The notes under the pieces were generated by a model. That model saw only the letters and a list, made by a program, of their open reading frames with translations, was not told where the DNA came from and made no database searches. DNA of 61,899 bases from Candidatus Parcubacteria bacterium. Lineage in GTDB: Bacteria; Patescibacteriota; Minisyncoccia; Phycocordibacterales; JBAYGS01. The position numbers and the translations under genes were made by a program. Within the stretch, counting starts at the first letter, position 1. Each line of letters opens with the position of its first letter. Positions 1 to 61,899 of the stretch are shown here, piece after piece. The stretch spans positions 1 through 61,899 of the forward strand of contig JBDKKW010000003.1 in NCBI GenBank assembly GCA_039795895.1. Reading direction: 5' to 3'.

Positions 1-2250
1 GCCTCATCAACCGCTCTCGGTACTACTGACCGATTCGTCATCAGTGGTGCCGGCAATGTCGGTATTGGTACCACTTCTCCTGGTCAGATGCTCTCTGTTG
101 CCGGAGATATCTTGGGTAACAACTTTATTGGCTCATACTTCACCGCGACGAGTACGACTGCAACAAGTTATTTTGCAGGAAAGATCGGTGTTGGTACTAC
201 CACTCCAAACTGGCTCTTCCAGCTCGCAAGTACCACCGCAAGTAATACAATGAAAGGCCAATTGGCTTTGACTGATATGGCTGCAGGTGCCGATCTTAAG
301 CATTGGGTATTTGCATCTGAAGGTGGTGCACTCTACTTTGCTACTTCGACCGATGCGTTTGCAACCTCAACCGTTCCAGCGTTGATGATAACCAAAAATG
401 GTAACGTCGGTATTGGTACCACTTCACCATACCTACCATTGTCGGTATACGGAGGTGCAGCAGCCACCTATTTTGTGGGCTCAGCAACGACTTCGACCAC
501 CACTCTCGCGGGTAGCTTCAACGTGGCAAACGGAGCAATGTTCTATGATAACTCTGGTGCATACACCAGTATCGACAACCTCCAGACTGGTGCACAGAGT
601 TTTGATACCAACGCAGGTATTGTGAGTTGGGTAGATGTTCCCGTTACTTCGGCTGCACCTGCAAGTACTATTGAAAGTTATAGTGCCCAAGTTGGAGGTA
701 CTTCGTTGCTCACTGTTTACGGTGAATCAGACGGTGCTGGAGGTGTGCAAAATCTTCGAGTGGGTATTGGTTCGACTAGTCCGACCCAGATGTTGACTGT
801 CACGGGAGGGGTCAACTTTACTGGTATCGCTGCTGGTGCAGGTACTGCCTATGTCTGTAGTACTGTGACCACTGGTGTACTTTCAACTTCTACTACAGCA
901 TGTAATCCGTCATCGATTCGATTCAAGGAAAATGTGGAAAATCTTTCGGCTGATCGCGGACTTGCTGGTGTGCTTCGTATGCGACCAGTGACTTATACCT
1001 ACAAGCCAGATATGGCGATTAGTGGTCAGCAAGTTGGATTTATCGCTGAAGAAATGGTGGGTATTGTGCCGGAAGCAGTGGGCTTTGATAGCCAAGGACT
1101 TCCAAGTAATATCGACTATGCAAAGTTGACTCCGATTCTTGCGAAAGCAATTCAGGAGCTTGCGACAACAACTGCATTTATCAGTAATGAGTGGGCAAGT
1201 ACTACTCCAGTATTTGCAGTGACTGCTGAGGGAAATATCGGTATCGGTACTTCGACTCCAGCATACAAGCTCCAGGTGATGGGTGATATTGCAGCGACTT
1301 CGTTTGTGAACATCTCGACTCGTGATGCCAAGAAAGATATTTCATATCTTTCTGCGAGTGATGACGCTACGGTCCTTGAGAAAATCAAGGCACTCAATGT
1401 GGCAACCTATCGATACAATATCGAGCCAAACAGCAACCCGCTTCGTATGGGCTTGATCGCTGAAGAAGCACCATCAGAAATCCTCGCGGTCGGTGGCAAG
1501 GGTGTCGATATCTACAAGCTCTCATCATTTATCCTCGCGGGTGTGAAAGCACAGCAAAGTAAGCTCGAATCTCTCGAGACTCGCATCGCGCGACTCGAAG
1601 CAAATCAGTCGACTGGTGGCACACAGACTCAGTCTGTCGGAGACTACTTGAGTCAGATGGGTGTCCAGCTCTCAGCGACCGTCGCACAATTTAAGACAAT
1701 GGTGGTAGATGCGCTCACCGTCGGTAGTAGCGACAAGCCATCAGGCATCACGCTCTACGATGAGGTCACCAAACAGCCATACTGCTTGAAGATTGCAAAT
1801 GGTGCGACCGTCACTGCTCCAGGAGTCTGTACTTCAGTATCGAGTGCTCCAAGTATCCCTGAGACTTCGACCACCACACCGTCACTTCCATCAGGTACCG
1901 CAACTTCAACCTCGAGTGATACAATCCCTCCAGTGATTAGTCTTAATGGCAACAATCCTGCGACCGTACAGCGAGGCGCGACTTACCTTGATCCGGGTGC
2001 GACTGTGACTGACAATGTCAATGATAATCTCGGGGTGACAACTGTTGGTGGCGAAATCGATACTACAATCCCAGGAGAATATACGGTACACTACAGTGCG
2101 ACTGACGCAGCAGGGAACACTGCGAGTACCACTCGTACCGTGATCGTTACTGATTCGTCTGCAACAAATACGATGCTCAATGTCTCGACGACCACCGATG
2201 TAAGTGGTACGACAAGCACCGCAACGACCTCTGATACCGTAACACCATAG
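1..2250 (+). CDS. Fibre-like surface protein (5' end off-window) with GIGT[TS]SP glycine repeats, two tandem peptidase-S74 intramolecular-chaperone domains, a coiled coil and a C-terminal Ig-like (DUF5011-type) domain
   Basis: Frame 1 is open from nt 1 (ASSTALGTTDRFVISGAGNVGIGTTSPGQ precedes the first Met at 88); stop at 2248-2250. S74-like blocks: SSIRFKENVENL..VGFIAEEM..IDYAKLTPILAKAIQEL (~907-1180) and STRDAKKDISYL..MGLIAEEAP..KLESLETRIARLE (~1315-1605). Ig-like block: PPVISLNGNNPATVQRGATYLDPGATVTD..YTVHYSATDAAGN (~1920-2150). Confidence 0.75.
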   Translation, partial: ASSTALGTTDRFVISGAGNVGIGTTSPGQMLSVAGDILGNNFIGSYFTATSTTATSYFAGKIGVGTTTPNWLFQLASTTASNTMKGQLALTDMAAGADLKHWVFASEGGALYFATSTDAFATSTVPALMITKNGNVGIGTTSPYLPLSVYGGAAATYFVGSATTSTTTLAGSFNVANGAMFYDNSGAYTSIDNLQTGAQSFDTNAGIVSWVDVPVTSAAPASTIESYSAQVGGTSLLTVYGESDGAGGVQNLRVGIGSTSPTQMLTVTGGVNFTGIAAGAGTAYVCSTVTTGVLSTSTTACNPSSIRFKENVENLSADRGLAGVLRMRPVTYTYKPDMAISGQQVGFIAEEMVGIVPEAVGFDSQGLPSNIDYAKLTPILAKAIQELATTTAFISNEWASTTPVFAVTAEGNIGIGTSTPAYKLQVMGDIAATSFVNISTRDAKKDISYLSASDDATVLEKIKALNVATYRYNIEPNSNPLRMGLIAEEAPSEILAVGGKGVDIYKLSSFILAGVKAQQSKLESLETRIARLEANQSTGGTQTQSVGDYLSQMGVQLSATVAQFKTMVVDALTVGSSDKPSGITLYDEVTKQPYCLKIANGATVTAPGVCTSVSSAPSIPETSTTTPSLPSGTATSTSSDTIPPVISLNGNNPATVQRGATYLDPGATVTDNVNDNLGVTTVGGEIDTTIPGEYTVHYSATDAAGNTASTTRTVIVTDSSATNTMLNVSTTTDVSGTTSTATTSDTVTP

Positions 2251-2253
2251 TGT

Positions 2254-4380
2254 ATGTCTCTACGGATATTCAAAATTAACGCACTTCTTGTATCACTAGT
2301 ATTCAGTGTGTACTTCGGTGTGTGTGTATCTCGAGTCAATGCAGCGACGAAAATAAATGCACCAGCTTCTGTACGTCTGACGAGTGGACTGGTTGATTAT
2401 TGGCCGTTTGATGCTCCGTATGTTAGTTTTGTCTCTAACACCGCCACCGATATTGCGAGTGGCGCTAAAAATGCCACGTTTGTGAGTATGGCTACGAGTA
2501 GTGCTCCTGTGGCGGGCAAGCTTGGGCAAGCCTTGTATTTTGCGGGAGTGAGTAGTCATTTGAATGTGAGTAATCTTGATAGTGTTGGCGGTACCCAGAC
2601 CGTCTCTTTTTGGTTGAAGCGGGGCCGTACATCGTCCGGAGGATTTGAGGGTGTTATTGGTTGTAACACGACTGGAGGATGGGGTATCGGTATTGATGGG
2701 GTGACCATCAACGGAAGATTATATAATGGAAAAATCGGTACCTCTGCACACTACACAACAGGAACTATTCTTGATACCAAGTGGCACCATGTGGTCCAGA
2801 CTCGCGACGGTGCGACTGTGCAATTCTATATCGATGGTGCATTTGATTCGAGTCAGGCTGATACTGATACCTACAGCTGTACGAGTGGTACAGCGACTTA
2901 TACCATCGGAGATATTAACAGTGGTGCGCCGTTGCTCGGGACGATTGATGATCTTCGTGTATACAACAGAATCTTGAGTACGACCGAAATCACTTCGTTG
3001 TACAAGCTCGGCCAAGCCACCATTCAAGCTTCAAAAAAGACTACTCGCACCGACGGACTGATTGGTATTTGGACGTTTGATGGCAAAGATATTACCAATG
3101 GAAGAATTCTCGATCGCAGTGGCAACGGGCGAGATTTGTATATGAACAATATTGCAACCTCATCTTTTTATGTTTCCGGTAAAAATGGACAAGCGGGGAG
3201 TTATAGTGGAAACAGTAGTCGCAAGGAATACGCCATGTCGTCGGCGACCACATGGGGAATTTCGACTGTCTATAGTATGTCGGCATGGATAAAAACTTCA
3301 GCAAGTAATGCTGCTTCGGTCGTTGCTTTGGGAAGGCAGAGTGTACTCGATGAACCAATGATTTATATGTCGCCCACCAACGCCGCCTTTTATATTTCTT
3401 GTGGTGCAGGATGTTATACCGGTATGGTGGGTAATGTGACAACCATCAACAATGGGAAGTGGCATCATATTGTGGTGACTTCTTCGGCACACGCTTGCGC
3501 AAGCTTGCGTATCTATGTTGATGGGGTTCTCGAAGGAAATACTTGTAGCACCGCTGGAGCAGCCACTGCTCCAAGTGATGGCTCTAATCGGTATTTATCA
3601 GTAGGTTTCCGTTCGTGGCCATATCCGACCGGAGCGTCAGAACTTTTTAATGGATTGATTGATAATGTCCGACTCTACAACAAAGCACTATCTGCTCAGG
3701 AGGTCACTGCACTATATAAGGCCGAGAGTGCGTCAAAGGTAAATGCCTCTCAAAATGCTCAGCTTGCTTCAGGTTTGGTGGGACTCTGGTCGCTCGATGG
3801 AGCAGATGCAATACGAGGTTCGTTTAAGGATCGTAGTGGTCAGAGCAGAGATGGATACATTGTCGGTACGATTGCCTCATCTACTTTTTATGTCCCAGGT
3901 AAGATTGGGCAATCGGTGAAATTTGCTGCGAATGACAGCTATATCAGTGTCCCCAATCTCGACACAAACACCCTGAGTGTTTTTGCGTGGATCAAGGTGA
4001 GTGGTGCCACCGACCAAGTGATTGTGGATGTGCTCGGTAGTGGTGGGTTTGGTTTTTATCTTGGAGGTGGAGCTGGAGGTACCTTGCGCCTAACAAAACG
4101 TGGTGGTTCTGAGGTGGCTTCTACGGGTACTGTTTCTGGGGGTGTGTGGCATCATGTTGGTGTGGTGTATGATGGCGCCAATGCTAAATTTTTTATCGAC
4201 GGTGTTCCGAGTGGTGCCCCGGCATACACACAAACGTTTTCAAGTGGATCAACTCGCTATGGTATCGGAGGTATTGAAGCTGCTGGGTTTACCATGAACG
4301 GGTGGCTCGATGATGTTCGATTGTACAACAGAACATTGTCTCAAGATGAGATCACACGCCTCTATAGTATTGGCAGATAA
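2254..4380 (+). CDS. Secreted protein with three LamG / concanavalin-A-like lectin modules
   Basis: 708-aa ORF with a signal-like N-terminus (INALLVSLVFSVYFGVCVSRVNA). Three ~230-aa modules each end in a LamG_3-type motif (IDDLRVYNRILSTTEITSLY, IDNVRLYNKALSAQEVTALY, LDDVRLYNRTLSQDEITRLY) and each carries a W-H-H-[VI] strand. Confidence 0.8.
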   Translation: MSLRIFKINALLVSLVFSVYFGVCVSRVNAATKINAPASVRLTSGLVDYWPFDAPYVSFVSNTATDIASGAKNATFVSMATSSAPVAGKLGQALYFAGVSSHLNVSNLDSVGGTQTVSFWLKRGRTSSGGFEGVIGCNTTGGWGIGIDGVTINGRLYNGKIGTSAHYTTGTILDTKWHHVVQTRDGATVQFYIDGAFDSSQADTDTYSCTSGTATYTIGDINSGAPLLGTIDDLRVYNRILSTTEITSLYKLGQATIQASKKTTRTDGLIGIWTFDGKDITNGRILDRSGNGRDLYMNNIATSSFYVSGKNGQAGSYSGNSSRKEYAMSSATTWGISTVYSMSAWIKTSASNAASVVALGRQSVLDEPMIYMSPTNAAFYISCGAGCYTGMVGNVTTINNGKWHHIVVTSSAHACASLRIYVDGVLEGNTCSTAGAATAPSDGSNRYLSVGFRSWPYPTGASELFNGLIDNVRLYNKALSAQEVTALYKAESASKVNASQNAQLASGLVGLWSLDGADAIRGSFKDRSGQSRDGYIVGTIASSTFYVPGKIGQSVKFAANDSYISVPNLDTNTLSVFAWIKVSGATDQVIVDVLGSGGFGFYLGGGAGGTLRLTKRGGSEVASTGTVSGGVWHHVGVVYDGANAKFFIDGVPSGAPAYTQTFSSGSTRYGIGGIEAAGFTMNGWLDDVRLYNRTLSQDEITRLYSIGR

Positions 4381-4447
4381 TACCTAAGTGCGTCTGGATT
4401 AAAGACGGGTTTAAAGAAGAAAATATTGCTATAATCAACTCACGTAT

Positions 4448-6520
4448 ATGGCAAAAAACCCCACCAACAATTTTATGTATTTACTGAGATTCTTTGTCGG
4501 TGTGCTTGTGTTGGTGCCTGTTTTTGCGCATGCTTCGGTCAAGACTAATGTGTCGACTCCGCCAGTGAGTAATCGGGGACTTGTAGGCTACTGGTCGTTT
4601 AACGGTACTGATGTGAATTCCACGACCGTATTTGATCGCAGTACGTACGCATACGATGGCACCCTTCACGGTATGGGGACAAAATACTCACTTTCTGGAA
4701 AAGTGGGTCAGGCGTTTTCTTTTGATGGTACCGGTGCGTATATATCACTCCCAAATCTTGATATGCAAGCGCCTTTGTCGTGGTCATTTTGGATTAAGCG
4801 GGGGAGGATTGGTCACGCGAACGATGATTTTTTTGGTGGTGACAGCGCGGGTTCGTGGGGTCTTGGCTTCAACGCAGACAATACACTCTTTCTTACAAAA
4901 GTGGGGGTTAATAGTGTAAGCTCGACGGGCACTATCACCGATATGAAGTGGCATCATGTGGCGGTGACTTATGATGGTACGAATGTACGATTTTATTTTG
5001 ACGGTGTTCTTGATTCTGCTCCAAGCTATACGAGTGGTACCTATACTAGTAGTGGGGGTGCGTACGCGATGGGGAGGGTAAATGTTTCGGCGTATTTTAG
5101 TGGCGCACTTGATGAGGTGCGGATGTATAGTCGGGTGTTGTCGGCATCAGAGGTGAGGACCTTGTACGGTAGTGGGTCGGTAAAGATTGCGAGTCCTTCA
5201 TCGAGTAATGCGGTGGTACCCAATGGTCTGATTGGTCTCTGGTCGTTTAATACCAATGACGTTGTGAATGGGACACTGATCGATCGAAGTGTTTCTGGAA
5301 ATACTGCGTATTTGTACAACACGGCAACATCGACGGTCTACAGTACTGGACGTATCGGTCAGGGGCTGACTTTTGATGGTGCCGATGATTATGCAAAGAC
5401 GCTCGCCACGACTTGGGGGGTGACCAATACTCTCTCGATGTCGGCGTGGATAAAAACAACGAGTAATACGTTGTCGATCGCATCGCTGGGCCACACCACA
5501 GTCACCGATGAAGCTTTGATGTATGTGTATGGTGGTACGGCGGCGCTGTATTTTTCTCAGGGGACTGGTGTGTACACAGGTGTCAATGGCACAAAGATAG
5601 TGAATGACGGCGTGTGGCACCATGTGGTGGTTGTGGCTACGGGACCGTCTGTTGCGTGCGCGAATATACGGATATATGTCGATGGTGTGCGTGATACTGA
5701 ACATTGTATTGCAGAAAGTGTCTCTAGTATCAGTGATGCTACGCCTCGTAATTTTTTCATCGGATGGCGTTCATGGGGTGGGGGCGGATTTGAATTGTAT
5801 AATGGGAGTATCGATGATGTTCGGTTATATAATCGCGTGCTTACTTTAGGAGAGATAGGACAACTATATCGTTCGAGCGGTGTTACCAATCTCAATGTGT
5901 CTCAGAATAAAAAGAGCATTGGGGGACTTGTGGGATTGTGGTCATTTGATGGGTCAGATATGGTGACAGGGACCACCGCCTACGATCGGAGTGGAAATGG
6001 GTATAATGGAGCACTGCATGGATTGGCGACTTCCAGTGTTGCGGTCGGCAAGGTGGGACAGGCGCTCCGATTCAATGGAGTCGACAATTATATTAGCGTC
6101 CCTAATTTTGATATGAGCACTTTGAGTGCTTTTGGGTGGGTCAATATTACTCCCGGGAGTACTCAGGCGATTATTGATAGTCTCGCTAATGGCGGATGGG
6201 GTTTGTATATTGCGTCAGACGACACGGTGCGTTTTACCAAGCGGGGTAGTGCCGAAGTTGTCTCAGTGGGTACGGTATCGCGTGGATGGCACTATATTGG
6301 TGTCACCTATGATGGTGCAAATGCACGATTGTATATTGATGGTGTGCTCGACAGTGCGCCAGCCTTTAGTCAAACATTTTCTAATGGCGCGATGGGGTAT
6401 GGTATCGGTGGCTTGAGTTCTGCTGGGTTTACAATCAACGGCCGTCTCGATGATGTGCGTTTGTACAATAGAGTGCTCTCTTCGACTGAAGTAAGGACGC
6501 TGTACAATACAGAAAAGTAG
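4448..6520 (+). CDS. Secreted triple-LamG protein, tandem paralog of 2254..4380
   Basis: 690-aa ORF with a signal-like N-terminus (FFVGVLVLVPVFAHA). Same three-module layout (LDEVRMYSRVLSASEVRTLY, IDDVRLYNRVLTLGEIGQLY, LDDVRLYNRVLSSTEVRTLY). Confidence 0.8.
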   Translation: MAKNPTNNFMYLLRFFVGVLVLVPVFAHASVKTNVSTPPVSNRGLVGYWSFNGTDVNSTTVFDRSTYAYDGTLHGMGTKYSLSGKVGQAFSFDGTGAYISLPNLDMQAPLSWSFWIKRGRIGHANDDFFGGDSAGSWGLGFNADNTLFLTKVGVNSVSSTGTITDMKWHHVAVTYDGTNVRFYFDGVLDSAPSYTSGTYTSSGGAYAMGRVNVSAYFSGALDEVRMYSRVLSASEVRTLYGSGSVKIASPSSSNAVVPNGLIGLWSFNTNDVVNGTLIDRSVSGNTAYLYNTATSTVYSTGRIGQGLTFDGADDYAKTLATTWGVTNTLSMSAWIKTTSNTLSIASLGHTTVTDEALMYVYGGTAALYFSQGTGVYTGVNGTKIVNDGVWHHVVVVATGPSVACANIRIYVDGVRDTEHCIAESVSSISDATPRNFFIGWRSWGGGGFELYNGSIDDVRLYNRVLTLGEIGQLYRSSGVTNLNVSQNKKSIGGLVGLWSFDGSDMVTGTTAYDRSGNGYNGALHGLATSSVAVGKVGQALRFNGVDNYISVPNFDMSTLSAFGWVNITPGSTQAIIDSLANGGWGLYIASDDTVRFTKRGSAEVVSVGTVSRGWHYIGVTYDGANARLYIDGVLDSAPAFSQTFSNGAMGYGIGGLSSAGFTINGRLDDVRLYNRVLSSTEVRTLYNTEK

Positions 6521-6559
6521 AATCTTGTTATACTATAAGGACGAATTAAATTTAATGTT

Positions 6560-7609
6560 ATGAAAAAAATAAAAGTAGCAATCAACGGATTTGGACGAAT
6601 CGGACGAGCCTTTTTGAAGGTAGCGCGAGAGCGAACGAGCGAGATAGAGGTGGTGGCGATTAATGACTTGGGTGATATCAAGAGCTTTGCTTACTTGCTC
6701 AAATACGATACTGCGTATGGTGTGAGTGATTTTGAGGTGAAAGTGAAGGCGGATAATTCTGCATTGATTGTCGATGGCAAAGAGGTTGCGTTTGTCAGTG
6801 AACGCGACGCGACAAAACTTCCATGGGGGAAACTCGGTGTGGATGTGGTGGTAGAGTCGACCGGACTTTTCACTAGTTTTGAAAAAGCCCAGGTGCATAT
6901 TACGGCTGGGGCAAAACGAGTGGTGATCTCGGCGCCAGCGAAGGATGAAGCCGGAGTCGCCGGCGCCCCAGTCGTAGCTGGCGAAACCGTCTTGATGGCT
7001 ATGAATGAAGAAAAGCTTGGTACCTGCCAAATCACTTCAAACGCGTCTTGTACCACCAACGCTGGTTCGCCTTTACTTGCGATTCTCGATGGAGCGCTTG
7101 GTGTCGAAAAAGCTCTTCTTAATACCGTGCACGGCTACACCGCGAGCCAGTCTCTCGTAGACGGTCCAAATAAAAAAGATTTTCGTGAAGGCCGTGCTGC
7201 GGCGCAAAATATAGTGCCTTCTTCAACTGGCGCGGCGATTGCGGTGACCAAGATTATTACCCACTTGAAAGGACTTTTTGACGGGGTCTCAATGCGAGTG
7301 CCGGTGGTTACCGGTTCTATCGTAGATGTGACTTTTGTCTCAAAGAAAAATACTTCAGCCGAGGAGGTAAATGCGATTTTGAAAAAGGCCGCGGACTCTG
7401 CTCGCTGGAAAGGGATTTTTACGGTGACCGAAGAGCCTCTTGTTTCGAGCGACATTATCGGCAATCGCCACGCGTCTATCGCTGACCTCGCTTTTACTCG
7501 CGTGGTTGGGGGCAATCTCGTAAAGGTAATGGCGTGGTACGACAACGAGATGGGGTATACCTACACGCTCGTGGATCATGTGATTAAGGCGGGGAAGTTG
7601 GTTAAATAA
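6560..7609 (+). CDS. gap: Glyceraldehyde-3-phosphate dehydrogenase
   Basis: MKKIKVAINGFGRIGR Rossmann start, SNASCTTN catalytic-Cys motif, WYDNEMGY near the C-terminus. Confidence 0.95.
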   Translation: MKKIKVAINGFGRIGRAFLKVARERTSEIEVVAINDLGDIKSFAYLLKYDTAYGVSDFEVKVKADNSALIVDGKEVAFVSERDATKLPWGKLGVDVVVESTGLFTSFEKAQVHITAGAKRVVISAPAKDEAGVAGAPVVAGETVLMAMNEEKLGTCQITSNASCTTNAGSPLLAILDGALGVEKALLNTVHGYTASQSLVDGPNKKDFREGRAAAQNIVPSSTGAAIAVTKIITHLKGLFDGVSMRVPVVTGSIVDVTFVSKKNTSAEEVNAILKKAADSARWKGIFTVTEEPLVSSDIIGNRHASIADLAFTRVVGGNLVKVMAWYDNEMGYTYTLVDHVIKAGKLVK

Positions 7610-7612
7610 TTT

Positions 7613-7900
7613 ATGAACATAATTTCATTTGTAATTATCTCTGTCGTTTTGGGGCTATTAAATGGTTTTCTTGGAAGAAATCCTAACAAGAAATATCGGG
7701 TCTATACGGTATCAGGTTATTGCATTTTTATTGGTGGATTAGTGTTTTTATGGTTAATGTTTACTTCACCCTCGAAATATCCTCTGGGGTTATGGGATTA
7801 CCTTACTTTCCCCGGAATTCTAATTATTCTCGGTATTCTAATAATTATTGCCTCCCATTTTAAATTGGATGAAAAAGACAAATCCCATAAACTTTGGTAA
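7613..7900 (+). CDS. Small hydrophobic ORFan membrane protein (95 aa), visibly A+T-rich
   Basis: ORF with about three hydrophobic segments and no recognisable family. It sits between gap and rpiB. Confidence 0.5.
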   Translation: MNIISFVIISVVLGLLNGFLGRNPNKKYRVYTVSGYCIFIGGLVFLWLMFTSPSKYPLGLWDYLTFPGILIILGILIIIASHFKLDEKDKSHKLW

Positions 7901-7979
7901 AAATGATATTACTTCCTATTCCAGTACCAGTAGACTCCTGCAGGGAAGTAGGGTTAATCATCATTAAATAAAAAAGGAA

Positions 7980-8447
7980 ATGAAAAAAGATTTTAAACCA
8001 AGAATTTTGTTTGCCACTGACCATGCTGGGTTTGAGTTGAAAAATCAGCTCCTGGCTTTTGTAAAAGAGCTTGGGTATGAGACTGAAGATATGGGCGCAT
8101 ATACGTTTGATGCAAATGACGACTACCCGGGAATTATGGCGCCGGTCGGTTTTGCAGTGGGGAGCAATCCAGAAAAGTGCAAAGCGATTATTTTAGGTGG
8201 CTCGGGACAAGGGGAGGCGATAGTGGCGAACCGATTTCCGGGCGTACGGGCAGTGGTCTACTACGGAGGAAATCTTGAAATTATCAAACTTTCTCGAGAG
8301 CACAATGATGCCAACATTCTCTCTCTCGGCGCTCGTTTTTTGACCGTCGACGAAGCTAAGGAAGTGGTAAGGCTTTGGCTTGAGACTGCTTTTTCTGGTG
8401 AGGAAAGACATATTCGACGCTTGGAACAAATAGATCATATCTCGTAG
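7980..8447 (+). CDS. rpiB: Ribose-5-phosphate isomerase B
   Basis: RpiB/LacAB family pattern (ILFATDHAGFELK, GGSGQGEAIVANR, HNDANILSLGARF). Its stop TAG 8445-8447 is the first unit of the heptamer array. Confidence 0.9.
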   Translation: MKKDFKPRILFATDHAGFELKNQLLAFVKELGYETEDMGAYTFDANDDYPGIMAPVGFAVGSNPEKCKAIILGGSGQGEAIVANRFPGVRAVVYYGGNLEIIKLSREHNDANILSLGARFLTVDEAKEVVRLWLETAFSGEERHIRRLEQIDHIS

Positions 8448-8477
8448 ACATTAGTAGTTAGACACTAGACATTAGCC
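8445..8477. repeat. TAG-heptamer array, left arm (TAGACAT TAGTAGT TAGACAC TAGACAT TAGCC)
   Basis: Period-7 units. TAG at 8445, 8452, 8455, 8459, 8466 and 8473 covers all three frames. 8445-8463 is the perfect reverse complement of 8848-8866. Confidence 0.85.
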
Positions 8478-8481
8478 AGAA

Positions 8482-8853
8482 ATGAAAATTCATAATTATG
8501 AAAAGCTTGTGGTCTGGCAAAAATCAATGGACTTAGTCCAGGAGGTGTATACTTTGTCTGAGAAATTCCCCAAGACAGAATTATACGGTTTAACAAATCA
8601 AATACGAAGGAGTGCTGTATCAATACCCTCAAATATAGCCGAAGGGAGTCATCGAAAGACGGATAACGATTTTTAGCAATTTTTGTGTATCGCTTCCGGA
8701 TCAGCTGCTGAGCTACAGACGCAAATTAAGATTGCTCGGAGATTGGGCTTTTGTGTTTCTTTGATAGCGGAGTATGGTAAAATTGAGTCACTTATAGTAG
8801 AAGTAAGAAAAATGCTGTTCGGGATGGTCGATAATCTTAAGTCTAATGTCTAA
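8482..8853 (+). pseudogene. Four-helix-bundle protein gene (23S rRNA intervening-sequence protein / Avd-like family) interrupted by an in-frame TAG
   Basis: MKIHNYEKLVVWQKSMDLVQEVY..IRRSAVSIPSNIAEGSHRKTDNDF, then TAG (8674-8676), then QFLCIASGSAAELQTQIKIARRLGF.. in the same frame to TAA 8851-8853. Together they give a family-typical ~123 codons. Confidence 0.75.
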
Positions 8854-8876
8854 CTACTAATGTCTAACGTCTAGTC
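8841..8876. repeat. TAA-heptamer array, right arm (GTCTAAT GTCTAAC TACTAAT GTCTAAC GTCTAGT C), inverted relative to 8445..8477
   Basis: TAA at 8844, 8851, 8858 and 8865 and TAG at 8872 (exact period 7) cover all frames. The array ends 2 nt before the rpe ATG. Confidence 0.85.
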
Positions 8877-8878
8877 CC

Positions 8879-9586
8879 ATGGAAATCCTCCCCGCAATCA
8901 TACCCAAAAATATCGAAGACCTTTGCGAACAATGCGCGATGGTAAATGGGTCTGTTGATATGGTCCAAATCGATATTTGCGACGGGATCTTTGTGTCTTC
9001 AAAAAGTTGGCCGTATCGAGAGGATTCAACTGAGTACACTTCGGATTTCAAAGATATTATTGCTGAGCGAGCCGAATTCCCATTTTGGGATCGACTTAAT
9101 TTCGAAGTACATTTGATGGTGGCGCATCCTGAGCAAGTGGTAAACGATTGGATCTCTGCTGGAGCTAGTCGAATCGTAGTCCACCTCGAAGCACTCAAAG
9201 ACCCAAAGCAATTTTTTGCAGATTTTCGTGAGCGTTTTCCAAAAAGTGGCGGTTCACTCCTCAGTGTCGAGCTTGGGGTGGCACTTCGTCTCGAGACGCC
9301 GGTAGATGTAGTGGCTCCTTTTTTGAACGAAGTGGATTTTGTACAGCTGATGAGTATCGCGAAGATCGGTGGTCAGGGACAAAAATTTGATGAAAAGACA
9401 CTCAATCGTATCGACATTTTGCGTACGCAGTATCCAGGGACAGTGGTGAGTGTGGATGGGGGAATTACTTTTGAAATTGCCACCGAGCTACTGTCTGTCG
9501 GCGCGAATCGGTTGGTGATAGGTTCGGCTATCTTTAACGCCGACAATCCTCACGAAATTATTGATGAATTAAAAGCATTATCATAG
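8879..9586 (+). CDS. rpe: Ribulose-phosphate 3-epimerase-like protein (divergent)
   Basis: TIM-barrel Rpe signatures: VQIDICDG, EVHLMV, VDFVQLMS, VSVDGGI, VIGSAIF. It has an insertion relative to typical Rpe. Confidence 0.75.
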   Translation: MEILPAIIPKNIEDLCEQCAMVNGSVDMVQIDICDGIFVSSKSWPYREDSTEYTSDFKDIIAERAEFPFWDRLNFEVHLMVAHPEQVVNDWISAGASRIVVHLEALKDPKQFFADFRERFPKSGGSLLSVELGVALRLETPVDVVAPFLNEVDFVQLMSIAKIGGQGQKFDEKTLNRIDILRTQYPGTVVSVDGGITFEIATELLSVGANRLVIGSAIFNADNPHEIIDELKALS

Positions 9587-9628
9587 TGGGGATTGGTCGT
9601 TTATGGAGAGTGGTATAATGAGAAGGCA

Positions 9629-10492
9629 ATGCTCACTCCAGAGAAAATTAAAAATCTCGAACTAAAAGCCAACGATATTCGCCAGTCGATTATCAAAATG
9701 TTGCTCGAAGCAGGCTCGGGACATACCGCAGGTCCTCTCGATATGGCAGACATTTTTACCTATCTCTACTTTCACGCACTCAAACACAATCCGAAAGTGC
9801 CAGGCTGGGCTGATCGCGATCGAGTAGTGCTTTCAAATGGCCATATTTGTCCGGTGCTCTATGCGACGATGGCACATTCAGGTTATTTTCCAGTTGAGGA
9901 ATTGAAGACGTTGCGAAAGTTCGGTTCGCGACTCCAGGGTCATCCACATCGAGAATTTTTGCCAGCACTTGAGACGAGCTCGGGACCACTTGGTTCTGGT
10001 TTATCACAAGCAGTGGGGATGGCACTCGCGGATCGTGTCGACAATGGTCGCACCTCAAACAAGCAATTTTATTGCCTCACTGGTGATGGCGAGCTCGACT
10101 GCGGACAGATATGGGAGTCGGCAATGCTTGCAGGCAAGGAAAAGATCCAAAATCTCACGGTTTTTATCGACCGCAACAACATCCAGATAGATGGCTTCAC
10201 CGAAGACATCATGCCGCTCAATCCGCTTGGCGATAAATGGCAGGCTTTTGGCTGGCATGTACAGGAGATCGATGGTCATAATTTTGCGATGATAGATGAG
10301 GCAGTCGGGCAGGCACAGGCCGTGTTCGACAAGCCGTCGGTGATCATCGCGAATACGATCGCCTCAAAAGGCGTCCCCGAATTCGAGCGAATGTTTGAAT
10401 GGCATGGCAAGCCACCAAATAAAGACGAGGCGGAGTTGGCGCTTCGTGAACTAAGGACTTGGCGCGGGAAGATTAAAGCTGAGCATGAATAA
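9629..10492 (+). CDS. Transketolase, N-terminal (TPP-binding) subunit
   Basis: SGHTAGPLDMADIF, LSNGHICPVLYA, CLTGDGELDCGQIWE. ATG 9629 is preferred over the upstream TTG 9593 used by the ORF track. Confidence 0.9.
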   Translation: MLTPEKIKNLELKANDIRQSIIKMLLEAGSGHTAGPLDMADIFTYLYFHALKHNPKVPGWADRDRVVLSNGHICPVLYATMAHSGYFPVEELKTLRKFGSRLQGHPHREFLPALETSSGPLGSGLSQAVGMALADRVDNGRTSNKQFYCLTGDGELDCGQIWESAMLAGKEKIQNLTVFIDRNNIQIDGFTEDIMPLNPLGDKWQAFGWHVQEIDGHNFAMIDEAVGQAQAVFDKPSVIIANTIASKGVPEFERMFEWHGKPPNKDEAELALRELRTWRGKIKAEHE

Positions 10493-10497
10493 TTTTT

Positions 10498-10878
10498 ATG
10501 GAATCTTCAGAACAAATAACGCGACACAATCTTAGGAGGGAGACCGTTGAGCTCGGTGTTCGAGACCAGGTGCGAGGATATCGTGTGGTGCTTGAAAAGT
10601 GCGGAACAGCGTCAGATGTTCTGAAAATGACTAGTGTGGATAATTATCAGCTTGAAGGTCGAATGAATATGACTCGTGAGACGGCATATCTAGTTCTCCT
10701 TGATGCTGGATATACCGCCGAAGAAGCTATAGCGTATCTGGAGGCTATTCCAAGGAGAGAGATCGATGAGAAAGTATTTGTTGATGCTGAAAAATGGGAT
10801 ACTGACCCATATTACCGGAGACTCAAGGAGAATGATTTTGAAGAAAGATTAGCTCGATTACTTAAGGATGTAAATTAA
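10498..10878 (+). CDS. Hypothetical acidic protein (126 aa)
   Basis: ORF only, no recognisable motif. It lies between the two transketolase halves. Confidence 0.45.
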   Translation: MESSEQITRHNLRRETVELGVRDQVRGYRVVLEKCGTASDVLKMTSVDNYQLEGRMNMTRETAYLVLLDAGYTAEEAIAYLEAIPRREIDEKVFVDAEKWDTDPYYRRLKENDFEERLARLLKDVN

Positions 10879-11231
10879 TGCAAAATACAAAAACAGAAAG
10901 ATATTGGTTAAAATGGGGATTAATTTTTCTTAAAGGGAGTTTTGTGCTCACAGTAATTTGTTTTTTAAATACGAGTTACAATGATTTTATTCCTACATAC
11001 GCTTTGCCATTAATTCCTGGAGAATTAACTATGGGTTTTATAAGTAGGTTTTTTGGATCTCAAGAATCGTGGATTATAGGTCCTTACAGTCATACTATTG
11101 TGGTATTGGCGGTATTAATTGTGGCTTTATCGGAGTACTTTTTATTCGGTGCACTTATTGGTGCACTTATCGATTTGCTTCATGGAAAAATCGAAAATCT
11201 TCCGGTGTCTCGTCGAATATCTAGCTCCTAG
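10878..11231 (+). CDS. Hypothetical membrane protein (117 aa), very A+T-rich
   Basis: ORF with hydrophobic segments. About 27% G+C in its first 100 nt by hand count, versus about 48% at the start of 11381..12373. Confidence 0.5.
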   Translation: MQNTKTERYWLKWGLIFLKGSFVLTVICFLNTSYNDFIPTYALPLIPGELTMGFISRFFGSQESWIIGPYSHTIVVLAVLIVALSEYFLFGALIGALIDLLHGKIENLPVSRRISSS

Positions 11232-11380
11232 TGTCTGATATAATCTATTTATATGCTTAACACACTTCAAAAAATAAATCCTCATGCTTCGCTAATATAT
11301 CGTCTCTCTAAGGATGTGCGACGATGTGATTTCGCTAAATCAGCTATGCAGGATGAGCAAACTCTGAGACAAATAATTTT

Positions 11381-12373
11381 ATGATAAATCCACAGGCAAA
11401 ATTAAACAGCAAATTATTTGATGCTGATGTCGAGCAGTTGCCGATCCGCAAAGGGTTTGGCGAGGGGTTGTTGGCCGCGGCGGAAATGGATATGAACGTA
11501 GTGGGGCTATGTGCTGACTTGACGGAGTCGACCCAGATGCACCTCTTCAAGAAAAAATTCCCGGAGCGATTTGTAGAGATGGGAATTGCCGAGCAAAATA
11601 TGGCAAGTGTCGCGAGTGGTATGGCAGCAATGGGGAAGATTCCCTTCATCACCTCGTACGCGATGTTTTCTCCGGGGCGAAACTGGGAGCAGATTCGCAC
11701 GACGATTTGCTACAACAATCAGCCGGTGAAAATTGCCGGCTCTCATGCAGGTGTGTCGGTGGGTCCAGATGGTGGCACACACCAAGCGATCGAGGATATG
11801 GCGCTGATGCGGATTATCCCGAAGATGGTAGTGATTTCGCCATGCGACTCAATTGAAGCCAAAAAAGCGACTATCGCTTTGGCCAAGACAAAAAGTCCGA
11901 CCTATATCCGTCTGGCTCGCGAGAAAACACCGATTGTGACCACCGATGCGACACCATTTGAAATCGGTAAGGCACAAATCCTCTGGTCACCAGCGACGGG
12001 TAAAGCAGATGTGGCGATTATCGCCACTGGCGCTTTGGTGTATCGAGCTTTGCAGGTAGCAAAGGCGCTTGAGAAAGAAAAGATTGGGGTGACGGTAGTG
12101 AATGTGGCGACGATCAAACCACTTGATACTGAGACGATTTTAAAAGTGGCAAAAAATGCCGGGCGGGTAGTGACCGTGGAAGAGCATCAGATGGCCGGAG
12201 GATTGGGTAGTGCAGTGGCTGAATTTTTGGCGACAGCTCATCCTGTACCGATGGAATTTGTGGCAGTCAAAGATCAGTTTGGACAGTCGGGCACGCCAGA
12301 TGAACTGATTGCTCATTATGGATTGGATGAGAAGGGGATTACTTATGCAGTGAAAAAAGTGATGAAGAGGTAA
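11381..12373 (+). CDS. Transketolase, C-terminal (pyrimidine-binding) subunit
   Basis: FVEMGIAEQNMASVASGMA, GSHAGVSVGPDGGTHQAIEDMALMR, TVEEHQMAGGLGSAV. Confidence 0.9.
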   Translation: MINPQAKLNSKLFDADVEQLPIRKGFGEGLLAAAEMDMNVVGLCADLTESTQMHLFKKKFPERFVEMGIAEQNMASVASGMAAMGKIPFITSYAMFSPGRNWEQIRTTICYNNQPVKIAGSHAGVSVGPDGGTHQAIEDMALMRIIPKMVVISPCDSIEAKKATIALAKTKSPTYIRLAREKTPIVTTDATPFEIGKAQILWSPATGKADVAIIATGALVYRALQVAKALEKEKIGVTVVNVATIKPLDTETILKVAKNAGRVVTVEEHQMAGGLGSAVAEFLATAHPVPMEFVAVKDQFGQSGTPDELIAHYGLDEKGITYAVKKVMKR

Positions 12374-12494
12374 AACTTCCATAATCGGCGCACTTCTTTG
12401 TCGCCGGCTCCGTCCGCTCCCGCACTGTATGTCCATATACAGTTTGGTTGCGTTACTCGCCGGCTTCGCGAATTGCATCCAATTATGGAAGTTT
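12373..12494. repeat. Stop-codon-anchored element closed by inverted repeats
   Basis: 13-bp perfect arms AAACTTCCATAAT (12373-12385, starting on the last base of the tkt stop) and ATTATGGAAGTTT (12482-12494). They enclose 96 nt rich in CGCTC/GGCTCC/TACTCGCC words. Confidence 0.6.
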
Positions 12495-12526
12495 GTAGAC
12501 ACGGGGTAGTAGTTAGACGTTAGACA
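12495..12526. repeat. Solo TAG-heptamer patch (..GTAGTAG TTAGACG TTAGACA)
   Basis: TAGTAGTTAGAC (12507-12518) is identical to 8452-8463 and 50905-50916. TAG at 12496, 12507, 12510, 12514 and 12521 covers all three frames. Confidence 0.65.
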
Positions 12527-12530
12527 AGAA

Positions 12531-12569
12531 AAATCCCCCAGAAATTGCAGAGCAATTTCTGGGGGATTT
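12531..12569. terminator. Bidirectional hairpin terminator between convergent tkt and kinase genes
   Basis: AAATCCCCCAGAAATTGC / loop AGAG / CAATTTCTGGGGGATTT. The arm sequence recurs at 48586..48620. Confidence 0.75.
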
Positions 12570-12615
12570 AAGTCTTCTAATTGTTGGTTGTAAATTGTAA
12601 GTTGTATGTTTGTCC

Positions 12616-13614
12616 CTAAATTTCTTTCGGCCAATAATCTGCGGGTGCTTTTGCAAGCCACTCTTCAATTTCCGCGAGTGTCAGCAGGCCTTTTTGGGCA
12701 CCTACGTATTGCACTACCGACATAGAATTGACCGGGGCGATACGCAAAGCTTCGAGCACTGTTTTTCCAAGAGCAAGTGCAGACACAAAGGTAGATGCAA
12801 AAGCGTCTCCCGCACCGGTTCTTTCGTAAGGAGGTTTTGGATCAGGGTATATCCTCATAAAGTACGATTTATTACCATCATACAAATATGCTCCCTTTGG
12901 TCCATCTGTAATCACTACAATCTTTGGTCCCAACCCCGCAATCCCTACGAGTAATTTTTTAATGTCTTTTTCTTCGGTATTCAAAATTCGCCTTGATTCT
13001 TCAACGTTGCATACAAAGATTTCTGTTCGCGCATATAATCGCTTTAGTTTTTCTACTCCGAGCTTCATCTGAAAAGTCCCCGGCTGGAAAGCCACTTTTA
13101 CTTCTGGATTTTTCTCAACGTAGTCCATTATTTCCTCATGGTATCTTTCACTTGCACCTCCAAGCGAGCTCACGTATAGCCATTTTGGTGCGGTAATGGT
13201 GGGTAGTGTGTAGGGATACTCGTTGTGTCTGACCAAGATGGTTCGTTCAGCTTCATACCAGAGGACATAGTGGTAGTTGGTCTGGATGTTTTTGTGTCGC
13301 GAGAGATATTTTGTCGAGACATTGTTTTTCTTAAGCTCGCTTATACACTCATCTCCATTTGTGTCCATGCCAAGGTCGGATACCAATGCAGAAGAAAGGC
13401 CGAGTCGTGCTCCGGCTACAGAGGCGTTGGCACTATTACCGACAGCTTTCACCACTTCGACAAATTCGTACGGAATCTTATCGGCAAAATTCATACAAAT
13501 TTGGCAAGCAGACGTATCGACATCACAATGCACCGACGCTTCCTTGAGTCGGATAAATGCATCGGTAGTAATATCGCCAATCGCCACAAAATCGTATTTT
13601 TTAGAAAAAATCAT
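12616..13614 (-). CDS. PfkB-family carbohydrate/nucleoside kinase
   Basis: MIFSKKYDFVAIGDITTDAFI start, GNSANASV, and C-terminal TGAGDAFASTFVSALA motif. ATG 13614 is chosen over the longer ORF-track start. Confidence 0.85.
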   Translation of the reverse strand: MIFSKKYDFVAIGDITTDAFIRLKEASVHCDVDTSACQICMNFADKIPYEFVEVVKAVGNSANASVAGARLGLSSALVSDLGMDTNGDECISELKKNNVSTKYLSRHKNIQTNYHYVLWYEAERTILVRHNEYPYTLPTITAPKWLYVSSLGGASERYHEEIMDYVEKNPEVKVAFQPGTFQMKLGVEKLKRLYARTEIFVCNVEESRRILNTEEKDIKKLLVGIAGLGPKIVVITDGPKGAYLYDGNKSYFMRIYPDPKPPYERTGAGDAFASTFVSALALGKTVLEALRIAPVNSMSVVQYVGAQKGLLTLAEIEEWLAKAPADYWPKEI

Positions 13615-13686
13615 GATAGGCAAATTATAGCATAGACAACAAAAAATCCACGAACACATCGGTGTTCGCGGAGGGGGATGGGCACA

Positions 13687-14190
13687 TCAGTAACAATATT
13701 CAGACTCGTCACCTTCGTGATCAGTGCCGAGTGGATTACCAAGGTCGCGTGCCCATTGCTGGATGATATTCATCAAAATCCACAGAGCAATACTGCTTCC
13801 GGCGCTGATTGTAAGGCACTTACTGATGAGTATGGCCACTTCCGGATGAGTAAAAAACAGGACGGACAGGATCATGATGCCGATGTGCGCAGGGTATATC
13901 CGCACTTCCTCCGCGATAGTCAGCCAGGTTGGCCACGAATCACAATCAGTCATGATGTTGGACCAGTCGTTTGTTTTCTCGGTATGATTTTCACCGACCC
14001 AACGCTTACCTACGGTGTAGCCAGCGACGACCATCAAGACTATTCCCAAACACGCCAAGATGAACGAGACTATTGATGCGATGAACCAAAGGAGGAAGCC
14101 GACGGTTTCAATCACAAAGTTAAAAAAGTCCTCGAATGGCTCGGGGCAGTATTGTCGGCAAAATTCAATGGCAGAAGCGACGAATTTCAT
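13687..14190 (-). CDS. Hypothetical multi-pass membrane protein (167 aa)
   Basis: ORF with about four hydrophobic segments and no family recognised. Confidence 0.5.
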   Translation of the reverse strand: MKFVASAIEFCRQYCPEPFEDFFNFVIETVGFLLWFIASIVSFILACLGIVLMVVAGYTVGKRWVGENHTEKTNDWSNIMTDCDSWPTWLTIAEEVRIYPAHIGIMILSVLFFTHPEVAILISKCLTISAGSSIALWILMNIIQQWARDLGNPLGTDHEGDESEYCY

Positions 14191-14268
14191 ACTAGGTCAC
14201 CTTTCTTTTTTGAGGTTCTGATTCCGTCTCCACTGTAGCATCATTTGACTTGTGGTACAATAGTGCGT

Positions 14269-15162
14269 ATGAAAACATTGCGTACTTATGTAGAGGAGGC
14301 ACAGCAGGCAAAACGTGCCATTGGTCATTTTAATATTTCAAATATGGAAGGTGTGTGGGCGATTGTGAAGGCTCGGGAAGTGATGTCGAAAGAAGTTGGA
14401 TTTGAATTGCCGGTGATTATTGGTGTATCAGAAGGCGAGCGAGACTTTTTTGGTGTGAAGCAGATTTCTGCGGTGGTAAAAAGTATTCGTGCGACCGGTG
14501 CGCCGGTGTTTCTTAATGCCGATCACACCTATTCGTTTGATCGAGTCAAGGAGGCGATTGATTCTGGCTTTGATATGGTCATTTTTGATGGCACCGAGCT
14601 TCCATTTGAAGAAAATGTGAAAGTGGCCAAGCAGTGCGTGTCGTATGCGAAGAGTGCGAAGCCTTTTTTTGGTGAACGAGTGCTTGTCGAGTGTGAACTT
14701 GGCTATATCGGTAAATCTTCAAAGGTGCTCGATGCAGTACCCGAAGGCGCTTCCATTTCTGATGACAGCTTGGTGAAGCCTGATGAAGCTAAACGATTTG
14801 TGCGAGAGACAGGAATCGACCTACTTGCTCCTGCGGTAGGCAATATTCACGGTATGTTTGCAAAAGGAAAGGACCCTGCGCTCAATATTACCCGAGTAGC
14901 TGAAGTATCACAGGCAACTGGTGTCCCATTGGTGCTCCATGGTGCTTCGGGAAATACTGATGCCGATATTCAAAACGCAATCAAGGCCGGTGTGGCGATT
15001 GTGCATGTCAGTACTGAACTTCGAGTGGCGTATCGTACTGCCCTCGACACGTCACTTGCCACTAATCCAAAAGAAGTTGCTGGTTATAAATATCTCACTC
15101 CCGCTCGTGATGCTATACAAAAGGTAGTCGAGGAAAAGTTGCGAGTATTTACCAAAGCGTAA
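14269..15162 (+). CDS. fba: Class II fructose-bisphosphate aldolase
   Basis: IGHFNISNMEG, FLNADHT, NIHGMF, LVLHGASG. ATG 14269 is preferred (MKTLRTYVEEAQQ). Confidence 0.9.
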   Translation: MKTLRTYVEEAQQAKRAIGHFNISNMEGVWAIVKAREVMSKEVGFELPVIIGVSEGERDFFGVKQISAVVKSIRATGAPVFLNADHTYSFDRVKEAIDSGFDMVIFDGTELPFEENVKVAKQCVSYAKSAKPFFGERVLVECELGYIGKSSKVLDAVPEGASISDDSLVKPDEAKRFVRETGIDLLAPAVGNIHGMFAKGKDPALNITRVAEVSQATGVPLVLHGASGNTDADIQNAIKAGVAIVHVSTELRVAYRTALDTSLATNPKEVAGYKYLTPARDAIQKVVEEKLRVFTKA

Positions 15163-15173
15163 TTAAAAAGAAA

Positions 15174-15203
15174 ATCCCCCGTACGTCGGAACGTGCAGGG
15201 GAT
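15174..15203. terminator. Hairpin between convergent fba and the 15223 gene
   Basis: ATCCCCCGTACG / TCGGAA / CGTGCAGGGGAT (one mismatch, one G-U). An A-run lies upstream, which gives a T-run for the minus-strand gene. Confidence 0.55.
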
Positions 15204-15222
15204 TGAGTTTGGAAAGAACTGA

Positions 15223-15783
15223 CTACTTCCTCACGGTCAGCATCGCCAGAGAAAGGGTGTTTTCTTTACGCCCCTTGAGCAAGTGCTTGATGCGAGGTAA
15301 ATCTTCTTCGACAACGATAAGACCATTGCTTGCGTTTTCAACGACACCACCCGGCGCGCGTTCGTTGTAGTTGTACCGGACATAGATCCAGCCGTTATTT
15401 CCACCACTGTTTTTGGCGAGAATTTCAACAGAGTTGTCTGCGTTGGGATTGTTGATCCTGAACACTCCGTATGGTTCGAGCACAAAAGTGCGTTCACCTT
15501 TGCCGGTAGGTTTGTTGACGGTAAGGGTAATTGCTCCGGGCTGTGTGCCACGAGTCACTGAGCGGGCAAAAGCATCTATGAGTGCGTCCACGGCACCTTC
15601 GTGACCACCGGTCAAAAAGTAGTTCCTTGGTCTGTTCTTTTTGAGAAACTTTATAAAGCGATCAGCTCTTTCTTCATGAAGCTGTTCGAGCTTTTTAATG
15701 CGCTTTGTGACTCGAGTGCGAATCTTCTGAATCTCTTCGCCTTGTGCTCGCAGGGCCTGATTAATTTGTTTAGGAGTGCTCAT
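15223..15783 (-). CDS. Hypothetical protein (186 aa from ATG 15783; the ORF is open to 15831)
   Basis: ORF only. It has an N-terminal Lys/Arg/Glu-rich helix followed by a Gly/Asn-rich beta-looking region, and lies downstream of the LuxR-type gene on the same strand. Confidence 0.5.
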   Translation of the reverse strand: MSTPKQINQALRAQGEEIQKIRTRVTKRIKKLEQLHEERADRFIKFLKKNRPRNYFLTGGHEGAVDALIDAFARSVTRGTQPGAITLTVNKPTGKGERTFVLEPYGVFRINNPNADNSVEILAKNSGGNNGWIYVRYNYNERAPGGVVENASNGLIVVEEDLPRIKHLLKGRKENTLSLAMLTVRK

Positions 15784-15893
15784 TGCAGTAGCCTTTCTAG
15801 TTGTCAAACGGTTCCACTCCCTATTTTCCATACCGATTAATCTTTGTCAACTCTCCCGAGGTACAAAAAACCGCTGGAATACCAGCGGTGGCG

Positions 15894-16232
15894 TTACAAT
15901 TTCTTGTGGGCCTTTCGGAATTTTGTAATAACGGGGGATATTCCTTGCACCCGATATTTCACTTTCACCAGCCCGAGGGCGATCGCAAGGTGGGTAAACT
16001 CGACGATCCGGGTGCCGTTGTCAATGAGTAGGTTTAGTCGGTCGATGATCTTGGTGCGGTGTGTCTCAACCGTCTTTGGACTTATCCCAAGAATCGAAGC
16101 CACTCTTTTTGTGGGTTCGCCTGAGGCCAAGAGCTGTAGCACTTCGAGCTCACGGCCGCTCAGTGGGAAGGTTTCGAGATTGATTGTTGTGGTTGTCCGA
16201 TGAGATCTTGGTCTCGGCATACGGTCCTCCAT
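15894..16232 (-). CDS. Stand-alone LuxR/GerE-type HTH transcription regulator
   Basis: LSGRELEVLQLLASGEPTKRVASILGISPKTVETHRTKIIDRL. No receiver domain is present. Confidence 0.75.
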   Translation of the reverse strand: MEDRMPRPRSHRTTTTINLETFPLSGRELEVLQLLASGEPTKRVASILGISPKTVETHRTKIIDRLNLLIDNGTRIVEFTHLAIALGLVKVKYRVQGISPVITKFRKAHKKL

Positions 16233-16310
16233 GCTGTAAAAGGTTCGTTTCTGCCACTTACCCTACTCTTTATGTTTTAAAAGTCAACACATCTGGTATA
16301 CTTGGTGTAT

Positions 16311-17282
16311 ATGAAAAAAGTATTTATCACACGACGTATTCCAGAGGTAGGTATTAAAATGCTTACTGATAGAGGCTATGCAGTGACAGTCAGCGCAAAA
16401 GATCGACCACTTGAGAAAAAAGAGTTGCTAAAGATTTTAAAAAAGGGTGCATATGATGCAGTGCTTACCTTACTCACTGATCCGATAGACAAAGAGGTGC
16501 TCGTCGCGGTATCTCCGACAGTAAAGATTTTTGCCAATTTTGCTATCGGCTTTAATAATATTGATGTCGAAGAAGCAAAAAAGAGAAATGTATATGTGAC
16601 CAATACTCCCGGTGGTGGAGCAGATCGCGTAGCTGAGCATACCTGGGCACTGATTCTCGCTCTGACTTGCCGGGTGACAGAAGGGGATGTCTATATGCGC
16701 AAGGGTAAGTTTAAGGGTTGGGACCCTATGATTTTCCATGGCACCAAACTCTCTGGGAAAATGCTAGGGATTATCGGTACCGGACGCATTGGTGCGGATG
16801 TGGCTCACCGAGCGGTCAATGGCTTCGGGATGAAGCTTGCGTACTATGATGTAAGGCGAAATGAGGAGCTTGAGAAAAGTTTTGGCGCGGTATTTTGCGC
16901 AACTCCTGAAGAGGTATTGAAAATCGCCGATGTGGTTTCGATTCATGTACCACTCTTGCCTTCAACACACCACTTGATCAACGCCGAGCGTCTGGCGTTG
17001 ATGAAAAAGACCGCGTACTTGGTAAATACTTCTCGTGGTCCGGTGGTAGATGAAAATGCTTTGGTAAAAGCGCTACAATTGGGCACTATCGCTGGTGCGG
17101 GACTTGATGTGTTTGAGTTTGAACCAAAACTCGCAAAAGGTTTGGCGAAACTTGCAAATGTCGTGCTCACTCCGCACATTGCTTCGGGTACTGCCGAAGC
17201 TCGTCATGAAATGGCGGTGCTTTCAGCTCAGAATATTATCGACACACTCGAGGGTAAGAAGCCAGCGAATCTCGTCTACTAA
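16311..17282 (+). CDS. D-isomer-specific 2-hydroxyacid dehydrogenase (glyoxylate/hydroxypyruvate reductase-like)
   Basis: GIIGTGRIGADVA NAD-binding motif, LVNTSRGPVVDE, LDVFEFEP, TPHIASGT. Confidence 0.85.
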   Translation: MKKVFITRRIPEVGIKMLTDRGYAVTVSAKDRPLEKKELLKILKKGAYDAVLTLLTDPIDKEVLVAVSPTVKIFANFAIGFNNIDVEEAKKRNVYVTNTPGGGADRVAEHTWALILALTCRVTEGDVYMRKGKFKGWDPMIFHGTKLSGKMLGIIGTGRIGADVAHRAVNGFGMKLAYYDVRRNEELEKSFGAVFCATPEEVLKIADVVSIHVPLLPSTHHLINAERLALMKKTAYLVNTSRGPVVDENALVKALQLGTIAGAGLDVFEFEPKLAKGLAKLANVVLTPHIASGTAEARHEMAVLSAQNIIDTLEGKKPANLVY

Positions 17283-17323
17283 ACTGTGTGGTATACTAAG
17301 GTATCACTTAATCTAAATAAAGT

Positions 17324-17530
17324 ATGAACGTTGAATTTAATGATTCAGGGATGGGAGGAGGATATACTGGCGGAAGCTACGGTCAACCGCAGTTTACTCC
17401 ACAGGGTGTGGGGATGGCTGGGTGGCTCATGAAGAAGGGGATTGTGAAAGATCAGCAAGGGGCGGATACGATGTTGCTCGGAGTGGCGATTGCTTTTTTT
17501 GTCCTTACGCTGATTACGATTTTTTGGTAA
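17324..17530 (+). CDS. Small Gly-rich protein with a C-terminal TM helix (68 aa)
   Basis: ORF with one C-terminal hydrophobic helix (LLGVAIAFFVLTLITIFW). Confidence 0.45.
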   Translation: MNVEFNDSGMGGGYTGGSYGQPQFTPQGVGMAGWLMKKGIVKDQQGADTMLLGVAIAFFVLTLITIFW

Positions 17531-17538
17531 ATTGATTT

Positions 17539-17601
17539 AAAAGCCCTCGAAAAATGTCGCCACTCGAGCCTCTCGGGGCAAGACATTTTTCGAGGGCTTT
17601 T
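17539..17601 (+). terminator. Long hairpin (20-bp perfect stem, 23-nt loop)
   Basis: AAAAGCCCTCGAAAAATGTC (17539-17558) pairs perfectly with GACATTTTTCGAGGGCTTTT (17582-17601). Confidence 0.7.
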
Positions 17602-17678
17602 ACTGTGCTTTTTGCAGTATACCCAATTAGACGTCATTTCCTCTTGCAATCTTCTTCAAAATCCGTATACTAGCCCGT

Positions 17679-18356
17679 ATGCTTACGTTAAAAGTATCTA
17701 AACGAAATTTGAAAGAAAAGCTCGAAACTATCCGAAAGGCGGGTAATATTCCAGCTGTTTTCTATGGCCCAAAGGAGAAATCAACTCCTATTACTATTAG
17801 TTTGGTAGATTTTAAAAAGGTGTGGAAGCAAGCCGGTGAGACTTCAGTGATTGAGCTCAAAGGTGAAGGAGTCGATGTACAAGCATTGATCCACGAGCTT
17901 GATCTTGATCCAGTGAAAAGTACGGTTCGACACGCAGACTTCTATGCGGTAGACAAGGATCAGAAAGTACGCATCCATGTGCCTCTCGAATTCGTCGGTG
18001 TTGCTCCTGCGGTAAAGGATCTTGGAGGTATCTTGATCAAAGTGCTCCACAGTTTGGAAATCGAGGCATTGCCAAAAGATTTGCCTCAGAAGATTGCCGT
18101 CGAGCTTTCGTTGCTCACCGCATTTGATAGTCGTATTTCTGCAAGAGAAATCAAACTTCCATCTGGCGTAACACTCGTTGCAAAACCAGAAGAGGTGATT
18201 GCAAACATCGCTCAGGTCAAGGAAGAAGTGGTTGAGGAAGCTCCAGCTGATGTGGCAAATATTGAAATCTCAGAGAAGCGTGGAAAGGAAGTGAAGGAAG
18301 GTGAAGCTCCAGCGGGTGATGCAAAGGCAGCTCCGGCGAAGGAAGCAAAGAAATAA
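17679..18356 (+). CDS. rplY: Ribosomal protein L25 / general stress protein Ctc
   Basis: RKAGNIPAVFYGPKEKSTPI, VRHADFYAV, and a Lys/Ala/Glu-rich C-terminal tail. Confidence 0.9.
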   Translation: MLTLKVSKRNLKEKLETIRKAGNIPAVFYGPKEKSTPITISLVDFKKVWKQAGETSVIELKGEGVDVQALIHELDLDPVKSTVRHADFYAVDKDQKVRIHVPLEFVGVAPAVKDLGGILIKVLHSLEIEALPKDLPQKIAVELSLLTAFDSRISAREIKLPSGVTLVAKPEEVIANIAQVKEEVVEEAPADVANIEISEKRGKEVKEGEAPAGDAKAAPAKEAKK

Positions 18357-18364
18357 AGACTCAC

Positions 18365-18524
18365 TCGAAATACTTGTGAGAGCAGCGAAAAAATCCCCCA
18401 GCAGGGGATTTTTTCTAATCCGCTCGCCTCAATGAGCACATTGACCTACTGGGTCTGCTCGTCGCATCAGAATGCGACACCATGCCCGCTCGGCTCCTCG
18501 CCCTACTCGCACAAGTATTTTTCG
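18365..18524. repeat. 3'-UTR element closed by inverted repeats and containing a canonical terminator
   Basis: Arms TCGAAATACTTGTGAG (18365-18380) and CTCGCACAAGTATTTTTCG (18506-18524), with an 11-bp perfect core plus a bulged extension. Inside are the hairpin ATCCCC-CAGCA-GGGGAT with a T-run (18388-18415) and GC-rich CCGCTCG/GGCTCC/TACTCGC words. Confidence 0.6.
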
Positions 18525-18540
18525 TTCGTTATCGACAAGA

Positions 18541-18575
18541 GAAGGGTTAAAAATCGTGGCGATTTTTAACCCTTC
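18541..18575. other. Perfect 16-bp hairpin GAAGGGTTAAAAATCG-TGG-CGATTTTTAACCCTTC
   Basis: Read directly from the sequence. It is followed by a TCTATCTTGCT block that is also present at 27190-27200. Confidence 0.6.
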
Positions 18576-18627
18576 TTCATATCTATCTTGCTAGAAGCTA
18601 GAAGCTTCTTCTGGTATACTTCCCCCT

Positions 18628-19290
18628 ATGCCTACCCTCCAATCTTCTGATAGTCAAAAGCCTCCACGACGGATCAAAACGATGCTTGATCGGGTGCTCA
18701 ACTACAGTGAGGCTCGTGCCGCCTATTTTGCAAAGGTGACGCCAATCGACCGACTACTCGAGAAGACGGTCCTCAAATTGATTCCGGCTAGTATCACTCC
18801 AAATCAGATTACCGTGTTTCGATTTATTACGATTCCGTTTGTGATCGGACTGCTTTTGACTGGGCATTACACGCTCGGCACCATTGTGTTTATGCTGTCG
18901 GCATTTTCCGATATGCTCGATGGTGCTCGTGCACGAACGACCAATCACATCACAACCTGGGGGACCATTTGTGATCCACTTGCGGACAAGCTTTTGATTG
19001 GTAGTGTGGTGATTATTTTGGTATCAAAATTGATTAGTCCCGCTTTGATGTTGGCGATTATTTCTGTCGAGGCGCTGTTGATCGTGTCTTCATACTATCG
19101 ATTCAAGGGTAAGGCGGTGCCCGCAAAGACAGTGGGGAAGATCAAGATGACGCTACAGTGCCTTGGAATTATTTTCTTACTGTATTTTATTCTCTCAGGT
19201 GTAGCAATCTTTTTAATGATTGCTACATATACACTCTATTTGGCACTGATTTTTGCCCTCCTCTCGCTTTTGGTGTATCGTTCGGTATAA
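18628..19290 (+). CDS. CDP-alcohol phosphatidyltransferase (PgsA-like)
   Basis: SDMLDGARARTTNHITTWGTICDPLADK matches the D-x2-DG-x2-AR..G-x3-D-x3-D motif. The protein is multi-pass and hydrophobic. The start is uncertain (18628 or 18682). Confidence 0.8.
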   Translation: MPTLQSSDSQKPPRRIKTMLDRVLNYSEARAAYFAKVTPIDRLLEKTVLKLIPASITPNQITVFRFITIPFVIGLLLTGHYTLGTIVFMLSAFSDMLDGARARTTNHITTWGTICDPLADKLLIGSVVIILVSKLISPALMLAIISVEALLIVSSYYRFKGKAVPAKTVGKIKMTLQCLGIIFLLYFILSGVAIFLMIATYTLYLALIFALLSLLVYRSV

Positions 19291-19305
19291 GTTGAATTAC
19301 ATATT

Positions 19306-19392
19306 GGAAAGGTGCCGGAGCGGTCTAACGGGCAGTCCTGGAAAGACTGTGTATCAGAAATGGTACCGCGAGTTCGAATCTCGCCCTTTCCG
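19306..19392 (+). tRNA. tRNA-Ser (anticodon GGA)
   Basis: Acceptor GGAAAGG/CCTTTCC, anticodon arm CAGTC-CTGGAAA-GACTG, long variable arm, T-arm GCGAG-TTCGAAT-CTCGC, discriminator G. Confidence 0.9.
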
Positions 19393-19425
19393 CAAAATAA
19401 ATATTACCTAGGGTGATTTTATTTT

Positions 19426-19633
19426 GCGGTAGGAAAAACTGCTGGAGAGCAGTTGTGCGCGAGATTCGAAGCCTGATTGAGTATTTTCTTAAGCTCTTTT
19501 TAAGAGCACAAAGAAAATCCAATCAGGGTACTGAAACTGTAAGTTTCGAAACTCTCGCTCCTTCCGCCTTGCACAAGAGAAAGCGTGTAAGGAGTAATTT
19601 CCTTCAAGGGTTCAAATCCCTTACCTTCCGCCA
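19426..19633 (+). ncRNA. Candidate structured RNA ending in a tRNA-like T-arm, acceptor 3' strand and encoded CCA (identity unknown)
   Basis: 3' end AAGGG-TTCAAAT-CCCTT ACCTTCC G CCA (19606-19633). 5' GCGGTAGG (19426-19433) is complementary to CCTTCCGC (19624-19631) with one mismatch. There are several internal hairpins (e.g. AACTGCT-GGAG-AGCAGTT at 19437-19454). Confidence 0.4.
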
Positions 19634-19655
19634 AAATGATACTCGAGGAATAAAT

Positions 19656-20015
19656 CTAAATAATCTCCTCTCTCTCCAGCTTGTCCGCTGCATCTGGACT
19701 TGAGATGGGTTTACTCATGATCATTAGGCGCATCAGTCCTGTGGCGATTAGCCAGTAGACAAACATGGCAAGGAGGGTGGTCCACTCAAACGTGCCATCG
19801 GGAGTGTTGGAGACTTGAAAGACGGTGAGAAATGGCGATGCCAACGGCAAAGATATGCTGTAGACAAAAGCACTAAATTGCGCGAAGGGATTGGCGCCGA
19901 GAAATTTCAGTGCAAATCGAAAGATGAGGGTGATTTCAATCATACCAAGCACGGACCAAATCACTTGGCTGGTTCGAAACATTGGTCGGGTACTTTGGTA
20001 GATATGAGGGTTCAT
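19656..20015 (-). CDS. YggT-family-like small membrane protein
   Basis: 119 aa. Hydrophobic repeats with a LIFRFALKFLGANPF-type segment resemble YggT. Family recognised by eye only. Confidence 0.6.
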   Translation of the reverse strand: MNPHIYQSTRPMFRTSQVIWSVLGMIEITLIFRFALKFLGANPFAQFSAFVYSISLPLASPFLTVFQVSNTPDGTFEWTTLLAMFVYWLIATGLMRLMIMSKPISSPDAADKLEREEII

Positions 20016-20065
20016 GGTGATGTATTGTATGTGTTACTTACAACGACGAATGGGGCGGAGAATGA

Positions 20066-20689
20066 TTACAATGTTTGAGAGGCAGGAAAGTATTGATCCG
20101 AAAAGACCACTAGTCGGTCGGTGTATTCATGTGTGATCGGATTCCAATCGCCTTTGCAAGTAATCAAGTTGAGATGTACTTTTTTGTCGGTAGTGGTGAG
20201 GGCTACACTTGCGTCGGCGGTTTGATTGTAGACAGCGACTTTACGTACGATAAAGGTAGTGACTACTCCAACTTCATCTGTTACTGAAATGAGATCTCCT
20301 ATCGTAAGGGAGTGTAGATTGTCGAATGCTGCCGGGATGCCATCTTTCCATCCGAAATGACCGTCGATGACTGATACACCGATTTCCCCCGGCCGACGAC
20401 TCAGCGTAAACCATCCGACATGTGCAGGATCTTTCGGTGTATCGAGAATCTTTTTGGAGGTAAGGCTGATTGATTCGATGGCGGTATCAAGACCAATTTT
20501 TGAAATCAAGAGTCGGATAGGAACGCCGGGCTGTGTATGTGCGGGTGCCACGGAAGCGACGAGCTCGCTTGGATGTATGGCGTATGCGTACTGTTTGTAT
20601 GAGTTTCCAAAAAAGAATACATAGACAAGAGATGTGGCACAACATAGTGCAAAAACCGCTTGGACTCTCAGGGTAATTGTAGAACGCAT
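20066..20689 (-). CDS. Sortase-family transpeptidase
   Basis: N-terminal TM (VQAVFALCCATSLVYVFFF), VIDGH catalytic His context, LNLITC catalytic Cys motif, downstream Arg (DRLVVF). ATG 20689; the alternative GTG 20725 overlaps the upstream gene. Confidence 0.8.
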   Translation of the reverse strand: MRSTITLRVQAVFALCCATSLVYVFFFGNSYKQYAYAIHPSELVASVAPAHTQPGVPIRLLISKIGLDTAIESISLTSKKILDTPKDPAHVGWFTLSRRPGEIGVSVIDGHFGWKDGIPAAFDNLHSLTIGDLISVTDEVGVVTTFIVRKVAVYNQTADASVALTTTDKKVHLNLITCKGDWNPITHEYTDRLVVFSDQYFPASQTL

Positions 20690-20699
20690 AGGAGGGGAG

Positions 20700-21683
20700 T
20701 TATTCTGCCGACACTCGTGCGTCACAATAATTTTTTTCTAGTTCTTGTGGAGGCAATCCGGTATTGGGGAATTGAGGAATGAAATCTGGTGGCACAAAGG
20801 CTATGGTCGCTGTCGGTACTGCGGTGACGATTGTGGTGGTAGCAACAGGCACGGTGGCGACCGCGGTGGCGTAGGCATCCCAACCGTTGGCTGAGCCATG
20901 TGTGGTGGCGATGTTGGTTTCGGTCTGGGACACCAATTTTGTGCAGGTGTAAATCCAGGTTTCAGTAGTGTCGAGTATTTTGTCAGAATTGCTGTCGCCT
21001 GAGACAAAAGTGACCGGAGTACATTTGTCATCCTTTACCCAGACGCCATTGAGCGCGCTGGTCCCTCCATTTTTTACAACATAGGTGTAGGTGACGGATC
21101 CGGGACCTGTGGGGAGTGAGTCTGGGGTAGGAATCTTGGTAAGAGTGATCACTGGTGGGGGCACAAACCCTCCGCCACCACCACTTGGGGTGGGAATAGA
21201 TGGAGGCGGTGGAGGAGTTGCGATGATGGTGAGATTGAGTCCTTGAAAACCGCCCCCGACACTATCGGTGTTGTTTTGATGAATGGTGCCGGTATCGACA
21301 GCGGTGGCGGTCAGGGTGCCGTCTGGTTTGATATCTATGGCGCGAACGATGTAGGTGGTGATGTTTGCGTAGGTATCGAGCTGGGTGTTTGCAAGCGCGG
21401 TACGAAGCAGAGTGATTGGGTGTGGTACGCCATCGGGAGTGACTAGGGTTGCAACAATATCAGTGGCATCACATACCACTGGACCAACTCCTGTGCCGTT
21501 AAACACATCTACGCTGTATATGATGCTGTCGCCGACGTGCACTTGAGGGTTGTCGGTGTATAGACTAATGCCTAGGCCACTTCCAGAACATCCCACAGGA
21601 TTTCGGTGAGCGAATGTGGTGAATGGGAGTGCGAGGCTCAGTGTACAAAAGAGGATGATGGTCTGGATTCTTGAATTGTTCAT
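20700..21683 (-). CDS. Secreted surface protein with DUF11-like beta domains, a Pro/Gly linker and a C-terminal FPNTG motif
   Basis: Signal peptide (IILFCTLSLALPFTTFAH), PPPPPSIPTPSGGGGGFVPPP linker, and the motif IPQFPNTGLPPQ 23 aa from the end. Confidence 0.7.
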   Translation of the reverse strand: MNNSRIQTIILFCTLSLALPFTTFAHRNPVGCSGSGLGISLYTDNPQVHVGDSIIYSVDVFNGTGVGPVVCDATDIVATLVTPDGVPHPITLLRTALANTQLDTYANITTYIVRAIDIKPDGTLTATAVDTGTIHQNNTDSVGGGFQGLNLTIIATPPPPPSIPTPSGGGGGFVPPPVITLTKIPTPDSLPTGPGSVTYTYVVKNGGTSALNGVWVKDDKCTPVTFVSGDSNSDKILDTTETWIYTCTKLVSQTETNIATTHGSANGWDAYATAVATVPVATTTIVTAVPTATIAFVPPDFIPQFPNTGLPPQELEKNYCDARVSAE

Positions 21684-21756
21684 ACTGCTTCTGCCGTATG
21701 ATTGCCCGGGTTATTACACAAAGGTCAAAACCTGTGGGTTGATTTGGCGGGTGCGC

Positions 21757-22299
21757 TTATACGATTGGAAACGGTGACACGATTGGGGAGTAGAGTAGTT
21801 TTAATTTCTCTAGTCCGCGATGTGCTTGGACAGCGAGTGCATTTTGTGAGGTGCCCGTAATCAGCGACATCTCTTTGAGAGACAAATCTTGCACATAGCG
21901 CATACGCATTACTTTTTGGTACTTGAGGGGGAGTTGTTGAATGAGGAGAATGGCTTTTTTACCGTCGAGGAAATTGAATAGCTGTCCAGAAGTGCTTTCG
22001 CTGGCGGTCGGATCATATCCTTTTTCGATCAAGACATCGAGTGAGCCGGTCTTGTGTTTTCGGTATTGATCGATAATGAGATGGTTGAGTACGTGATAGA
22101 GAAAGGATTTCATTACATCCACCTTGCCTCCTTTGACCAAGTATTTCCAGGTTTTTAAAAATGTATCTTGTACAAGGTCTTCGCCGATCTCGTGATCGTG
22201 TACTTTGAAGTAGGCATGTGAATTGAGACCTTTTTCAAATTCATGATGCGCTAGCGCAAGGAATCCCTGTTGTTCAGTCTTTTGAGTTGGTGTCATCAT
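21757..22299 (-). CDS. ECF-type sigma-70 family RNA polymerase sigma factor
   Basis: Region 2 (EDLVQDTFLKTWKY..VLNHLIIDQYRKHK) and region 4 (LPLKYQKVMRMRYVQDLSLKEMSLITGTSQNALAVQAHRGLEKLK). Start chosen at the MMTPTQ Met pair. Confidence 0.8.
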   Translation of the reverse strand: MMTPTQKTEQQGFLALAHHEFEKGLNSHAYFKVHDHEIGEDLVQDTFLKTWKYLVKGGKVDVMKSFLYHVLNHLIIDQYRKHKTGSLDVLIEKGYDPTASESTSGQLFNFLDGKKAILLIQQLPLKYQKVMRMRYVQDLSLKEMSLITGTSQNALAVQAHRGLEKLKLLYSPIVSPFPIV

Positions 22300-22533
22300 A
22301 TATAAGTGAGGGCGAGTAGGGCTGATTTCTATTACAGAAAAAGCCGATACATTACAGATCAATTTCTGCATGGGCGATTCCGGCTATATTCTTAGGCCTA
22401 CAATCTGCGAGACAGAGTAAATGTCTCATTACAAACAGGTTATTACATGGAGTGGCTAACTTGAGCTCAAACTATAGCATAGTATCTAAATAATAGCTTG
22501 TAATCTCGCGAGGGAGACATCGGCTTTGGTGGT

Positions 22534-23115
22534 ATGAGAAAAATTAACACCACTGGAGTACAAATACCAAAGGAAATTGAGGCTGAGTTTGTGGAGCGAT
22601 TGTGGGAAAAAAGTTGGGAATATATTAAGACGGTGGTCGATGTGGTGCGAGAGCCAGTTTTAATTTTAGATAAAGATCTTCGGGTGATGACCGCCAATGA
22701 ATCCTTTTACCGTATTTTTCAAGTAGAACATAAAGATACTGAAAGTAATGTAGTCTACAAGTTGGGAAATGGTCAGTGGAACATCCCAGCACTTCGAAAG
22801 TTGCTCGAAGACATTTTGCCTCAAAATACTTTTTTTAAGGGGTTTGAGGTTGACCATGAGTTTCCGTTTATTGGACGTAAAGTAATGATTTTGAATGCGC
22901 GACAGATTCATTTTAAGGAAGATTCAACACTGAAGATCTTCCCACCGATTATTTTGCTTGCCATGGAAGATGTGACCGAGATGATGGTGGTGGCCGAGAC
23001 GCTTGCGGTGCATACCAAACAAATTCAGGCCAAGCTGACTGAGCGGACTATTAGATTGGAAATGCATATTCGAAAATTGGAAAAAGAAATTGAATCGCTA
23101 AAAGATCGTGAGTAG
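22534..23115 (+). CDS. PAS-domain protein with a C-terminal coiled coil
   Basis: EPVLILDKDLRVMTANESFYRIFQVE..GNGQWNIPALRKLLEDILP..MILNARQI resembles the PAS domains found in CheR/CheB-associated sensors. Confidence 0.65.
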   Translation: MRKINTTGVQIPKEIEAEFVERLWEKSWEYIKTVVDVVREPVLILDKDLRVMTANESFYRIFQVEHKDTESNVVYKLGNGQWNIPALRKLLEDILPQNTFFKGFEVDHEFPFIGRKVMILNARQIHFKEDSTLKIFPPIILLAMEDVTEMMVVAETLAVHTKQIQAKLTERTIRLEMHIRKLEKEIESLKDRE

Positions 23116-23243
23116 GTGAATGTAATATCTTTTGAAATGAGACGTCTTTGTAAGTAAGAGGTATACCACGGGGAGGTCGGCTATAGTATCTCTACGACAT
23201 ATTACTTACTTCATTTAAAAATTATTCATAAACAAAAAATACT

Positions 23244-23906
23244 ATGACAAATACACAAGTAGCTTATACACGATTTCTTTCGATTGGTGCAATGACTGCA
23301 GTGCTCTTTTCAGTATTACTTACTTCAGCACAGCATGCTGATGCAGCAATTTCAGGAACGATGAATCTTGGGTCAAAAGGATCTCAGGTCACACAGCTTC
23401 AACAGTTTCTTGCGACTAATGCCTTTATTTACCCACAAGCAATCGTCACAGGCTTTTACGGCCCACTTACACAGTCTGCGGTCACGCAGTTCCAAGTAGC
23501 GTACGATCTTCCACAGGTTGGTCGTGTTGGACCGATGACCTTGGAGAAGATTAATGAAATTGTTTCTTCAGGATTGGGTCTTGATACAATAGCTCCAAAT
23601 ATGGGAAGTCTATCTGTACAGGCCAATCGTACTGACGCGACGATTAGTTGGTCAACCAGTGAGCTTGCTCGAGGACAGGTCTTCTATGATGTGAATCCAA
23701 TTCGATTTGATGAAGCTGAAAGTCATGCAGATGTACCATACGTGAGTGGTATCTTGGCTTCAAACAATACTGATTTTCGTGTAGCACAATCAGTATCGCT
23801 CACCAACCTTCAGCCGAACACGATCTACTACTATCTCGTTCGTGCGACCGATGGTTCAGGAAATATGACAATGACGGTTTCGAATATGTTTCGAACTAAT
23901 CAGTAA
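23244..23906 (+). CDS. Secreted protein with a peptidoglycan-binding (PG_binding_1-like) domain and an FN3-like domain
   Basis: Signal peptide. GSKGSQVTQLQQFLA..VTGFYGPLTQSAVTQFQVAYDLPQVGRVGPMT, followed by ISWSTSELARGQVFY..NTIYYYLVRATDGSGN. Confidence 0.7.
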   Translation: MTNTQVAYTRFLSIGAMTAVLFSVLLTSAQHADAAISGTMNLGSKGSQVTQLQQFLATNAFIYPQAIVTGFYGPLTQSAVTQFQVAYDLPQVGRVGPMTLEKINEIVSSGLGLDTIAPNMGSLSVQANRTDATISWSTSELARGQVFYDVNPIRFDEAESHADVPYVSGILASNNTDFRVAQSVSLTNLQPNTIYYYLVRATDGSGNMTMTVSNMFRTNQ

Positions 23907-23931
23907 TTGAGTCTGGAATAGTGAAGAAAAA

Positions 23932-23972
23932 CAGCCCCGCGTCCTTAAAAAAGGCGCGGGGCTGTTTTGTTT
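23932..23972 (+). terminator. Rho-independent terminator
   Basis: CAGCCCCGCG (23932-23941) pairs with CGCGGGGCTG (23955-23964), followed by TTTTGTTT. Confidence 0.85.
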
Positions 23973-24053
23973 GACATAGTATTTCAGTGATGTTAGGCTG
24001 TTTGAGGATCACTGTTCGGTATACAACAAACACACAGAAAGGGAAGTAAGAAT

Positions 24054-24467
24054 ATGAGTGCAAAACCCAAAATGGCTCGCCGGAAACAAAAGAAGTTAGC
24101 CGCTACCCCCCCCGCTGATTTTGTCAGTCGGGTGAGGGCGTATTGTGATCATCAGAAGAAGACCCTGGGCAATGATTATCGTTACAAGCTACAGGCTTGT
24201 CGTGACTCAGGGGCAATCGTGAATACGGACAATAAGGGGTATTGTGAATTGTATTTCGATACCACTGTCTTTCGTCTCAAAAACCCCAAGTTTCAAAAGG
24301 AGGTGGTGGATCAATCGGTTCTTTGTCCACACAAAATTGGTCTTATCGATTTGCGTTTTTGGGCTCCTGCGCCGAATCCGGATCAGGTCGTCGATGAGTG
24401 TCTGGTCACGCTCGACGGCAATCGCCCCTCTGACACTGTGTATCCCCATAAGTTGCTGGGGATTTGA
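24054..24467 (+). CDS. Hypothetical basic protein (137 aa)
   Basis: ORF only; Lys/Arg-rich N-terminus, several Cys residues. Confidence 0.45.
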   Translation: MSAKPKMARRKQKKLAATPPADFVSRVRAYCDHQKKTLGNDYRYKLQACRDSGAIVNTDNKGYCELYFDTTVFRLKNPKFQKEVVDQSVLCPHKIGLIDLRFWAPAPNPDQVVDECLVTLDGNRPSDTVYPHKLLGI

Positions 24468-24471
24468 TTCT

Positions 24472-24510
24472 AAAACCGATTGCTACCTTGGGTAGTAATC
24501 GGTTTTTTCT
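24472..24510 (+). terminator. Rho-independent terminator
   Basis: AAAACCGATTGCTACC / GGTAGTAATCGGTTTT (16 bp including one G-U) followed by a T-run. It lies inside the 5' extension of ORF-track entry 24464..24985. Confidence 0.8.
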
Positions 24511-24562
24511 TTTCTCGAGCAATCTAGTTGTATTCAATTTCATTTTGTTCTACACTTACCAC

Positions 24563-24985
24563 ATGAAATCAAAAATTATTCTCGGGATCGTTGCGGTAGT
24601 GTTGGTGCTTGGCGGTTTGGTGTATCTCTCTCGTCTGCCGGGCAAGCTTGATACTTTTGCAACGTGTTTGAAAGATAAGGGCGCAACTTTTTACGGAGCG
24701 TTTTGGTGTCCTCATTGCCAAGAGCAGAAGGCGATGTTTGGCCGTTCGGTGTCAAAGTTGCCGTACGTAGAATGTTCGACTCCAGATGGCAATGGTCAGA
24801 CGCAGATTTGTAAGGACAAAAAGATTACCGGGTATCCAACCTGGGAATTTGCCGATGGCACTCGTGAGACGGGGACGGTACCTCTCGCCAAGCTTGCCGA
24901 AAAGACTTCGTGTCCACTACTCGACTCAACTGTCGTGACAAAGACTACTGTTTCTGCGAGTTCTACTACCACTTTTGTAAAATAA
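24563..24985 (+). CDS. Membrane-anchored thioredoxin-like protein (CPHC active site)
   Basis: MKSKIILGIVAVVLVLGG anchor and FYGAFWCPHCQEQKAMFG. ATG 24563 lies downstream of the terminator. Confidence 0.7.
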   Translation: MKSKIILGIVAVVLVLGGLVYLSRLPGKLDTFATCLKDKGATFYGAFWCPHCQEQKAMFGRSVSKLPYVECSTPDGNGQTQICKDKKITGYPTWEFADGTRETGTVPLAKLAEKTSCPLLDSTVVTKTTVSASSTTTFVK

Positions 24986-24991
24986 AACACT

Positions 24992-25537
24992 ATGACTTTG
25001 AGTGAAATAACAACCACAATATTTTCAGGATTAGTGATGTTGAGTCAGCTTGCTTGGGTAGTAGTACTGGGCCTCTACCTCTGGAGTGATCAGCGTGAAA
25101 AGATTGGTGCTTTTGCGGTGAAATACGCAGTACCGCTGGCCTTTTTTGTGGCACTGACTGCAACTTTCGGTAGTCTCTTTTATTCTGATGTACTCGGTTA
25201 TGCTCCATGTAAACTCTGCTGGTTCCAGCGTATCTGTATGTATCCGCAGGTGATTTTGCTCGGTCTTGCGTGGTGGAAAAAAGATAAGGAGGTGGGGAAA
25301 TATTCGCTCGCTCTTTCTGCGATTGGTTTGGTGCTCGCCATCTACCACTACTATCTCCAGCTCGGAGGCAATCCACTTGTTCCATGTGGTGTGGTCGGAT
25401 ACAGTGTGTCGTGTAGCCAGCGTTTTGTGCTTGAGTACGGTTACATTACCATCCCGATGATGGCACTCACTGGATTTGCATTAATTCTGACAGTCTTTGG
25501 TGTCGCACGTCATTATCAGAAGAGTACAAAGAAATAA
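24992..25537 (+). CDS. Disulfide bond formation protein, DsbB/BdbC family
   Basis: Four TM segments, a CKLCWFQRICMYP motif and a second Cys pair (PCGVVGYSVSC). Confidence 0.75.
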   Translation: MTLSEITTTIFSGLVMLSQLAWVVVLGLYLWSDQREKIGAFAVKYAVPLAFFVALTATFGSLFYSDVLGYAPCKLCWFQRICMYPQVILLGLAWWKKDKEVGKYSLALSAIGLVLAIYHYYLQLGGNPLVPCGVVGYSVSCSQRFVLEYGYITIPMMALTGFALILTVFGVARHYQKSTKK

Positions 25538-25562
25538 TAATTAAGGTATTACTAAAATTACT

Positions 25563-26123
25563 ATGAAAAAAACATACATTATTTTAATCGCAGTCGTGGT
25601 AGTGATCGGATTGTACGGTTGGTCAACTTACAACAAGCTTGTTGCTGGCAATGAGTCGGTAAATTCTCTCTGGGCGCAGGTGGAGACACAGTATCAGCGT
25701 CGCTTTGATTTGATTCCCAACTTGGTCTCTGCAGTAAAGGGGACACTCAAGCAGGAACAAAAAGTCTTCGGTGATATTGCTGATGCTCGCACACACTACA
25801 GTGGTGCGGTCGGAGTAGATGCGAAGGCGCAAGCTGCGGGAGAGGTTGAGTCTGCACTTTCTCGATTGCTTGTGATTGTAGAAAATTATCCGCAGTTGAA
25901 GTCTTCAGCAACAGTTGAGGCTTTGATGTCTGAGCTTGAGGGTACCGAAAATCGTATTTCAGTGGAACGAAAGCGATTTAATGATGGGGTACAGGGATAC
26001 AATCTGTTGACCAAGCGATTCCCGAGCTCACTTGTGGCTCGCATCGGCGGATTTACTGCTCGACCGTATTTTGAGTCAGCAAAAGAGGCTGCGACTGCTC
26101 CAAAAGTTGATCTCACACAATAA
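25563..26123 (+). CDS. lemA: LemA family protein
   Basis: N-terminal TM and NSLWAQVETQYQRRFDLIPNLV..ENYPQLKSS..LEGTENRISVERKRFND. Confidence 0.85.
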   Translation: MKKTYIILIAVVVVIGLYGWSTYNKLVAGNESVNSLWAQVETQYQRRFDLIPNLVSAVKGTLKQEQKVFGDIADARTHYSGAVGVDAKAQAAGEVESALSRLLVIVENYPQLKSSATVEALMSELEGTENRISVERKRFNDGVQGYNLLTKRFPSSLVARIGGFTARPYFESAKEAATAPKVDLTQ

Positions 26124-27070
26124 TGCAAGGGGGAGTGTTTACATTTTGTAACAAAGAGCGGAAAGTGCGACTCCTGTCGGCACTTTCCGCTCTTATACTT
26201 CTCGTCCCTCTACTTGTGTTAGGTGCGTTGCCATATCAATCAACGGGATTCGTAAATGATTTTGCTCATGTAATGACTGATACCGAGCGGATCAATCTCG
26301 AGACTACACTGTCTCAGTTTGAAAAAAAGACGGGTGCTGAGATTGCGGTAGCTGTGATCCCGTCGCTTGATGGAGATACCGTGGAAAACGTTGCTGTTGA
26401 GCTCTTTAAGCAGTGGGGGGTTGGCAAGAAAGACAAAGATAATGGCATTTTGCTTTTGGTGGCAAAAGAGGATAGAAAATTGCGCATTGAAGTCGGGTAC
26501 GGACTTGAAGGGGTGGTTACGGATATCTACGCGAGTCAGGTGATTTCTCAGATCATTACACCGGCATTTAAGGCGGGTAATTTTGGAGCGGGGATTACGG
26601 ATGGGGTGGATGCGCTAATTGCAAAGATTTCGGGTGGTATTGTTCCAGAGAATAATACTCAAGATGGCATTTCTTTTGAGGATATATTCGTCACCGGTAT
26701 TTCTCGATTTCTAGGTGTGTTTGGTCCAGTACTTCTCTTTCTTTCTGTGCAAGTCTTTGGTTCTATGCTTGCACGAAGTAAGTCGTGGTGGATGGGTGGA
26801 GTGTTGGGGGCGCTGATTTCAAGTTTTATCGGATACCTTGTTGGTTCATGGGTGGCTGTATTAATTTTCGGGTTATTTTTTGTTCCGATGGGGTTACTGT
26901 TTGATTATCTGGTGTCGAAGTCATACGAAAAATACAAAAAGAATGGCTCAAAAGGAAATTGGTTTTTCTTTGGGGGAGGTTCTCGTGGAGGTGGATTTTC
27001 TTCTGGCGGAGGCTTTGGTGGTTTTGGTGGTGGTTCATCGGGAGGCGGAGGTTCTTCGGGGAGTTGGTGA
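26123..27070 (+). CDS. TPM-domain (YgcG-like) membrane protein with a Gly-rich tail
   Basis: GFVNDFAHVMTDTERINLETTLSQFEKKTGAEIAV, KLRIEVGYGLEG, C-terminal TM helices and a GGGSRGGGFSSGGGFGGFGGGSSGGGG tail. Its start overlaps the LemA stop (TAATG). Confidence 0.8.
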   Translation: MQGGVFTFCNKERKVRLLSALSALILLVPLLVLGALPYQSTGFVNDFAHVMTDTERINLETTLSQFEKKTGAEIAVAVIPSLDGDTVENVAVELFKQWGVGKKDKDNGILLLVAKEDRKLRIEVGYGLEGVVTDIYASQVISQIITPAFKAGNFGAGITDGVDALIAKISGGIVPENNTQDGISFEDIFVTGISRFLGVFGPVLLFLSVQVFGSMLARSKSWWMGGVLGALISSFIGYLVGSWVAVLIFGLFFVPMGLLFDYLVSKSYEKYKKNGSKGNWFFFGGGSRGGGFSSGGGFGGFGGGSSGGGGSSGSW

Positions 27071-27074
27071 TGGG

Positions 27075-27210
27075 GAAGACAGGTCAGCAAGAGAGATAAG
27101 AAGACAAGTCAGACATGAAAAAAGAATCAAAGGAAAAGAGCGATGCCGTAGGCATCGCCTTTTCCCGCTAGGTCTTCTTGTCTGACAGGTCTATCTTGCT
27201 TCTGGTCTAG
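27075..27210. repeat. Nested palindrome: GAAGAC-NN-GTCAG repeat blocks in inverted orientation around a terminator hairpin
   Basis: 27075-27115 GAAGACAGGTCAGCAAGAGAGATAAGAAGACAAGTCAGACA; hairpin GCGATGCC-GTA-GGCATCGC (27140-27158) plus T-run; 27169-27210 CTAGGTCTTCTTGTCTGACAGGTCTATCTTGCTTCTGGTCTAG. It shares 14-23-nt blocks with 43050..43178. Confidence 0.7.
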
Positions 27211-27236
27211 CATTCTCTGTGCTATACTTTTCCCAT

Positions 27237-27731
27237 ATGAGCACACTTATGAAGCGTTGGTCACAAGATACCGGTATTTTTATTGGCGTACTTGCCGCAT
27301 TGTTACTTTTATTATTCTTGGCAGGCATTTCACGGTACGGATCATACGATCGGATCCCACTCGTGGCACAAGTATTACCACATGCGGTCTTTGGTGACAC
27401 CAAAGTCACTCTCACGGTTGCTGACACACAAGCCACTCGTGCAAAAGGTCTCTCGGGACATGCGCCATTGTTGCCGACCGAGGGAATGCTTTTTGTATTT
27501 GATCAGCCAACCTATCCAGGAATGTGGATGAAGGATATGTTGTTCCCAATCGATATTGTTTGGCTCGACCAAAACAGTATTATTGTGGATATCAAAGACT
27601 CGGTTGGTCCGGAAACATACCCGCAAGTGTTTGCTCCGCGTGCAAAATCACTCTATGTCGTCGAGTTGCCAGCAGGATTTGCAAAACGACACGAAATTAA
27701 AATTGGTGATCAGGTCACAATCAAAAAATAA
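27237..27731 (+). CDS. DUF192-domain protein
   Basis: N-terminal TM and GMLFVFDQPTYPGMWMKDMLFPIDIVWLD..YVVELPAGF. Confidence 0.75.
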   Translation: MSTLMKRWSQDTGIFIGVLAALLLLLFLAGISRYGSYDRIPLVAQVLPHAVFGDTKVTLTVADTQATRAKGLSGHAPLLPTEGMLFVFDQPTYPGMWMKDMLFPIDIVWLDQNSIIVDIKDSVGPETYPQVFAPRAKSLYVVELPAGFAKRHEIKIGDQVTIKK

Positions 27732-27763
27732 TCCTGTTTTTCTGCCTACAGGATACTGTTTTT

Positions 27764-27793
27764 ACGGACTGTTCTTTACAGTCCGTTTTTTTT
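27764..27793 (+). terminator. Rho-independent terminator
   Basis: ACGGACTGT-TCTTT-ACAGTCCGT followed by TTTTTTT. Confidence 0.85.
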
Positions 27794-27892
27794 ATCTCCG
27801 CGTGAAATTTTTTTCAAGTTATCCACACTTTTTTTCTAAAAAAGGAGTAAAATGAATCGACTAATAGTAATAATTAATCGCAAGAAAAAGTC

Positions 27893-30685
27893 ATGGCAAT
27901 ATCAATCACGAAACGAGACGGAACAAAGATTGCGTTCAACGCAGACAAGATCAATCGCTCGATCGAGCGCGTATGTGTTGGTCTTGTCGATCCGATTGCA
28001 AAGGTGACTCAGGTTGCCACTGAGACACACCTCACACTCTACGATGGAATGACGACTGAAGAGATGGATCTTGCGACCATCAACGCCGCTGTTCAAAACA
28101 TCAAAGAAGATATTGAGTACGACAAAATCGCCACACGCCTTCTTTTGAAGACAGTCTATCGTCGTGTGATCGGGGATTATGACAAAGATAGTGTTGATGA
28201 CTTGAAGCAAAAGCATAAAGAAGCGTTTATCGCCTACGTGCACACCGGTATTGCTCAAAATCGTCTGCACAAAGATATGGCGGCCAAGTTTAATCTTGAA
28301 ATTCTTGCTGACACACTCGATATGGAGCGTGATGAACTCTTTGTGTACGCTGGACTCGACGGATTGCTCAATCGTTATGCACTTAAAGATGCAAAAAATC
28401 GTCCGATCGAGACTCCACAATTTTTCTTTATGCGTATCGCGATGGGTCTTGCCTACAACGAAAAAGATCCGACCGCCTATGCCAAGAAATTCTATAAAAA
28501 AATGTCTCGCCATGAGTACATTGCTGGAGGTTCGACCAACCTCGGTGCCGGCACCACTCGTCCATCACTCTCAAACTGTTTCCTTCTTGAAATTCACGAC
28601 GATATGGAGCACATTGCAAAGTCGGTATCAGATGTAATGTTGCTTTCAAAAGGCTCGGGAGGTATCGGTGCGTCTATCACCAAGCTTCGTGCAGCAGGTT
28701 CACCGCTCAAATCAAGTTTCGGAGGTGCTTCATCTGGTCCAACGCCATTTGCAAAAATTATCGACACCGCAATCCGTGCGATTCAGCGTGGAGGTAAAAA
28801 AGTCGGTGCACTTTGTTTCTACATGGAAAACTGGCATATGGATTTTCCAGAATTTATTGACTGGAAACACAACGCCGGAGACGACTATCTCCGTATGCGT
28901 ACTGCCAATACCGCGGTGTACCTCTCAGATGAATTTATGAAGCGTGTCGAGGCTGGTCTTGATTGGTTTATGTTTGATCCTGCTGATACACCAGACCTAA
29001 ACGAGCTCTATGGTCAGGCATTTTCTGCTCGCTACGCTGAATATGTCGAAATGGTAGAAAAGGGCGAACTCAAGCACTTTAAGAAGGTTCCTGCTCGCGA
29101 ACAGTACCGCCAAATCCTCGTGTCGCTCCAGAGTACTTCACACCCATGGCTCGTGTGGAAAGACACCATCAACCTCCGTGCGCTCAACAACAACACCGGT
29201 ACGATTCATATGTCGAACCTCTGTACTGAAATCTGTCTTCCACAAGATAGAAATAATGTAGCTGTATGTAACCTCACCTCACTCAATCTCGCAGCACACG
29301 TCTCAAACAAAGAAGTGCAGTGGGGAAGACTTGAAGAGTCTGTTCGCCTTGCGGTCCGACAGCTCGACAACCTTATTGATATCAATGTACTTCCAATTCC
29401 TGAAGCCGTAAAATCAGACAAAGAAAATCGTGCAGTGGGTCTTGGAGTGATGGGTTTTTCAGATACCATCGAACAGCTCGGTATGGCGTATGACAGTGAG
29501 CACGCATGGGACTTCGCTGACCGGATTTTTGAATTCGTAAGCTATATGGCAATCGACGAAAGCGCAAATCTTGCTCGTGAGCGCGGAAGTTATGCAAACT
29601 TTGATGGATCAGAGTGGTCAAAGGGTCGCGTACCTGTCGACACCTTACACACACTCGAATCTGGTCGCGGAGTACCGCTTTCAGTACCGAAAGAAAGTCG
29701 ACACAAGGGTTTGAATTGGAATGTGCTTCGCGCAAAGGTCCGTGGAGGTATGCGCAATGCGACTTTGATGGCAGTGGCACCAAACGCAAACATCGGTCTT
29801 GTGGTGGGTACGACTCCAGGTATTGATCCACGTTTCGCTCAAGTATTTTCTCGCAACAAAATCTCAGGAAAATATCTCGATTTGAATCACAACTTGGTGA
29901 AGGATTTGAAGAATATGAATATTTGGGAAAAGACTCGCGATGCGATCATCGAAAATCAAGGAGATATTTCAAATATTCCTGGCATTCCTGAACACATCAA
30001 GAGTATTTACAAGACCTCATTTACCACCTCACCACACGCGTACATCGAAGTCGCTGCTCGTGCACAAAAGTGGGTGGATCAGGCGCTCTCTCGTAATATG
30101 TATCTTGAGACTCGCGATATCGATGAGACTATGGAGATTTATTCTTCAGCGTGGAAGAAGGGTTTGAAGTCGACCTACTATCTCCATATGAAGCCACGAC
30201 ACACAGCTGAGCAGAGTACGACCAAGGTCAACAAGGGTGAGAAGATGGGTAAGCGTGGATTTGCATCGGTTGCGACCACGGCTATCTCAGCTCCGGTAGT
30301 AGAAAAGGTAGAAGAGGTAGTGGTTGATATTATCCTCGAAGCACCAGTAGTGGCTCCAATACAGGCTTCGATTACTGAAGCACCGGTAGCTGAAGCAAAG
30401 GCGTATACGGCTCCAGTCGCGCCAGCTCCTGTGGCACAAGCGGTACATACACAAGCTCCAGTTCAAAAGCCAAAAACCTTTGTGCCTTTGTCAGAATTAG
30501 TGGTTGAGACGGTGGCTGTAAAGCCAGTGATGGCGTTTGCGGGAGAAGTAGACTCACAGGTTTCTGCTGAGGAGGTGCATACCGCTCAGGCATCACATGG
30601 TCCATTTGCTCGAGTATCTTCGTCAAAACCAAAAGTCTGTCCGATTGATCCAGCGGAGCGAGCGCAGTGTGACAGTTGTCAGTAG
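27893..30685 (+). CDS. nrdA: Class I ribonucleotide reductase alpha subunit with a long low-complexity C-terminal extension
   Basis: ATP-cone start (ITKRDGTKIAFNADKINRSIERV), SNLCTEI active-site loop, STYYLH, then ~165 aa rich in Ala/Pro/Val, ending in CPIDPAERAQCDSCQ. Confidence 0.9.
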   Translation: MAISITKRDGTKIAFNADKINRSIERVCVGLVDPIAKVTQVATETHLTLYDGMTTEEMDLATINAAVQNIKEDIEYDKIATRLLLKTVYRRVIGDYDKDSVDDLKQKHKEAFIAYVHTGIAQNRLHKDMAAKFNLEILADTLDMERDELFVYAGLDGLLNRYALKDAKNRPIETPQFFFMRIAMGLAYNEKDPTAYAKKFYKKMSRHEYIAGGSTNLGAGTTRPSLSNCFLLEIHDDMEHIAKSVSDVMLLSKGSGGIGASITKLRAAGSPLKSSFGGASSGPTPFAKIIDTAIRAIQRGGKKVGALCFYMENWHMDFPEFIDWKHNAGDDYLRMRTANTAVYLSDEFMKRVEAGLDWFMFDPADTPDLNELYGQAFSARYAEYVEMVEKGELKHFKKVPAREQYRQILVSLQSTSHPWLVWKDTINLRALNNNTGTIHMSNLCTEICLPQDRNNVAVCNLTSLNLAAHVSNKEVQWGRLEESVRLAVRQLDNLIDINVLPIPEAVKSDKENRAVGLGVMGFSDTIEQLGMAYDSEHAWDFADRIFEFVSYMAIDESANLARERGSYANFDGSEWSKGRVPVDTLHTLESGRGVPLSVPKESRHKGLNWNVLRAKVRGGMRNATLMAVAPNANIGLVVGTTPGIDPRFAQVFSRNKISGKYLDLNHNLVKDLKNMNIWEKTRDAIIENQGDISNIPGIPEHIKSIYKTSFTTSPHAYIEVAARAQKWVDQALSRNMYLETRDIDETMEIYSSAWKKGLKSTYYLHMKPRHTAEQSTTKVNKGEKMGKRGFASVATTAISAPVVEKVEEVVVDIILEAPVVAPIQASITEAPVAEAKAYTAPVAPAPVAQAVHTQAPVQKPKTFVPLSELVVETVAVKPVMAFAGEVDSQVSAEEVHTAQASHGPFARVSSSKPKVCPIDPAERAQCDSCQ

Positions 30686-30694
30686 GCTCGCTCG

Positions 30695-30783
30695 TCCATC
30701 CGGTTTCAGAGCACGATAAAATTCTGCTGAATTTTTCTCTACTCGGCCTCAACGGCCTCCGTAAGGCTCTGAAACCGGACGGA
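30695..30783 (+). other. 18-bp stem (one mismatch) with a 53-nt loop, immediately after the nrdA stop
   Basis: TCCATCCGGTTTCAGAGC (30695-30712) pairs with GCTCTGAAACCGGACGGA (30766-30783). It is flanked by GCTCGCTCG direct repeats. Confidence 0.6.
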
Positions 30784-30897
30784 CTCGCTCGCTCAAGAAG
30801 GGATTCGTTCTTTATTTCATGTTTTATTCTCCCTTTAAAAAAATGGAGCACTTCAGTACTCTGAAGGAGGGATTTTTATGAGCCCCTTTGATTCTCA

Positions 30898-30925
30898 TTG
30901 TAAAAAGAAGTGAAGTAAGTATAAT
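30898..30925 (+). promoter_or_regulatory. Putative sigma-70 promoter for nrdB
   Basis: TTGTAA (30898-30903), 16-nt spacer, TATAAT (30920-30925). Confidence 0.4.
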
Positions 30926-30964
30926 TATCACACCTTTTAATTAATAGTATTTTTACCTACCCCT

Positions 30965-31990
30965 ATGCTCATCGGAAAAGCATCACCAGAAGATACCAGT
31001 CTCCACCCAATTAAGTACAAGTGGGCGTATGATCTGTACAACCAGGCGGTCCGCAATACCTGGTTCCCGCACGAAATCACCCTCAAAGAAGACTTGGATG
31101 ACTGGAAGAAAATGACCGACGATGAACGTCATGCCGTGAAATTTTTGATGGCCTTTTTCAACCCAGCAGAGTTGATTGTGAATCGCTCGATTGCGCTCGG
31201 TATCTACCCATACTTGAAGTCTCCCGAGTGTCACTTGTATCTCGCCAAGCAGATGTGGGAAGAGGCAAACCATTGTGTGGCTTTTGAATATGTACTCGAG
31301 ACCTTCCCATTTGATCGCGAGACCATTTTTAACCTCCACCTCGAGGTGCCTTCAATGGTGAAAAAAGAAGCGTACATCAATAAGTATATGAAGCGCATGA
31401 CCGAGATGACGGTGGATGTGAGTACGACCGAAGGTAAGAAGGATTTCATCCGCAATCTCGTAGCGACTAATATCGTGATGGAAGGTATCTGGTTTTACAG
31501 TGGCTTTATGGTGGCGCTTTCTTTCCGTCAGCGCAAACAACTTCGCAATTTCGGCTCAATGATCAACTGGGTGCTTCGCGATGAAAGTCTCCATCTTCAG
31601 TTCGGCATGAACTTGATCCAAAATATCTTGGAGGAAAACCCAGATTTGCTCACCCAAGATTTTGCCGACGATATTCGTAATATCATTATCGAAGGAGTGG
31701 ATTGTGAAGTGCTCTACAACAAAGATTTGTTCCCAAATGGTATCCTTGGTCTCAATGCCGACTATGTGAATCAGTATGTAAAATACGTGGCCGACCGCCG
31801 TCTCGAGGAACTCGGTTTCCCAAAGTATTACAACGTCACCAACCCTGCAAAATGGATGTCTACTGCAACCGATGTGTATGAATTGGTAAACTTCTTTGAA
31901 GCTCAAAACACCAGTTACGAAGTGGATTCTCACGCGCACAGCAAGAAGTCAGATAAAGTGGAGGCGAAGGCTCCTGTGACGGCAGAATAA
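30965..31990 (+). CDS. nrdB: Ribonucleotide reductase beta subunit, R2c-like (Phe at the radical-Tyr position)
   Basis: Ferritin-like motifs NPAELIV, WEEANHCVAFEYV, MEGIWFYSGF, RDESLHLQFG. Aligned by eye with E. coli R2, this gives D84->E69 and Y122->F107. Confidence 0.9.
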   Translation: MLIGKASPEDTSLHPIKYKWAYDLYNQAVRNTWFPHEITLKEDLDDWKKMTDDERHAVKFLMAFFNPAELIVNRSIALGIYPYLKSPECHLYLAKQMWEEANHCVAFEYVLETFPFDRETIFNLHLEVPSMVKKEAYINKYMKRMTEMTVDVSTTEGKKDFIRNLVATNIVMEGIWFYSGFMVALSFRQRKQLRNFGSMINWVLRDESLHLQFGMNLIQNILEENPDLLTQDFADDIRNIIIEGVDCEVLYNKDLFPNGILGLNADYVNQYVKYVADRRLEELGFPKYYNVTNPAKWMSTATDVYELVNFFEAQNTSYEVDSHAHSKKSDKVEAKAPVTAE

Positions 31991-32013
31991 TCTGCAATTT
32001 CCCCAAACTACTT

Positions 32014-32046
32014 AAAATCGCTCTATACATCGAGCGATTTTTTGTT
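32014..32046 (+). terminator. Rho-independent terminator
   Basis: AAAATCGCTC / GAGCGATTTT stem followed by a T-run. The same arm sequence is used at 34119..34147. Confidence 0.8.
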
Positions 32047-32101
32047 TGTAAACATATTTTGTACAGTACTATTTCTCAAGCTTGTTATACTAAGTGGGTG
32101 T

Positions 32102-33361
32102 ATGTCAAAATCTTTAGATATTAAAAAAGCACCACGGCCAAAGGTGATTTTTCATATGGACGGAGATGCCTTTTTTGTCGGTGTTGAGGTGGCCAAGAAT
32201 CCCAAACTTAAGGGTCTGCCTGTGGTGACAGGTCAGGAGCGGGGGATTGTGTCTGCTTTGTCGTACGAAGCAAAAGCGCTGGGAATTATTCGAGGGATGC
32301 CTATATTTAAAGTGAAAAAAGATTTTCCCAAAGTGATTATTCTTCCTGGAGATTATGCCTCATATGTCCGCTACTCGGGTCTGATGTTTGATGTTGTTCG
32401 TCGATATGCAGATGACGTTGAGGAATACAGTATTGATGAGTGTTTTGCCGATCTCACTGGTTATGAAAAATTGCACAAGATGTCGCATCAGAAGATTGCT
32501 GAACATATCAAGTCTGAAATCTTTAAGGAACTCAATCTGAGCGTCTCGGTAGGGATTGCACCAACAAAAGTGCTTGCGAAAGTGGCGTCAAAATGGAAAA
32601 AACCAGACGGATTGACCTTGATTGATACTAAATCGGCCCCAGATTTTCTCGCCAAGACGGCAGTCGAGAAAATCTGGGGCATCGGCCCACAAACGTCCAC
32701 CTTTCTTAAAAGACGGGGGATACAAACAGCTCAGGATTTTGTGGCAAAAGGCTTACCTTGGGTAAAGACAAATCTTCCAAAGCCATACGAGGCTTTGTGG
32801 CTTGAGCTCACCGGTGTGTCGGTAATGGATATTAATCCGGTGCGAAAGACGGTGTACTCATCGGTACAAAAGACACGTTCATTTCATCCTGCTACCAACG
32901 ATAAAACCTTTTTACTCTCACAGATTTCAAAGCATATTGAGGATGCGTGTTCAAAGGCTCGACATTTTCAGCTGGTTCCAAAAAAGTTTTCTATTTTTCT
33001 CAAAACACGAGATTTTAAGATTGTTTCAGTCTTGATTCCACTCTCTTCACCTACCAATGCTCCAGAGACTTTGATTACTTTAGCAAAGAAACAATTCAAA
33101 GAGATACACGCAAAGGGTGTACTCTATCGTACAACAGGGGTAATACTACAGGATTTAGTCTCTGATGTGGTATCGCAAGGGGATTTGTTTGGGGACACCA
33201 AACTTGCCGATAAGTTTGAGCTGATACATAAGCAGATCGATTCTCTCGAGGGAAAGTTTGGCCGTCGAGTGGTGTATCTCGCTTCCACCCACTCCGCCCT
33301 CAACCAAAAGCAATCCGGCACTGATTCAGACGATTTGGATAGGAATTTACTTTTTCTCTAA
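32102..33361 (+). CDS. dinB: Y-family DNA polymerase IV
   Basis: VIFHMDGDAFFVGVE, SIDECFADLTG, SVGIAPTKVLAKVAS. ATG 32102 lies downstream of the nrdB terminator. Confidence 0.85.
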   Translation: MSKSLDIKKAPRPKVIFHMDGDAFFVGVEVAKNPKLKGLPVVTGQERGIVSALSYEAKALGIIRGMPIFKVKKDFPKVIILPGDYASYVRYSGLMFDVVRRYADDVEEYSIDECFADLTGYEKLHKMSHQKIAEHIKSEIFKELNLSVSVGIAPTKVLAKVASKWKKPDGLTLIDTKSAPDFLAKTAVEKIWGIGPQTSTFLKRRGIQTAQDFVAKGLPWVKTNLPKPYEALWLELTGVSVMDINPVRKTVYSSVQKTRSFHPATNDKTFLLSQISKHIEDACSKARHFQLVPKKFSIFLKTRDFKIVSVLIPLSSPTNAPETLITLAKKQFKEIHAKGVLYRTTGVILQDLVSDVVSQGDLFGDTKLADKFELIHKQIDSLEGKFGRRVVYLASTHSALNQKQSGTDSDDLDRNLLFL

Positions 33362-33402
33362 TCTATTTGCTTATTTCTTCTTTACCACGTAAACTCCAGG
33401 GT

Positions 33403-33954
33403 ATGAATAATTTCCAAGATAGAGGAGGAAGAGGAGGGTTTCGGGGTGGGGCTTCGGGCGGTAGACCACCGTTTAAGAAGAGTTGGGGAGGAGACAGGGG
33501 TGGGGATCGTGGCGGAGACAAGCCAATGTATCCTGCGACCTGTAGCAAGTGCAACAAGCCGTGTGAGGTGCCGTTTCGCCCAATGAGTGGCAAGCCGGTG
33601 TTTTGCCGAGATTGCTTCAATAGTGGTAGAGACGCGGGAGACACTCGAGGTGCTCGTCCAGACTTTGCTAATCGAGGACCACGACCAGATTTTGGTGGTA
33701 AGCCAAGTTTCCGACCAGATGCGAATGCTGGATTCAAGTCAGCAGGAATTACGGATGATACTAAAAAGCAATTGGCGGAAATGAATAGTAAGCTCGACCG
33801 ATTGATTAATGTTGTCGAAAAAATGAACAGTATTGCAAAGGGGTTGAAGACTCCGGTTTCTGTAGAGACTCCAGCTCCAGCTGAGGTTATCTCTGAAAGT
33901 GTTGAGACTCCGAAGGTAACGAAGAAGAAGACGTCATCAAAAAAGAAAAAGTAA
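33403..33954 (+). CDS. RGG-rich protein with a CxxC-x17-CxxC zinc ribbon
   Basis: MNNFQDRGGRGGFRGGASGGRPP..GGDRGGDRGGDK followed by CSKC-x17-CRDC; Lys-rich C-terminus. Confidence 0.7.
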   Translation: MNNFQDRGGRGGFRGGASGGRPPFKKSWGGDRGGDRGGDKPMYPATCSKCNKPCEVPFRPMSGKPVFCRDCFNSGRDAGDTRGARPDFANRGPRPDFGGKPSFRPDANAGFKSAGITDDTKKQLAEMNSKLDRLINVVEKMNSIAKGLKTPVSVETPAPAEVISESVETPKVTKKKTSSKKKK

Positions 33955-33967
33955 TTTAAAAATAAGA

Positions 33968-34111
33968 GGATGGCGTAGTTGAGTGTAGTTCGACCCAGTA
34001 GGTGATTGTACTCAATCAGGCGCAAGCTCGGCTTGCGACTAAGCGATAGTAGACCTATCGCGCAGGAGTAAACGAGTGAAGCAACGAAGAAATACGCCAA
34101 CTACGCCATCC
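33968..34111. repeat. Multi-hairpin element closed by inverted repeats
   Basis: 14-bp perfect arms GGATGGCGTAGTTG (33968-33981) and CAACTACGCCATCC (34098-34111). Internal hairpins CGCAAGC-TCG-GCTTGCG and GCGATAG-TAGAC-CTATCGC. Confidence 0.6.
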
Positions 34112-34118
34112 TATTAAG

Positions 34119-34147
34119 CAAAAATCGCTCTTTTAAGAGCGATTTTT
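34119..34147 (-). terminator. Hairpin terminator downstream of rnpB
   Basis: AAAATCGCTCT-TTTA-AGAGCGATTTT palindrome, with a T-run on the minus strand. Confidence 0.7.
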
Positions 34148-34151
34148 GATT

Positions 34152-34505
34152 TCTGGGTAACGATAAGCCGAATTCTGTACCCAGCACTATTACAGTGCTG
34201 GGCGATAGTCATTTGTCTGGGCCATATGTTGCCACATAGCTCTGGCGACTCTCCGCATATTCTTGCGAATATTTGGCACGGTCTTGCACGTAGGTAAGGA
34301 TTTGGCCGTTGCAACCCCGATATTACTATCGGGACTCACCCCGTGAAGGGTGCCTCAATCTTTTCAGATTGAAGCGTCTCTGTTCGCACCTCTAGGATTG
34401 CTCCTGACGGGCGTTACCCGCTACCATCCTCCGCACTTTGTGTGCGGACGTGTTCGGACTTTCCTCCCGGATTCCCGAAGAAACCCGAGTAACTATCTAT
34501 TACCC
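34152..34505 (-). ncRNA. rnpB: RNase P RNA (bacterial type)
   Basis: The minus strand reads GGGAGGAAAGTCCGAAC (CR-I, 34455-34471 region) and ACAGAATTCGGCTTATCG (CR-V, ~34162-34179). P1 candidate is GGGTAAT / GTTACCC. The ends are approximate. Confidence 0.85.
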
Positions 34506-34511
34506 TCAATT

Positions 34512-34541
34512 ATTATACCATATATAAGTGTAAATATGCAA
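34512..34541 (-). promoter_or_regulatory. Putative rnpB promoter
   Basis: On the minus strand: TTGCAT (34541-34536), 18-nt spacer, TATAAT (34517-34512), about 7 nt before the proposed 5' G. Confidence 0.5.
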
Positions 34542-34608
34542 ATCTACAATGGATTGACTAGACTGTCCATGTATGTTACTTTGAATTTAGAAAGGTACCT
34601 ACACACAA

Positions 34609-35127
34609 ATGAATATACATAATCACGAACGCTTGTCTGATGCGATCCAGTTTGCTAATTGGGCACACAGAAAGCAGAAGCGAAAGTTAACTGATGCGCC
34701 ATACATTATGCATCCGTGTCATGGCACGATGCTCCTCATGTGTCATGGTTTGAGTATTGATGACCCGCTTGAGTTTATTGCGATTATCGCAGAGACTTTA
34801 CATGATACACACGAAGATAATCCGAAAGAGGTCTCACTTCCGCTTATCAATGAAACCTTTGGGTATGATGTGGCTCGAGTTGTGTTTGGGGTCACTCTTG
34901 ATCCGACAAACCCAGACAAGAGGCGCGCACGTCAAAAGATCCTGAGGGCTGACTGGATTGTGCGGATTGTGAAAGTTGCTGATATTCTGAGTAACACGAT
35001 TAGTACTACGTCTGTCGTCAGGAAGCGAGGACTTGCTGTAGTGCAAAAGCATTTTTCTCAACCAATCTCTGATCGAGTACGGATGGAGCGAGCTTTTTTT
35101 GAAAAAAGTTTGCCGGAAAAAAGATGA
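34609..35127 (+). CDS. HD-domain phosphohydrolase (small SpoT/RelA-type HD_4-like)
   Basis: AIQFANWAHRKQKRK..PYIMHP and ETLHDTHED (HD motif). Confidence 0.7.
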   Translation: MNIHNHERLSDAIQFANWAHRKQKRKLTDAPYIMHPCHGTMLLMCHGLSIDDPLEFIAIIAETLHDTHEDNPKEVSLPLINETFGYDVARVVFGVTLDPTNPDKRRARQKILRADWIVRIVKVADILSNTISTTSVVRKRGLAVVQKHFSQPISDRVRMERAFFEKSLPEKR

Positions 35128-35222
35128 GTATCCGAAATTGGTGGCTATTACGGCCACGGCTTTACGAGCTCTTGATGAGCTTGAATCGCTGATTCGTGCG
35201 TGAGTGTATTTCAAAGTCGCAA

Positions 35223-35250
35223 AGACCTCTTTATCAAAGGGGTCTTTTTT
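35223..35250 (+). terminator. Rho-independent terminator
   Basis: AGACCTCT-TTATCAA-AGGGGTCT followed by TTTTTT. Confidence 0.7.
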
Positions 35251-35350
35251 GTTGGATTGTGTGCATTTGTGGATTTATCCCTAGTTGCGCGATACTGGCT
35301 GTAGTATACTAGGGGTATTATTAAAAGTGAGCGCAGTTATTTATTTACCT

Positions 35351-37441
35351 ATGTCAAACGAAACAACGTCAGGATCAAAAAGTTTTTCAAAATTTGAGCA
35401 AGGAGCTCTTGGGGTGCTCTTTGTGGGACTCTTTTTACTACCACTTTTCTTTATCCCGTCTTCATTTATCCTATTTGAATTCGTCAAAATGATGGCGACC
35501 GTGGCGGTAATTTCTGTGGCTACACTCCTTGTGCTTTCTGCTCGACTCAAAGATGGCCAACTTACTCTCTCAAAATCGCCCCTTGTATGGTCACTATGGG
35601 CAGTGCCTGTCGTGTATTTCATTGCATCACTTTTCTCTGCACACCGCACGACTTCGCTCGTGGGTTACGGTTTTGAAGTGGGCACTTTCGGTTTTGTGTT
35701 GCTCATGGTCACTCTGACTGCGCTTGTCTCGTATCTCTTCCGAAATGCAAGTCGATCTTTCTCCCTCCTCGCCAGCCTTTTGGTGGTCACGCTGATTCTC
35801 GGGCTATTCCATGTCTCTCGATTTGTATTCGGCCCAGGCTTCCTTTCGTTTGGATTCTTCACTGATCTGTCGTACAACACCTTTGGTAAGTGGTATGATC
35901 TCAGCCTTTTGTTTGGGTTTGCTGCGGTCGTCACTACGACGCTCATTGAATTCTTCTCACTCACCAAGCTTTCTCGAATATTCTCATTGGTACTCCTCAC
36001 GCTTTCACTTGTAGTTCTCGCGGTGGTCAACTTCTTTATGGTGTGGGTGGTAGTAGCAATATTCTCTCTTGGATTGCTTTTGTATGGCTTCTTTATGCAA
36101 CCAAAGGCTACTGCCGAGGGTGCGACTCAGTCTGGTAGAAAGCTATCATGGGTATCTTTTGTGGTCTTTGTGGTAGCGCTCTTCTTTGTTCTTGATAATG
36201 TTGGCGCGTTTGGTATGTTGACCGCAAAGCCTTACGCCCAACGACTTTCAGACAAGCTCGGCATCTCGCAAGTAGAAGTTCGTCCGTCTTGGACATCGAC
36301 TATGGAGGTGATTTCTCCGGTACTCAAAGCTGATCCTGTGTTTGGTGTTGGTCCAAATCGTTTTGCGACCGCATGGACACAGTACAAGCCGGCAGGAATC
36401 AATGCGTGGCCGTTCTGGAATGTAGACTTCTCATATGCTATCGGCTTTATTCCGACCGCGGTGGTTACGGTGGGGGTTGTGGGTGCACTTGCGTGGCTTG
36501 TCTTCCTTGTCTTCTTGGTGTTGAGTTTTGTCAAAGTACTTCGAAAGCCTTTGGGTGATAAGCGTGGTCGGGGATTAACCCTGACTCTCCTTGTGGGCAC
36601 TGCCTTCTTCTGGTTCTTTATGATTGCGTATGTTTCGAGCACATTGACTCTCGTCTTTACGTTTGTTGTTACTGGTTTGTATTTTGCAGCACTACATCGC
36701 GAAGGAGTACTCAAGAGTAGTCCGGTGACTGTCACAAAACACTCAAAGCTTGCTTTAGTAAGTACGGTCGGAGTTGTGGTGGGCTTGATTGTGTTTGCAA
36801 CTTTGGGTTATGTCTATACCCAAAAGACGCTCGCATCGTATTACTTTAGAAAAGGCGCTACTGCTTTTGGAGCCAATGATCCAGTGCAGGGTGAAGTGAA
36901 TTTGGTAAAGGCGTTTCGTCTTGGTCAAAATGATTTGTATCTCCGCTCACTCTCTGATTTCTACCTTGCACAAGTCAATGTCCTCTTGACCAGTGATGTC
37001 AGTAAGATGAAGCCAGAAGATGTTCGAGCTCGATTTGAGACATTGTTCCGATTTGCCAATACTGCTGCTAATCAGGCGGTGGCATACGATCCGACCAATT
37101 ATCAAAATTACCTCACGCGTGCTCGCGTGTATGAGATTGTGGTTCCGCTCAATATTCCAAATGCGTACGAAAGTGCAAAAGCAGACTACATAGCAGCAGC
37201 AAAACTCAATCCACAAAATCCGCTGATCTACCTCTTGGCGGGACGACTCGAGGCAATCAAGGGAAATATTGCGCTTGCGAAAGAGACAGTACAAATTGCT
37301 CTCACCTTGAAGCCTGATTATGCTGATGCAAAGACACTACTCGATCAAATCAGTGCGGTGAAGCCAGCTTCAATCGCTCCTGTGGTTGATAAAAAAGTAG
37401 AGGCGGTGCTTGATGCTAAGGCGACAACGAAGAAGAAATAA
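35351..37441 (+). CDS. Polytopic membrane protein (O-antigen-ligase/Wzy-like by topology) with C-terminal TPR-like repeats
   Basis: About 12 hydrophobic segments, followed by a helical repeat region (YYFRKGATAF..NYLTRARVYE..AKLNPQNPLIYLLAGRLEA..LKPDYADAK). The family call is tentative. Confidence 0.6.
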   Translation: MSNETTSGSKSFSKFEQGALGVLFVGLFLLPLFFIPSSFILFEFVKMMATVAVISVATLLVLSARLKDGQLTLSKSPLVWSLWAVPVVYFIASLFSAHRTTSLVGYGFEVGTFGFVLLMVTLTALVSYLFRNASRSFSLLASLLVVTLILGLFHVSRFVFGPGFLSFGFFTDLSYNTFGKWYDLSLLFGFAAVVTTTLIEFFSLTKLSRIFSLVLLTLSLVVLAVVNFFMVWVVVAIFSLGLLLYGFFMQPKATAEGATQSGRKLSWVSFVVFVVALFFVLDNVGAFGMLTAKPYAQRLSDKLGISQVEVRPSWTSTMEVISPVLKADPVFGVGPNRFATAWTQYKPAGINAWPFWNVDFSYAIGFIPTAVVTVGVVGALAWLVFLVFLVLSFVKVLRKPLGDKRGRGLTLTLLVGTAFFWFFMIAYVSSTLTLVFTFVVTGLYFAALHREGVLKSSPVTVTKHSKLALVSTVGVVVGLIVFATLGYVYTQKTLASYYFRKGATAFGANDPVQGEVNLVKAFRLGQNDLYLRSLSDFYLAQVNVLLTSDVSKMKPEDVRARFETLFRFANTAANQAVAYDPTNYQNYLTRARVYEIVVPLNIPNAYESAKADYIAAAKLNPQNPLIYLLAGRLEAIKGNIALAKETVQIALTLKPDYADAKTLLDQISAVKPASIAPVVDKKVEAVLDAKATTKKK

Positions 37442-37450
37442 CTCTGTTGT

Positions 37451-39127
37451 ATGGTCAAGCGGATTCTGTCACTGCTGAACAAAGAGATAGGAGGCCTCCA
37501 CGAGGCAGCCTATCTCTTGGGCTTTTTTGCCCTATTGTCACAGGTGCTCGCGTTGGTTCGCGACCGCTTGCTCGCGTATACCTTTGGTGCAGGAGCAACG
37601 CTCGATGTCTACTATGCAGCATTTCGAATCCCAGACTTTATCTTTGTGTCGATTGGCTCGGTGGTCTCCGTGTCGGTACTGGTGCCATTTTTACTTGACC
37701 GTGCGCGACAGAGCGAAGATTCTGCGAGACTGTTTATTAGTCAGCTGTGCACGTTCTTTTTCGGATTGATCGTGATGGTAAATCTTGTTGTGTTTTTCTG
37801 TGTACCATTTCTGACGGCTTGGCTTTTTCCAGGTATTATCGGAGAAAGGCACGATACGCTGATTCTTTTAACACGAATTCTTCTGCTTTCACCGGTGCTC
37901 TTGGGGCTCTCCAATTGTCTGGGAAGTATCACTCAGGCATACAAACGATTTGTGGTGTACGCGTTGAGTCCATTGGTCTATAACTTGGGAATTATCTTCG
38001 GTATTCTAGTATTGTATCCGCAATTTGGGATGGTTGGTTTGGTGTATGGGGTTGTGTGTGGTGCGCTCCTGCATGTGCTCGTCCAGGTGCCCTCGGTGAG
38101 GGCTATTTCTCGAATGCCATACGTGGCGATACGGGGAAGTGCGAAGGTGTTTGCCCAAGTAATGCAGTTGTCACTTCCACGTACGCTCACACTTGGATTG
38201 TCTCAAATTGCGACTATCTTCTTGCTCTCACTCGCCTCAAAGATGGCTGATGGTTCGATTACGGTGTTCAATTTTGCTTTCAACCTTCAGTCGGTTCCAC
38301 TGTCGATTATTGGAGTTAGTTATTCGCTCGCCGCCTTTCCGGCGTTGTCAAAAATGCACACCGACGGTGATCGGAATATGTTTTTTAACCAACTCGCCTC
38401 TGCTGCTAGACATATTCTTTTTTGGTCGGTGCCGATTACGGTACTCTTTATTGTGTTGCGTGCGCAGATTGTGCGCGTGGTGCTCGGAGCAGGGGAGTTT
38501 AGTTGGGCTGATACTCGTCTCACCGCTGCTACACTCGCGCTATTTTCGATTTCGGTTGTCGCCCAGAGTCTCACACTGCTTTTTGTTCGGGGGTACTATG
38601 CCCGAGGTAACACGCGAAGGCCATTGTTGGTAAATGTATCGTCGACACTGCTTATTGGGGTACTTGGATTTTCTTTGACCAAGCTGTTTGTGGCAGTTCC
38701 GTCGTTCCATTATTTCCTCGAGGCGCTCTTTCGTGTGACCGATATTTCAGGAACAGAGATTTTGGTGTTGCCGTTGTCGTTTACGATTGGTATGGGTATC
38801 AATGCGTTGGTTCTGTGGTGGGGACTCAAGTCTGAAAGTCCGATTCCACTGGCGCCACTCCGTAAAACCTTTTTTGAAAGCTTTTCTGCGTCGATTATTA
38901 TGGGATTTGTCGCATATCTCTGTCTCAATTATTTCAGTACTGTCTTTTCAATGCACACTGTGCCCGGTATTTTCTTCCAGGGCTTTTTCTCGGGAATTAG
39001 TGGAATCGTGGTTGCGGTAGTGGTCTTGTATGCACTAAAAAGTCCTGAGCTTGCTGTGGTGTGGAAGACGCTTCATGCCAAGATTTGGAAGACTCCGGTG
39101 GTAGCGGAAGAGCTGGGGCAACTTTAG
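37451..39127 (+). CDS. murJ: Lipid II flippase MurJ/MviN
   Basis: 558 aa, about 14 TM segments. MurJ-like N-terminus (AAYLLGFFALLSQVLALVRDRLLAYTFGAG..DVYYAAFRIPDF). Confidence 0.85.
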   Translation: MVKRILSLLNKEIGGLHEAAYLLGFFALLSQVLALVRDRLLAYTFGAGATLDVYYAAFRIPDFIFVSIGSVVSVSVLVPFLLDRARQSEDSARLFISQLCTFFFGLIVMVNLVVFFCVPFLTAWLFPGIIGERHDTLILLTRILLLSPVLLGLSNCLGSITQAYKRFVVYALSPLVYNLGIIFGILVLYPQFGMVGLVYGVVCGALLHVLVQVPSVRAISRMPYVAIRGSAKVFAQVMQLSLPRTLTLGLSQIATIFLLSLASKMADGSITVFNFAFNLQSVPLSIIGVSYSLAAFPALSKMHTDGDRNMFFNQLASAARHILFWSVPITVLFIVLRAQIVRVVLGAGEFSWADTRLTAATLALFSISVVAQSLTLLFVRGYYARGNTRRPLLVNVSSTLLIGVLGFSLTKLFVAVPSFHYFLEALFRVTDISGTEILVLPLSFTIGMGINALVLWWGLKSESPIPLAPLRKTFFESFSASIIMGFVAYLCLNYFSTVFSMHTVPGIFFQGFFSGISGIVVAVVVLYALKSPELAVVWKTLHAKIWKTPVVAEELGQL

Positions 39128-39148
39128 GGATTGAAAGTATGAAGTCGG

Positions 39149-39190
39149 AAAAGTCGGGCAAAATGGTTGCCATTTTGCCCGACTTTTATT
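39149..39190 (+). terminator. Rho-independent terminator
   Basis: AAAAGTCGGGCAAAATGG-TTG-CCATTTTGCCCGACTTTT (18 bp). Confidence 0.85.
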
Positions 39191-39214
39191 GACTTATTCT
39201 ATTTGAGGTGTACT

Positions 39215-39313
39215 ATGGTAAATATGAAAAGAATAACGAGCGCTATAAACCTTCTCGGTTTGCTACTCCTGCCTAATCACGGTGGAGATTTTGCTCGTGC
39301 CAATTTAAACTAA
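39215..39313 (+). CDS. Candidate Leu-rich leader peptide (MVNMKRITSAINLLGLLLLPNHGGDFARANLN)
   Basis: GAGGTG (39205-39210) lies 4 nt before ATG 39215 (alternative ATG 39224). Leu codons at 39251-39256 and four consecutive at 39260-39271. Stop TAA at 39311-39313. Too short to appear in the ORF track. Confidence 0.55.
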   Translation: MVNMKRITSAINLLGLLLLPNHGGDFARANLN

Positions 39314-39340
39314 CTTACGTTAGAAACTCAAATTGATACA

Positions 39341-39378
39341 AGCCAGCTCTTCACCAAATGAAGAGCTGGCTTTCGTTT
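39341..39378 (+). terminator. Attenuator/terminator hairpin between the leader peptide and leuA
   Basis: AGCCAGCTCTTCA-CCAAA-TGAAGAGCTGGCT (13 bp) followed by TTCGTTT. Confidence 0.7.
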
Positions 39379-39405
39379 ACCGTGTGGTAAAAAGGGAAGT
39401 GTTCT

Positions 39406-41094
39406 TTGAGAAAATACACAAAATTGCTACGTCGTATGTTACAAGATACTGTTGGTAAATATCGTCCGTTTCCACCTATTGTTCTGCCGGATCGTCGTTG
39501 GCCAAATCGAGTGATTATTAGTCCTCCATTGTGGGCAAGTGTAGATCTTCGCGATGGCAATCAAGCGCTTCCCGTGCCGATGAATATTAGTCAAAAACTC
39601 GAGATGTTTAGAGCCTTAGTAACATATGGTTTCAAGCAGATTGAGATTGGTTTCCCTTCTTCATCAAACACAGAATTTCGATTCACTCGTCTTTTGATTG
39701 AAGAGAACCATATTCCTGATGATGTAACTATTCAGGTGCTCGTCCAAGCACGTGAAGACTTGATTGAGCGAACGTGTAAGTCGCTCGTGGGTGCGAAGCG
39801 TGTGATTGTGCACTTGTACAATTCTACGTCACCCGCTCAACGTCGTGTGGTCTTTGGTAAATCGAAAGAGGAAATCAAGGCCTTGGCTGTGCATGGTGCA
39901 CAACTGATCTCCGATCACCTCCGTTTACTCAATGGTACCGATGTCACTCTCCAGTATTCGCCAGAAAGTTTCTCGGCGACTGAAGTGGAATATTCCAAAG
40001 AGGTCGCTGAAGCGGTCATGGATGTATGGCAACCGACCCGAGAACGGAAGATGATTTTAAATCTCCCGTGCACGGTCGAAGTGGCTATGCCAAACGTGTA
40101 TGCCGATCAGATTGAGTGGATGTGTCGAAATATTAAAAATCGAGACTCGCTCATCATTAGTCTGCATACGCATAATGATCGTGGTACCGGTGTCGCCGCT
40201 ACTGAATTGGGTTTGCTCGCCGGCGCGGATCGCGTCGAGGGCACACTCTTTGGTAATGGCGAACGTACAGGAAATCTTGATATTGTCACTGTGGCATTAA
40301 ATCTATATGCACAAGGTATTGATCCAGGACTCGATTTTAGCGACCTGGAATCCGTGTGTACGATGTATAAACGATGCACTGGAATGACTATTCCTCCGCG
40401 TCATCCCTACGCCGGTGAGTTGGTGTTTACTGCGTTTAGTGGTTCTCATCAGGATGCCATTAAAAAGGGTCTGGATGAATGGAAGGTTGGTCAGCGTACT
40501 CACTGGGACGTTCCGTATCTCACGGTCGACCCCGGTGACCTTGGTCGTTTGTATGATGAAGTTATTCGTATAAATGGCCAATCAGGCAAAGGAGGAGTCG
40601 CATATTTGCTCGAAAATGAATTCGGCCTTCATATACCGAAAGACATGCAACGTGAGTTTGGCCCTATTGCCAACGACTTGGTTGATTCACTTGGTCGTGA
40701 GGTGAAAGGGGAGGAGCTCAAAGCAATGTTTTGGCATGAATATGTCGAACGTACGACGCCTTGGAAGCTCTCTGTGTTTGAGGCAGTGGGAGGGGATGTT
40801 TGTTCTTGTAGTGCTCAGATACTGCATAACAATAGTTCTCGTACTATTGTGGGTCACGGTAATGGTCCGGTTGCATCTTTTGTGGATGCGATAATCACAA
40901 ACACAGAAGTACCGCAGTTTAAAGTGCTGTTTTACAAAGAACACTCTTTAGGTGTGGGAGAAAGTGCTTCAGCAATTGCCTACGTTCAGCTCGAGATAAA
41001 TGGTGGTCAGTATTGGGGTGCTGGCGTTGATTCCAATATTGAGCTTGCCTCAGTCAAAGCCGTTCTGAGTGCGCTCAATCGTGCTTCTCAGTAG
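39406..41094 (+). CDS. leuA: 2-isopropylmalate synthase (long, LeuA type 2)
   Basis: KYRPFPPIVLPDRRWP, VDLRDGNQA, LHTHNDRGTGVA, and a C-terminal LeuA dimerisation/regulatory domain. Start is TTG 39406 or a downstream ATG. Confidence 0.9.
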   Translation: MRKYTKLLRRMLQDTVGKYRPFPPIVLPDRRWPNRVIISPPLWASVDLRDGNQALPVPMNISQKLEMFRALVTYGFKQIEIGFPSSSNTEFRFTRLLIEENHIPDDVTIQVLVQAREDLIERTCKSLVGAKRVIVHLYNSTSPAQRRVVFGKSKEEIKALAVHGAQLISDHLRLLNGTDVTLQYSPESFSATEVEYSKEVAEAVMDVWQPTRERKMILNLPCTVEVAMPNVYADQIEWMCRNIKNRDSLIISLHTHNDRGTGVAATELGLLAGADRVEGTLFGNGERTGNLDIVTVALNLYAQGIDPGLDFSDLESVCTMYKRCTGMTIPPRHPYAGELVFTAFSGSHQDAIKKGLDEWKVGQRTHWDVPYLTVDPGDLGRLYDEVIRINGQSGKGGVAYLLENEFGLHIPKDMQREFGPIANDLVDSLGREVKGEELKAMFWHEYVERTTPWKLSVFEAVGGDVCSCSAQILHNNSSRTIVGHGNGPVASFVDAIITNTEVPQFKVLFYKEHSLGVGESASAIAYVQLEINGGQYWGAGVDSNIELASVKAVLSALNRASQ

Positions 41095-41109
41095 GTTATA
41101 AAACACACA

Positions 41110-41140
41110 AACCGTTCGTGTATTTCGCGAACGGTTTTTT
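41110..41140 (+). terminator. Rho-independent terminator
   Basis: AACCGTTCG / CGAACGGTT stem followed by TTTTT. Confidence 0.75.
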
Positions 41141-41247
41141 CATTGTTTGAGCATTTCACATTGAAGTGTCTTCTAGTAAAAAATCAAAAATAGAGCTCTA
41201 TAGAGCCACTCTATCTTTTTTGCGGATTTCTGCTAGTATTGCCCTAT

Positions 41248-43050
41248 ATGGAATCTCGTTTTATTCGAAATTTCAGCATTATCGCGCATATTGACCACGG
41301 CAAGTCGACACTTGCCGATCGTATGCTTGAGCTGACACACACCATTGAAAAGCGCAAAATGATGGCGCAGGTACTTGATAGTATGGAGCTTGAGCGTGAG
41401 CGTGGTATCACGATCAAAATGCAACCAGTGCGCATGAAGCACACCAAGGACGGTCAGGAGTATGTGATGAATCTTATCGACACCCCAGGACACATCGATT
41501 TCTCGTATGAAGTGTCTCGTGCGCTCAAAGCGGTGGAGGGTTCGATTTTGCTTGTGGATGCCACGCAGGGAGTGCAGGCACAAACACTGACCACTCTCGG
41601 GATGGCGCGTGAAGCTGGTCTCACTATTGTACCAGTGGTTTCTAAGATTGATTCGCCACTTGCGCGAGTGGCTGAAGTGAAAGAAGAAATCGCACTACTT
41701 CTCGGTGTGCCACAATCTGAAATTCTTGAAGTGTCTGGGAAGACTGGCCAAGGAGTAATTGAGCTTTTGAATGAAATTATCTCTCGAGTTCCAGCACCAA
41801 AACATGAAGCAACCAGTACCGGACAATTCCGTTCGCTTGTTTTTGATTTTCAATATTCCAATCATCGCGGGGTGACGGTGTATGTACGTGTGTTTGGTGG
41901 GAAGGTGTCAAAAGGGGATGGTTTGCTTTTTAAAGTTGCGGATGAGAAATTCTTTGCACTTGAGACGGGAATCTTTTCTCCACACGAGGTGCCCGTGGAG
42001 TCGCTCGGTGAAGGAGAAATTGGCTATATTGTGACTGGTATCAAACAGCCTGGTATCGCTTCGGTGGGAGACACTGTGGCAGCACTCAAGGACACCTTGG
42101 CACCTTTCCCTGGCTATATGAGTCCAAATCCTGTGGTATGGGCATCTATCTATCCTGAAAGTCAGGATGATTTTGATTTTTTGAAACAAGCGCTCGGCAA
42201 GCTTCGACTTTCTGATTCGTCATTTACCCACGAAGAAGAGTCTTCGGGTACGCTCGGACGAGGCTTTCGATGCGGTTTCTTGGGAATGCTTCACTTGGAG
42301 ATTATCACTGAGCGATTGCGACGAGAATTTAATCTTAAATTGGTGATTACGAGTCCGACGATTACCTACGAAGTGCATATGCGTGGGGGCAAAGTGGAGA
42401 CAGTCTACTCGCCATCAAAATTCCCCGAAGAACATTTGATCGAGAAGATTTTTGAACCATGGGCAAAGGTGAAGATCATTACCCCGATGAAATATTTGGG
42501 TGAGGTAATGCAAAAGTTGTTTGAGCATGAAGCGGAAATTGGCGAGACTGAGAATTTTGGAGACAATCGAAATTCAGTGACGGTCATGATGCCTCTTCGC
42601 GAGCTGATGCGTAATTTCTTTGATGAGCTCAAGTCCGTATCGTCGGGTTTTGCGTCGATTTCGTATGCGATGGAAGGAATGCGCGAAGCGGATGTGGTGC
42701 GACTCGACATCTTGGTGGCGGATGAGGCGGTGCCCGCCTTTACTCGTGTGGTTTCTCGAAAGCGAGCGCAGGAAGATGCTGAGAAGGCAGTGGAAAGGCT
42801 TTTTAATGTGCTTCCACGACAGATGTTTACAACCAAGATTCAAGGTAAGGCGATGGGGCGAATCATTTCTTCACGCACCCTTTCGGCAATGAAAAAAGAT
42901 GTGACTGGCTACTTGTACGGAGGCGATATTACCCGAAAGATGAAATTGCGCGAGAAGCAAAAAGAGGGTAAGAAACGAATGAAGGATCGTGGTACCGTAA
43001 ATATTCCACAAGATGTATTTTTGAAGATGATGCGGACAGGGGAAAACTAG
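41248..43050 (+). CDS. lepA: Translation elongation factor 4
   Basis: IRNFSIIAHIDHGKSTLADR, DTPGHIDFSYEV, SKIDS, and a LepA-specific C-terminal domain (..GGDITRKMKLREKQKEGKKRMK). Confidence 0.95.
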   Translation: MESRFIRNFSIIAHIDHGKSTLADRMLELTHTIEKRKMMAQVLDSMELERERGITIKMQPVRMKHTKDGQEYVMNLIDTPGHIDFSYEVSRALKAVEGSILLVDATQGVQAQTLTTLGMAREAGLTIVPVVSKIDSPLARVAEVKEEIALLLGVPQSEILEVSGKTGQGVIELLNEIISRVPAPKHEATSTGQFRSLVFDFQYSNHRGVTVYVRVFGGKVSKGDGLLFKVADEKFFALETGIFSPHEVPVESLGEGEIGYIVTGIKQPGIASVGDTVAALKDTLAPFPGYMSPNPVVWASIYPESQDDFDFLKQALGKLRLSDSSFTHEEESSGTLGRGFRCGFLGMLHLEIITERLRREFNLKLVITSPTITYEVHMRGGKVETVYSPSKFPEEHLIEKIFEPWAKVKIITPMKYLGEVMQKLFEHEAEIGETENFGDNRNSVTVMMPLRELMRNFFDELKSVSSGFASISYAMEGMREADVVRLDILVADEAVPAFTRVVSRKRAQEDAEKAVERLFNVLPRQMFTTKIQGKAMGRIISSRTLSAMKKDVTGYLYGGDITRKMKLREKQKEGKKRMKDRGTVNIPQDVFLKMMRTGEN

Positions 43051-43178
43051 ACCAGTCAGACAAGAAGCAAGAGAGATAAAAAGACCGGAAAAAAGTGTGG
43101 TCGCGAAGCGACCACACTTTTGCATTTCTCCTCCTGTCTGACCTGTCTTCTTATCTGACGGGTCTTCCTGTCTATATC
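43050..43178. repeat. Second copy of the GAAGAC-NN-GTCAG nested palindrome around a terminator
   Basis: 43050-43087 GACCAGTCAGACAAGAAGCAAGAGAGATAAAAAGACC begins in the lepA stop codon. Hairpin AGTGTGGTCGC-GAA-GCGACCACACT (43094-43118) plus T-run. 43133-43175 CCTGTCTGACCTGTCTTCTTATCTGACGGGTCTTCCTGTCTAT. AGCAAGAGAGATAA is identical to 27087-27100. Confidence 0.7.
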
Positions 43179-43249
43179 CATTGACTTCTCTCTCTTGTAG
43201 GAGTACTGTTTTATGTGGATATAGTTCACCGCATCACCATGGAGGATAT

Positions 43250-43501
43250 ATGGGAAGATCCGCGAAGTCTGCTCCAGTTGAACCACCTGAACGGATTTGT
43301 GATTACCCGGGATGTGTCACAATCCTTTCTGCCACCAACGATGACACCAAATGCCGTTGTCATCAGTCGAAAATTGCCAAGGCGTTTATCGCACAATTTG
43401 GTGCCGACGCTGAGAGTAGTGGTAGTGTGAGAAGTGATGGAAGGCATCTAACCTTGCGTCTGACGAGTCGTCGGCAGGCGTTTATCAAAGACCGTCGTTA
43501 A
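43250..43501 (+). CDS. Small Cys/His-rich (zinc-finger-like) protein, 83 aa
   Basis: GGAGGA lies 3 nt before ATG 43250. CDYPGC..TKCRCH motif. Followed directly by a strong terminator. Confidence 0.5.
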   Translation: MGRSAKSAPVEPPERICDYPGCVTILSATNDDTKCRCHQSKIAKAFIAQFGADAESSGSVRSDGRHLTLRLTSRRQAFIKDRR

Positions 43502-43540
43502 AAAGCGGTTACTGTGTGCTACACAGTAACCGCTTTTTTT
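43501..43540 (+). terminator. Rho-independent terminator
   Basis: AAAAGCGGTTACTGTGT-GC-TACACAGTAACCGCTTTTTTT palindrome. Confidence 0.85.
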
Positions 43541-43558
43541 ATTGAAGTAACAGACTTG

Positions 43559-43669
43559 TTATCGCCAGAGAAATGGTACGTAAAGTAGTATCATGCTGAT
43601 GATGATAAACACGCAGACGATACTCCAGGCGACAGTCACGGTTTTCTTATGTTTTTTGTTGAGAAGCAT
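43559..43669 (-). CDS. Possible 36-aa single-TM micro-protein (MLLNKKHKKTVTVAWSIVCVFIIISMILLYVPFLWR)
   Basis: A short ORF fills an otherwise empty gap. It encodes a basic N-terminus plus one TM helix. No clear SD sequence. Confidence 0.3.
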   Translation of the reverse strand: MLLNKKHKKTVTVAWSIVCVFIIISMILLYVPFLWR

Positions 43670-43740
43670 GGGGGATAGTATAGCTGAAAATGCCTCTTTT
43701 TGCCAATGCGATATCCGGTGTCATTTGGTATACTGATTAG

Positions 43741-44118
43741 ATGCGAGAGTTTGAACAACGAAAAAAAGTCAGGCGATTTCTATACTCACCTTTATCTCTG
43801 ATTATATTGGTGCTGGTGCTTTTGGTACTCGTCAAAGCGTCGTGGGGCGCGTACCAGAAATATCGCTTGAGTGATGGGGCATATCAAGAGGTCTCGCGTG
43901 AGCAAGTGGAGTTGTCTCTCCGCAAAGATCAGCTCGAGAGTGATATTGCTCGTCTCAAGACCACCGAAGGTGTTGAGGCTGATATTCGTACCAAATTTGG
44001 CATGGTAAAGCAGGGCGAGGGGATGCTGATATTGGTAGAGCGTGGTACGACTACCGAGCAAGGAGCTACCACAAAAGCTAGTGTCTTCGACGCCCTGAGA
44101 AGTCTTTTTAAACGCTAA
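43741..44118 (+). CDS. Septum formation initiator (FtsB/DivIC-like)
   Basis: N-terminal TM, then a coiled coil, then ..DIRTKFGMVKQGEGMLILVE, typical of the DivIC/FtsB family. Confidence 0.65.
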   Translation: MREFEQRKKVRRFLYSPLSLIILVLVLLVLVKASWGAYQKYRLSDGAYQEVSREQVELSLRKDQLESDIARLKTTEGVEADIRTKFGMVKQGEGMLILVERGTTTEQGATTKASVFDALRSLFKR

Positions 44119-44143
44119 AACGCGTGTTAGGATAGGGGCACTT

Positions 44144-44214
44144 GCGAGTGTAGTATAGTGGTAGTACTGGTGCTTCCCAAGCATCGGGCGCGGGTCCGAT
44201 TCCCGCCACTCGCA
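44144..44214 (+). tRNA. tRNA-Gly (anticodon CCC), T-loop TCCGATT
   Basis: Acceptor GCGAGTG/CACTCGC, D-arm GTAT-AGTGGTA-GTAC, anticodon arm GGTGC-TTCCCAA-GCATC, T-arm GCGGG-TCCGATT-CCCGC, discriminator A. Confidence 0.8.
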
Positions 44215-44371
44215 CCGAAGTATTGAGCAGAGCGAAATCACTTTGGGGAGTGAGGAAGCAAACTGCTTTGCTTCCGGCGGGAAGCGGAAGGCTTTTCTAT
44301 ATTTCGTCCGCGAAATGAGAAAAGCACCTGACTATGTAGTAGTCGATTCCCGCCACTCGCACCGAAGTATT
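44197..44371 (+). repeat. 28-nt perfect direct repeat of the tRNA-Gly 3' end flanking a 119-nt structured insert
   Basis: CGATTCCCGCCACTCGCACCGAAGTATT occurs at 44197-44224 and again at 44344-44371. Confidence 0.9.
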
Positions 44372-44400
44372 AAGTTATTTATATTAGTATATCTTTATTT

Positions 44401-45537
44401 ATGAAAATCCTTATTGTTGGAGCCGGGATCGGAGGTTTAACCCTTGCAGCGTTTCTTAAAGAATCTTCTATCGAGTACGATATTGTCGAAAAAGCAAATA
44501 ATTGGAACACGCAGGGATTCTCGATTGGATTGTGGAATAATGGTAGACATATTTTAGCAAAACTCGGTATTCTTGATCGATTGGAAAAAGAGGGCACGCA
44601 CATCAAGCGCTACCAAGTCCGTAACGGCAAGGGGGATCTCATTCGTGAGTATGATTTTTTTAAATTGTATGCCAAATACGGCCTGAGCTATACCCAGATC
44701 AACCGAGCTTTCCTGCACAGTTGGTTACTTGAACTTGTCGGTAAGGAAAATATTCAGCTTGGAGTGCAGGTTAATTCCCTGAAAGATGTTGGGCACGGGG
44801 TTGAGGTTGTTTTAAGTAATGGTCAGACGCATACTTATGATCTTGTGGTCGGCGCAGATGGTATCCACTCGAAGATCCGCGGTATGATTTTTGGTAGTGA
44901 ACTTGAGAAATTCGACAACTGGCGAGTTTGGTATGCTTGGGTTGATAATCAATTTAAAGATGAGGCTACTGTCACTGAATATGTCGAGCCGGGCGAATTC
45001 ATTGGTATTTTTGATTCTTGTGGTAAAACACTTGCCGTTCTCATTGCCCCTGTCGAACACACTGTTTGGGATGATGTAAAAGGACGACTTGGACGTTTGA
45101 GTGAGACATTTAAGCATGAGGTTAGACTGGATGGTTTTTTGAAGGGTTTGAAAGATGAGGATGTTATGCCCACAGATCTTAGTCGTGTTACACTCAAAAA
45201 ATTTGTGAAGGGTAGAGTAGTGCTCGCTGGAGATGCTGCACATGGTTTTGAGCCGAATGCTGGTCTCGGCGCCTCAATGGCTATGGAGGATGGTTACGTG
45301 CTTGCTGCTGAACTCATGAAAGTCTCAGGTACCTATACGATCAAAAAGGCTATTGATCGCTATCAGGATCTTAGAAGGAAGCGGGTGAAGGTGGCTCGTT
45401 CATCGACCAGTAGAATGCGGTCGTGGTCTTTCATTGGTCCAAGATGGCTCAGGAAGACTGTGGACTTTTTCCTTCCTTTTGTTCCACAGCCTCTTTTTAC
45501 TAGCCAGTATCTGAAGTTGATGAAGGAGGAGATTTAG
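44401..45537 (+). CDS. FAD-dependent monooxygenase (UbiH/aromatic-ring hydroxylase family)
   Basis: MKILIVGAGIGGL dinucleotide-binding motif and GDAAHGFEPNAGLGASMAMEDG. Confidence 0.8.
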   Translation: MKILIVGAGIGGLTLAAFLKESSIEYDIVEKANNWNTQGFSIGLWNNGRHILAKLGILDRLEKEGTHIKRYQVRNGKGDLIREYDFFKLYAKYGLSYTQINRAFLHSWLLELVGKENIQLGVQVNSLKDVGHGVEVVLSNGQTHTYDLVVGADGIHSKIRGMIFGSELEKFDNWRVWYAWVDNQFKDEATVTEYVEPGEFIGIFDSCGKTLAVLIAPVEHTVWDDVKGRLGRLSETFKHEVRLDGFLKGLKDEDVMPTDLSRVTLKKFVKGRVVLAGDAAHGFEPNAGLGASMAMEDGYVLAAELMKVSGTYTIKKAIDRYQDLRRKRVKVARSSTSRMRSWSFIGPRWLRKTVDFFLPFVPQPLFTSQYLKLMKEEI

Positions 45538-45619
45538 TTGAACAACAAGCATTGCGTTGTTTCAAATCTAAAAAGTTTGATACAATAAACCAACTTTATT
45601 AGTTATTATTTACATGTAT

Positions 45620-45856
45620 ATGAAGACTGTTGCGATTTATTCAACCCCGACCTGTCATTACTGCAATATGGCAAAGGATTTTTTTAAGAAGAATAATATC
45701 GCCTACACTGAATACAATGTGGCGACTGATTTGGCGAAGCGAAAAGAAATGGTAGAGAAGAGTGGTCAGATGGGGGTGCCGGTGATTGAGATTGATGGCA
45801 AGCTTTCTGTGGGGTTTGATGAAGCGGAGATTAAGGGTGCTCTCGGAGTTAAATAG
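45620..45856 (+). CDS. Glutaredoxin-like protein (NrdH/YruB type)
   Basis: VAIYSTPTCHYCNMAKDFF, GVPVIEIDG. Confidence 0.8.
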   Translation: MKTVAIYSTPTCHYCNMAKDFFKKNNIAYTEYNVATDLAKRKEMVEKSGQMGVPVIEIDGKLSVGFDEAEIKGALGVK

Positions 45857-45890
45857 ATAGTGGTAGTGAGACAGTAGAAATTCGAAAATA

Positions 45891-45939
45891 AAAAAAGCCC
45901 CGTCCTGCTTCGCCAAGGCTTCGCAGGACGGGGCTTTTT
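45891..45939 (+). terminator. Rho-independent terminator
   Basis: AGCCCCGTCCTGC (45895-45907) pairs with GCAGGACGGGGCT (45922-45934), followed by TTTTT. It is preceded by a TAG-rich patch at 45854-45881. Confidence 0.85.
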
Positions 45940-45981
45940 CATTCACCAAAATCAGTGCTATAGTCTCAGGTGTAGCCAATT

Positions 45982-46053
45982 GCCCTCGTAGTTCAACAGA
46001 TAGAACCGGCCCGTCCTAAGGGTCTAATGTCAGTGCAACTCTGGCCGAGGGCA
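45982..46053 (+). tRNA. Atypical tRNA-Arg (anticodon CCT) or tRNA-like gene
   Basis: Perfect acceptor GCCCTCG/CGAGGGC, D-arm GTTC-AACAGATA-GAAC (no GG), anticodon arm GGCCC-GTCCTAA-GGGTC, T-arm GTCAG-TGCAACT-CTGGC (no T-Psi-C consensus). Confidence 0.5.
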
Positions 46054-46177
46054 CAAATTTAGAAAGTAAATTTGGATGGACAGAATCGGAATTATATTCT
46101 ATGCTGTTAGCGGAATTCGATTTTGAACCATGGTGGTTCAAGTAAGTACATTTTTAAACTTAAACTGGAGGTATCCA

Positions 46178-46516
46178 ATGAAATGCAAACAAGCTGTAAT
46201 TTGGTCGCTTATTCACGGTAAAAAACATGGGTCACTAAACGAAAAGGATGTAACGATTGGGGCTACGATACCTTTGGTCTCCGCACTCTTTCCGGGTATC
46301 AATTATTACTCCATCCCTGGGTTTAATCAGGTGATGCGGGACTGTGTCCTTCCGATTCTTGTGAAGCGCTTTGCTCACTTACAGACCATTCATGCGTCCA
46401 AGATTGATCCACGCGCAACGATAGAAGTTGTTGAGGCTTTGCCTTCCAAGGGGTATGAGTGGCAGGATAGTCGCAGATGGATGGCTAAGTTTAGGAAGAT
46501 TTTGGTGTCCGCCTAA
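46178..46516 (+). CDS. Hypothetical protein (112 aa)
   Basis: ORF only. GGAGG lies 5 nt upstream of ATG 46178. Confidence 0.45.
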   Translation: MKCKQAVIWSLIHGKKHGSLNEKDVTIGATIPLVSALFPGINYYSIPGFNQVMRDCVLPILVKRFAHLQTIHASKIDPRATIEVVEALPSKGYEWQDSRRWMAKFRKILVSA

Positions 46517-46539
46517 GAAGTCAATATGGCTTCAGGTGT

Positions 46540-46579
46540 AGAGCTCCAATCGCAAGTGTTTGCGATTGGAGCTCTTTTA
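46540..46579 (+). terminator. Rho-independent terminator
   Basis: AGAGCTCCAATCGCAA-GTGT-TTGCGATTGGAGCTCT followed by TTT. Confidence 0.8.
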
Positions 46580-46690
46580 AATTCTTAATTATCTCTTACT
46601 TTAATGAGGAGATTCATCTTTATTATCTCAGTTACTAGTGCGAGATTACGGCTTATTGTCTATCGTCTTTCGTTATGCTATATTTCTCCC

Positions 46691-46978
46691 ATGACTCCAG
46701 AGGAACGATCTTTGTTGGAACGAACACTGTCTCTTGCGCAAGAGAATAACAAGATGCTACGGAAGATACGCAATAGTGCGCGAATCTCTTCGATATTGCG
46801 TCTCTTTTACTGGATTATTGTTCTGGGGTTGTCGTTTGGGTCATATTACTTGATTCAGCCGTACATTGAGCAACTTGGAAAAGCGTACGGAGTTTTGAAT
46901 GACGGAGTAAATACCGTCAAAAGTGCTCAGAGTCAGTTTGGAGATATTCCAAATCTCTTGAAATCCATCAAGAAATAA
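46691..46978 (+). CDS. Hypothetical membrane protein (95 aa)
   Basis: MTPEERSLLERTLSLAQENNKMLRKIRN followed by one TM (ILRLFYWIIVLGLSFGSYYLI). Confidence 0.5.
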   Translation: MTPEERSLLERTLSLAQENNKMLRKIRNSARISSILRLFYWIIVLGLSFGSYYLIQPYIEQLGKAYGVLNDGVNTVKSAQSQFGDIPNLLKSIKK

Positions 46979-47002
46979 TTTCGAGGTTTATAGTCAGTGA
47001 TT

Positions 47003-47075
47003 GCTGGGATAGCTCAGTTGGTAGAGCATTCCCCTGAAGAGGGAAGGGTCCCCAGTTCGAACCTGGGTCCCAGCA
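47003..47075 (+). tRNA. tRNA-Phe (anticodon GAA)
   Basis: Acceptor GCTGGGA/TCCCAGC, D-arm GCTC-AGTTGGTA-GAGC, anticodon arm TTCCC-CTGAAGA-GGGAA, T-arm CCCAG-TTCGAAC-CTGGG, discriminator A. Confidence 0.92.
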
Positions 47076-47359
47076 CAAAATACAAAATCCGCCGATGAGG
47101 CGGATTTTGTATTTTGTGCTGGGAAGCGAGCAAACTACTTTGCTCGCGACCCAGGTTCGAAAAGCGGAGCGATGTTTCGCTAGCAAGCGAAACCGCGAGC
47201 TGGGGTCGAGAAAAACAGGAGCGACGGCGACTGTTTATTCGTGACCGATCCGGTCGTACTCGACCACCTGGGTCCCAGCTTCGTTTCGAGGTACCGAGGA
47301 GCGAGTGAGATCTTGGGTCCCAGCACAAAATAACACCGCCTTGGCGGTGTTATTTTGTG
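47064..47359 (+). repeat. Triplicated tRNA-Phe 3' end with structured inserts and two related hairpins
   Basis: TGGGTCCCAGCACAAAATA occurs at 47064-47082 and 47314-47332. ACCTGGGTCCCAGC occurs at 47061-47074 and 47266-47279. There is a 26-bp perfect palindrome (47068-47093 / 47099-47124) and a second hairpin at 47324-47359. Confidence 0.9.
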
Positions 47360-47360
47360 A

Positions 47361-47810
47361 TTAATTCCCCGGCTTAATCTTGAGCTTCGTCTGTCTCCCC
47401 TTATTTATCTTCGGTAATCGGATAGTGAGCAGACCATTTTTCTCAGTCGCTTCAGCTTCGTCTGGTTCAACTTCTTGGGGGAGTAGGATGGTGCGTGAAA
47501 AAGAGCCCCAGTATAACTCACGGAAAAAATAATCTTCATCAGCGACGGTGTGTACATTTTCTCGCTTGCATTTGATGGTCACCATATCTCGAGTAATGAC
47601 CACATCCAAATCTTCTTGGCGGACGCCAGCGACCATTGCTCGGATAATCACCTCAGATGGGGTCTGGTGTACATCGACCGAAAGCTCGCCTTCATTGTCA
47701 CCTTCTTCAAATTTTGCAACGCCCTTAATAGGGGTAGTCTCTTCGGTATCATCTTCCATTGGCACTCCGCCAGTGAGTCTTTCAAAAAATGAGCGTTTAT
47801 GTTTAGACAT
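47361..47810 (-). CDS. Hsp20/alpha-crystallin small heat-shock protein
   Basis: Alpha-crystallin domain: LSVDVHQTPSEVIIRAMVAGV..FSRTILLPQEVEPDEAEATEKNGLLTIRLPK. Confidence 0.9.
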   Translation of the reverse strand: MSKHKRSFFERLTGGVPMEDDTEETTPIKGVAKFEEGDNEGELSVDVHQTPSEVIIRAMVAGVRQEDLDVVITRDMVTIKCKRENVHTVADEDYFFRELYWGSFSRTILLPQEVEPDEAEATEKNGLLTIRLPKINKGRQTKLKIKPGN

Positions 47811-47822
47811 AATGTAAATGAG

Positions 47823-48533
47823 TTATTGGGTAAGTGGTTTGGTGAGTGTTGGTTTGGCTATTCTTTTGATTCGACTAAATACAATCAGCAAGAGAATAAT
47901 AGCAATCCACACTCCGTAGAACACCCTAAATACTTCAGTACCTTTCGCATCCATTATAAAAAAATTAAAGGTTGCGTGCAAACCGGTCGAGAGGATAAGT
48001 CCAATAACCGTTGCTACTTCTCGCTTATAGCGGCCCTTGTAAAATTCCGTGGCAATGACCGCACCGACTACTCCCGAGGTGAGCACATGGAGGAGGCTGG
48101 CACCGATAAAGCGGAGGTTACCGGTGACGAGGCTCTCGATAGGTGTGTAGTGGAGCATTGATCCAGCAATAAAGAGGGTGTTTTCGAGCGCAGAAAAGCC
48201 GAGTGCTGCGGTGATGAGGTAGATCATGGCATCAACTGGCTCATCAAAATATTTCCGGTCGAGAGCGGGAAGGTAGGCCGCAAGGTATTTCAGTACTTCT
48301 TCGATACCCGCCCATGCGACGACGATCCAAAAGCTCGCACCGATCATTGAGCCGATTTGCTTTTGTAAGTAACCAGCGAGAGGGACGACCACCATACCGC
48401 AGAGGAAGACTGAGAGGAGGACTGCTCGAGGTTCTGGATGTCGATCTTCGTGAAGCCAGCACCAGAGCCAAAAGAGGGCTGGGAGAATGCCTCCGAGGGC
48501 GGCGTAGAGGAGTATGTCAGGAGCGGTTTCCAT
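47823..48533 (-). CDS. PrsW-family intramembrane protease
   Basis: Polytopic; GIEEVLKY, GFSALENTLF, LHVLTSG motifs. ATG 48533 (METAPDILLYAALGG). Confidence 0.75.
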   Translation of the reverse strand: METAPDILLYAALGGILPALFWLWCWLHEDRHPEPRAVLLSVFLCGMVVVPLAGYLQKQIGSMIGASFWIVVAWAGIEEVLKYLAAYLPALDRKYFDEPVDAMIYLITAALGFSALENTLFIAGSMLHYTPIESLVTGNLRFIGASLLHVLTSGVVGAVIATEFYKGRYKREVATVIGLILSTGLHATFNFFIMDAKGTEVFRVFYGVWIAIILLLIVFSRIKRIAKPTLTKPLTQ

Positions 48534-48585
48534 AGGGGAAGTATATAGTAAAAAGTACAAAGTATGAAGTATATAATACGGGGAA

Positions 48586-48620
48586 AAGCCCCAGAAATTG
48601 TGGGGCAATTTCTGGGGCTT
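48586..48620. terminator. Hairpin terminator downstream of valS; its arms are shared with 12531..12569
   Basis: AAGCCCCAGAAATTG-TGGGG-CAATTTCTGGGGCTT. Confidence 0.7.
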
Positions 48621-48661
48621 TCTTTGTATTCCTCTAACAACTCTACACCAATGACTATCAA

Positions 48662-50845
48662 CTATGCTTCAGGCCACTTCTCGATCATCAGTAGTTTCTT
48701 GTTTGCGATTGGTAGGTGTTCCCAAATCGTCTCAGTCACAAACGGCATAAATGGATGGAGGAGTTTGATACAGGTGGTGAGGATGTAGAAGAGGGTGAGT
48801 TGGCGTGAGGTTTTGATAATGGCGTCGGTGCCTGCAATCTTTGCTTTTGAATCTTCAATGATAATGTCAGCAAACGTGTGCCAAACATAGTGATAGATTT
48901 TTTCAGCAGACATATAGAAGCGGTAGTCTTCGAGATCTTTGGTGATGTCGGCAACGAGGGTGTGGAGCTCAGTGATTAGTTTGGTGTCCTCGGGAGTTAA
49001 GCCATTGTGGTCCGGAGCATTTGTCGACAAGATTTGAATACCCTCACATGAAGTGAGTACAAAACGGGTGATGTTCCAAAGTTTATTTCCAAAATTCTTG
49101 TATCCCTTTATTTTATTTTCTGAAAGTGATAGGTCGGTGCCGGGAGTGTTGCCCACGACAAGGCCAATACGGAGCGCGTCAGTGCCGTATTTGACGATAA
49201 GGTCGGTAGGGTTGATCACATTACCCTTACTCTTACTCATCTTTTTGCCCGATGCATCATTTACCAAGCCGTGGAGATATACCGTGTGGAATGGAGCCTT
49301 GCCAGTGAGATAGAGGCCAAAGATCACCATACGCGGAATCCATTTAAAGATAAGGTCCGAGCCGGTCTCCATCACGTCGGTTGGGTAGAATTGCTTCCAA
49401 TCACTACCTTCGGAATATCCGAGGGAGAGGAGTGGCCACTGTCCAGATGAGAACCAGGTATCAAAAGTGTCGGTATCGGCACGGAGTGTTGCCTTGCACT
49501 TTGGACAAGTGGTGAGTTCGTTTTCTAGATCAGGCTCGGCAAAACTACACGAGTCACAAATTTTGGCTGGAATCGGAATGCCCCAGACGATTTGTCGAGA
49601 AATATTCCAGTCGAGGGTATTTTTCATCCAGTAGAGGAAGATCTTGCGGTAATTATCTGGCTCAAAGATGACTTGTTTTGCATCAACAGCTTTGATCGCT
49701 TTCTCTGCAAGGGGGGCCATTTTTACAAACCACTGCGGAAGAATCTGTGGCTCGATAACGGTCTCGCATTTGTAGCAGACGGGGACATTATGCACGTATT
49801 TCTCATCGACTTTCACGAGTAGGCCTTTGGCTTTGAGCTTCTCGACGATTTTTGGTCTCGCATCGGTGATTTTCATACCGGCAAATTCGCCAGCAATAGG
49901 GAGGAGCTTGCCACGCATATCGATAACTTGCTCGCGGTCGAGTTTGTGTCGCTCCGCAATGCCAAAGTCGATGGCGTCGTGCCATGGGGTGATAGTCATC
50001 ACACCGGTACCAAATTCCATATCAATCGCTTCATCCTTGATGACGGTTGCAGTGATGGGGCCGTTGATCCATTCGAGATCAATCTTTTGTCCTTGTTTGT
50101 ATTCCGCATAGCGCTTATCGTCTGGATGCATCACCACATACTTATCTCCAAATTTTGTCTCAGGGCGGGCGGTACCGATGGTGAATGGACCGTATTTGAA
50201 ATAATAAAATGGATCAGTCTTTTCTTTGCTCTCGGTTTCTACGTCAGAAAGGGAAGTGGCGTGTTTTGAGCACCAATTTACGATACGTGAACCGCGATAG
50301 ACGAGACCGTCATCAAACATCTTCTTAAATGTGCGGTGAGTTTCTGCGATTACTTTCGGGTCGAGAGTGAATTTTTCCCGAGACCAGTCGCATGAAGCGC
50401 CAAGTGCGCGTACCTGTGCTTCCATGTTCGCTTTATTCTCAAGTGTGAAGGCGAGAATTTCTTTGTAGAGGTCCTGAGGATCCATTTTGAATCGAGAACG
50501 ACCTTCTTTCTCAAGCTTTTTTTCGTACACGATTTGTGTCTCAAAACCAGCGTGATCAGCTCCGGGTACCCACAGAGTCTTGAAGCCTCGCATACGTTTG
50601 AAGCGAATCATGATGTCTTCGAGAGTGATGGCGAGAGCGTGGCCGACGTGGAGGTTGCCGTTGGCATTTGGTGGAGGCATTACGATGGTAAACGGTCGCT
50701 GGTGTCTGATAGGAAGTCGGTCGGGATTAAAAAAACCACTGTCGTGCCAGAGCTTGTAGATGCGAGTCTCATGCTCCTCGGCGTTGTATGGCTTGAGGAA
50801 TGCTTGGGGGATATTTGGGTCTTGGTAGGGTTTATTCTCAGTCAT
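48662..50845 (-). CDS. valS: Valyl-tRNA synthetase (short form)
   Basis: PPPNANGNLHVGH (HIGH), GKKMSKSKGN (KMSKS), editing-domain TTRPET-like block GTARPETKFGD. ATG 50845 (MTENKPYQDPN). Confidence 0.95.
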   Translation of the reverse strand: MTENKPYQDPNIPQAFLKPYNAEEHETRIYKLWHDSGFFNPDRLPIRHQRPFTIVMPPPNANGNLHVGHALAITLEDIMIRFKRMRGFKTLWVPGADHAGFETQIVYEKKLEKEGRSRFKMDPQDLYKEILAFTLENKANMEAQVRALGASCDWSREKFTLDPKVIAETHRTFKKMFDDGLVYRGSRIVNWCSKHATSLSDVETESKEKTDPFYYFKYGPFTIGTARPETKFGDKYVVMHPDDKRYAEYKQGQKIDLEWINGPITATVIKDEAIDMEFGTGVMTITPWHDAIDFGIAERHKLDREQVIDMRGKLLPIAGEFAGMKITDARPKIVEKLKAKGLLVKVDEKYVHNVPVCYKCETVIEPQILPQWFVKMAPLAEKAIKAVDAKQVIFEPDNYRKIFLYWMKNTLDWNISRQIVWGIPIPAKICDSCSFAEPDLENELTTCPKCKATLRADTDTFDTWFSSGQWPLLSLGYSEGSDWKQFYPTDVMETGSDLIFKWIPRMVIFGLYLTGKAPFHTVYLHGLVNDASGKKMSKSKGNVINPTDLIVKYGTDALRIGLVVGNTPGTDLSLSENKIKGYKNFGNKLWNITRFVLTSCEGIQILSTNAPDHNGLTPEDTKLITELHTLVADITKDLEDYRFYMSAEKIYHYVWHTFADIIIEDSKAKIAGTDAIIKTSRQLTLFYILTTCIKLLHPFMPFVTETIWEHLPIANKKLLMIEKWPEA

Positions 50846-50887
50846 GTCGACCAATAGTAGCAAAAATAGGGCTATTTTGCCATAGAA

Positions 50888-50925
50888 TACAGACAAGAAG
50901 TGGTTAGTAGTTAGACGGCAGATCA
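50888..50925. repeat. Intergenic patch combining CAGACAAGAAG (27/43-kb family) and TAGTAGTTAGAC (TAG-heptamer family)
   Basis: ATACAGACAAGAAGTGGTTAGTAGTTAGACGGCAGATCAG lies between the tsaD stop and the valS start. Confidence 0.6.
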
Positions 50926-50956
50926 GAAGGAGCAAAAATGATGCTTGGGTTTGAAA

Positions 50957-52189
50957 TTAGAAGCTCAAATTACCTTTTGCGACAAGTAATGGGGTCGCTG
51001 TGTGGTCGGGGGTCTGGGTGAGGTGTTGCATATAGCCCGCACAAGCAATCATCACTGCATTGTCGGTCGAGAGGGCGAGAGATGGGAAGAAGAGTTTGAT
51101 ATGCGGATGTTCGGTCACGAGTGCTTCAAATGCCTTGCGGATGTGGGTGTTGGCGATCACGCCGCCTCCGATAATAAGTGTCTGTGCGCCGTAGTGTTCA
51201 AGTGCTTTTTTTGTTTTAGTGACGAGGACCTCGGTCACCGCATCTTCAAATTCGCGAGCGATGACTTCTTTGTCTTTTTCGGTGAGGGTTTTTAGTTCTT
51301 GTGTAAGGTAGAGCACTGCTGTTTTGAGACCAGAAAAAGAAAAATCAAAATCTTTGGTGTGGAGCATCGGACGTGGGAGAGGATAAGGGGTTGGTTGACC
51401 AGTGTTCGAGAATCTCGATTTTGTTGCTAGTCTTGAAATCTCTGGACCGCCGGGATAGGGTAGGCCGAGCATGCGGGCTACTTTATCAAAAGCTTCACCG
51501 ACAGCATCGTCCCGGGTTTGGCCGATGTTGGTGTATGTGCCCCAGCTTTCGATCAAGATGAGCTCGGTGTGGCCTCCGGAAATAAGGAGGGCGAGAGCGG
51601 GGAAAAGGATTGGGGAGTTGTTAGTTGATAGTTTACGGTCTTTAGTCTGAGGATCAGAAATTAGAAATTTTGACTTAGTAATTTCTCTGTCTACCAAAAC
51701 AGAGACGATATGTCCCTCCATGTGATTGACGGGTATGATGGGAATATTCCAAAGGAGGGAAAGTGCTCGAGCGAAATTGATGCCGACCCAAAGTGCTGGT
51801 TCGAGTCCGGGTCCGACAGTGACCGCGATGGCATCGATGGAGGGTTTTTCTATTTTTGGAAGATACGCCAAGAATTGTTCTTGTAGCTCCGGTTCTTTTG
51901 TTAGAATGGCTTTAATGTCTTCGACCTGTTCATTAGAAATTAGAAATTGGGAATTAGAAATTCCGAAACCCGATTCTTCCAAAGTTTTCTTAAACAAGGG
52001 AATCAGGTTTCGGCTGTGTTCTCGTTTTGCGAGTGCGGGGAAGACACCTCCGTATTGTTCGTGAATTTTAATCTGAGAATTAAGTGCATTTCCGAGCACC
52101 GAAAAAGCGGGTGTATTTTTATCACCGGTCGCGGATACTATGCATACTGCGGTTTCGTCGCAGGAGGTTTCGATGCCGAGGATGAGCAT
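50957..52189 (-). CDS. tsaD: tRNA N6-adenosine threonylcarbamoyltransferase TsaD with two in-frame insertions
   Basis: GIETSCDET, VNHMEGH, ISGGHTEL, GGGVIAN. ATG 52189 (MLILGIETS). It carries extra segments GFGISNSQFLISNEQ.. and EITKSKFLISDPQTKDRKLSTN relative to E. coli TsaD. Confidence 0.9.
   Translation of the reverse strand: MLILGIETSCDETAVCIVSATGDKNTPAFSVLGNALNSQIKIHEQYGGVFPALAKREHSRNLIPLFKKTLEESGFGISNSQFLISNEQVEDIKAILTKEPELQEQFLAYLPKIEKPSIDAIAVTVGPGLEPALWVGINFARALSLLWNIPIIPVNHMEGHIVSVLVDREITKSKFLISDPQTKDRKLSTNNSPILFPALALLISGGHTELILIESWGTYTNIGQTRDDAVGEAFDKVARMLGLPYPGGPEISRLATKSRFSNTGQPTPYPLPRPMLHTKDFDFSFSGLKTAVLYLTQELKTLTEKDKEVIAREFEDAVTEVLVTKTKKALEHYGAQTLIIGGGVIANTHIRKAFEALVTEHPHIKLFFPSLALSTDNAVMIACAGYMQHLTQTPDHTATPLLVAKGNLSF
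51618..51687. repeat. Period-7 array inside tsaD (plus strand TTGTTAG TTGATAG TTTACGG TCTTTAG TCTGAGG ATCAGAA ATTAGAA ATTTTGA CTTAGTA ATTTCTC)
   Basis: Read directly from the sequence. It encodes the second TsaD insertion on the minus strand. Confidence 0.75.
51932..51966. repeat. Five tandem heptamers inside tsaD (ATTAGAA ATTAGAA ATTGGGA ATTAGAA ATTCCGA)
   Basis: Read directly from the sequence. It encodes GISNSQFLISN on the minus strand. Confidence 0.85.
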
Positions 52190-52335
52190 GGGTTTTCGGC
52201 AGAAGAGGATTAGGTCACGAATATTTTGTTCGCCGTCGCTCACAAAATTTCTTGACCTCGACTCGCCGGTTTTTCTTGCTAGAAAAACATGACTCCGTCT
52301 TTCAAATCCTCACAAAAGCTTCGCTTTTTTACCGG

Positions 52336-52408
52336 TGGGCGGTAGAGGATTTGAACCTCTGACATTCACAACGTCAATGTGACGCTCTACCAACTGAGCT
52401 AACCGCCC
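52336..52408 (-). tRNA. tRNA-Val (anticodon GAC)
   Basis: The minus strand reads GGGCGGT TA GCTC AGTTGGTA GAGC G TCACA TTGACGT TGTGA ATGTC AGAGG TTCAAAT CCTCT ACCGCCC A. Confidence 0.9.
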
Positions 52409-52459
52409 GTGCCAGAAGAATAGCAGGTTTTTGTCGCTCGGGGAAGCCCTTTTAGAAAA

Positions 52460-52490
52460 GAAAAAATGGCAGGCCGAGTACGGCCTGCCA
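52460..52490 (-). terminator. Hairpin downstream of the dGTPase-like gene
   Basis: TGGCAGGCCG-AGTA-CGGCCTGCCA, with an A-run on the plus strand (a T-run on the minus strand). Confidence 0.7.
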
Positions 52491-52498
52491 TTGTGAAA

Positions 52499-53539
52499 TT
52501 ACCAGTTGAGATCGAGTTCAATCCCATTGATCGCAAACAAATGTTCGCGATCCGTATTCCTGATGATTTCTCCAAGGCCTGTATCCATCAGGACCCTGGA
52601 ATTGAGCATATGCGGGTCATCGATCAGACGAGAGACTTCTTCGTCTGTCAGAAGTGCAATTCCAAGCCAGGGCGGAATCAGCTCACTTCGATTGATGAAG
52701 TCGTAGATCGGATCAAGGAACCGGGCGACATTTTGTTCAACTACGCGTTCGTATTCGGCATACATCAGTCCACGAAGCTTGTTGAACATGAGGGCTGGTT
52801 CGGAAGTCTCAAAATGTACCCGACCAGCTTTGGCTGACTCTTCGCAGAGTGCCATGATGGTGCGAAAGGTGCGGTCTCGCTGATAGCCACCAAACCAAGC
52901 CATCACTTTCTCGAGTTCCGAACTGCAACGCCACTCCAGTCTTTTGAAGTCGTTGTAGTCGGCGAAGAGGTAGGCGATCTTGTCGGCATAACGTACCACC
53001 CAGGCCTCTTGAGTCATGGTCTCAGACGTATTTTTGCCTGAGTGTCGCCACATACCATCGAGTGTTGCGTGGGTGAGGTTGAGTCCTCTGCCCTTACGTT
53101 CGATGTGTTGGGCGATCACCACTCCAAATACTTCATGGGTGAATTTTGGGTTCCATTTCTTTTGGAGGTAGTTTTCACCTTGGTGGCCAAATGGCACGTG
53201 GCCAATGTCGTGACCCAAAGCGATCGCTTGGGTGAGGTGGATATTGAGTCCCAGATGTTCGGTAATGCGAATCGAGTGGGCAACTACTTCGTTTACATGT
53301 GTTGCCCGATTGCGGATGTGGGGTGTGTGATGCGATGATGCCACTTGATTTTTGCCACCCATTCGCCGAGAGGCTTTGGACGACAAAATCACTGAGCTAT
53401 CATCCACAAATTGATCGCCGATACGGAAGTCGTTCTCGTAGGTCTTCCGACGATGACTTCCATTGGTCTTAAGATGAGCGAGTGCTCCGGCCGTAGCCAA
53501 AAAACGCTTCAAGAGTTCTTGATCTGGTATTGCTTGCAT
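52499..53539 (-). CDS. dGTP triphosphohydrolase-like HD-domain protein (short form)
   Basis: RNRATHVNEVVAHS, IALGHDIGHVPFGHQGE, RYADKIAYLFADYND. Confidence 0.8.
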   Translation of the reverse strand: MQAIPDQELLKRFLATAGALAHLKTNGSHRRKTYENDFRIGDQFVDDSSVILSSKASRRMGGKNQVASSHHTPHIRNRATHVNEVVAHSIRITEHLGLNIHLTQAIALGHDIGHVPFGHQGENYLQKKWNPKFTHEVFGVVIAQHIERKGRGLNLTHATLDGMWRHSGKNTSETMTQEAWVVRYADKIAYLFADYNDFKRLEWRCSSELEKVMAWFGGYQRDRTFRTIMALCEESAKAGRVHFETSEPALMFNKLRGLMYAEYERVVEQNVARFLDPIYDFINRSELIPPWLGIALLTDEEVSRLIDDPHMLNSRVLMDTGLGEIIRNTDREHLFAINGIELDLNW

Positions 53540-53794
53540 ATGTTGTGTTTGTGAGGTGCTTTTCTGTATCTATACAATCACAACGGGAGGGGAGATGCAA
53601 GGATAACTTATTTGGCGGTGGCGATGTCCGGAAGTTTGAACCGGCCTTCGTCCGGAAAACCCTTAGTTATGGCCGTATAGATAAAATTGTACGCCAATTG
53701 CGACGTTATTACAAGGAAAATCCGACCTCTTTCGACATCCCGGCTTTCGCCCAGAAGGTCTACTAAGATCGGATTTTCGCTAGTCTAAGAGGCT

Positions 53795-54010
53795 TTATTG
53801 CTCCCCGCGAGCAATGTCGTCCTCGATCAATTTCTGCTCTTTTAGGTATCGAGTTATCGCATACCAAGCCGCATTGATCACTGGGATCAGTAACGCCCAG
53901 CGTGGGTCGTTCTGAGCGTAAGCGATCAGGAGCGGCAGGATCGATGATACCGCCGAGTAGAAAAATACGATGAGCAGGTGCTTCAGTGCTTCTTTGGTTG
54001 GTGTTGTCAT
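53795..54010 (-). CDS. Holin-like two-TM protein (71 aa)
   Basis: Two hydrophobic helices (LLIVFFYSAVSSILPLLIAYA, WALLIPVINAAWYAI) and a charged C-terminus, immediately downstream of the amidase gene. Confidence 0.5.
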   Translation of the reverse strand: MTTPTKEALKHLLIVFFYSAVSSILPLLIAYAQNDPRWALLIPVINAAWYAITRYLKEQKLIEDDIARGEQ

Positions 54011-54015
54011 AGTGG

Positions 54016-54591
54016 TTAGAAGATTATTCCCTTAATAATTGCCAGTCCCTCTTCGATTTTCCTCACACCATCCTCGACCGTGGGACTCGTTGCCGGCGTT
54101 TGCTGGCTGGCAAGTGCGACCAGCTCGTCGAGGATGCGTTTGTTGGTTGCCGGGCAGTTCGGCTTCTTTGAGAAGATCTCAAAGTGTCCGATGACGTGGT
54201 CGCGGTCGATCGGGATTTGCCATCGCTGGCAGATCTCGCGGATCATGGTCGCGCTGGCTTGCTTCATTGCGTCAGTCCACACATCGTCCGGCTTGCCCTC
54301 ATGCTCGATTCCAATCGTGTAGAGGTTCGGGTTTATATTCGGCCGAATGAGTTTCCAGACCGGCGCATCAACACGGCCAGCGTGCCACGCAGTATCGTTT
54401 TCTTGCACATACTGGTGGACTTCACCGAGCTTTCCAATCCCGTAATGTGCGCTTACTTGCGAATTGTGATCTGCGAACCATGCATCGGTGCCGCCAAGTG
54501 TGCCGTCCATGATGTGGATGACAACCGCTTCTGGTCGGTACGTTTTGCGACCAACCCAGAAGTTTGGCGATTTCTTTTGAATGATGTTCAT
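54016..54591 (-). CDS. N-acetylmuramoyl-L-alanine amidase (Amidase_2/PGRP-type endolysin)
   Basis: AVVIHIMDGTLGGTDAWF, SAHYGIG, DTAWHAG, IGIEHEG, HVIGH..KPNCP. Confidence 0.85.
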   Translation of the reverse strand: MNIIQKKSPNFWVGRKTYRPEAVVIHIMDGTLGGTDAWFADHNSQVSAHYGIGKLGEVHQYVQENDTAWHAGRVDAPVWKLIRPNINPNLYTIGIEHEGKPDDVWTDAMKQASATMIREICQRWQIPIDRDHVIGHFEIFSKKPNCPATNKRILDELVALASQQTPATSPTVEDGVRKIEEGLAIIKGIIF

Positions 54592-54595
54592 AGAG

Positions 54596-54823
54596 TTATT
54601 TGTTGATGGTTAGTAGTAAATTAATAATCGCAGTGATCAGACCTCCCACTGATGCTGTAGCGATGATCCAGAAAAATCGTTTGAGCCAATCCACGTCAGT
54701 ACTTACTTTCGTTAGATCGTTCTGCATATGCGTGAGATGATTGTCTTTGATTTCGTTTACGGTTTTTTCGACTCGATCAAGGCGTTCATCTTGCAATCGG
54801 TTTTGGTAGTCTGTTTTTTCCAT
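54596..54823 (-). CDS. Tail-anchored coiled-coil membrane protein (75 aa), possible lysis accessory
   Basis: MEKTDYQNRLQDERLDRVEKTVNEIKDNHL.. followed by a C-terminal TM (FFWIIATASVGGLITAIINLLL). ATG 54823 avoids overlap with the upstream gene. Confidence 0.5.
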   Translation of the reverse strand: MEKTDYQNRLQDERLDRVEKTVNEIKDNHLTHMQNDLTKVSTDVDWLKRFFWIIATASVGGLITAIINLLLTINK

Positions 54824-54827
54824 GTGA

Positions 54828-57671
54828 TTACTTTGGTACGTATGCTCTTTGGTACTGCTTGAGGAGACCTCTATCCTCAAGAGCTTTCTCGATGTTGTCT
54901 TGGCTCTCTCTGTCTCGCCAATACTTTTCGTTTTCAATGTCGACCGATTTTGCTTTCGCTCCCATAACACCGTAGAGGAACTTCACGGCGCTTGAGGTTT
55001 TGTCGTCCGACAGCTTTCCAGCAGTCGTGTAAAACCTCCCCAATGCGGTGTTAATAAAGTGAAGCTTGTAAGGATCGGCAATGTAACTCACTGAGCCGTC
55101 CTTACCTTTTTTCTCGGTCACCCCAAGCCATTCACGGAGGCCTGGGACTTTGTTCACGAACGGATAGACACGATTGTTCGCATCTATAGGCTCGCCCGTG
55201 AACAAGTTTTGACCGGTCGCCACTTCGATCGGATATTTGAGGATCGGCGACAATTCTCCGACTGCGCTCGCAAGTGTTCTCTGCGGACTTCCTTTCCAGA
55301 GTCGGTTCACATCCTCAACCGGCAATCCGAGTCCGTAGAGGTATTGCGAGAAGCCGCCTTTTTCTCCGAGTCGGATCGGTAGACCCTCTCGCATATAAGG
55401 TGGCAGTATCGGGAATTCCTCTTTTGCTTTGTCTTTGTCGACTTGCAGGTTGTCTACCAGTTTTCCGAGGCCGGCATACTTGCCCGGTTGCTTCACCATC
55501 TGCTCGAGCTGGAGTGGTATGTTTCCGCGCGTCCATCGGTAGAACGGCATCAATCGCTTCATGACATTCTGTTCAAACGGTGCGAGAGTCTCCGGTGCGT
55601 AGTCGAAGTGGAATTTGATCACTTGGTTGGCGGCTTCCTTTGCGCTGTCGCCCTTGATGATTCGATCTATGAAAAGTGGCATGCGGAGTCGGTTTTCCAC
55701 GAACTCCATTGCATGCTTAGGCGTATCCAGTAACTTTTGGACCGGGCCTTTGTTGATGTCTTTCTCCACTTCGCGCATTACGTCGAGGTATCCCGGCTGG
55801 CCGAAGACGCCGGCTTTCTCTGCCATGTTTCTTATTTCGGTGTAGCTGTACTTGGTGCCGAGCTTGGTGGTCAGTGATCCCTCAAGGCCTCGAGCGATCT
55901 TGTCGGCTTCGAGATATCGGGTTGGATTCGTCACGCCGGCGATGTAGTTGTTGAACGTACCACCGACAAAGTTTCGAGCATGGAATGATGGGAACAATCC
56001 GGTAACTGATCCTTTCCAGAAACCGAGCACCTTGTCGTAGAGCTTCAGGAATTTCTTTGTTGCTTCCTCGTTGGTGAGGATTTTATAAGTGTCGTCGACA
56101 TGCTTCACTATCTGCTCCGGCAAGAGCGTTCCTTTGAGTTGTGGCACTGCGGTCTCCACGTACTTGATTCCGTTTTCGTAGATAGGCTTTGCGGACTCTT
56201 TCATGTACACGGCTCCGGTGATCGGGTTCTTTACTTGCGTACCGACGATCTCGGCCGGACGTCCGAATTCCTTTCCGACGTTCGTGAGGAAGTCGTAGGT
56301 TCGGGTCGCTTTGATGCTTTCGGCTTTACGAGCGGCAAAGGCTTTGAATGCATCGTCCTCAAAGAATTTATTTATTCCGTATTTTTGTTTGAAGTAGGCA
56401 TTGATACTTGGGATTGATCCGTCGAGCTCTCTGGTCTTTGCGAATGGGTTTCTTACGCGAGTCGGGCTGTTGAGATCGGTTATAACTTCCGATGCTCGTT
56501 TCTGCATCAGCTCGCGCCCTTCAGGTGTGATGTAGTGGCGCACGTAATCCGGCAATGTTTCGTCGAGTATTCCACGGGACTTTTCTGCTTCAGCGAAGCT
56601 CTTATGCTGGCCTTGGATATAATCCACAATCTCTTTTATCGGGCTGGCTTTCTCTGCGGTATCCACTCCGGCTTTCATTACGTTTGCGGCCGGCGTCGCC
56701 ACGCCTTCGAGAATTTTGCTTATCTCTGTTCCAGCCTTTGATCCAAGTTCGCCCTTTGCGATCTTTCCCATGTGCGTTGCTTCCTCGACTGCTTTGCCGA
56801 CTTCGCCACGCGTGTCTTTGGTAAATTGCAGGAACTTGTCGACGTACTGATTGCCGACGCCACCCGGCAACGCTTTGATATCGCTAAACGGCACGAATGC
56901 TTTGCTACCGAAGTCTTTGACTCCTTGGTACGCCTTTCCGAGTACTGGTACTTTTTCGGCAATTGCATCGGCCGCTTTGAATGGAGCAGTGACTACCGAT
57001 CGTGGGAGTATCTGCTTACCCATAAATTTGAGACCGTCTTTTGCGAGGAATTTTTCGCCACCCTCCTCGAGCACTTTCTCGGCTACGGCTTTTCGGCCGG
57101 CTTCCTCTCCGAGCTTCAGGATGGAATCTTTGAGGAGTGTCGTACCAGCTTTGCTCAATGCGACTTCACCGGCTTTAGTTGCGAGTTTTGCTTCAGCACC
57201 GTATCCGAACGTGATGTACGTCGTCGGATCGAGCAGAACGTCGGCAATAAAACCGCCGACTTTGTTCTTGATGCCGAGTGCTTCAGACGGCAGAGTGTGA
57301 TCTTTGATTCCTTGCACCACGCCCTTTCCGCTTATCACGCCACCGACTGCGTATGCACCGGTGTTGAGCAAGTGGAGGAGTCCTTGCAGGAATGATTCTT
57401 TCGGTTGCTCTGGAGGAGTGACGCCATTTTGTGCGGCATAGTTTTGCAAACCCTCAACGGTGGTAATGTTCGGCTTTGCATTAACCGAATAATCCGGCGA
57501 TGTAGGATCGACGGTCGTCTTGGTGTATCCACCTTGAGCATTCTTGGAATAGCGGACAGCACCGGACGCCGGAGCCGAGAGCGTTTTGATAGGCGCAGAC
57601 GGAGCACTCGGCGCAATCGCGTCGTCCGTTTTCCTATACTTTCCAGTTATTGGGTCTTTGATGTAAGCCAT
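54828..57671 (-). CDS. Large virion-associated ORFan protein (947 aa)
   Basis: Long uninterrupted ORF in the phage-like train. No family recognised by eye. Confidence 0.6.
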   Translation of the reverse strand: MAYIKDPITGKYRKTDDAIAPSAPSAPIKTLSAPASGAVRYSKNAQGGYTKTTVDPTSPDYSVNAKPNITTVEGLQNYAAQNGVTPPEQPKESFLQGLLHLLNTGAYAVGGVISGKGVVQGIKDHTLPSEALGIKNKVGGFIADVLLDPTTYITFGYGAEAKLATKAGEVALSKAGTTLLKDSILKLGEEAGRKAVAEKVLEEGGEKFLAKDGLKFMGKQILPRSVVTAPFKAADAIAEKVPVLGKAYQGVKDFGSKAFVPFSDIKALPGGVGNQYVDKFLQFTKDTRGEVGKAVEEATHMGKIAKGELGSKAGTEISKILEGVATPAANVMKAGVDTAEKASPIKEIVDYIQGQHKSFAEAEKSRGILDETLPDYVRHYITPEGRELMQKRASEVITDLNSPTRVRNPFAKTRELDGSIPSINAYFKQKYGINKFFEDDAFKAFAARKAESIKATRTYDFLTNVGKEFGRPAEIVGTQVKNPITGAVYMKESAKPIYENGIKYVETAVPQLKGTLLPEQIVKHVDDTYKILTNEEATKKFLKLYDKVLGFWKGSVTGLFPSFHARNFVGGTFNNYIAGVTNPTRYLEADKIARGLEGSLTTKLGTKYSYTEIRNMAEKAGVFGQPGYLDVMREVEKDINKGPVQKLLDTPKHAMEFVENRLRMPLFIDRIIKGDSAKEAANQVIKFHFDYAPETLAPFEQNVMKRLMPFYRWTRGNIPLQLEQMVKQPGKYAGLGKLVDNLQVDKDKAKEEFPILPPYMREGLPIRLGEKGGFSQYLYGLGLPVEDVNRLWKGSPQRTLASAVGELSPILKYPIEVATGQNLFTGEPIDANNRVYPFVNKVPGLREWLGVTEKKGKDGSVSYIADPYKLHFINTALGRFYTTAGKLSDDKTSSAVKFLYGVMGAKAKSVDIENEKYWRDRESQDNIEKALEDRGLLKQYQRAYVPK

Positions 57672-57677
57672 ACGTTT

Positions 57678-59012
57678 TTAGTTGATGCCAAAGAGTCCTT
57701 TGAAGAAATCTTTAGTCGTGTTGTATCCGGACTTTGCGAGGCTCGGTATCTGCTGGGTGAAGACATCTTTCACACCACCGCCAAACTGTTGCGCGGTGAT
57801 ATGCGGTTGCGAAGCTTGAAGTGCGGCCGCCGCTTGAGCATCTGCATCCGCTTGCGAGTTAGAGTCGGCCACGATCTGATCTCTCTTTGCGAGAACTTGC
57901 GCCCTGATTTTTTGTGGAACGGTGCTTATCGAGAAGTTCGGATTGTTCAGAAGTTCGAGAGCGTAGGCTTCGACGTCGCTCGAGCTGACGCCTCCGTCTG
58001 ATCCACTTGCGACTTTATTTCCGGTGACTGTTTGTCCGCCGATGTTGTAGCTCACGCCGGCCGGTGTGCTGTTTGCGAGGTTCGCCATTTGCACCGCGCG
58101 ATCGATCACGTCTTGAGCGTCTTTCTTGTCTTGCTCGGTGCCGTACTTGGCGGCGTTGACGATGTTCTCTACATCCTTTTGAGATGCGCCGAAGACTTGG
58201 GTTAAGAGATCGCCGAGTACGCCGTACTGATCCTTTTGGAATCCGAGAGCTTTTTCTGCGGCAGTAAGTGGCACGGTTGCGTCGTCGTATTCCATGCCAG
58301 CCGCTTCCTTTGCGGCCGTGTCTGCGACTCCGAGTTTATCGGCCAGCTGGTTGCGCTCGGTGAGCAATTTTCGGTAGCTGTCCATCAGCGGTTGTTTCTC
58401 TGAAGCGACCAAGCGTTGCGTCTGACTTTCCGTTACCAAGCCTCCGCTGTTTATAGTTCGATCACGAATATCTTTTTCGGAGTCATCGAGTGAGTTCGAC
58501 ATCGTCGCCAAGCGATCGTCCAAGCTCTGAAGATTCGTCTGCATTTCATCGATGCCTCGGTTCGCTCTTTCGGTCTTATAAAGATCGGTTTTCTTAGGCA
58601 GATTCTTGAGTGTATCGAGGTAGGAAGTCTGGCTGTCTTTCATGCTTTTTAGGGCAGTATCGAGGCCGAGGTCGGTTCGGTATTGCTGGAGCAAAGAGGT
58701 GCTAGAAGGCACATTTGCGCCATACATGGTGGTAGTGCTGGGGATCGGGCTCGTCCCACCGCTCGAAATTTGGTCAACGCGCTGGGTTACAGGCGAAGAA
58801 GGTGTCACCGGTGCAGGTTTGGGCGAAGCTGGGGTCACAGGGGCAACAACGGGCGAAGCTGGTGCTCCCGGCAAAGCGAGGCTTGCGCCGGCAAATATCT
58901 TGTTTGGGTCGGTGATCGACGGGTTCGCTTTCATGAGGGCATCCACGGTGGTGCCTTGTGACTTGGCGATTCCCGACAGGGTCTGACCTTTTTGGATAGT
59001 TATTGTTGCCAT
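57678..59012 (-). CDS. LysM-domain protein with a long coiled-coil/low-complexity region (444 aa)
   Basis: N-terminal LysM (ITIQKGQTLSGIAKSQGTTVDALMKANPSITDPNKIFAGASLALPG), then a Pro/Ala/Val linker and helical repeats. Confidence 0.65.
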   Translation of the reverse strand: MATITIQKGQTLSGIAKSQGTTVDALMKANPSITDPNKIFAGASLALPGAPASPVVAPVTPASPKPAPVTPSSPVTQRVDQISSGGTSPIPSTTTMYGANVPSSTSLLQQYRTDLGLDTALKSMKDSQTSYLDTLKNLPKKTDLYKTERANRGIDEMQTNLQSLDDRLATMSNSLDDSEKDIRDRTINSGGLVTESQTQRLVASEKQPLMDSYRKLLTERNQLADKLGVADTAAKEAAGMEYDDATVPLTAAEKALGFQKDQYGVLGDLLTQVFGASQKDVENIVNAAKYGTEQDKKDAQDVIDRAVQMANLANSTPAGVSYNIGGQTVTGNKVASGSDGGVSSSDVEAYALELLNNPNFSISTVPQKIRAQVLAKRDQIVADSNSQADADAQAAAALQASQPHITAQQFGGGVKDVFTQQIPSLAKSGYNTTKDFFKGLFGIN

Positions 59013-59018
59013 AAATTT

Positions 59019-59222
59019 TTATGTAAGTGTTACGAACCTCCAGTTGCCGTTGAAGAAAACGTAGAATCTCCTCGTGCCTCCGTTTTCGTAGAGCGCAAAG
59101 CTCACTTGCGTTCTCGGTGTGTCCGATGGCGCGACGTTCAAGATAGGAATGTCGCGGAGCAAGTTGAGGATCGATCCCAAGTTCGGATCAAACGACTGAT
59201 TTTGTGCTGGTTTATCGTTCAT
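59019..59222 (-). CDS. Hypothetical phage-module protein (67 aa)
   Basis: ORF tightly packed between neighbours (3-6-nt gaps). Confidence 0.45.
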   Translation of the reverse strand: MNDKPAQNQSFDPNLGSILNLLRDIPILNVAPSDTPRTQVSFALYENGGTRRFYVFFNGNWRFVTLT

Positions 59223-59224
59223 AA

Positions 59225-59503
59225 TTATTTGAGTTTTGCGTACTCGCCCAAGACCTCATTAATCTGGTCGAGTTGCGCTTGTAATGTTTCGATCGTTTTT
59301 TCCAGATCGGCTTTTGCGGTTTTCATCGCAGGAATATTCACAATCGAAACATCGGGGTGCGACGTTATCTTTCTCACGTTGTCGTCATCGATCTTTTCGA
59401 GCGTGAATTCTCCCTCGGCTTTTACGACCGGCGTATCCACCGGCATTGGTGCTGGTTGCGGTGGGTTGTTTATTTCTGATGCTGTACTTGTTTCGTCAGG
59501 CAT
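59225..59503 (-). CDS. Hypothetical phage-module protein (92 aa)
   Basis: Tightly packed ORF with a C-terminal coiled coil. Confidence 0.45.
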   Translation of the reverse strand: MPDETSTASEINNPPQPAPMPVDTPVVKAEGEFTLEKIDDDNVRKITSHPDVSIVNIPAMKTAKADLEKTIETLQAQLDQINEVLGEYAKLK

Positions 59504-59507
59504 ATGT

Positions 59508-61199
59508 TTATTTGATTATTCGATCCGGCACATACAGCGCGGACACGTCTTTGAGTCCCATGTCCCACTCACCGCCGAAGCCGGAGTTGCTCCAAATCTC
59601 GATCTTGAATTGAATCTTTTTCGATCGAGCGTTGAAGCGAAGCATTTTGTTGACCTTTGCGACGTTCTCGTTTCCTTTGATCGTGCCGAGCTTCTTGAAC
59701 GGCGTGATTGCAACGAAGTCACCGGACTGGATAAACCCTTGCGAGCCTCCGACGTAGTACAGGGTTTCGTCCAAGTCGATGCGACCGGTCGAAGTGTTGA
59801 TGGCTTTGATGTGTCGCGTCTGGCCGGCGGCTGGACCCGCAAGCACGATCACTTCATCGCCGATCTCGTAGTTGGCGAGACCAAACGGCAGGATTAAATA
59901 ATCCGAACCACCACCCGTTGTGCTCCTCACATCACGCAGGGTTTGTTCGGTGACGTTGTACTTCACTTCAAATCGGGAAAAACTGCTGTTCGGTATCGGC
60001 TTGAAGAAGTTGAGGACTATTTGTTTGAACCGCTTGCGCAGGTACGGCTCATCATCGAGTAGCGGACTGATCCAGTACGCACCGAAGTCGTATGGTCGGA
60101 ACGTGCCGGTGTCGTTGTTCACGTCGATGATGGATTTAATTCCGTCAGTCCACATCACTCGGATGTTGAGGTTGTCGACGAAGAGGCAGTACACGGCAGA
60201 CACTCCGGCCGGCGTCACATGATTCACTGAGTTGTTTGAGAGTCGGTGTTTGAAGTACAGCGCATTGGTTGCAGGGTTGTAGCACCAGATTCCGCAGAAC
60301 TGATTTCGGTGCGCGATGTCGAACGTGTTCGATCCTTTGGCGATATAGATCAGGCCTTGGTAAACCTTGAAGCACTCGGCACGAAGCGAGATGTAATCTT
60401 GGTAGTCCATGTCCGGAAAGCGATTGAGCTTTTCGACACCGACGCCGTTGAAGCGGCAGATCCATCCGTCGCGCATGAGCATGTAGAGCACGTTCTTGTC
60501 GACTGCTCCGGCAAGGCATTCCGTTTGTGTGAGCTGGATGACGCGGTTGTAGGTCTGCGAGTATCCGTCCCAGAAGAACAGTGCTGATCCGAACGTCGGG
60601 TGGTGCGCAGATACGACCAAGTAGTCGGTAAGCGGAGCAAGCCAGCGAATGACGTATCCGGCTGGAAGCGTCAGGCGTCCTGGATTCCACGAGCTCGCGC
60701 CGGTATCCCACGTTGCTAGGTAGTTCTTATTTCCGAAGCAGATAAACTTTAAGAATTTGGTGATCGGCACGAAGTCGAACGCAGTGTTCACGTTGAGCGA
60801 TTGCCACGAGTCGACCCACGTCGTTTTGTCGAAGCGTCCGATCCACGTGCTTCCGGCGTAGTACATGTAATCGTCATCAGCAAACATTCCGCTTCCTCCC
60901 CAGATGTTCACGTTGTCATGCACCTCGACCCAGCTGGAAAAAGTATTCTCAAATATTTTTCCGTTGTTGTGGTTTACGGTGTAGTACCGGTTGTTGAAGT
61001 AGCACGCGAACGACGGCTCATCGAGTGTTGTGGTGATCGTGCTATCCGTTTCCTTAAAGAATTTGTTAGCGACTTTGAGGAATGGAGGATAGAGGTCGAA
61101 TTCCAAACCATTCGAGAACCAGAAAGTACCCTCGCTATTGAGGTTTGAGACTCCCTTGTGGAAGCGCGATGATTTCCAGATTTTCTTTGGTAGTGACAT
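59508..61199 (-). CDS. Large beta-rich structural-looking protein (563 aa), possible tail/nozzle or receptor-binding protein
   Basis: Trp/Tyr/Gly/Asn-rich ORF. Assigned by its position after a 210-aa adaptor-sized gene; no motif recognised. Confidence 0.5.
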   Translation of the reverse strand: MSLPKKIWKSSRFHKGVSNLNSEGTFWFSNGLEFDLYPPFLKVANKFFKETDSTITTTLDEPSFACYFNNRYYTVNHNNGKIFENTFSSWVEVHDNVNIWGGSGMFADDDYMYYAGSTWIGRFDKTTWVDSWQSLNVNTAFDFVPITKFLKFICFGNKNYLATWDTGASSWNPGRLTLPAGYVIRWLAPLTDYLVVSAHHPTFGSALFFWDGYSQTYNRVIQLTQTECLAGAVDKNVLYMLMRDGWICRFNGVGVEKLNRFPDMDYQDYISLRAECFKVYQGLIYIAKGSNTFDIAHRNQFCGIWCYNPATNALYFKHRLSNNSVNHVTPAGVSAVYCLFVDNLNIRVMWTDGIKSIIDVNNDTGTFRPYDFGAYWISPLLDDEPYLRKRFKQIVLNFFKPIPNSSFSRFEVKYNVTEQTLRDVRSTTGGGSDYLILPFGLANYEIGDEVIVLAGPAAGQTRHIKAINTSTGRIDLDETLYYVGGSQGFIQSGDFVAITPFKKLGTIKGNENVAKVNKMLRFNARSKKIQFKIEIWSNSGFGGEWDMGLKDVSALYVPDRIIK

Positions 61200-61203
61200 A
61201 GCG

Positions 61204-61836
61204 TTATACGAGTGAGCTTCTTGGTATCTCCGCTTGATCCGATGCGGATGTCATGCGAGCAAGCTCTTGGTCTCGCCATTTGCCGACCATAAACTTCTCG
61301 AAGTTGACCTCGGCTTGGCGTTCGAGTTCGGTATCGCCTTGCTGGTTGTAGTACATCTTTTTGCCCCACTCGACGTAGGATTGGTGGTAGAGCTTTTCGA
61401 CTTCCGGCTCATCATTGTCTGAAGCGAAGTCATCAGATATGCGCACGTACACGAGGCTCATGCTCAAACCGTCGGCCGTCGGTATCGCAAGCGGATAGAA
61501 ATAACCACCGAGCAGGTAGACCGTGTGATCCTTTCGGTTACTGCGCTCTCTGAAGTCGATCAGGTCGTATGGTTTTGTGTCCGTTCCGATTCTGAGTTCG
61601 ACAAAAGCACGGAACGTATCAGGGACCGGGTATTTCGTCTGGTTTGCGACGCTCGTGTACGGCTGTTCGGTCTTGAGGTAGTCCCAGTAGTCGAACGTCT
61701 GATCACGATCGTCAGCAGGACGCCAGCTCTGCACTTTTTCGTCGGCTCTTTGCACCCATGTGTTCAAGAGTGCATCGTCGATGGTCTGGTCATCGACTTC
61801 GTTTTTTATTGCTGTTTTAATTTGGCCTCGGTTCAT
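61204..61836 (-). CDS. Hypothetical phage-module protein (210 aa), adaptor/tubular-protein sized
   Basis: ORF in the same train, with a 4-nt gap to the next gene. Confidence 0.5.
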   Translation of the reverse strand: MNRGQIKTAIKNEVDDQTIDDALLNTWVQRADEKVQSWRPADDRDQTFDYWDYLKTEQPYTSVANQTKYPVPDTFRAFVELRIGTDTKPYDLIDFRERSNRKDHTVYLLGGYFYPLAIPTADGLSMSLVYVRISDDFASDNDEPEVEKLYHQSYVEWGKKMYYNQQGDTELERQAEVNFEKFMVGKWRDQELARMTSASDQAEIPRSSLV

Positions 61837-61841
61837 AGGGT

Positions 61842-61899
61842 TTAGATGTCATCACGGATGATGATCGAGAGTTGCTTATAGCCGGTCTGAATAAGACCG
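61842..61899 (-). CDS. 3' end of a further minus-strand gene (..GLIQTGYKQLSIIIRDDI), truncated by the window edge
   Basis: Open frame to the edge; stop TAA (reverse complement) at 61842-61844. Confidence 0.35.
   Translation of the reverse strand, partial: GLIQTGYKQLSIIIRDDI

Follow-up and report, generated by a model that had tools for sequence, protein, structure and literature searches.

A cassette resembling 23S rRNA intervening sequences, bounded by inverted heptamer arrays, between rpiB and rpe of a Patescibacteria genome

The ORF-bearing intervening sequences (IVSs) of 23S rRNA, as found in Coxiella burnetii and Leptospira, carry a gene of family PF05635 ("S23p"), and what the rRNA IVS and its ORF do, and where they come from, has been a question since the early 1990s (PMC4990558). 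Proteins of the PF05635/TIGR02436 family are very numerous, at least 7933 at an E value of ≤1e-10, and have no known function. Here we ask what a member of this family is doing in an mRNA operon, wedged between two protein-coding genes and enclosed by two heptamer arrays that are reverse complements of each other.

Anatomy of the cassette at the rpiB-rpe junction

The cassette occupies positions 8445 to 8875 of the window, i.e., of the whole 61.9-kb stretch of DNA analyzed, in which it is found as a single copy. It consists of a PF05635/TIGR02436 gene for a four-helix-bundle protein (8482 to 8853, 123 codons) between two inverted arrays of period 7, and it is hosted by a 4-nt gap in the pentose-phosphate operon of a Patescibacteria (CPR) genome. 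All features described here are on the forward strand. Upstream lies rpiB (7980 to 8447; ribose-5-phosphate isomerase B, PF02502, E value of 8.6e-38) and downstream rpe (8879 to 9586; ribulose-phosphate 3-epimerase, PF00834). The left (5') arm, of TAGACAT-type heptamers (8445 to 8475; TAGACAT TAGTAGT TAGACAC TAGACAT TAG), starts on the stop codon of rpiB, as a sequence-only reading of this DNA had stated: the TAG at 8445 to 8447 is its first unit, and five phased TAG triplets begin at 8445, 8452, 8459, 8466, and 8473. The right (3') arm (8834 to 8875) is made of N4-CTA/CTN heptamers of the ATGTCTA type, the reverse complement of the left-arm unit, with five clear units (8841 to 8875; GTCTAAT GTCTAAC TACTAAT GTCTAAC GTCTAGT) and a degenerate sixth at 8834 to 8840. 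The final six codons of the cassette gene, and its stop, fall within this arm, and Tandem Repeats Finder describes the arm with a period of 7 and 4.7 copies.

Relative to an empty junction, the inserted segment is 427 nt long (8448 to 8874, one of the two bounding TAGs counted), giving the arrangement "...TCG TAG [ACATTAG...GTCTAG] TCCC ATG". The original intercistronic spacer of 4 nt is preserved 3' of the insert (8875 to 8878, TCCC, compared to CCCC in an empty site) if counted from the last TAG; the right array itself ends 3 nt (CCC) before the rpe ATG at 8879, and not 2 nt as previously given. The bounding triplets, candidates for a target-site duplication, are TAG...TAG in the window, TAG...TAA in the related genome L001, and TAA...TAA in L086. 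They are also array units, so the 3-nt TAG...TAG repeat is indistinguishable from a unit of the array.

The 19-nt core of the inverted repeat was correctly recognized by the sequence-only reading, since 8445 to 8463 is the perfect reverse complement of 8848 to 8866, where none was expected from 100 shuffles; the full repeat extends over 31 nt with 90% complementarity (8445 to 8475 versus 8836 to 8866). Within the 61.9-kb window, the pattern TAGNNNNTAGNNNNTAGNNNNTAG is confined to the two cassette arrays, with two occurrences on the plus strand (left array) and two on the minus strand (right array), against a shuffle expectation of 0.00. The claim that the period of 7 places stop triplets in all three frames of both strands also proved correct for these arrays. 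Other period-7 arrays of the window (12581 to 12610, 48540 to 48575, and 51930 to 51963) have no inverted partner within 3 kb, and a short one (18590 to 18606) pairs only with itself, so none of them represents a further cassette. The variable small genes of the operon (7613 to 7900 and 10498 to 11231; PemK in L086) are without flanking heptamer arrays. Genes between 4448 and 13659 comprise those for a LamG protein, GAPDH, rpiB, rpe, a split transketolase, and PfkB, together with three ORFs without a significant Pfam match; neither a reverse transcriptase nor template/variable repeats were found among them.

The enclosed gene gave full-length matches above the curated cutoffs to both PF05635 (E value of 1.8e-38 and about 131 bits; cutoff of 33.8) and TIGR02436 (127.5 bits; cutoff of 24), in agreement with its earlier assignment to the 23S IVS family. 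That reading missed an in-frame TAG at 8674 to 8676 (codon 65), which splits the frame into ORFs of 64 and 56 amino acids. In L001, a 97%-identical relative, this codon is CAG (Gln), and the TAG must reflect a nonsense mutation of recent date or else an error in the sequence. An alternative genetic code was rejected: rpiB terminates on TAG where relatives have TAA or TGA, so this organism does read TAG as stop, and L001 has CAG. The dN/dS of 0.05 between the window and L001 shows that the cassette protein is under strong purifying selection and therefore matters. Its closest solved relative is XCC0516 (PDB 2GSC; E value of 1.5e-26), a structure of five chains. In the Xanthomonas genome, a GGGAATC heptamer array overlaps the start codon of XCC0516, itself a PF05635 gene. 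The Avd proteins of diversity-generating retroelements belong to the same fold superfamily, although the cassette protein stayed below the cutoffs of bAvd PF22296 (25.7 bits; cutoff of 40) and NF033474 (22.3 bits; cutoff of 80). No recombinase or transposase is encoded by the cassette.

Presence, absence, and replacement of the cassette among close relatives

The sequence-only reading had proposed looking for relatives with an empty rpiB-rpe junction, and two such lineages were found among close relatives, defined by identities of about 91% in GAPDH and about 92% in the N-terminal half of transketolase. One (L083-85) is represented by three independent assemblies and the other by L173, and both show the same layout of a stop codon, 4 to 5 nt, and ATG ("...TCA TAA CCCC ATG" in L083 and "...AGT TGA TTAAC ATG" in L173). 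The rpiB of relatives stops at the identical residue, with TAA or TGA. In L086-89, the junction is occupied by a different cassette, with a protein 48.7% identical and arms of TAGTTNT and AACTAAN. Presence, absence, and replacement of the cassette are thus all seen at one junction.

L001 carries the same cassette as the window. Nucleotide identity between the two is 95% for the cassette gene and 100% for the left arm (37/37 positions including the spacer up to the ATG), versus 79% for rpiB and 76% for rpe, and the block of high identity stops at the arm ends. With a dS of 0.205, compared to 0.93 for rpiB and 2.4 for rpe (5 to 10 times lower), the cassette is clearly younger than the genes that flank it. 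The same type of cassette, with 67 to 72% identity and the TAGACAT unit, was found in distant hosts (rpe 40 to 61% and rpiB 55 to 59% identical). The inverted arrays are kept at the rpiB-rpe junction in L001, L002, L171, and L172, while their copy number varies, with 17 units in L172 versus 5 in the window. The unit TAGACAT has been retained even between cassettes whose synonymous sites are saturated. The similarity of cassettes is at odds with that of their hosts, reaching 68% in a host of 45% identity and 49% in one of 81%. The scan of metagenomes with the closest protein yielded no relative of more than 60% identity and no further junction states.

The cassette is a discrete, horizontally exchanged unit. 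Presence and absence at the junction, the replacement in L086, a dS of 0.2 versus 0.9 to 2.4, and the recurrence of the same unit in unrelated contexts support the mobile cassette that the sequence-only reading had put forward as one of its two options. Nor was this reading overturned by the conditions it had itself named as refuting: empty junctions do exist in relatives, and the inverted arrays are conserved together with the gene.

Paired heptamer arrays around PF05635 genes in many phyla

The survey comprised about 154 cassettes from many phyla in two independent collections, 85 genome loci and 69 metagenome loci, the latter coming from the closest-protein scan and used as an independent replication set. 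In most of them, as at the rpiB-rpe sites, the inverted repeat is conserved where the gene is, the gene lying between mutually complementary arrays. In 61 of the 85 genome loci and 46 of the 69 metagenome loci, the complementarity between the left and right arms of a cassette exceeded the 95th percentile of pairs taken across loci, and the same arm pairs scored as direct repeats remained at background level. With a median length of 26 nt, the arms adjoin the stop and start codons of the neighboring genes. Where both neighbors share a strand, the cassette gene was co-oriented with them in 102 cases versus 7. The disposition "AG left, CT right" was rejected as a marker of gene polarity, which was tested separately; since the arms are reverse complements, it reads alike on both strands. 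No conserved rRNA motifs were found in about 190 loci. Some cassettes are present on viral contigs.

The repeat unit is specific to each locus, the best period being 7 in about two-thirds of the arms and 8 in about one-sixth. Copies on one contig can differ in their unit, each matching its own partner alone, and related cassettes in unrelated contexts have the same unit. What is conserved is AG, mostly as part of TAG, recurring at intervals of 7 nt: AG is invariant in 43 of 54 left arrays and CT in 45 of 55 right arrays, with four spacer bases that vary even inside a single array. Stop codons are not the general feature of the arrays, although stops in all three frames were present in 34/54 left arrays, about twice the proportion of approximately 0.33 estimated for a random cyclic heptamer. 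The number of units showed a sharp mode. Counted per cassette, with relatedness among cassettes ignored, the longest chain at exactly 7 nt had five units in 38/154 left arms (phased AG) and 36/154 right arms (phased CT), compared to 9 and 14 with four units and 11 and 10 with six, and the commonest class was (5,5), with 22 cassettes. At periods of 6, 8, and 9, the 154 cassettes gave no five-unit peak. Complementary period-7 arms, five units as the modal number, and co-orientation with the host operon are thus general properties of these cassettes.

Arrays also occur solo, without a partner, and may therefore have a role independent of a stem. The same genomes contain gene-less array-loop-array hairpins. 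Overrepresented intergenic heptamer repeats have been described before, as TAACTGA in Beggiatoaceae, cyanobacteria, and Bacteroidetes, GGGAATC in Xanthomonas, and STRR in Calothrix/Nostoc; they are typically in 2 to 6 tandem copies (mostly four in Xanthomonas), adjoin start or stop codons, sometimes include stop triplets, and in Xanthomonas form about 70 convergent array pairs (PMC4679880, PMC4692102). These arrays, mostly solo whereas those of the cassettes are paired around a gene, were read as regulatory or G-quadruplex elements, and the papers do not mention a four-helix-bundle gene (PMC4679880, PMC4692102). Full-text searches of the literature outside subscription journals turned up no account of inverted heptamer arrays flanking PF05635 genes other than in the Coxiella IVS, and we found no published description of the general paired-array pattern around these genes. 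The arrangement, of which the sequence-only reading knew no description, is thus not wholly undescribed, since the Coxiella heptamers had been noticed (PMC4990558).

What the cassette may be and how its arms may act

No promoter-like site was detected on the plus strand upstream of or within the cassette, the terminator scan gave a single match inside the gene (8734 to 8748), which is no more than shuffles give, and no Rfam family matched between 8200 and 9100. The RNA of 8436 to 8885 is predicted to fold with −120.8 kcal/mol (z score of −3.2), and none of 100 shuffles was equally stable. In both the minimum-energy and centroid folds, the arms pair in silico as a closing helix of 27 bp (22 + 5 bp; 5' strand at 8443 to 8470 and 3' strand at 8838 to 8869), and such pairing is predicted for two nonhomologous cassettes at this junction.

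On the best reading, the cassette and the ORF-bearing 23S rRNA IVSs are elements of one kind. The Coxiella IVS is 428 nt long, compared to 427 nt in the window, and its terminal stem of 28 bp, cut by RNase III within the stem, encloses an ORF as does the stem of about 27 to 31 bp predicted here (PMC4990558). Both have tandem heptamers in their 5' part, GACAGAT three to four times upstream of the ORF in Coxiella, so that the architectural part of the earlier suggestion of an IVS-type module is supported (PMC4990558). Both kinds of element are sporadic and horizontally transferred, and in both the RNA element outlasts a decaying ORF (PMC4990558). As a point against the parallel, the Coxiella ORF is apparently not expressed (PMC4990558), whereas the dN/dS of 0.05 shows that the protein matters here. 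The two also differ in that the window cassette sits between the protein genes of an mRNA operon and the IVS in an rRNA helix, and in that RNase III excision is established for the latter and predicted for the former. Published IVS work includes neither a complementary 3' heptamer array nor a five-unit rule nor any generality (PMC4990558).

We favor, with moderate confidence, a widespread, horizontally mobile, selfish cassette of IVS type, of about 0.43 kb, that rides on operon transcription and whose arms form an RNA helix. It would lack its own promoter and be transcribed by read-through, and in the resulting RNA the 5' arm, with UAG every 7 nt, would pair with the 3' arm in a helix of about 27 to 31 bp from which the gene is looped out. 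RNase III would probably cut this helix, as it does in rRNA IVSs, freeing the cassette RNA and parting the rpiB and rpe cistrons, while before pairing or cleavage the 5' arm could halt ribosomes in every frame. In the window copy, the reading frame appears to have been newly lost through the premature TAG, with the arms still intact. Phage T7 early mRNA has intercistronic RNase III stems, where cleavage parts the cistrons without harming their expression. The stem of the cassette would likewise lie between neighboring genes on a polycistronic mRNA, although T7 sites are short local hairpins that are not mobile and the cassette would form a long-range stem enclosing a gene.

A stem alone leaves three features unexplained, namely, the tandem heptamers, the sharp five-unit mode, and the persistence of TAGACAT despite synonymous saturation. 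Alternatively, the arrays could be chiefly binding sites for the cassette's own protein, as a homopentameric, positively charged barrel reading one NAG-N4 unit per subunit, a possibility that we take seriously but consider on balance doubtful. Protein bound to the transcript's 5' arm, or to single-stranded DNA, would compete with pairing of the arms, and its role would be autoregulation, RNA protection, or a mobility reaction; such binding can coexist with the stem. In its favor are the quantized number of units at a period of 7 but not of 6, 8, or 9, the invariant AG/CT with variable spacer bases, the maintenance of TAGACAT, and the strong purifying selection on the protein, as well as the five chains of XCC0516, whose start carries the GGGAATC array. 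NAG spacing is 7 nt in HutP operators and 5 to 6 nt in those of TRAP, and the window has five TAGs spaced at exactly 7 nt. HutP/TRAP operators have NAG at a fixed spacing with nonconserved spacers on the 5' side of a stem in RNA, the repeat number equals that of subunits or binding surfaces, and HutP reads the A and G of XAG repeats, thereby melting a stem (PMC2425495). Their folds are unrelated to that of the cassette protein, for which binding is proposed by analogy. Avd, in turn, forms a positively charged barrel of five subunits and acts in complex with the RNA of its retroelement (PMC6182149). Against protein binding, one specificity could not read both RNA arms, because the 3' arm is the complement (CUN), and the many units found among proteins 45 to 60% identical would need fast coevolution of a small helical protein. 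Moreover, arrays range from 2 to 17 units (the latter in L172), five 7-nt units also correspond to about three turns of an RNA helix, and the unit counts ignore relatedness among cassettes.

It is also conceivable, though rather unlikely, that the arms function in DNA, where they would be the terminal inverted repeats or hairpin ends of a nonautonomous element. A recombinase of host or foreign origin would mobilize this element in trans, or else replication slippage at the hairpin would account for its gain and loss, and pairing in RNA would be a by-product. As is known from Tn10, inverted repeats promote precise excision between short direct repeats, and the clean insertion or deletion at one junction, bounded by TAG...TAG or TAA...TAA, would fit such a process, as would the occurrence on viral contigs and the resemblance of the gene-less hairpins to miniature derivatives. 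Mismatches of the G.U type were not in excess over those of the A.C type in the arms (88 versus 113), which gives no support for selection on the sense RNA, although this test is confounded by arm composition, the left arm being purine rich. Miniature inverted-repeat and REP/RAYT elements are similarly short, with inverted ends, clean presence/absence, and gene-less hairpin derivatives; the cassette differs in having copy-specific tandem arrays as ends and a gene that is not a transposase, and the many near-identical copies with shared ends typical of miniature elements are missing from the window, which has one copy, while copies on one contig often have different ends. Since arm sequences differ among copies on a single contig, no single sequence-specific transposase could serve them, and the cassettes neither contain nor adjoin a transposase gene, a Y1 transposase-like gene on contig P0006 being about 2.3 kb away from the cassette there. 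Nor would the co-orientation of 102 versus 7 be predicted for an element with symmetrical ends. An ordinary, vertically inherited operon gene, whose repeats would regulate or insulate locally through three-frame stops or translational coupling, seems very improbable. The same gene type does occupy the rpiB-rpe junction even where the host's rpe is 45% identical, other cassettes keep their place at orthologous sites in Bacteroidota (e.g., L022/L038, L065/L070, and L040/L041), and three-frame stops are enriched in left arms; however, the two empty sites and the nonorthologous replacement among relatives of about 91% GAPDH identity, the low dS with an identity boundary at the arm ends, the contradiction between cassette and host similarity, and the same cassette type and unit in unrelated contexts all speak against it. 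Slippage or misassembly can yield short tandem repeats, but a chance repeat or assembly artifact is refuted by the zero matches in shuffles, the identical arms in the independent L001 assembly, and the recurrence of the pattern in both collections, and we give it practically no credence. Phase-variable simple-sequence repeats lie within an ORF or promoter and switch expression through changes in copy number; the copy number of the cassette arrays does vary, but these arrays are intercistronic and paired.

The attC sites of integrons have the core and inverse-core consensus GTTRRRY / RYYYAAC, which GTTAGAC and GTCTAAC happen to fit. An integron cassette was nevertheless rejected, because the unit differs between loci and arrays flank both sides; the context, moreover, is a housekeeping operon.

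The rpiB-rpe junction provides a clean natural experiment, being found empty, occupied, and occupied by a different cassette, and the arrays follow a simple structural rule of five heptamers per arm with complementary arms. PF05635 genes wedge into any operon, those of cas genes included, which calls for caution in annotation by guilt by association (PMC3936711). The cassette may also be viewed as a natural design for adding a gene to an operon in which the downstream gene is apparently not disabled, and it offers a possible common explanation for the heptamer repeats reported from Xanthomonas, Beggiatoa, cyanobacteria, and Coxiella. More tentatively, PF05635 cassettes and bacterial heptamer arrays might constitute one pan-bacterial selfish family, in which a pentameric four-helix-bundle protein would read period-7 NAG arrays of five units on either side of its own gene, the arms would pair in the host transcript and be cut by RNase III, and insertion would take place, co-oriented, in tight intercistronic junctions and occasionally in rRNA helices. 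If so, the classical rRNA IVSs would be an uncommon form within a much larger class, that of "mRNA IVSs," with gene-less hairpins and solo arrays as its derivatives. Such a family would account for the surplus of heptanucleotide repeats long observed in bacterial genomes, and the reported "associations" of the PF05635 gene with cas operons would be hitchhiking insertions.

Anatomy of the cassette and its operon

On the forward strand, the region encodes a LamG-domain protein, GAPDH, a small membrane ORF, rpiB, the cassette, rpe, the N-terminal half of a transketolase, two unknown ORFs and the C-terminal half of the transketolase, followed by a convergent PfkB kinase gene. The rpiB gene (7980 to 8447, + strand, PF02502) ends on a TAG at 8445 to 8447 that is also, as the sequence-only reading had noticed, the first unit of the left array, with five TAGs at exact 7-nt spacing (8445, 8452, 8459, 8466, and 8473). 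A 6-nt spacer separates this array from the cassette gene (8482 to 8853, + strand, 123 codons), whose final codons and stop fall within the right array (8834 or 8841 to 8875, + strand), made of GTCTAAT-type heptamers and the reverse complement of the left one. TCCC and the rpe ATG at 8879 (PF00834) follow; the right array ends 3 nt before this ATG, not the 2 nt first given. The same reading had a four-helix-bundle gene wedged between rpiB and rpe and bracketed by inverted period-7 arrays, and the sequence is as it described, the perfect 19-nt inverted repeat being part of a 31-nt repeat of 90% complementarity. Across the 61.9 kb, the pattern (TAGNNNN)x3-TAG is restricted to these two arrays (shuffle expectation, 0.00).

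Assignment of the enclosed gene to the family of intervening sequence (IVS) ORFs held (PF05635, 131 bits; TIGR02436, 127.5 bits), but an in-frame TAG at 8674 to 8676, which breaks it into ORFs of 64 and 56 amino acids, had been overlooked. TAG is a genuine stop in this organism, since rpiB ends on it where relatives have TAA or TGA. The 97% identical cassette of a relative (locus L001) has CAG at this position, and the arms of the window's copy are intact. Loss of the ORF may thus be very recent, unless the TAG is a sequence error; a parallel is the decay of the ORF described for the Coxiella burnetii IVS. This is the only PF05635 gene in the window. Its similarity to Avd of diversity-generating retroelements is below threshold, and the closest solved structure is XCC0516 of Xanthomonas, crystallized with five chains (PDB 2GSC).

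Our scan found no + strand promoter-like site upstream of or within the cassette, its sole terminator-like match (8734 to 8748) was not above shuffle level, and an Rfam search of the region matched no family. An 18-bp stem with a T-rich tail at 12531 to 12569 (- strand), where the transketolase C-half and PfkB genes converge, is a likely terminator closing the operon region.

Other junctions of this pentose-phosphate operon also vary between close relatives (window 7613 to 7900 and 10498 to 11231; L086 2641 to 3027; L083 3342 to 3542). The GAPDH-rpiB gap holds the small membrane ORF in the window, a PemK toxin in L086, Fic in the contig P0006 and a 66-amino-acid ORF in L083, while the transketolase halves are separated by two unknown ORFs in the window and by a single 88-amino-acid ORF in L087/L088, no ORF being called there in L086 and L083. 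No heptamer arrays surround these other variable genes; a weak 15-nt inverted repeat flanks the PemK gene of L086. Three solo period-7 arrays were also found in the window, two apparently intergenic (12581 to 12610, TTGTAAN; 48540 to 48575, AAGTATN) and one inside a 428-amino-acid minus-strand ORF (51930 to 51963, ATTAGAA). None has an inverted partner within 3 kb, and they resemble solo heptamer arrays reported in other bacteria.

Gain, loss and replacement at the rpiB-rpe junction

Relatives were gathered by searches with the cassette protein and rpe, followed by contig look-ups. The close ones are about equidistant from the window (GAPDH ~91%, transketolase N-half ~92%, rpiB ~82% and rpe ~80% identical), and their junction was found in five states. 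Empty junctions, which the sequence-only reading had proposed to look for, occur in three assemblies (L083 to L085, ...TCA TAA CCCC ATG...) and in L173 (...AGT TGA TTAAC ATG...). The window carries its cassette as ...TCG TAG [ACATTAG...GTCTAG] TCCC ATG..., with a nearly identical one in L001 (96.7% at the protein level). Four assemblies (L086 to L089) hold a different cassette (...AGT TAA [TAGTTGT...TTCTAA] G ATG...), with arms TAGTTNT and AACTAAN and, in L086, a protein 48.7% identical to the window's, and in L090 rpiB is not adjacent to rpe, making the junction not applicable. Comparison of empty and occupied junctions therefore defines the insert as a discrete 427-nt unit that follows the stop codon and precedes the original 4-nt spacer; its bounding TAG...TAG is indistinguishable from array units.

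The window and L001 are 79% identical at the nucleotide level in rpiB and 76% in rpe, against 95% in the cassette gene and 37/37 positions in the left arm plus spacer, and the high-identity block stops at the arm ends. The dS values are 0.93 (rpiB), 2.4 (rpe) and 0.205 (cassette), indicating that the cassette reached one lineage well after the split, as a whole unit. Its dN/dS of 0.05 shows that the protein is under purifying selection. The same cassette type also sits at rpiB-rpe in three much more distant hosts (L002, L171, L172; rpe 40 to 61% and rpiB 55 to 59% identical to the window), with proteins 67 to 72% identical and again the TAGACAT unit, although synonymous sites are saturated among these distant copies (pS 0.92). 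With similar cassettes in distant hosts and a dissimilar one in near hosts, cassette similarity does not track host similarity. In L172 the left array (~826 to 955) has grown to 12 TAGACAT and 5 TAGACAG units and the right arm is still of about five, which shows that arrays can undergo slippage as simple-sequence repeats commonly do and that the two arms can become unequal. Gene and both arms thus form a discrete unit that has been gained, lost and replaced at one junction and transferred between lineages.

A common architecture across bacteria

We surveyed 80 loci from bacterial assemblies, one genome per species, and a second, independent set of 80 from metagenomes, covering Patescibacteria, Bacteroidota, Acidobacteriota, Clostridia, Gammaproteobacteria, Chloroflexota, Nitrospirota, Omnitrophota and others. 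The plan seen in the window was recognizable by eye in nearly all of them, with left/right units as different as TAGCTTN/NAAGCTA, GTGGTTA/TAACCAC, CAGTGGA/TCCACTG, GAGTACT/AGTACTC, GGGATCA/TGATCCC and CTTAAGG. Complementarity of a locus's own arms exceeded the 95th percentile of cross-locus pairs in 61/85 genome and 46/69 metagenome cases (median reverse-complement score, 13 to 14 versus 7), while own pairs scored as direct repeats stayed at background. Period 7 was best in 57 left and 53 right arms of 85 in genomes and in 44 and 44 of 69 in metagenomes, with period 8 best in 12 to 16 arms per side in each set; random segments from the same loci had no preference for period 7.

Unit number was taken as the longest AG (left) or CT (right) chain at exact 7-nt steps, without correction for relatedness among cassettes. 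Left arms had chains of three (19 cases), four (9), five (38), six (11) and seven (6), and right arms of three (14), four (14), five (36), six (10) and seven (4); control chains hardly ever exceeded three. The class with five units on both sides was the commonest (22/154 cassettes), and a motif-free count of any dinucleotide also had its mode at five for period 7, with no peak at periods 6, 8 or 9. By chain count the arms of L001 have five and six units, as do, by eye, the nearly identical ones of the window. Of 54 left arrays, 43 had an invariant AG core (TAG in 28), and of 55 right arrays, 45 had an invariant CT. Sense-strand stops in all three frames were present in 34/54 left arrays versus an estimated one third for random cyclic heptamers, and are thus enriched, not universal. 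They are real in the window, where rpiB uses them, and in general look like a frequent consequence of the conserved TAG core rather than a defining feature.

The median arm is 26 nt long (IQR, 22 to 32). The median gap from the end of the left arm to the start codon is 17 nt; right arms begin a median of 5 nt past the stop, a third of them already inside the gene. In 67/99 cases the stop codon of the upstream gene is within the left arm or ≤10 nt from it, and the downstream start codon lies a median of 17 nt past the right arm. Where the two neighbors shared a strand, cassette genes were co-oriented with them in 102 cases and opposed in 7 (p ~1e-22), showing a dependence on host operon orientation. 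Copies on one contig may differ in unit, each complementary to its own partner only (L164, L053, L051), and cassettes with 70 to 84% identical proteins in unrelated contexts share it (L099/L108; L004/L010/L092/L101/L106). The survey shows a general architecture of locus-specific yet mutually complementary arms with period 7 and a mode of five units. Cassettes are also present on viral contigs, and no rRNA motifs were found in the fetched loci; the rRNA location that gave the family its name is the exception.

Several loci had peculiarities of their own. In four viral or metagenomic contigs, cassettes apparently occupy one position between the same phage-like genes, with arrays well preserved in L099, L178 and L179 and decayed in L174. 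Five viral contigs (L193 to L197) carry a solo (TAGACAT)x3 array, the window's unit, leading straight into an ATG with no four-helix-bundle gene alongside. Gene-less hairpins (array, short loop, inverted array; heptamer or octamer units) were seen in L013 (76 to 165), L036 (3754 to 3824), L076 (5482 to 5597), L061 (2377 to 2583) and the left and right flanks of the cassette gene in L092 and L101, these last built of the neighboring cassette's own unit; they may be miniature derivatives, analogous to ORF-less rRNA IVSs. In four CPR lineages (L012, L018, L025 and L052, annotated as Paceibacteria, Kaiserbacteria, an unclassified Patescibacteria MAG and Saccharibacteria), cassettes with different units lie directly upstream of one conserved gene starting M(Q/R)F(Q/K)VPQF, either an ancient site or a preferred target.

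Possible mechanism and relation to known systems

In minimum-energy and centroid folds of the window transcript and the unrelated L086 one (z-scores, -3.2 and -2.8), the arms form the closing helix, predicted in the window as 22 + 5 bp (8443 to 8470 with 8838 to 8869). An excess of G.U over A.C mismatches as a sign of selection on the sense RNA received no support (88 versus 113), a test confounded by arm composition. We consider read-through transcription with pairing of the arms in RNA the likeliest explanation, and a probable one. RNase III cleavage as in rRNA IVSs, ranked second, is about as likely as not. The Coxiella IVS is a 428-nt element with a 28-bp terminal stem within which RNase III cuts, and has three to four GACAGAT heptamers, in strain-dependent copy number, upstream of a decaying S23p ORF, with horizontal acquisition inferred (PMC4990558).

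Compatible with both, and ranked third, is the more tentative idea that the cassette protein, as a pentamer, might bind the five-unit array. In its structure paper, XCC0516 is reportedly shown as five four-helix bundles assembled together. The barrel formed by Avd is pentameric and positively charged (PMC6182149). HutP reads XAG repeats through their A and G, on the 5' side of a stem (PMC2425495); in a HutP-like switch, the 5' arm would alternate between a protein-bound and a paired state. Ranked last, a role of a DNA-level hairpin in insertion and precise loss seems unlikely. An older idea, cited in the Coxiella paper, was that the ORF might serve mobility (PMC4990558). The cassette encodes no recombinase, and its arms vary too much in sequence among loci for a single sequence-specific enzyme to serve them all.

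TAACTGA heptamer repeats are abundant in Beggiatoaceae, cyanobacteria and Bacteroidetes (PMC4679880), and GGGAATC repeats in Xanthomonas, including ~70 convergent pairs and, per the supplement, an array over the start of XCC0516 (PMC4692102); neither paper mentions the PF05635 family. The rRNA insertions of CPR bacteria can carry PF05635 ORFs (PMC11270868), and PF05635 genes are listed as CRISPR-associated from their occurrence inside cas operons (PMC3936711, PMC10910872). One lies between cmr3 and cmr2 with gaps of 86 and 6 nt (PMC3936711), a spacing that looks like an operon-wedging cassette rather than a functional partnership. In the literature outside subscription journals we found no statement of the general pattern.

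The first interpretation, a mobile cassette or an IVS-type RNA-processing module, was right in outline, and the finding is real and beyond chance. We would class it as an IVS-type element that lies outside rRNA, and the window locus is a good entry point to a possibly large, undescribed class of elements.

Follow-up and report, generated by a model that had tools for sequence, protein, structure and literature searches.

A probable leucine-sensing leader-peptide attenuator ahead of leuA in a Parcubacteria genome and its relatives with exchanged sensor codons

In enterobacteria, the leu leader (leuL; RF00512) is translated from a Shine-Dalgarno (SD) sequence and controls leuABCD by attenuation, a logic that it has in common with the classical trp, his, and ilv attenuators. 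Leucine leaders are also described in Actinobacteria. LeuL1 of Streptomyces lividans (MRFGLLLLSCRGEGL) was mapped as leaderless by sequencing of transcription start sites (PMC8079986) and a Leu leader peptide, MNRANLLLLRRGGSQA, was identified in C. diphtheriae (PMC5784534). In the mostly terminator-free 'LEU element' (Seliverstov et al. 2005), the Leu run is proposed to pair with the SD sequence of leuA or to form a pseudoknot (PMC1262725). Mutations in the leuA leader of S. coelicolor, as cited in the same paper, had effects that were inconsistent with classical attenuation. Leaders of this kind may act on translation.

Here we describe a leader between murJ and leuA in a 61.9-kb stretch of DNA (hereafter the window). 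We consider it very likely that this element works as a transcription attenuator of the ribosome-mediated, leader-peptide kind and adjusts leuA expression to the supply of charged tRNA-Leu. The original prediction likened it to the enterobacterial leu leader. The attenuation logic is indeed that of the leu, trp, and his systems of enterobacteria. A search of the whole window against Rfam at gathering score returned no leader, T-box, or riboswitch family, a search of 39100-39480 up to an E-value of 10 returned only chance matches to microRNA-like hairpins and no RF00512, and the nearest relatives are found elsewhere. In contrast to the SD-led enterobacterial leader, the window leader is predicted to be leaderless, its antiterminator is much longer (23 pairs) with the stop codon in the apex, and its target is a single leuA of the long type rather than leuABCD.

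Closest to it among known elements are the leaderless Leu leaders that precede long-type leuA genes; they are described in Actinobacteria and were found here in Verrucomicrobiota. The actinobacterial leuL leaders (S. lividans, Corynebacterium) precede the same type of leuA (TIGR00970) and have a short ORF with a Leu run. The placement of this ORF at the transcription start was mapped in S. lividans (PMC8079986), whereas for the window it is inferred from promoter geometry. The actinobacterial leaders usually lack an intrinsic terminator, whereas the window has a terminator and antiterminator pair, and there is no detectable sequence similarity between them. Among the loci that we fetched, leader ORFs with a Leu run stand ahead of long-type leuA genes from many phyla, with examples in Beta- and Alphaproteobacteria and in Protofrankia. 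Because of the non-classical behavior of the S. coelicolor mutants, a Leu leader does not in itself guarantee the textbook mechanism.

The leader ORF and its promoter

The gap between murJ and leuA is 308 nt long and holds, each at its predicted position, the four elements that were originally proposed (a promoter, a ribosome-binding site, an ORF, and a hairpin). Coordinates are collected in Table 1. The terminator of murJ shields the leader from transcription arriving from upstream. Pfam domains of the leuA product are HMGL-like, IPMS_D2, and LeuA_dimer. Its start is most likely ATG 39436 rather than TTG 39406, since the database copy of this very LeuA (P0001) has 552 aa and homologues have about 551 aa. 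The TTG, which follows AAGGGAAG, was rejected as a start; the same TTG is out of frame in the related contig L161 and the homologues begin at ATG. Promoter, leader, leuA, and the terminator of leuA itself form a self-contained unit, and the promoter scan detected no promoter-like site between 39380 and 39436.

Table 1. Features of the murJ-leuA region with their positions in the window
Feature	Position	Strand	Description
murJ	37451-39127		PF03023 match
murJ intrinsic terminator	39149..39191	+	18-22-bp hairpin, then UUUUAUU; -29.5 kcal/mol, z = -9.9
Predicted promoter	39189..39216	+	-35 TTGACT (39189-94), 16-nt spacer, -10 TACTAT (39211-16); promoter scan
Leader ORF	39224..39313	+	MKRITSAINLLGLLLLPNHGGDFARANLN, then stop; 29 codons from the probable start ATG 39224; alternative in-frame start ATG 39215
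Protector (anti-antiterminator, '1:2')	39236..39298	+	-18.8 kcal/mol, z = -2.4
Sensor codons	39251..39271	+	CTT CTC GGT TTG CTA CTC CTG; LLGLLLL
Antiterminator ('2:3')	39281..39355	+	23-pair helix; -22.0 kcal/mol, z = -4.2
Attenuator terminator ('3:4')	39340..39379	+	stem 39340-53/39359-72, loop CCAAA, then U-rich UUUCGUUU
Post-terminator conserved block	39376..39401	+	small hairpin UUUACC-GUGU-GGUAAA (39376-91) and purine box GGGAAGUG (39394-401)
leuA	39436..41094	+	2-isopropylmalate synthase, long 'yeast/actinobacterial' type; TIGR00970 at 701 bits
leuA terminator	41111..41145	+	10-bp hairpin, -15.4 kcal/mol, then TTTTTT

The promoter that had been proposed was also picked up by the promoter scan, which listed three promoter-like sites for this region, and in eight of the eight other leaders of the same type TTGAC stands 34-38 nt ahead of the start codon, as read from the sequences. 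The proposed ribosome-binding site is doubtful. GAGGTG (39205-10) lies 4 nt ahead of an in-frame ATG at 39215, but it sits within the promoter spacer and this ATG overlaps the -10 box. Because of this overlap, the pair and the promoter cannot serve one transcript; if transcription used the predicted promoter, the RNA would have its 5' end near 39223 and would lack both GAGGTG and ATG 39215. The 32-codon ORF read from ATG 39215 (MVNMKRITSAINLLGLLLLPNHGGDFARANLN; 39215-39313, stop TAA at 39311-13) is present with its cluster of six Leu codons, but its likely start is the second ATG, which leaves 29 codons. This ATG, at 39224, is 7 nt past the -10 box and 35 nt past TTGAC, a spacing like that of the relatives, and the start codon follows the -10 box by 6-9 nt in all 35 leaders compared (nine CPR-type and 26 Verrucomicrobiota-type). 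Since ATG 39224 stands 7 nt after the -10 box, the leader ORF is likely to start there on a leaderless transcript. We know of no demonstration so far of leaderless initiation in CPR bacteria.

The same attenuator could instead be translated from ATG 39215, with GAGGTG as its SD sequence, if the transcript arose upstream of 39200, through murJ read-through or at a promoter that escaped recognition. The 4-nt distance between GAGGTG and an in-frame ATG suits such a start and similar boxes (GAGGTG/GAGGTT) occur in the promoter spacers of two related contigs, L101 and L175. However, the leader ORF of L101 is in a different frame from the ATG behind the box, the box is absent from L161 and L173, and the alignment of the homologous peptides begins at the second ATG (MK...). 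Because the murJ terminator ends at 39191, little read-through is expected past it, and GAGGTG lies between the -35 and -10 elements of the promoter-like site. We therefore regard a start at ATG 39215 as unlikely and use the start at ATG 39224 in what follows.

The sensor run contains six Leu codons, of which five are different and the four consecutive ones are all different; a seventh Leu lies near the C-terminus of the leader ORF. When the 308-nt intergenic region was shuffled, 111 of 200,000 shuffles gave an ORF with at least six Leu in seven codons. Across the six frames of the window, there are only two such Leu runs and the other one is inside a long ORF. Because the run is rare both in the shuffles and across the window, it is beyond chance.

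Three mutually exclusive RNA structures

The G+C-rich hairpin, originally given as 13 bp and placed 27 nt past the stop codon of the ORF, is at that distance and has 14 pairs according to RNAfold (-23.8 kcal/mol; z = -7.75 against shuffles). Its 5' arm, AAGCCAGCUCUUCACC, is invariant among the window, both copies in L161, and the leuA copy in L101. The U-tract that follows is interrupted. A simple terminator scan did not flag this hairpin and instead flagged the small 1:2 hairpin with UUUU. A further helix around the terminator (CUCAAA..GAUAC with GUGUU..UUUGAG) was considered and rejected because, judged by eye, it is not retained in L161. Visual inspection also suggests a possible pairing of the LEU-element type between CUUCUC (39251-56) and GGGAAG (39394-99), which the Ile copies could not form.

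An alternative pairing, which had not been identified by eye earlier, exists. Its core is formed by GGUGGAGA (39281-88) with UCUUCACC (39348-55), further pairs are UU/AG, GCU/AGC, GUG/UAC, and CAAUUU/AAAUUG, and an apical hairpin (39310-23) holds the stop codon of the leader ORF. This fold is the minimum-energy structure once the 3' arm of the terminator is omitted as not yet transcribed. Because both folds use 39341-53, the terminator and the antiterminator are mutually exclusive. An equivalent helix was obtained in eight of eight leaders folded, with energies of -17 to -28 kcal/mol. RNAalifold on these eight leaders gave 23 pairs with 90.8% of cells paired, and ten pairs show compensatory changes on both sides, values that none of 500 column shuffles reached. 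Shifting the register by 1-3 columns lowered the pairing to 36-46%. These data back the antiterminator by covariation.

A third structure, the protector, encloses the codon run. Its inner helix pairs CUCC.GCC (39266-73; Leu15, Leu16, Pro17) with GGUGGAG (39281-87) and its outer helix pairs ACGAGCG (39236-42) with UGCUCGU (39292-98). The leuA leader of L161 retains both helices with altered sequence (CUUCUACC/GGUGGAG and UGAGCAC/GUGCUCA). Across the eight folded leaders, the last part of the codon run sequesters GGUGG, strongly in some and weakly in L101 and in the ilvA leader of L161 (about -8 to -10 kcal/mol). Thus, the sequence holds a Leu-enriched ORF, an intrinsic terminator, an antiterminator that shares an arm with it, and an anti-antiterminator that overlaps the codons.

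From these elements, we propose the following mechanism. Transcription would start at or beside ATG 39224, some 7 nt downstream of the -10 box, and the 29-codon ORF would be translated from the leaderless mRNA. With scarce leucine, the ribosome would stall in the sensor codons and mask the 5' strands of the protector, including CUCCUGCC (39266-73). A ribosome with its A site on Leu13-Leu16 would span approximately 39245-39281, the inner protector 5' strand included, and the outer strand would already have been translated through. The stall would free GGUGGAGA and the next ~25 nt (39281-39306) to pair with 39330-55, a segment that includes most of the terminator 5' arm, so that the terminator would be blocked and RNA polymerase would read into leuA. 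With plentiful leucine, the ribosome would pass 39281-39313 and reach the stop codon in the apex of the antiterminator. There it would sit on 39296-39323, within the antiterminator, and with the antiterminator 5' strand occupied the 14-bp terminator would form and transcription would end near 39378. If the leader were not translated, the protector would sequester GGUGGAG and the terminator would form again.

When the full leader was folded at equilibrium, with or without a masked ribosome footprint, the terminator was always retained. The antiterminator appears only without the terminator 3' arm and the switch must therefore be kinetic. Because the terminator of the window is slightly more stable than the antiterminator at equilibrium, read-through would likewise depend on kinetics.

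Related leaders and the exchange of sensor codons

Homologous leaders are present in four other contigs (L161/L162, L173, L101, and L175/L176). The feature they have in common, which we call the chassis, consists of the promoter geometry, GGUGGAG, and CUCUUCAYC inside the terminator. As a family, these CPR-type ('W-type') leaders are defined by TTGAC, an ATG 7-9 nt past the -10 box, a run of Leu or Ile codons, GGUGGAG, and, after 40-70 nt, CUCUUCAYC within the terminator. The window leader has all of these features; an nhmmer profile built on eight leaders gave it 107 bits (E = 4.5e-31) and detected no second copy in the window. The same profile located a ninth copy in L101.

The eight further chassis copies in other Parcubacteria contigs comprise three ahead of leuA with Leu runs, three ahead of ilvA or ridA-ilvA with Ile runs, and two Ile-rich ones elsewhere, which precede genes without assignment to a pathway. 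The gene order is secDF, leuA, ilvA in L161/L162 (named Patescibacteria) and L173, and secDF, leuA in L101. This secDF-leuA arrangement is common to three leader-bearing contigs, which are CPR by naming, context, or both. In L175/L176, where IlvA is named Parcubacteria group bacterium GW2011_GWA2_49_9, the chassis stands ahead of other genes. The leuA leaders encode MKLSTLNLLGLLLLPNNGGDLARA... in L161 (with the same terminator), MKSSTINLLGLLLALKNGGGLARAKIN in L173, and MQSSNKLNLLDLALTTNIGGAFAHVRF in L101, so that the mini-ORF and its Leu run are conserved ahead of leuA in three other contigs; like the search for an alternative structure, this check, named with the original prediction, supports a leucine attenuator. 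The leaders with Ile runs encode MEFRINSIIIGIIITKSNGGDLTRASF (L161 ilvA), MTSSARIISIISIIITSSTGGDMTCARF (L173 ilvA), and MRKSAQVISIIWQSIITETIGGDFACVQL (L175 ridA-ilvA), and the two Ile-rich leaders encode MQISARAIAIIAIIIPSLTGGELTRARF, ahead of a 142-aa gene in L175, and MMKQHARIIGISIIITGKTGEDLACVHSFY, ahead of a stand-alone ORF with a LeuA_dimer domain in L101. Beside these copies, ridA-ilvA of L174 has an Ile leader, and the leader of ilvB in L175 is rich in Val (MPFRATNLVVVKTNSRVGFCDVVA) and has another hairpin.

The Ile runs occupy the same position on the chassis as the Leu run. The ilvA and ridA-ilvA leaders of L161, L173, and L175 have the promoter geometry, GGUGGAG, CUCUUCAYC, and terminator of the window leader, and differ from it in their Ile codons and in the downstream gene, which encodes threonine dehydratase. 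Sensor codons follow the pathway product wherever the downstream gene is known. The run changes from Leu to Ile along with the gene that follows, and the segments that pair in the RNA do not change; this would be expected of a codon sensor and not of a peptide with its own function.

This comparison bears on two readings that would give the ORF or the RNA another role. In the first, the mini-ORF is an independent gene that encodes a small hydrophobic protein and ends at a terminator of its own, and leuA has a separate transcript. LLGLLLL does resemble part of a membrane helix and short transcripts stopping at a terminator look like small genes. This reading is nonetheless extremely improbable, given that Leu changes to Ile exactly as leuA changes to ilvA with the RNA pairing segments fixed, that the stop codon lies inside the antiterminator, and that leuA has no promoter-like site of its own in 39380-39436. 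In the second, the leader RNA binds a ligand, tRNA, or protein in the manner of a T-box or riboswitch and the ORF is incidental. We give this almost no weight: GGUGGAG and CUCUUCACC are conserved in sequence as well as in structure, as a binding RNA might be, but both are explained by their mutual pairing, the synonymous substitutions and the codon swap require translation, and Rfam yielded no family, and in particular no riboswitch or T-box, up to an E-value of 10. The absence of a known alternative of this kind lends support to an attenuator.

In the core of the ORF (codons 9-26), the window and L161 have ten identical codons, six synonymous changes, and two non-synonymous changes. Conservation extends past the terminator, where about 40 nt are near-identical between the window and L161, though their LeuA proteins are only 76% identical. 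A GGRAAGUG box follows the terminator in six of eight leaders. This conserved hairpin and box, along with the imperfect U-tract, would suit a reading in which the structures are real and the control is not classical leucine attenuation, either because the element is a relic or because it acts on translation or mRNA stability through the post-terminator block, as is debated for the actinobacterial LEU elements. The S. coelicolor mutants, as cited in PMC1262725, and the frequent lack of terminators in actinobacterial LEU elements (PMC1262725; PMC8079986) point the same way. By contrast, if the element were a relic, the 23-pair antiterminator would not have persisted through ten compensatory changes, drift in the codon run would not be synonymous only, and paralogous copies would not have matching Leu and Ile runs, and we judge control of a non-classical kind to be very unlikely. 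Together, these data favor attenuation by leucine as the function of the window leader.

Origin of leuA and wider meaning

The window was originally described as CPR-like and this is confirmed by its gene content, which is typical of Parcubacteria, and by the neighboring LepA, which is 97% identical to a protein from 'Patescibacteria group bacterium' and 73-76% identical to proteins from Minisyncoccia, Paceibacterota, and Taylorbacteria. The window encodes glycolysis and pentose-phosphate genes, a sortase, LemA/TPM proteins, and large Laminin_G_3 surface proteins, and contains no branched-chain amino-acid genes other than leuA. A related groundwater contig (L167) is syntenic with it on both sides. 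Between murJ and lepA, this contig has an SLT-like gene, L31, and prfA. In place of these, the window has 39128-41179 (promoter, leader, leuA, and terminator), and synteny resumes at 41180. In the closest relative by LepA (97%), leuA is absent from the corresponding site.

The LeuA of the window is 69-79% identical to proteins from Verrucomicrobiota and shares only 59% identity with that of another Parcubacterium. An exact-sequence look-up of this LeuA returned no second contig; the closest LeuA was about 73% identical in genome and metagenome scans and about 76% in the protein database. Judged by these comparisons, leuA is Verrucomicrobiota-like and seems to occupy the murJ-lepA site only in the lineage of the window.

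The closest LeuA genes, in Verrucomicrobiota, are themselves preceded by a leader, (M)NRNLNLNLLLNALL..AAVGF followed by a stop codon, at 26 distinct loci. In 26 of 26 cases, TTGAC is followed by 17 nt, a TAnnnT box, 6-7 nt, and the start codon. This leader resembles that of the window in its leaderless geometry, in an N-L-N-L-L peptide motif, in the use of the 3' end of the ORF as the antiterminator 5' strand, and in a terminator ~25 nt past the stop codon. It differs in the start codon, which is GTG (or ATG) rather than ATG, and in the sequences that pair, which are GGCAGUYGGG with CCCACUGCC (the terminator 5' arm) rather than GGUGGAGA with UCUUCACC. The Verrucomicrobiota antiterminator is 90% paired and 42 of 500 shuffles reach its score, a weak covariation because the sequences barely vary. 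No description of this leader was found in the literature searched or in Rfam.

On balance, we lean slightly toward the idea that some Parcubacteria have a small branched-chain regulon built on one reusable leaderless chassis (GGUGGAG, with CUCUUCACC in the terminator) in which only the sensor codons differ, with Leu ahead of leuA and Ile ahead of ilvA, and that this chassis controls a leuA acquired from Verrucomicrobiota and moved as a self-contained unit. In the same reading, leuA would be controlled by the CPR-type chassis and not by the donor's own leader. The mechanism is textbook and not new, and the value of the element lies in annotation and evolution rather than in concept. What is new is the host group (CPR), the sequence family, which is absent from Rfam, and the reuse of a chassis with swapped sensor codons. 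In the literature searched, attenuation by a leader peptide is not reported for CPR, Patescibacteria, or Verrucomicrobia, which is not proof of novelty.

CPR bacteria, or Patescibacteria, are usually described as being without amino-acid biosynthesis and little is known about their gene regulation. If the proposed reading is correct, at least some Parcubacteria make their own branched-chain amino acids, and, for metabolic sensing, these ultra-small bacteria depend on leaderless initiation and on tight coupling of transcription and translation. The use of one chassis with exchanged sensor codons, also on a horizontally acquired leuA, would be an example of how attenuators spread and are re-targeted. 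With Leu and Ile versions in several Parcubacteria, the attenuator offers a concrete cis-regulatory element to seek in CPR genomes and marks lineages that probably make branched-chain amino acids. One of the leader-bearing Parcubacteria contigs carries a near-complete leu/ilv cluster.

Position and origin of the leuA unit

We compared the leuA unit with L167, a contig from a syntenic groundwater relative. In this close relative, whose LepA is 97% identical, the murJ-lepA interval holds an SLT-like gene, L31 and prfA in place of the leuA unit. The window LeuA shares 69-79% identity with Verrucomicrobiota proteins versus only 59% with the LeuA of another Parcubacterium. Together, these data suggest that leuA was acquired horizontally and later relocated. 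The window also carries an FAD-dependent monooxygenase gene (PF01494) that is not present in syntenic L167; it forms a second lineage-specific insertion close to the leuA unit.

Elements of the chassis leaders

Downstream of the attenuator terminator, two elements recur in six of the eight aligned leaders: a small hairpin, its loop of the YNGNGUG type, and the purine box GGRAAGUG, which differs by one base from the Shine-Dalgarno-like GGAGGUG. This block lies 21-56 nt upstream of the start of the structural gene, and it is near-identical in the window and in contig L161 despite a LeuA protein identity of only 76%. Shine-Dalgarno-like GAGGTG or GAGGTT boxes recur within the promoter spacers of several chassis leaders (the window, L101 and L175); the spacers of the L161 and L173 leaders are without them. 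These boxes could be a coincidence, or they could be a signal that serves a different transcript.

The second chassis leader of contig L101 precedes an ORF that encodes the LeuA_dimer (allosteric) domain only, and a stand-alone regulatory domain beneath an isoleucine attenuator is odd. On the CPR contig L175, where IlvA carries the name Parcubacteria group bacterium GW2011_GWA2_49_9, at least three leader-peptide attenuators are predicted: an Ile leader upstream of ridA-ilvA, a Val leader upstream of ilvB and an Ile/Ala leader upstream of an unassigned 142-aa gene.

leuA leaders in other groups

In Verrucomicrobiota, the conserved leuA leader has a GTG start 6-7 nt 3' of a TAnnnT -10 box. The leader peptide would thus be leaderless and initiated at GUG, and it apparently belongs to a four-region attenuator. 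Rfam has no family for this leader. At Oxalobacteraceae-type loci, leuA is preceded by two distinct Leu-rich leader ORFs (e.g. MISHLHLSAFLLSPASALSLAARLLARV* and M...LLLKLPIGCRA*), an arrangement that suggests tandem attenuators.

Other RNAs and putative surface proteins of the window

ARAGORN predicted five tRNAs (Ser-GGA, Gly-CCC, Arg-CCT, Phe-GAA and Val-GAC), none of them a tRNA-Leu, versus only three with Rfam at the gathering score, where tRNA-Ser and tRNA-Arg were missing. Three long ORFs resemble genes for large surface proteins: Peptidase_S74 and Ig-like domains occur in the first, and Laminin_G_3 repeats in the second and third.

Coordinates and loci of the features discussed
Feature	Location	Remarks
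Promoter-leader-leuA-terminator unit	window 39128-41179	between murJ and lepA; compared with L167 2708-5934
Monooxygenase gene	window 44401-45537	within 44370-45626
Small hairpin and purine box	window 39376-39401; L161 2450-2475	equivalent regions of L173, L175
SD-like GAGGTG/GAGGTT	window 39205-39210; L101 2230-2236; L175 5162-5167	promoter spacer
Second L101 leader, MMKQHARIIGISIIITGKTGEDLACVHSFY*	L101 4242-5018	Ile run; upstream of 186-aa ORF
Near-complete leu/ilv cluster	L175 1-10650	leuC, leuD, leuA, leuB, ilvE, ridA, ilvA, ilvB
Verrucomicrobiota leader, (M)NRNLNLNLLLNALL..AAVGF*	L001-L020, L081-L109, L163-L165	26 distinct loci
Tandem Leu-rich ORFs before leuA	L035, L040, L047, L048, L112, L119, L121, L131, L133	and other Oxalobacteraceae-type loci
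tRNA discrepancy	window 19306-19393, 45982-46054	ARAGORN versus Rfam
Class-A RNase P RNA	window 34148-34508	minus strand; only 115 bits versus cut-off 100
Three successive ORFs	window 88-6520	~700 aa each

Follow-up and report, generated by a model that had tools for sequence, protein, structure and literature searches.

Integration into tRNA genes is known from its scars: a complete tRNA gene accompanied by a displaced, partial copy of its 3' end is the textbook signature, and the known scars of this kind flank elements of 9-23 kb (PMC9897764). The modules described here resemble such attL/attR scars, and CIMEs, in having an intact tRNA on one side and a displaced 3' copy on the other, in their tandem accretion and in containing no internal integrase. 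They differ in being 100-250 nt long instead of kilobases, in carrying no gene remnants and in having cores that form covarying single-strand structures, each with a target-complementary strand. Among the characteristics of CIMEs and att scars, direct repeats of tRNA 3' sequence were found at both ends; an integrase, gene remnants and full-length relatives were not.

Two other kinds of element share some of these properties. MITEs are small, gene-less, family-like, strain-polymorphic and presumably moved in trans, as are the modules; however, the modules have no terminal inverted repeats, they show a variable duplication of 14-28 nt of tRNA sequence, and they are strictly linked to tRNA 3' ends. 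Casposons make duplications of 14-15 bp at tRNA 3' ends, but the modules contain neither Cas1 nor any ORF, have no terminal inverted repeats and are flanked by a repeat of variable length.

The window, which is the whole stretch of 61,899 nucleotides that was analysed, covers housekeeping genes and comes from a groundwater or freshwater patescibacterium; among named genomes, 'Patescibacteria group bacterium H41-bin135_1' is the closest. The local gene order DivIC, tRNA-Gly, glutaredoxin, tRNA-Arg, two small ORFs and tRNA-Phe is kept in relatives. The 28-mer CGATTCCCGCCACTCGCACCGAAGTATT occurs exactly twice in the window, at 44197-44224 and 44344-44371, and had no match in 100 shuffles. Between the two copies, directly 3' of tRNA-Gly(CCC), lies an insert of 119 nt that is single copy within the window. 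The following features were assigned to the locus:

44144 to 44214, plus strand: intact tRNA-Gly(CCC) with the 'type A' sequence, CCA not encoded (ARAGORN; Rfam tRNA, 62.7 bits).
44197 to 44224, plus strand: left 28-nt copy of the direct repeat (exact-repeat search, shuffles), running from CGATT in the T loop through the 3' strands of the T stem and the acceptor stem to the discriminator and 10 nt of trailer.
44215 to 44246, plus strand: trailer hairpin in which CCGAAGT pairs with ACTTTGG (MFE fold), the positional counterpart of the terminator hairpin in the Phe and Ser modules.
44246 to 44252, plus strand: acceptor-like 5' strand GGGAGTG, pairing at six of seven positions with CACTCGC of the second copy (fold, alignment).
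44254 to 44275, plus strand: hp1, a 9-bp hairpin, GGAAGCAAA-CTGC-TTTGCTTCC, at the acceptor/T-stem junction, where it replaces the D and anticodon arms (fold).
44276 to 44286, plus strand: T-stem 5'-like strand GGCGGGAAGCG, inside which GGCGGGAA is located (inverted repeat; alifold pairs 40-47 with 107-114).
44290 to 44325, plus strand: hp2, a long A/U-rich hairpin (fold, comparison with relatives L009 and L012).
44329 to 44345, plus strand: hp3, a 7-bp hairpin with a GUA loop, TGACTAT-GTA-GTAGTCG (alignment, fold).
44344 to 44371, plus strand: right 28-nt copy of the direct repeat, the 3' strand of the closing stems of a predicted pseudo-tRNA (repeat search, relatives).

The first-pass annotation of this DNA had described a perfect 28-nt duplication of the tRNA-Gly 3' end around a structured insert, had named three features of the insert (GGGAGTG, a 9-bp hairpin and a segment able to pair with the second repeat) and had proposed that insert and second repeat fold as an expanded tRNA-like molecule. 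The duplication was confirmed at the coordinates listed and all three features were located. The insert plus second repeat folds at -59.3 kcal/mol, compared with -39.7 ± 3.7 kcal/mol for shuffles (z = -5.3), and the predicted fold is a tRNA-like junction: compared with a cloverleaf, it has a single hairpin instead of the D and anticodon arms, and an enlarged T loop that is engaged in pairing. Only 44144-44214 was called as a tRNA by ARAGORN and Rfam, with no second tRNA at the insert. What had been overlooked is that the tRNA-matching segments of the insert complement the tRNA's own 3' end; the trailer hairpin, and three more tRNAs of the window with the same kind of module, had also been missed.

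The strand GGCGGGAAGCG is the reverse complement of the T-stem 3' strand together with T-loop nucleotides, and lengthens the T-like helix formed with the second copy. The hp1 of the Gly module is unchanged in L009/L020 and in L012, and the tRNA-Phe module has a near-identical hairpin, GCAAACTACTTTGC. Within hp2, L009 differs by one compensatory pair (44301 A>G with 44316 T>C), and L012 shows two changes that disrupt pairing. The ends of the insert, GAGCAGAG... and ...GTAGTAGT, are not inverted repeats of each other. The latter, which lies immediately left of the second copy, does not look like the T-stem 5' half.

The possibility that the repeat is an assembly artefact was excluded, because independent assemblies and relatives show the same arrangement. 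A contig of 151 nt from an independent run is identical across 44233-44383, the diverged relatives L009/L020 and L012 have the same tRNA, insert and second copy in other assemblies, and further runs contain diverged versions of the three.

The same series of parts is found at tRNA-Phe, tRNA-Ser and tRNA-Val: a hairpin of trailer or terminator type, a complement of the tRNA's own acceptor 3' strand, hp1, a complement of its T-stem 3' strand and T loop, one to three further hairpins, and a direct copy of the tRNA 3' end, which is degenerate in the Ser and Val modules. The features concerned are:

19393 to 19568, plus strand: type 1 module at tRNA-Ser(GGA) (alignment, fold).
47076 to 47279, plus strand: type 2 module at tRNA-Phe (fold, alignment, covariance model R1).
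47280 to 47332, plus strand: 34-nt right-end remnant of type 3 (GAGGTACCGAGGAGCGAGTGAGAT) with a third tRNA-Phe 3'-end copy and the native trailer (alignment).
52198 to 52333, minus strand: type 2 module at tRNA-Val(GAC) (model R1, 92.6 bits).

In the Ser module the terminator hairpin is followed by the acceptor-like strand GCGGTAGG, hp1, GCGCGAGATTCGAA, hp2, hp3 and the degenerate direct copy, and the 5' strand fits this degenerate copy better than it fits the true tRNA. At tRNA-Phe, the tRNA 3' end with its terminator and the left part of the module form a perfect palindrome with arms of 38 nt, interrupted only by hp1 at the acceptor/T-stem junction; on the right side the conserved core is followed by the direct copy CCTGGGTCCCAGC. 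Between the window and L009 the palindrome shows 100% conservation, except that its 5-nt loop is replaced. The type 3 right end (GAGGTAYCGAGGRGCGAGYGA) also separates the second copy of the tRNA-Phe 3' end from the third, which indicates that this tRNA has received two stacked insertions. Tandem stacking was also observed at tRNA-Ser of L032, where the tRNA 3' end occurs three times, along with two modules.

Copies of each tRNA's own 3' end were evaluated by aligning its last 24 nt plus 8 nt of trailer locally against the downstream 400 nt and comparing the result with shuffles. For Ser, Gly and Phe both the inverted and the direct copy scored above every shuffle; for Val this was the case for the inverted copy only. 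Inverted and direct copies were present behind four of the five tRNAs of the window, and z exceeded 4.6 for nearly all copies, the lower values being those of the tRNA-Val direct copy (2.1) and of the inverted copy at tRNA-Ser of L028 (2.8). Among relatives, the pattern was found in L009 (Phe, Gly), L012 (Gly), L021 (Gly, Arg), L022 (Arg) and L028 (Ser). None of the six tRNAs of L027 showed it, and no inverted copy was found downstream of any of the viral control tRNAs.

When the modules were folded alone, the apparent inverted copy reaching into the trailer resolved into two structures, a hairpin directly behind the tRNA and a pseudo-tRNA. In the Phe, Ser and Val modules the hairpin is a good predicted intrinsic terminator; the Phe hairpin is homologous to the native terminator found after the last copy. 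In the closing stems of the pseudo-tRNA the direct copy supplies the 3' strand. Because strands in the module's left part are complementary to this copy, the tRNA-sense strand is predicted to form an acceptor-like stem and a lengthened T-like stem; a short hairpin stands where a tRNA has its D and anticodon arms, and the T loop is replaced by one to three conserved hairpins. The strand beside the T-like stem is not a copy of the T loop but its reverse complement (Gly-A, Gly-B' and Arg), so that the modules are not mere decayed tandem duplicates of the tRNA. All copies measure 120-250 nt, none contains a gene fragment, and the direct repeats vary in length (14, 16, 20 and 28 nt).

Three core types were distinguished. 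Type 1 comprises the Gly insert of the window and the Ser modules, and consists of hp1, the long A/U-rich hp2 and hp3; the 3' arm of hp3 enters the first T-loop bases of the second copy, and the hairpin is common to the Gly and Ser modules with compensatory changes (TGACTAT-GTA-GTAGTCG in Gly, TGAAACT-GTA-AGTTTCG in Ser). Type 2 was found at tRNA-Phe and tRNA-Val in the window, at tRNA-Phe in L009, at tRNA-Val in L028 and beside tRNA-Ser in L030-L032. Its core of about 93 nt has the order GGAG..AUG, hairpin, CCGCGAG, GGUCGAG, a hairpin with the loop GAGCGACGGCGA, and AUUCGUGACC. The covariance model R1, built for this core, detected tRNA-linked copies only, at 23-110 bits, in 209 kb scanned. 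Type 3 occurs at tRNA-Gly and tRNA-Arg in L021 and at tRNA-Arg in L022. The two L021 copies share only 87% identity, which argues that they were not recently derived from one another. A unification of types 1 and 2 was considered and not adopted: R1 misses the Gly insert, and the likeness, unproven, is one seen by eye (GGCGGG..., an A/U hairpin, ...CCTGAC).

Covariation, which had been suggested as a means of judging the structure, proved strong across types 2 and 3 and the Ser modules of type 1. In the type 2 core, 97.5% of the cells in 30 pairs are paired and 12 pairs are compensatory, compared with 5.4 ± 1.5 in shuffles (none of 500 reached as many); with the partners slid, only 33-49% of cells are paired. 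In type 3, compensatory changes affect 13 of 53 pairs, and a 10-bp closing stem differs in each copy and pairs in all. Among the type 1 modules the corresponding numbers are 15 of 41 pairs for Ser and 3 of 51 for Gly, where covariation is thin, the acceptor-like stem being among the three. Between the Phe modules of the window and L009 a whole stem has been exchanged (AAAACAG/CTGTTT to CCTTGCC/GGCAAG) with pairing and loop kept, and a hairpin changes from GGTCG/CGACC to GGCCG/CGGCC. In general, stems covary, and loops and joining segments are conserved.

For all three alignments of diverged module copies (A3-A5), the predicted fold of the sense strand is more stable than that of the antisense strand by 6.6-9.6 kcal/mol, and the sense strand has 28 G.U pairs compared with 6. 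Because the stems covary and both fold energy and G.U pairs favour the tRNA-sense strand, selection appears to act on one strand, and from these comparisons the functional form is probably a single strand in the direction of the tRNA, most simply RNA.

Relatives of the window were recovered through the DivIC protein. In L014-L018 and L019 the tRNA-Gly site is empty, with the trailer and the glutaredoxin promoter directly 3' of the tRNA. In the window, L009/L020 and L012 a homologous trailer comes after the second copy, and the difference between empty and filled sites is exactly the insert plus the duplicated 3' part of the tRNA. The insert is 87-90% identical between the window and relatives, whereas the adjacent DivIC gene is 69-75% identical. 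The duplication is not an isolated scar.

The tRNA-Gly of L012 is of 'type B', with the acceptor GCGGGTA/TACCCGC and a repeat of 20 nt. The acceptor-like strand tracks the tRNA, since the L012 insert has GCGGGTA at the position of GGGAGTG in the window, the pairs being GCGGGTA/TACCCGC and GGGAGTG/CACTCGC, respectively. L020 and L012 are 96% identical across 7 kb, except for a block of about 190 nt that contains the tRNA type and the left part of the module; in L020 this block joins a type A tRNA and left insert part to a type B second copy. As judged from this alignment, the L020 Gly locus is a recombinant mosaic.

A comparable contrast was observed at tRNA-Arg, which is empty in the window, L009, L012, L014-L017, L019 and L020 and filled in L021 and L022. 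L021 and L014 are 96-97% identical around tRNA-Arg, where L021 has a module of 138 nt and a perfect 28-nt duplication; a second module in L021 lies at tRNA-Gly, with a duplication of 14 nt. Different core types occur at one and the same tRNA in different genomes.

Neither the sequence of the insert nor its surroundings identified a known family or a mobility gene. The insert has no ORF, no terminal inverted repeats and no fixed short target duplication; no recombinase was detected among the approximately 20 window proteins scanned, and the neighbours of the tRNAs are housekeeping genes. No integrase, recombinase, reverse transcriptase or other mobility gene was found inside or beside any copy, and viral, metagenome and genome scans returned no autonomous relative. 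Viral contigs were scanned for the repeat, the insert and the core motifs of types 2 and 3; the only matches were unrelated tRNA-Leu 3' ends and one chance match in a high-GC contig, and no phage attP was found. Rfam searches at gathering and permissive thresholds gave only tRNAs, RNase P, whose RNA gene lies within the window, and noise. For the modules there was no Rfam match at E <= 5, including group I or other introns and ribozymes, and tRNA-Gly is uninterrupted.

The 119-nt insert with its second repeat is best read as a type 1 copy of a family of gene-less miniature insertion modules that occupy tRNA 3' ends in a clade of Patescibacteria. Literature searches found no account of such modules; the family is apparently undescribed and possibly represents a novel type of miniature element that homes to tRNA genes. 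That the modules are non-autonomous mobile elements, homing to cognate tRNA genes by recombination over the shared 3' segment and requiring their RNA fold in cis, is a proposal for which we consider the balance to be even. A module would enter its cognate tRNA gene by recombination across the common tRNA 3' segment, producing a direct repeat of 14-28 nt and leaving a working tRNA with a terminator. The single-stranded fold, most likely of RNA, would be needed in cis, either for mobility or for staying harmless through termination and tRNA-like processing, and another enzyme would presumably move the modules in trans. Mobility is favoured by the exact empty and filled sites, the recurrence of modules, the shared cores at different tRNAs, the selected structure and the strand bias, and also by the conservation of the insert, tandem stacking, abundance in metagenomes and the L020/L012 mosaicism. 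On the other side, exact loss between direct repeats could give the same presence and absence, and ordinary homologous recombination between conspecifics would explain the polymorphism without a dedicated mechanism. A DNA element spread by recombination needs no selection on an RNA fold, for which a host ncRNA fits equally well; the scans found no mobility enzyme or autonomous copy, and none of the runs containing the locus was an RNA run; covariation in the Gly module is thin, and the two type 3 copies of L021 have only the limited identity given above. An extended form of the proposal, in which the modules are the first bacterial gene-less, tRNA-shaped mobile elements to act as RNA, with two guide-like segments per tRNA (T arm and acceptor 3' strand) in a conserved scaffold and RNA-guided or reverse-transcription homing through a helper enzyme, seems unlikely to us.

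Three other explanations were weighed. A less probable one is that the modules are host-functional pseudo-tRNA ncRNAs, that is, tRNA-derived structured RNAs made by read-through from the tRNA promoter that mimic the acceptor/T-stem helix of the cognate tRNA; possible roles are as a punctuation site for processing by RNase P/RNase Z, or as a decoy or regulator for factors that recognise acceptor arms. The sense-strand fold with its enriched G.U pairs, the strong covariation with conserved loops, conservation above that of neighbouring genes and the RNase P RNA encoded in the window all agree with it, as does the better fit of the Ser 5' strand to the degenerate copy, which is expected if an internal helix is maintained. 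However, the modules are dispensable, as exact empty sites in close relatives show, one tRNA can bear any of three unrelated core types, depending on the genome, modules stack in tandem, a good intrinsic terminator separates the tRNA from the module at Phe, Ser and Val, and the downstream gene is not consistent. Another explanation, which we regard as improbable, takes the modules for passive scars of an integrase: a phage or integrative element would have entered the tRNA gene and lost its interior, leaving attL, attR and short arms. The complete tRNA with a displaced partial 3' copy has the appearance of such a scar, partial copies form tandem arrays at integration hot spots, and the repeat starts in the T loop, which Williams is said to have identified in 2002 as a crossover sublocation of tRNA-gene integration. 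But the copies are uniformly small and without gene fragments, the cited scars enclose many kilobases, no integrase is nearby, and the same conserved cores occur at different tRNAs with compensatory changes in their stems. Arm sites in double-stranded DNA give no reason for stem covariation or strand-asymmetric G.U pairs, and no core site resembling the T-stem 5' strand was apparent directly left of the second copy.

These observations bear on the two readings that the first-pass annotation had left side by side, a remnant after deletion of an integrase-dependent element and a miniature tRNA-targeting element or ncRNA. The remnant is set aside as the main reading by an insert more conserved than the neighbouring genes, by membership in a family with covarying hairpins and by the lack of any integrase or gene remnant; nor did the viral, metagenome and genome scans find the insert at the ends of an intact element or phage. 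The miniature element or ncRNA gains from the clean empty (L014, L019) and filled (L009, L012) tRNA-Gly sites seen in relatives, whose comparison had been recommended, and from the acceptor-like strand covarying with the tRNA. Local tandem duplication followed by decay, making the insert a degenerate second tRNA-Gly, has very little probability left. It would account for an acceptor-like strand that is the tRNA's own 5' acceptor sequence with one change and for the native trailer or terminator that follows the module as it would a second gene copy, but the strand by the T-like stem complements the T loop instead of copying it, the gain in L021 relative to L014 is clean, and hp1 and the cores are common to modules at different tRNAs, a sharing by which this explanation is already largely refuted.

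The proposed mobile modules can further be compared with systems in which a folded strand matters. In the integration of IMEX and CTX phages, and in integron attC sites, an inverted copy of the target lies near one junction and a direct copy at the far end, a one-strand fold rebuilds a duplex that mimics the target, no own recombinase is carried and tandem stacking occurs, as in the modules. The modules differ in that their target is the tRNA 3' end and not dif or attI, in being too small for phages or cassettes, in G.U pairs that suggest RNA over ssDNA, and in having no recognised Xer-type site. The folded strand rebuilding the target duplex, which characterises IMEX, was found here, and an Xer/dif target and a replicon or phage genome were not. 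Eukaryotic tRNA-derived SINEs are likewise non-autonomous, with a tRNA-like folded body (here predicted) and a family-specific conserved core, and their truncated copies keep the 3' end, as the right end is kept in the type 3 remnant at tRNA-Phe and in the tRNA-Gly-A insert of L022. In contrast to SINEs, the modules are bacterial, are confined to the cognate tRNA gene, have no A/T tail and have no known partner reverse transcriptase.

Permuted two-piece tmRNA and YrlA-type mimics share with the modules the layout T arm, acceptor 3' strand, loop and acceptor 5' strand, and in both the acceptor/T helix is mimicked with the rest replaced. The Gly module scored 14.7 bits with the tmRNA_permuted model (RF04321), far from the threshold of 47, ARAGORN found no tmRNA, and there is no tag reading frame. 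In addition, the T arm is that of a genuine tRNA-Gly, and modules occur at many tRNAs. The likeness to tmRNA_permuted therefore appears to be only superficial, an analogy of layout.

If the modules are mobile, they would represent a new class of minimal tRNA-gene parasites in the streamlined genomes of the Candidate Phyla Radiation, with their specificity written as target-complementary strands within a conserved scaffold. Such a layout is otherwise found in programmable systems, namely the exon-binding sites of group II introns, bridge RNAs and folded attachment sites. Should the modules be host RNAs, they would constitute a new family of tRNA mimics, each linked to a particular tRNA. Either way, many 'partial tRNA' calls and long tRNA-adjacent intergenic regions in Patescibacteria MAGs would be accounted for, and the modules supply covariance models for a census and a testable substrate (an RNA of about 125 nt, a substrate of RNase P/Z, and circular or excised forms).

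In metagenome contigs, core segments were found at 5-10 times the depth of unique flanks and continued into many different flanks, indicating that the module family is abundant in these communities. An exact-pattern scan of metagenome contigs with GCTTCCGGCGGGAANCGGAAGGC gave six matches, five of them chance matches in high-GC coding DNA; the sole true relative was L009.

Two further interpretations were rejected. A primer-binding site complementary to the mature tRNA 3' end does not fit, because the complementarity enters the genomic trailer and not CCA. Archaeal non-canonical tRNA introns include T-loop insertions that share sequence between different tRNAs, and a type 2 copy was found within the T loop of the decayed tRNA-Gly-A of L022; bacteria are not known to have the splicing endonuclease. 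An intron in the T loop was rejected for the window because the tRNA, unlike that of the archaeal cases, is intact and uninterrupted and because Ser and Val have degenerate second copies. The tRNA-Gly-A of L022 alone looks intron-like, and it is a pseudogene. In L021, a separate and unrelated MITE-like insertion was observed near glutaredoxin.

The architecture of the 119-nt insert behind tRNA-Gly, a folded pseudo-tRNA that carries no gene and is closed by a direct copy of the tRNA 3' end, recurs as a module behind other tRNA genes of the window:

19393-19568, + strand: module behind tRNA-Ser
47076-47332, + strand: module behind tRNA-Phe
52198-52333, - strand: module behind tRNA-Val

No module of this architecture follows tRNA-Arg (45982-46054).

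In metagenome runs X1, X3 and X5 the conserved core segments 47158-47205 and 44256-44304 were covered by contigs at 5-10x the depth of their flanks, and numerous contigs ran on from these segments into unrelated sequence; therefore, freshwater and groundwater metagenomes hold many more members of the family.

Among relatives, the type 2 core, one of the three module core types, was found in unusual settings. In L030 (11090-11410; the same in L031) a tRNA-Ser(GGA), whose 11-nt leader CCTGTACGAGG is exactly complementary to its trailer CCTCGTACAGG, separates a second tRNA-Ser-like gene into a 5' and a 3' piece, and this split gene carries a type 2 core within its D loop: the arrangement is one of nested tRNA fragments. 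In L028 (6196-6333, - strand) a type 2 core is positioned behind the terminator of tRNA-Val and is bounded by a 15-nt direct repeat, TGCGAGGCGGAGCGA. Because this repeat is not tRNA sequence, the type 2 core can apparently occur outside a tRNA-derived frame.

The tRNA-Gly locus itself varies. L022 (1380-1620; the same in L023) contains a tandem pair of tRNA-Gly(CCC) genes: a copy of the window's type (type A), with a type 2 core inside the T loop and a decayed acceptor 3' strand, and, starting 7 nt after it, an intact copy with the acceptor GCGGGTA/TACCCGC (type B). The two types were also found swapped between the 96%-identical genomes L020 and L012. Position 55, at which U (pseudouridine) is nearly universal among tRNAs, is a C in the T loop of the window's tRNA-Gly (TCCGATT, 44194-44200), and the T loop of type B in relatives is identical.

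Immediately 3' of the second repeat lies a FAD-dependent monooxygenase gene (44401-45537). This gene is missing in all relatives examined, in which the glutaredoxin gene comes next after the tRNA-Gly locus; it appears to have been inserted specifically in the window, immediately behind the region of the glutaredoxin promoter. L021 carries an insertion of approximately 120 nt (1020-1145) that separates this promoter from the glutaredoxin gene and is missing in L014 (96% identical). Its 15-bp terminal inverted repeats (AACTTCTGTAATTAG) are perfect, and it has the appearance of an ordinary MITE.

Judged by their appearance, the modules may be substrates of RNase P, and only this makes the following gene relevant here:

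window 34148-34508, - strand: bacterial RNase P RNA class A (115 bits)

The GCGAAGC motif, the sequence of a mini-hairpin of unusual stability, and GAGCGAAGCGA-like strings were repeatedly observed inside or beside modules:

window 52314-52328, - strand
L009, about 2640-2650
L021, about 945-957 and 1735-1745

The palindrome of the Phe module is perfectly conserved. Its 5-nt loop reads GATGA in the window (47094-47098) and TTATC in L009, the latter matching the reverse complement of the former at four of five bases. This is reminiscent of the flip/flop isomers of hairpins, and the near-inversion may be due to chance (p ~0.016).
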